NCBI GenBank assembly: GCA_038203565.1
Contig: JBBRDV010000053.1
Location: 1-10,033, forward strand
Reading direction: 5' to 3'
DNA length: 10,033 nt
Source: Atribacterota bacterium
Lineage (GTDB): Bacteria > Atribacterota > Phoenicimicrobiia > Phoenicimicrobiales > Phoenicimicrobiaceae
Of this stretch, positions 1 through 10,033 are shown in pieces. The position numbers were made by a program, and so were the translations under genes. The notes under the pieces were generated by a model. It saw nothing but the letters and a program-made list of their open reading frames with translations, made no database searches and had not been told where the DNA came from. The first letter of the stretch is position 1. Every line of letters begins with the position of its first letter.

Positions 1-513
1 AACCGAAAAAGGAGTTTGGAGTTGAGGCTGAGGCTGAATCTGTGCTGCAAGTTTATCTTTTTCTTTAATAAACCCGGAAACGGTAATTACCACCTGAGAA
101 TTGACCGAGTCATTAGATTCCAGGTAAACCCGTTTAGTGAAACGTCCTATCATGTCCAGAGAATTAACCGTAATCTTCAATTCTCCCACTTCTCCAGGAT
201 TAAATTCTTGGGCAGAAATAATCGTATCAATACAGGAATCACAACTAACCTTGGTTCCCTTAATAATTAAAGCCTCGTCTCCCATATTTTTAAATTTAAA
301 AATATGGGTAGGAAGTTCATCAGGAGTGATTTCTCCAAAATCCCAGGAATATTCCAGGAAGTAAATAGAGGGACCAGTGCCAGCCAGGGCAATAATCATA
401 TTGCCATATAACGGAAAAATCTGGACTATAAAAATAAAAAATAAAGAAAAAGCAATATAAATCATTAAAGAAAATATTCTATTTTTTATAATTATATTAT
501 CTTTTATATTCAT
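1..513 (-). CDS. Exported/membrane-anchored DUF1573-type Ig-like domain protein, partial (3' end beyond window edge)
   Basis: Not in the ORF track; translated by hand. ATG at 513, GAGGT RBS at 526-530, open to position 1: MNIKDNIIIKNRIFSLMIYIAFSLFFIFIVQIFPLYGNMIIALAGTGPSIYFLEYSWDFGEITPDELPTHIFKFKNMGDEALIIKGTKVSCDSCIDTIISAQEFNPGEVGELKITVNSLDMIGRFTKRVYLESNDSVNSQVVITVSGFIKEK... It has a hydrophobic N-terminus and the DUF1573-like pattern wDFGeI..F.FkN.G...L.I....SC..C...PGE.G.l.v....G.F.K.v.v.sND. Confidence 0.8.
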   Translation of the reverse strand, partial: MNIKDNIIIKNRIFSLMIYIAFSLFFIFIVQIFPLYGNMIIALAGTGPSIYFLEYSWDFGEITPDELPTHIFKFKNMGDEALIIKGTKVSCDSCIDTIISAQEFNPGEVGELKITVNSLDMIGRFTKRVYLESNDSVNSQVVITVSGFIKEKDKLAAQIQPQPQLQTPFSV

Positions 514-560
514 TATTTGCTATATACCTCGTTATCTTTTTTATATTTCTAATCTTCTTG

Positions 561-590
561 ATTATATAATAGATACCCTCCTTTTGGCAA
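561..590 (-). promoter_or_regulatory. Putative sigma70 promoter of the DUF1573 gene
   Basis: Minus strand TTGCCA (590-585), 18-nt spacer, TATAAT (566-561), about 50 nt upstream of the ATG. The AT-rich context lowers specificity. Confidence 0.45.
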
Positions 591-641
591 ATTAAAAAGT
601 TTCCCAAAGGTGCCTGGCACTTTTGGGAAACTTTTTAATTT
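589..641. repeat. Long palindrome, copy 1 (core AAAAGTTTCCCAAAGGTGCC-T-GGCACTTTTGGGAAACTTTT)
   Basis: 26-bp arms (589-614 and 616-641) with one mismatch around a central T at 615. A second copy lies at 6302-6342. Confidence 0.9.
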
Positions 642-659
642 TTGTAAAAAACAAAAATA

Positions 660-668
660 TGATATACT
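660..668 (+). promoter_or_regulatory. Putative extended -10 promoter of the lptF/G-lptD operon
   Basis: TG-A-TATACT, 27 nt upstream of ATG 696; GAGGT RBS at 687-691. Confidence 0.35.
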
Positions 669-695
669 TAGAAAAATATTTTAAGTGAGGTACTG

Positions 696-1808
696 ATGGC
701 TATAAATTTATCACTCAGGAAGTTTCCACGGCCCAAGATATTAGACCGCTATATTGTAAAGGAAGTAATGAGTTTTGTGGCTCTGGCTGTTGCTGCGCTA
801 ACCATTATGCTAATCATGCAAACTCTCTTTGAGTTAATGGATATGTTGATTAATAAGAAGGTGGCCTGGCCCTATATTGTCAAGTTATTAGCCTATCGCC
901 TTCCGGCATTTCTGGTAGTGACCTTCCCTATCTCTTTGCTAGCTTCCAGTGAACTGGCTATTGGCCGCCTTTCCACAGATGGTGAAATAACTGCTATGAG
1001 AGCAGGGGGAATAAGCCTGCGCCGAATAATGATTCCTTTTTTAATTGCTGCTTTAGCCATAAGTATTTTGGCTTTTATAATCAATGATTATATTGTTCCT
1101 GAGGCTAACCACATTTCACAAAATATTATCCGGGAGATTGTGTTAAAGAAAGGACCGCCTAATATCATGCGAAATGTCTTTTTTCGTGATGCTGAAAATC
1201 GTTATTTCTATATAAATCGGCTTGATGAAAAAAATATGATTATGCAGGATATTATGATCTATGAAATGACTCGGGAAAAATTTCCCCGAACGATAACTGC
1301 CAAGACAGGGAAGTGGGTCGTTGACACCTGGAAGCTGGAGAATGGGATTATCTATAATTATGATGAAGATGGTAAGGTTACCTATGAAATGAGCTTTGAA
1401 ACTTTAGATATTATTGTTAAAGAAGACCTGCAAAAATTCTTTACGAATCAGAGGACTCCTCAGGAGATGAGCAGCAAGGAATTAAGGCAGCAAATAAATA
1501 TTTTACAACGAGCAGGTGCAGATACTAAAAATTTTGAAGTAGATTTCTATATGAAATACTCTATCCCTTTTAGCGGCCTCATCTTTGTGCTGTTGGGGGT
1601 GCCTTTAGGTTTACGGGTAAAGAAAGGAGGTAAAGCTACGGGGATAATTATTAGTATTGTCCTGGTTTTGTTTTACTATATACTCCTTTCTACTACCAGA
1701 TCATTTGGTCGAGAGGGGATGTTAACCCCCATCTTGGCTGCCTGGTTATCTAATATAATCTTTGGTATTTTAGGGGTAATAATTATGTTTAGGGCGGAGA
1801 AGAAGTGA
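696..1808 (+). CDS. LPS export ABC transporter permease, LptF/LptG (YjgP/YjgQ) family
   Basis: 370 aa with ILDRYI N-terminus, three TM helices, GRLSTDGEITAMRAGGISLRRI motif, beta-rich periplasmic domain, PQEMS..EL, three further TMs and a PILAAWLSNIIF C-terminus. F versus G cannot be told by eye. Confidence 0.95.
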   Translation: MAINLSLRKFPRPKILDRYIVKEVMSFVALAVAALTIMLIMQTLFELMDMLINKKVAWPYIVKLLAYRLPAFLVVTFPISLLASSELAIGRLSTDGEITAMRAGGISLRRIMIPFLIAALAISILAFIINDYIVPEANHISQNIIREIVLKKGPPNIMRNVFFRDAENRYFYINRLDEKNMIMQDIMIYEMTREKFPRTITAKTGKWVVDTWKLENGIIYNYDEDGKVTYEMSFETLDIIVKEDLQKFFTNQRTPQEMSSKELRQQINILQRAGADTKNFEVDFYMKYSIPFSGLIFVLLGVPLGLRVKKGGKATGIIISIVLVLFYYILLSTTRSFGREGMLTPILAAWLSNIIFGILGVIIMFRAEKK

Positions 1809-1839
1809 ATTAGTCGTTAGTTTTAAAAACAAGATAATT

Positions 1840-1871
1840 TAGTTAGTTGGTTAGCTGGTTAATTAGTTTAA
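1840..1871 (+). repeat. Degenerate 8-mer tandem repeat x4
   Basis: TAGTTAGT TGGTTAGC TGGTTAAT TAGTTTAA between lptF/G and lptD. Confidence 0.7.
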
Positions 1872-1895
1872 AGGAAATAAGGAAATATAAGAAAT

Positions 1896-4118
1896 ATGAT
1901 ACAAAGCGGAAAAGCAAAGAATGTAGAAATTTTTTTAGTAATATTTATACTACTTTTGGGGCTAAATCTGGGTTTTTTGAATTCCAAATTTACCCTGTTG
2001 TCCTTTGCACAGGAGACCGGGGAAACAGAAGTAACCGGGGAAACAGGAGAGACGTTTGAAGTGCAAGAAGCACCCGCAACTGAAGAAGCTGTAGATGCTG
2101 TAGATACAGAAGAAACAGCGATAGCAGAAGAAACAGAAGAAGAATTGGATATTTCTCTCACTGCTGATTATATTACTTATGAAAAGATAAATGAAGAAGA
2201 CCTAGTTATCGCCAAAGATAAGGTACAACTTAAATACCAGGATATCGAGGTAAAGGCTGAATATTTGAAGATTAATTTAACTACCCACCTTCTCTTCGCC
2301 TCCGGAGAAGTCTTCTTTAAACAAGATGAGACTGAAACTAACTGTGAGGAACTTACCTATAACTGGAAGACTAAAAAAATAATTCTGCTACGATTAAAGG
2401 GTGAATTAACCGGGGAAGGCATCAAGGGAAAGGTATATTATCAGGGAGAGAAGATGGAAAATTTCCCAGAAACCGTGGAACTTACCGGAGGAAGTTTTAC
2501 CACCTGTGAATTAGAAGAACCTCACTATCGCATAGTCGCCAAAGAAATGATTATCTATCCCAAAGACAAGATAATCGCCCGTAATATCTCCTGGTATGAA
2601 GGCAAAACAAAAATAATTACCCTCCCCTATTTCTTGATTTTTTTAGATCGCAAGACCCAAATGCCTATCCTTCCCAAGATCGGACAAAATAGTGCAGATG
2701 GCTGGTTTGTCAAAACAAATTTTAACTATTATATTGATGAAAAATCTTACGGCACGCTTTATATCGATTGGCTGGAAAGGAAAGGGATCGGCATAGGGGT
2801 TGAACATACCTGGGAAATAGGAAGCCAGGATAACCCCGGAGAAACCTCCCTTTACCTCTATCAAATTAAGGAAAAAGATAGCGGAAATATCAATTTAACC
2901 GGGAAGGTAAAATATGGGCAGGAGTTTGGAGATAATATTAAAACACATTTAACCCTGGATTATAGTGGAATGAAAGCTGAAGGAGAGGGATTCCTAAGCA
3001 ATAGTTTGAAATCTCAATTTACTTTGGATAAACAAGGAGAAAAATATAATCTTAATATAAGTGGTAAATATAATTTCAGCGGAAAAGAAATTGAAGATTT
3101 AAGTATTAACGGTAATATAACCATAAAACATAATTATACTTTCAGTGATAATTTAAATTCAGCTCTCACTTTGGTTTACACCGATAAAAACCCGGCTGGT
3201 CAGGAAGCAGCAGACCTGGAATTAGAACCGAAATGGGAGCTAAAATATAAGGGTGAGGGTTATACCTTAAGTTTGACAACTGAAAAGAGATTTGACCTGG
3301 ATGGCGATAATTATACCGGAGAAAATGTTTCTAAGATAATTGACCGCTTGCCGGAGTTTGTCTTTAACAAAAGTGCTGCCACCATCGGAGATACTAAAAT
3401 CACTTATGATATTAATGCCTCGGTGGCACACTTCTATGAGGCAGCTTCCGAGGAAGATAACTGGCGCGGAGAATATATTATTAACGTTAAAAGACCTTTT
3501 AATTTTGGTGAACATTTTACTTTAACCCCTTCGGGAATCTTTCGGCAGGATGTCTATTTAAGCGGGGAAGCTCGCTATTTAGTAGGTGGAAAAGTTGATT
3601 TAAAGGCAGCTTATAATCCTTATATTTCCTCTACTTTATCTTATAATTATAATAAATCGGTGGGTCCGACTCCTTTTAATTTTGATTATATCACTCCTCT
3701 AACCAATACAGTTAGCGGAAAATTAACCTTAACACCAACAGAAAAAATTAAACTGGATTTGTCCACTAATTATAATTTTGTCACGGAAAATTTTGGAAAT
3801 TTAGTGGCCAAATTAGAGTATAAACCAAAAGAGGACTGGAAGATGAACTTTAGTACCTCTTATAATTTAAATACTAAGGAGTGGACCAAGAAGATAAATT
3901 CCACCCTTGATCTGCAGTTAAGCGATGATTGGAGCATCAAATATAAAGGTGTGGTAGATTTAGAAGATTTTAAACTTACCAATAGCGTGGTGGGAATTAC
4001 CCGGGACCTTCACTGTCGGGAAATAACCATAAATTATAAACAGGCTACCAAGTCTTTCTGGGTGGAATTCTACATCAAAGCCTTCCCAACTGAGAAGATA
4101 ACTCTGGGGGGACAGTGA
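1896..4118 (+). CDS. lptD: LPS assembly outer-membrane protein, LptD-like (OstA beta-jellyroll plus beta-barrel)
   Basis: 740 aa with a signal-like N-terminus, acidic linker, OstA-like domain (LTADYITY..V.LKY.D..VKAE..A.GEV), FTTC..PHY motif, aromatic/Gly-rich amphipathic strands, and RDLHC near the C-terminus. Lies directly after lptF/G. Confidence 0.85.
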   Translation: MIQSGKAKNVEIFLVIFILLLGLNLGFLNSKFTLLSFAQETGETEVTGETGETFEVQEAPATEEAVDAVDTEETAIAEETEEELDISLTADYITYEKINEEDLVIAKDKVQLKYQDIEVKAEYLKINLTTHLLFASGEVFFKQDETETNCEELTYNWKTKKIILLRLKGELTGEGIKGKVYYQGEKMENFPETVELTGGSFTTCELEEPHYRIVAKEMIIYPKDKIIARNISWYEGKTKIITLPYFLIFLDRKTQMPILPKIGQNSADGWFVKTNFNYYIDEKSYGTLYIDWLERKGIGIGVEHTWEIGSQDNPGETSLYLYQIKEKDSGNINLTGKVKYGQEFGDNIKTHLTLDYSGMKAEGEGFLSNSLKSQFTLDKQGEKYNLNISGKYNFSGKEIEDLSINGNITIKHNYTFSDNLNSALTLVYTDKNPAGQEAADLELEPKWELKYKGEGYTLSLTTEKRFDLDGDNYTGENVSKIIDRLPEFVFNKSAATIGDTKITYDINASVAHFYEAASEEDNWRGEYIINVKRPFNFGEHFTLTPSGIFRQDVYLSGEARYLVGGKVDLKAAYNPYISSTLSYNYNKSVGPTPFNFDYITPLTNTVSGKLTLTPTEKIKLDLSTNYNFVTENFGNLVAKLEYKPKEDWKMNFSTSYNLNTKEWTKKINSTLDLQLSDDWSIKYKGVVDLEDFKLTNSVVGITRDLHCREITINYKQATKSFWVEFYIKAFPTEKITLGGQ

Positions 4119-4122
4119 ATAC

Positions 4123-4337
4123 AGTATATAGTATATAGTATGTAGTATATAGTGAAGAAAATACAGAGAAAAGATATAAGACTAGTTAGCTGGTTACTTG
4201 GTTAGCTAGTTAAAAACGTAAAATGTAAGATAGATTAGTTGTTAGTGAATGGTAATTCGTATCGAGTATCGCGTGAAGAAAGTCAAGATTCAGGAGCCTA
4301 ATTCGTATCTAGTATTTCGTGAATCGTATCTCGTAAA
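4123..4337 (+). repeat. Mosaic of degenerate 7-mer and 8-mer tandem repeat blocks
   Basis: (AGTATAT)x4 at 4123-4150; TAGTTAGC TGGTTACT TGGTTAGC TAGTTAAA at 4183-4214; degenerate 7-mers at ~4235-4276; TCGTATC TAGTATT TCGTGAA TCGTATC TCGTAAA at 4303-4337. Blocks are separated by A-rich linkers. Confidence 0.75.
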
Positions 4338-4372
4338 GAAAAGAGAAAATAGAAGTCGGAAGAAAACAACAC

Positions 4373-4539
4373 GTAGGGGCGTATTGCATACGCCCTCAGT
4401 AATCCATATAAAACCGTAGGACAAGTGGGACGCTTGTCTATTTTTTTTATTAGTTACTCGGTTGGGGGCAATTGCTGTAGCGACACGGCGAGCCGTGTTG
4501 ATTGAATCTCAAATAGACACGATGCATCGTGTCTCTACA
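4373..4539 (+). repeat. Direct repeat copy 1 (167 bp): cluster of four GTAG-hairpin REP-like units
   Basis: GTAG-GGGCGTAT-TGC-ATACGCCC (4373-4395); GTAG-GACAAG-N7-CTTGTC (4416-4438); GTAG-CGACACGGC-GA-GCCGTGTTG (4477-4500); AGACACGATGCATCGTGTCT-CTAC (4515-4538, minus-strand GTAG unit). Near identical to 5508-5672. Confidence 0.92.
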
Positions 4540-4592
4540 TTACACGCTCATAGATAGACATTTCGTCAGTTTTTGAATTAAGTTTAAAAACA

Positions 4593-5009
4593 CTATTTTA
4601 TAATTTTTAATACAGAGTCTCTATATTCAAAAAAATCTTTAAGATTCCGTCTTAAAATATTTACTACAATTGCCTCATCTATCTTATCGTAGTGATGAAC
4701 TATTATATTTCTAAATTGAGCCATATTTTTTATCGTTTTGTACTGTTTCTTAGAGATAATGCCCTCTTCCTCGAGTACTTGAAAAGTATCACTATAGCTA
4801 TTAGGAACTCTATATTTTTTATCAGCAATAATGTGATTTGCTATATCCACGCATAATTCAATCATCATCTGAAGTGTTCTCTCAATAATTCTTTGTATCT
4901 TCCAATCTCTGGAATATTCTTTTACCGTTATAGTGGAATATTCTTGAATCTGTTTAATATAAGTTTCAAGCTCAGTTAATTTTCTCATTATTAATATTTT
5001 ATCTACCAA
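4593..5009 (-). CDS. hepT: HepT-like HEPN ribonuclease toxin (DUF86), type VII TA
   Basis: RNIIVHHY fits the HEPN Rx4H motif plus the adjacent Tyr; ER.LQ..IE...DIA.HII pattern. Start re-assigned to TTG at 5009 (138 aa), 7 nt after AAGGAGG; overlaps the upstream gene by 11 bp. Confidence 0.92.
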   Translation of the reverse strand: MVDKILIMRKLTELETYIKQIQEYSTITVKEYSRDWKIQRIIERTLQMMIELCVDIANHIIADKKYRVPNSYSDTFQVLEEEGIISKKQYKTIKNMAQFRNIIVHHYDKIDEAIVVNILRRNLKDFFEYRDSVLKIIK

Positions 5010-5424
5010 GTGAAAACCTCCTTTTAAAAATGTCCTCTTCTTTCTTAGAAAAATCAAAATATTCTCTCAAGACTAAGGACTCAAAAGAATGCCTTAAAAA
5101 TGGATCTTTGTCTACCAATATTTTCTTATTCTCTACTATCCTTGCTCTAAGAGTGAGAGGCGCAATATTAAGTATAACCAGGTCGATTTCCTCGGTACCA
5201 AATACATCTATCAACTTTTTTAAAATAACCATCTTCTCTCTGGCAAAATTTGTTCCCTTTTTTAGATATAAAGCTATATCAATATCACTAAGAGGATTGA
5301 CTTTACCCTTAGTAAGACTACCAAAAAGATAAGCAAAGACTACTTTTGAGTAATTTTCTAAAAAATTACTTGCTTCAGGTAAAAGCTCTAATATATTCTC
5401 AGGAAGTTTTTTATCTTTAATCAT
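4999..5424 (-). CDS. mntA: MntA-like minimal nucleotidyltransferase antitoxin, type VII TA
   Basis: 141 aa; AYLFGS-LTKGKVNPLS-DID fits GSx10DxD; IDLVILN third Asp; AAGGA RBS; immediately upstream of the HEPN gene. Confidence 0.92.
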   Translation of the reverse strand: MIKDKKLPENILELLPEASNFLENYSKVVFAYLFGSLTKGKVNPLSDIDIALYLKKGTNFAREKMVILKKLIDVFGTEEIDLVILNIAPLTLRARIVENKKILVDKDPFLRHSFESLVLREYFDFSKKEEDIFKRRFSLGR

Positions 5425-5507
5425 TATAATTTATCCTTATAATTTACTTTATCCCCTGGATTAAACTAAACCGTAAGATAGATATCTCGTTTGTCCATTA
5501 ATTTATT

Positions 5508-5672
5508 GTAGGGGCGTATTGCATACGCCCTCAGTAATCCATATAAAACCGTAGGACAAGTGGGACGCTTGTCTATTTTTTTTATTAGTTACTCGGTTGG
5601 GGGCAATTGCTGTAGCGACACGGCGTGCCGTGTTGATTGAATCGAATAGACATTATGCATCATGTCTCTACA
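5508..5672 (+). repeat. Direct repeat copy 2 (165 bp): cluster of GTAG-hairpin REP-like units
   Basis: First 136 bp match 4373-4508 except one base; the remainder differs by a 2-bp indel and 4 substitutions. Confidence 0.92.
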
Positions 5673-5703
5673 CATTTCTACTTCCTAGAATTTAATTATA
5701 TTA

Positions 5704-6282
5704 CTAAAGAGTGGTTATTTCAGCAGTTACCTTTATAATATCAAAATCTACTCCGCCATCTCCTGAATCACCTTCTGAATCATCTCTTGTCACTGCAGAA
5801 CCAAGTACGGTGTTGATAGGAAAATAGTCATCTAAATGGTCATAGGGATTATTATCTGAATCAGTAGTGACAACATTAATATCGATGCTGTTCGGATCTT
5901 CTAAATCACTTAACGCTATGGTTACTTGAATCTTGTTTCCACTAAAGCTACCCCCACTGAATATTGATTCAAAATCATCCTTTACTTGAGCAAAATCAAA
6001 GAATCCATCCTCTAATTTAATATAATAAAATATATCATCCCAAAATAAAATATCATATCCTGGTCCAGTCGCTGAATTTCCATCAGCATCCATCACTATA
6101 TAATATATTCCGTTACTAGAGTCGATTATTCCTTCAACTTCTACGGTAATCTCTAATTGATACTCGGTTTCCCCGGGTCCCGGTCCTGGTCCATCAGGCC
6201 ACCTTGCACATCCGGCTGCTACCGTCAATGTTCCTATCATCAAAAAAATAATTATTGCTCTTTTCACATTCATAATTTCCAT
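5704..6282 (-). CDS. Hypothetical acidic lipoprotein (beta-rich, DxDGNxxTG motif)
   Basis: 192 aa; signal peptide ending in VAAG-C lipobox, GPGPGPG tether, YYIVMDADGNSATG, Asp-rich; GAGGGTG RBS. Confidence 0.8.
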   Translation of the reverse strand: MEIMNVKRAIIIFLMIGTLTVAAGCARWPDGPGPGPGETEYQLEITVEVEGIIDSSNGIYYIVMDADGNSATGPGYDILFWDDIFYYIKLEDGFFDFAQVKDDFESIFSGGSFSGNKIQVTIALSDLEDPNSIDINVVTTDSDNNPYDHLDDYFPINTVLGSAVTRDDSEGDSGDGGVDFDIIKVTAEITTL

Positions 6283-6301
6283 AAAATCACCCCTCTATGT
6301 A

Positions 6302-6342
6302 AAAAGTGTCCAAAAAGTGCCTGGCACCTTTGGGAAACTTTT
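6302..6342. repeat. Long palindrome, copy 2
   Basis: AAAAGTGTCCAAAAAGTGCC-T-GGCACCTTTGGGAAACTTTT; its reverse complement matches 595-635 at 38/41 positions; overlaps the lptA stop codon. Confidence 0.85.
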
Positions 6343-7015
6343 AGTCTAATTTAATGCCGCTTCGGACATTTCCTTCTACTTCCAATCTTTCGCTATCAAT
6401 ATAAAAGATGGCTTTATCGCCAGTAATCCATCTGCCGCCCTCTTCGTCTATTCTTACTTTACCGGTCAAAGTAATCTTCTGTTCTTTGTCATTATATACT
6501 GCTACCTCGGCAGTGATGGTATAATCTTTCTTTAAAATCTTTACTTCTCCGACGGCAGTTAAGTCTTTGGTTTCAGTAAAAATCTCCAGACTGTCGCAAT
6601 TCCAGGTAATATTATCTGCTTTGTCTTCTTTGTCTTTTCGCTCCTGAACCAATATTACTTTCTCCTGAAAGATATACTTCTTATCATTAAGAAAAGCTTC
6701 CAAAGTTTCGCCGGTAATGGTAATATCACTCTGGACTAATTTTATATCACCCTTTATCTGGCCAATCTTTTTATCTACATCAAAATCAGCTCCCTGAGCA
6801 GTTAGCGTGATATCTTCCTGGATAATAATTATATTTCCTTCAAAGACCATTTTATCAGTACTCTTATCATAAGTTACATTATCTGCCTGTATATTTACCT
6901 CCGATTCTTTTTTTTCTTCCTGGGCAGAAGCAAAAAATGATAAAAATATAATTAGAGATAAGCTAAAAAGTACGATTAAAAATCTATTAAAACAGAATTT
7001 TTTACAATTTTTCAT
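6341..7015 (-). CDS. lptA: LptA/OstA-family periplasmic LPS transport protein
   Basis: 224 aa; signal peptide ending ASA-Q; repeated jellyroll motifs (IQADNV.Y, FEGNI.I.Q.D.TLTA, LTGKVRI, ITGDKAIF, VEGNV); directly downstream of lptC; AGGAGG RBS. Confidence 0.85.
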   Translation of the reverse strand: MKNCKKFCFNRFLIVLFSLSLIIFLSFFASAQEEKKESEVNIQADNVTYDKSTDKMVFEGNIIIIQEDITLTAQGADFDVDKKIGQIKGDIKLVQSDITITGETLEAFLNDKKYIFQEKVILVQERKDKEDKADNITWNCDSLEIFTETKDLTAVGEVKILKKDYTITAEVAVYNDKEQKITLTGKVRIDEEGGRWITGDKAIFYIDSERLEVEGNVRSGIKLD

Positions 7016-7043
7016 TATATATAAAAACTCCTCCTTTACAATG

Positions 7044-7083
7044 ATTGACTAATTCGCCAATTGACCAATTTACCGATTGAATT
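7044..7083 (-). repeat. Degenerate 8-mer tandem repeat x5
   Basis: ATTGACTA ATTCGCCA ATTGACCA ATTTACCG ATTGAATT on +; the reverse complement (TGGTCAAT-like) resembles the 1840 and 4183 units. Confidence 0.7.
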
Positions 7084-7121
7084 AGCCGTTAGCAAGAGAC
7101 CGGGTAAACGGAAACCTATAT

Positions 7122-7146
7122 GTAGGGGCAGACCTTGTGTCTGCCC
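7122..7146 (+). repeat. Solitary GTAG-hairpin REP-like unit
   Basis: GTAG-GGGCAGAC-CTTGT-GTCTGCCC, a perfect 8-bp stem, between lptC and lptA. Confidence 0.8.
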
Positions 7147-7185
7147 ACAATAAGAGAAAAAAATAAAAACGTAAAAGATAAGAGA

Positions 7186-7767
7186 TTAGTCAATTTTGAA
7201 AGTTACACTTACATTTCCCTGTAATTCAAGTTTGTTTAGTTCGACATCACTTACCAGCCAGTCAGCGATAATAATGTTTTCTTTTACTATTAATTCCACC
7301 GGTTCCAGGCTGGCTAAGGTCTCCTCTTCCGAATCCCAGTAAAACCTTTCCCCTTTTAGGATATCCCCCTCCTTGGTTTCGATAACTACCTCTCCCACTA
7401 ATTCCATACTTTTACTTCCCATATCGGCAATGCATTTATTAAGCCTAATATTTAGATAGGGCTCATTGTCTTTAAAAATAACTGCTCTTTTAATCTTTTC
7501 AAAGATAGTCTTTTTTCTGTCTTCGGCTAAAGATATTTTATCGGCTTCTATCTCCCATTCTTTTTCCCCGGCTTTCATTCCTACTACTGTGCCTTTTTCT
7601 ATCTTAACCGGGGCTTCTTGTACTATTATATCTTCTTCGGTTTCCTCTATCACCTCTTCAGCTTTGCCTGTATCCTTATCTTTCCCCCTATTATAAATAA
7701 AATAAAAAGAAAGGGCTATAGCCAGGATTACTATTAAAATAAACCACAGATATCTTTGTTTAAGCAT
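7186..7767 (-). CDS. lptC: LPS export ABC transporter periplasmic protein LptC
   Basis: 193 aa; single N-terminal TM, acidic linker, KEWEIEADK, LVGEVVI, LKGERFYWD, LELQGNV motifs typical of LptC; upstream of lptA. Confidence 0.85.
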   Translation of the reverse strand: MLKQRYLWFILIVILAIALSFYFIYNRGKDKDTGKAEEVIEETEEDIIVQEAPVKIEKGTVVGMKAGEKEWEIEADKISLAEDRKKTIFEKIKRAVIFKDNEPYLNIRLNKCIADMGSKSMELVGEVVIETKEGDILKGERFYWDSEEETLASLEPVELIVKENIIIADWLVSDVELNKLELQGNVSVTFKID

Positions 7768-7782
7768 GTTATAATTTTATCA

Positions 7783-9003
7783 TTAATATCCTAAATATGA
7801 AAGCATTTCATCCCAGAAAGTATCTTGAGCAAAGTTAGTATAGTTATAATAATAATGGTAAGCAAAATAGGGAAAGTAAATAGAAAGGCCTTTGGAACCA
7901 CTTACACTTCCGCCGCTGTATCCCGATTTTATTACTGCATCATTTAAAGTCTGTTGGATGTTTAAGGCAATATTTTTGACTTCAAGGCTATTTGAATAAA
8001 CTACTAATTGATTGCAAAAATCATGCAAATCAATAAAATCCCAATCTCCATAATGCTGACTGCTTGTAGAGGCAAGAACGTATTTACTTTTAGTGGTAGA
8101 GGAATCACTCATTATGGCCAAAGCTAAATTGGATAACTGGGAGGTCAAAGTATCCATATAACTTAGGTCAATTGCTGATTGAGTGACATTACCATAAGGA
8201 TAAGCTAAAATATATTTATCAACAATATCGACCGCCAACTGCTCAGATGGCATAAGAGGATCGCTCACCAGTTGAGCCAGAATAGTATCGTAGGGCCAGC
8301 CATCGTCGGGCTCGTTTTCTTCTGAGGTAACCAGAATATCAGCATAATCTTTTATCTGATAAGCCACCTCAGTCATAGCCATAAAACAGGCATCCATCCC
8401 CACGATATCAATCTTTCCCCCTATTTGAGTATTAACAGCAGAGAGGGCATATTCTAACTCAGGCATAGTTATTTTGTCTCCGCCACTGGTATCATCCCAG
8501 GCAATATCTTTAGTGAGATTTAAGGAACGGAATCCCCCTCCGTGATTCCAGATTACCAGTAAATATTTTTTAGCCGGATAATAAACTGTTGCCCAATCGG
8601 CAAAATCAATTAAGGTTTGAGGGTCACCCATATTAAGTTCACCCAAATCATTTTTTAATTGAGAATTTATCTGCACCGGGTCAAGATCCTGAGTAATATA
8701 ATATCTCCTGGTATTAGTCCAATTACCATTAGAAATATCATCAGCATAACCTTGATGGTTAGAAGCTAATATACTATAAGGAATTCGGTCGACTTGTACT
8801 ACAATATTAACCTCTTTTGTCGAACCGGCTATCTCCATTTCGTTTATATCATCAATACCCGCACTTTCCAGGTTGTTATCGGAATCAAGATATACCATTA
8901 CCGTCCATTCGGCAGTATTATTCCTGGGGGGAAATAAAAAACAACCGGTTAGACTAATTGATAGTATTATCAGAACAAAAATTATTGCATATTTAACTTT
9001 CAT
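7783..9003 (-). CDS. Clostripain-family (peptidase C11) cysteine protease lipoprotein
   Basis: 406 aa; LTG-C lipobox; WTVMVYLDSDNNLE; NMGDPQTL; LVIWNHGGG (catalytic His); GMDACFMA (catalytic Cys); GLSIYFP; AAGGAG RBS. Confidence 0.93.
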   Translation of the reverse strand: MKVKYAIIFVLIILSISLTGCFLFPPRNNTAEWTVMVYLDSDNNLESAGIDDINEMEIAGSTKEVNIVVQVDRIPYSILASNHQGYADDISNGNWTNTRRYYITQDLDPVQINSQLKNDLGELNMGDPQTLIDFADWATVYYPAKKYLLVIWNHGGGFRSLNLTKDIAWDDTSGGDKITMPELEYALSAVNTQIGGKIDIVGMDACFMAMTEVAYQIKDYADILVTSEENEPDDGWPYDTILAQLVSDPLMPSEQLAVDIVDKYILAYPYGNVTQSAIDLSYMDTLTSQLSNLALAIMSDSSTTKSKYVLASTSSQHYGDWDFIDLHDFCNQLVVYSNSLEVKNIALNIQQTLNDAVIKSGYSGGSVSGSKGLSIYFPYFAYHYYYNYTNFAQDTFWDEMLSYLGY

Positions 9004-9023
9004 AAATTATCACTCCTTTTTGT

Positions 9024-9285
9024 TTTGTCGTTAGTTTTCGGTTTTTAGTTAATAGTTTTTTGTTTTTAAACAAAGAGAAACAAGCTGCTAGTTTATAGTT
9101 TAAAATACAAGTAAATATATGGTTTTCAGTTGTCAGTCATCAGTTTACTGTTTAAAACACAAGTTGCAGGATGCAAGATCGTTCAATTTACTGATTGGCC
9201 GATTAAAAAATTATTTTTATATTCTGAATCCTGGATTCTGGTTCCTGGCTTCTTCGTAAAATACGCTTTAAGAGATGCAAGATTC
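9024..9285. repeat. Mosaic of degenerate 7-mer and 8-mer tandem repeat blocks
   Basis: TTTGTCG TTAGTTT TCGGTTT TTAGTTA ATAGTTT TTTGTTT (9024-9065); ATGGTTT TCAGTTG TCAGTCA TCAGTTT ACTGTTT (9119-9153); CAAGTTG CAGGATG CAAGATC (9160-9180); ATTCTGA ATCCTGG ATTCTGG TTCCTGG CTTCTTC (9220-9254). Confidence 0.7.
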
Positions 9286-9310
9286 AAATTTATTTTTAGT
9301 TATTTTTAAT

Positions 9311-9339
9311 AATATATCATATAAGAGAATATAAGTCGA
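9311..9339 (-). promoter_or_regulatory. Putative sigma70 promoter of the C11-lptC-lptA operon
   Basis: Minus strand TCGACT (9339-9334), 17-nt spacer including TG extension, TATATT (9316-9311). Confidence 0.4.
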
Positions 9340-9628
9340 AAAAATTATTTTAAAAAAATTTAAAAATATTTTTAAAAAAAAGAAGATTTTTTAAAAGTGC
9401 TATGGTATTATATATAATAATAGGAAATATTCCACTGTTGTTATTACACAATTTATATGTATAATATAGTTAACTTTAATTGCAATCACTTAACTTTTCA
9501 TTCAGTAACTAAATGAGGAGGTGGTATTTATTTAAATTAAATTAGAATTTTATTTGTTCTAACGTATTCATCAATCATTGTTTTTGCTTACTTTTATAAT
9601 GTAAAATATATTTTTAGAAGGAGAAAAA

Positions 9629-9973
9629 ATGAGAAAGATATTTTTTAAGAAAATTTTTATAAGTTTGGTCTTAATTGCTATGCTTGGCGTCATTTCTGCT
9701 GGTTGTGGAACAACTGCTCCACCAATCAACCCGCCACCTGGTCCGACAACCTATACCTTAACCGTAATGTCACAACATCCATGGTGTTATGGTACCGTAT
9801 ATGTAAATGGATTACCGACTAGCGCATACGTACTTGCTTGGGGTTCTGCTACTGTTTACAATGTCGCTTCTGGGGCACCTATTTATTTAGTTGATACGGC
9901 GGGGGCTCAAAGTCATACAGAAATTTTTAATCCATTATTCGGAACCACTGTTGTCTTTGATTATTGGTGGTAA
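9629..9973 (+). CDS. Small hypothetical lipoprotein with Pro-rich tether
   Basis: 114 aa; AGAAGGAG RBS; basic N-region, hydrophobic core, ISAG-C lipobox; APPINPPPGP linker; small beta-rich domain (YTLTV...GTVYVNG, PEGA-like by eye). Confidence 0.8.
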   Translation: MRKIFFKKIFISLVLIAMLGVISAGCGTTAPPINPPPGPTTYTLTVMSQHPWCYGTVYVNGLPTSAYVLAWGSATVYNVASGAPIYLVDTAGAQSHTEIFNPLFGTTVVFDYWW

Positions 9974-9993
9974 AAAACAAATATAGATCATAA

Positions 9994-10020
9994 AGGTATT
10001 TTATTCATAACAAAATACCT
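9994..10020. terminator. Possible terminator hairpin
   Basis: AGGTATTTT-N9-AAAATACCT, 20 nt after the stop codon. Pairing is slightly better on the - strand (G-U); no clear U-tract on +. Confidence 0.35.
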
Positions 10021-10033
10021 AAAAAATTAAGGG

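Follow-up and report, generated by a model that had tools for sequence, protein, structure and literature searches.

Class I HepT/MntA toxin-antitoxin (TA) pairs have been defined by the motifs RX4HXY and GSX10DXD (Yao et al. 2020, PMC7641770). GTAG REPs, BIMEs and RAYTs have been described in a separate set of papers (PMC3733652, PMC3333891, PMC5581495); according to their accessible parts, the E. coli REPtron locus holds a hicAB TA pair in some strains, and the evidence for RAYTs moving their own repeats in living cells is called indirect (PMC5581495). In the available part of another study, REPs were reported at four duplication junctions in E. coli and argued not to be preferred there (PMC1428787). 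Hotspots of variable gene content without mobile elements (Oliveira et al. 2017, PMC5635113) and restriction-modification insertions between long direct repeats (Furuta et al. 2010, PMC2853133) are the other systems closest to the locus analysed here. A search of the full-text literature, with most subscription papers outside its reach, returned no paper that treats this locus or a TA pair flanked by REP clusters, and the accessible parts of two preprints (bioRxiv 10.64898/2026.09.22.753630 and 10.1101/536078) hold nothing on this arrangement.

In the window, by which we mean the whole stretch of 10,033 nucleotides analysed (contig JBBRDV010000053.1 of the Atribacterota assembly GCA_038203565.1), an mntA-hepT pair lies between two direct copies of a composite GTAG REP cluster. 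The parts are known ones (class I HepT/MntA, GTAG REPs/BIMEs with RAYTs, core-gene hotspots); the locus belongs to the TA and REP families, behaves like hotspot cargo and does not behave like a REP-bounded transposon when the tests for one are applied. As far as the available text of the sources allows the comparison, it shares with the hotspots a variable content between fixed core genes, the lack of an integrase and recombination in the flanking genes, but here one TA module recurs and the exchange appears to span species-level distances (lptD 77-88%). With the restriction-modification insertions it shares an addiction-type module between long direct repeats, the absence of mobile genes and empty sites in relatives, and, as in the available part of PMC2853133, the repeat is longer than 30 bp and the insert shorter than 20 kb and without mobile genes. 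However, no empty site with one exact repeat copy was found here, and in relatives the module occupies this site without being flanked by the repeat. The likeness to described REPs and BIMEs lies in GTAG with an 8-9 bp stem, in doublets with conserved spacers and in site-by-site variation between strains, and the likeness to REPtrons in RAYT-like genes flanked by the same REPs, here in congeners; in contrast to the REPtrons in the text available, four different REP types are joined, no tnpA-REP lies inside and cognate R1/R2 RAYTs were not found in the assembly. The alternation of REPtron and hicAB in E. coli, as given there, is paralleled by a Y1 gene in 3/7 sister-family intervals at the lptD-lipoprotein site. 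The features of the locus are listed below, with L numbers for loci and G numbers for genomes of relatives.

1896..4118, plus strand: lptD-like gene (PF04453), left anchor of the variable interval; adjoins the TA or the empty site in relatives
4373..4539, plus strand: left REP cluster R1-R2-R3-R4, 167 bp, made of the doublets R1-R2 and R3-R4
4373..4395, plus strand: R1, GTAG hairpin; identical copies flank a RAYT-like gene in the congener G008 (L152)
4416..4439, plus strand: R2, variant GTAG hairpin with a T run after it, resembling a terminator on the plus strand
4477..4500, plus strand: R3, GTAG hairpin; exact copy-to-copy identity stops in its loop (4490)
4515..4538, minus strand: R4, GTAG hairpin, inverted relative to R1-R3
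4593..5009, minus strand: hepT, predicted HEPN RNase toxin, 138 aa (PF01934 / NF047751), RX4HXY intact
4999..5424, minus strand: mntA, predicted adenylyltransferase antitoxin, 141 aa (PF18765 / NF047752), GSX10DXD intact
5425..5507, unstranded: right-type leader 5' of mntA, 83 bp; best matches are the right sides of L084, L077 and L105
5508..5625, plus strand: 118-bp exact copy of 4373-4490 with left-type spacers, the recent event
5626..5672, plus strand: older right-type R3-R4 tail with R4 degenerate; matches the L072 right side and the loci L012 and L013
5704..6282, minus strand: probable lipoprotein gene, right anchor; label inferred from the N-terminus, position conserved in relatives

The pair consists of an RX4HXY HEPN protein adjoining a GSX10DXD MNT protein, and by sequence comparison we saw no difference from the class I proteins (adjacent mntA-hepT, PF01909/PF01934) as they appear in the accessible part of PMC7641770. 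Both proteins scored above the NCBIfam type VII cut-offs with their motifs kept, which upholds the earlier assignment as a putative type VII MntA-HepT pair. By analogy with the Shewanella pair, MntA is predicted to adenylylate Tyr107 of HepT, which would silence its RNase. The TA cargo is present in one copy in the genome, and a promoter scan gave no excess over shuffles (6 vs 7.3). The flanking genes encode LptF/G and LptD-like proteins on the plus strand and LptC and LptA/LptD_N-like proteins on the minus strand, and no transposase or integrase was found among the 10 main ORFs scanned, as had been noticed from the sequence at the outset. The probable lipoprotein gene matched no Pfam or NCBIfam family; its product (192 aa) is encoded beside lptC/lptA-like genes across two families and diverges faster than its neighbours. 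Intergenic mosaics of short strand-biased tandem repeats occur at 4119-4330, 1808-1885 and 9010-9290, with blocks that differ among relatives at the lptD end, and another GTAG REP, of a family common in the genome, lies at 7122-7146 between lptC and the lptA-like gene.

The right copy of the repeat (5508-5672, 165 bp) was identical to the left copy (4373-4539) in 160/167 columns (95.8%, E 5e-73). As the preliminary description had reported, the near-identical direct repeats are real in the assembly, and the 968 bp between them (4540-5507) hold mntA-hepT only. Each copy has four GTAG hairpins, with R4 of the right copy degenerate, and single-strand folding of the left copy gave z = -4.7 against 200 shuffles. 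The identification of the hairpins as GTAG REPs was also borne out, with GTAG placed directly 5' of a short stem-loop in intergenic, multi-copy elements. There are about 100 of these hairpins in the genome (102 matches at the chosen threshold, a few overlapping or due to chance), and GTAG REPs occupy 59/1459 crude intergenic intervals. Long direct repeats as such are not rare, since 30 pairs of at least 50 bp lie within 6 kb of each other in the genome. Abundance of the cluster had been named as a chance explanation of the flanking; it was set aside by the whole-genome search, in which the full composite had no other match in the 1.97 Mb.

The R1-R2 and R3-R4 units are doublets dispersed in the genus, with matches in 25/29 family genomes, and among the matches listed no hit covered the whole composite outside the window. 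R2 in its canonical form brackets a RAYT in G023 (L146; NF047646, 102 bits, above the cut-off), and R1 flanks a RAYT-like gene in G008 (L152; NF047646, 63 bits, below the cut-off of 80). A cognate RAYT with the same flanking REP was found in congeners for R1 and R2 and not in the window's genome, where these R1- and R2-associated RAYTs have no close match; for R3 or R4 none was found. A PF01797 search of the window's genome gave six Y1 genes, none with REP-family hairpins nearby. It missed a RAYT-like gene at C63:7103-7594 (L194), recovered by tblastn, which scores above the PF01797 cut-off and below that of NF047646 and carries a different GTAG REP family. RAYT-like genes that might act in trans, as the preliminary description had supposed, are present in the window's genome (C63) and in congeners (L152, L146). 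Because the doublets are dispersed and RAYT-like genes accompany R1 and R2 in relatives, we conclude that the repeats are ordinary REP/BIME material, with a candidate enzyme of the right class present in trans. The C63 gene has its own REPs inside both ends of the reading frame and is 84-88% identical to genes in G003 and G018; the RAYT-like genes at L152:642-1337 (G008) and L150:676-1272 (G014) have their own REP in frame in mid-coding sequence.

The two copies are identical in their first 118 bp, and the differences, namely a substitution in the R3 loop, four further substitutions and a 2-bp indel, are all confined to the final 49 bp (crude P ~6e-4 for the clustering of these six events), so that the repeat has two ages. 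The window's right leader matches the right sides of relatives, which run on into an R1-R2 doublet with its own spacer. In the window, the right copy switches to left-type inside R1, stays left-type to R3 and then has a right-type R4 tail. The right repeat is, judged from these matches, a chimera of a right-type flank, a 118-bp exact left-type copy and a right-type tail. Changes private to the window's genome are present in both copies, and the closest matches of the R2-R3 spacer are the left sides of loci with the TA (L071, L078). The copied tract begins and ends within REP hairpins, which would be expected of RAYT action too. A full right cluster (leader, R1, R2, R3, R4) is the parent required by simple conversion; no sampled TA allele has it, two partial forms only being found, and its absence counts against conversion. 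The whole cluster might also have been duplicated long ago, when the TA first arrived, but this need not be supposed, both doublets being dispersed repeats.

Scanning metagenome contigs yielded 44 loci, and hepT was at least 83% identical in 30 of them (with the near-duplicates L079/L080, L083/L085/L086 and L088/L089); the relatives are metagenome contigs or MAGs, possibly chimeric. In all 30, lptD and/or the same lipoprotein gene adjoined the TA, and no close homologue was found at any other site. None of the 23 loci for which both flanks are represented, 16 of them with both complete, showed a long left-right repeat; the best local left-right score there was 53 (L085, 44/55 columns) as against 298 in the window. 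In relatives, complete flanks of the TA measure 32-471 bp, and the flanks differ in which of R1-R4 they carry; REP content varies by side and by allele, and 3/23 loci had no motif match on either side. In L090 the left TA side has the same four-unit layout, with 91% over window positions 4292-5442. The preliminary description had proposed the pair as a candidate REP-bounded cassette, and this is largely contradicted by the relatives that carry it at the same site without the repeats, a finding that the description itself had named as one that would refute it.

No close hepT was found in the 29 family genomes, and a search of 60 relative genomes with the cargo DNA gave noise only. A genome-contig search found three distant homologues (54-62%) from other bacteria that lie beside neither lptD nor the lipoprotein gene, and the two loci inspected for context among 14 distant metagenome loci (L093, L094) likewise lacked these neighbours. 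MntA had one weak plasmid match (34%) and HepT none. Nine complete lptD-lipoprotein intervals in family genomes are empty. The empty alleles hold partial clusters only: left flank-R1-R2 in L008 and L018, of which L008 has the window's derived R2 variant, and R2-R3-R4-right end in L013. The interval of G014 ends in R3-R4 and sequence resembling the hepT end. As to the window's nearest lptD relatives, G002 is empty and G001 probably empty (N gap, no close hepT); the nearest relative has an assembly gap. In 5/9 empty alleles (L008, L011, L013, L018, L019), left-type sequence is joined to right-type sequence within a REP. Such joins are expected of REP-to-REP deletion and could also mark pre-insertion sites. 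The REPs may therefore serve as exits, and this much of their proposed role as entry and exit points stands; movement to a new site was not seen. The Y1/RAYT-like genes in three of the seven complete sister-family intervals (L027:620-1429, L029:680-1468, L035:686-1474) encode 262-269 aa and lie between inverted terminal palindromes. Also in the sister family, the interval of L025 is 53 bp long and holds a single palindrome, and that of L033 resembles a remnant left by deletion.

On the lptD tree, filled alleles are interleaved with empty ones, and monophyly was rejected by the AU test both for the filled (p 9e-8) and for the empty ones (p 1e-8), with L080 (duplicate of L079) and L083 and L086 (near-duplicates of L085) left out. 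The lptD and lipoprotein trees reject each other as well (14 rows; L080 and loci without one of four genes dropped), so that conflict between trees does not by itself single out the TA and the region recombines generally. In synonymous third-position distance, the TA was closer to the window than its flanking genes were in 21/21 loci. Four assemblies (L072, L073, L074, L082) have TA genes 97.4-100% identical, with lptD at 77-88% and the lipoprotein at 64-74%; their synonymous third-position distances are 0-0.05 for the TA vs 0.19-0.40 in five flanking genes, which include the lipoprotein gene, with GC3 equal to that of the TA. By these distances, the TA is apparently younger than its neighbours. 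Fast LptD evolution or low GC3 was considered as the cause of this apparent youth but found no support, since the gap recurs with LptF, LptA, LptC and the lipoprotein. In some pairs the shared TA tracts end 2-28 nt beyond hepT on one side and 12-14 nt ahead of mntA on the other; in others they extend 96-198 nt through the REPs. Tracts that end at gene ends or pass the REPs fit homologous replacement and do not fit an element with fixed ends. The in-place exchange of TA-bearing tracts could be mimicked by chimeric contigs.

On balance, we favour the explanation that mntA-hepT is a patchy resident of the interval in this bacterial family, swapped in place between related species by homologous replacement, and that the long repeat is a recent left-to-right copy of the REP cluster confined to this lineage; we regard this as probable, though by no means assured. 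The repeat is likely a recent copy because all 30 close relatives have the TA at the same site, with no flanking repeat in the 23 that have both sides. The TA alleles would move by RecA-type recombination, the homology being supplied by a TA allele already in place or by short intergenic patches in common. The REP doublets would come and go on both sides, probably spread by RAYTs in trans, and recombination of a left with a right REP would delete the TA and give some of the empty alleles. In the window, a conversion or unequal crossover starting in R1 and ending in or just after R3 may have overwritten right with left. The recent event noticed earlier from the near identity of the copies would then be the copying of the tract, not the first arrival of the TA at the locus. 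Against the favoured explanation, the empty or probably empty state of the nearest lptD relatives favours a gain in the window's lineage. The lack of any close hepT match in the 29 family genomes makes the TA uncommon and requires that it sometimes gain entry to empty sites, and such entry between hosts 10-35% apart is hard for ordinary recombination and also counts against this explanation.

Alternatively, as in the idea of the preliminary description but restricted to one site, the TA may have been gained with a long target duplication, a donor piece R3/R4-TA-R1 entering an empty R1-R4 cluster in one step in this lineage, with the 118-136 bp between the crossover points duplicated by ends-in recombination or RAYT-assisted strand transfer. 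We consider this possible, albeit unlikely. One event would cover the lateral origin of the TA, the exact tract and the divergent R4 tails, and both the state of the nearest lptD relatives and the empty alleles with matching partial clusters (L008, L018 and L013), the first with the derived R2 variant, agree with it. A pattern of this kind has been described for restriction-modification genes (PMC2853133, available part), and TnpA-REP recombines BIMEs in vitro (PMC3333891, available part). However, L090 already has an intact left block from flank to TA, so that no left junction is needed, and the R2-R3 spacer is closest to left sides that bear the TA. Moreover, an empty allele with the complete four-unit cluster was not found, and no other allele shows a target duplication.

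It is rather doubtful that the TA homes between species into this one site, with a RAYT in trans opening R1 and R3, a long target duplication, erosion of the repeat and REP-to-REP deletion regenerating empty targets. If this were true, the window would show an entry caught soon after it happened, and the RAYT would be a mover of host cargo genes.

We hold an assembly artefact to be improbable, in which strain mixing or bubble merging made or homogenised the right copy and chimeric contigs mimic the TA swaps. The genome is a 218-contig assembly, the arrangement was found in this genome only and common k-mer sizes are close to the length of the exact tract (118 bp). Nevertheless, the two copies have unlike tails, counterparts of every junction type (left flank, TA-side ends, right end) exist in independent assemblies, no orphan right-type cluster was found elsewhere in the window's genome and the TA is the less divergent part in all 21 loci. 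A true non-autonomous REP-bounded element, cut out by a RAYT and inserted at new REP clusters, is very improbable and largely refuted by the constancy of the site and the lack of the repeat in relatives: GTAG hairpins do lie at both ends, just 5/1123 two-gene units in the genome have GTAG REPs on both sides, RAYT-like genes occur in the genome (C63) and, flanked by R1 or R2, in congeners, and a capacity of BIME units to capture neighbouring genes is proposed in the available part of PMC3333891, but the same cargo was not found at unrelated sites, the ends are not conserved across alleles, with varying REP content, no cargo DNA match rose above noise in the 60 relative genomes, the cargo is single-copy, the genome's RAYT has another REP family with no close match there to the R1/R2-associated RAYTs, and the sole plasmid match is weak and to MntA alone.

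The locus is thus a tidy example of known processes, namely REP turnover, a TA in a core-gene hotspot and recombinational exchange of alleles. Among quite divergent uncultured Atribacterota, a single TA module appears to be in circulation at one site without an integrase, and in the sister family that site is occupied by a Y1 transposase gene. If entry needed the REPs and a RAYT, the locus would bear on whether RAYTs move more than their own repeats in living cells.

In another contig of the window's genome, C106 (4.9 kb), 140 identical bases at 1-140 and 4728-4867 could point to a circular element or to an overlap left by the assembly. Distant MntA-HepT pairs with TGCC[A/T]GGCA palindromes on both sides were seen in L049, L050 and L053 (G012, G009, G014), three of 20 other loci. 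The background count for this palindrome family covers the window's genome, where it occupies 12/1459 intervals, and in the window it is present at 593-635, 5' of lptF, and at 6300-6342, between the lptA-like and lipoprotein genes.
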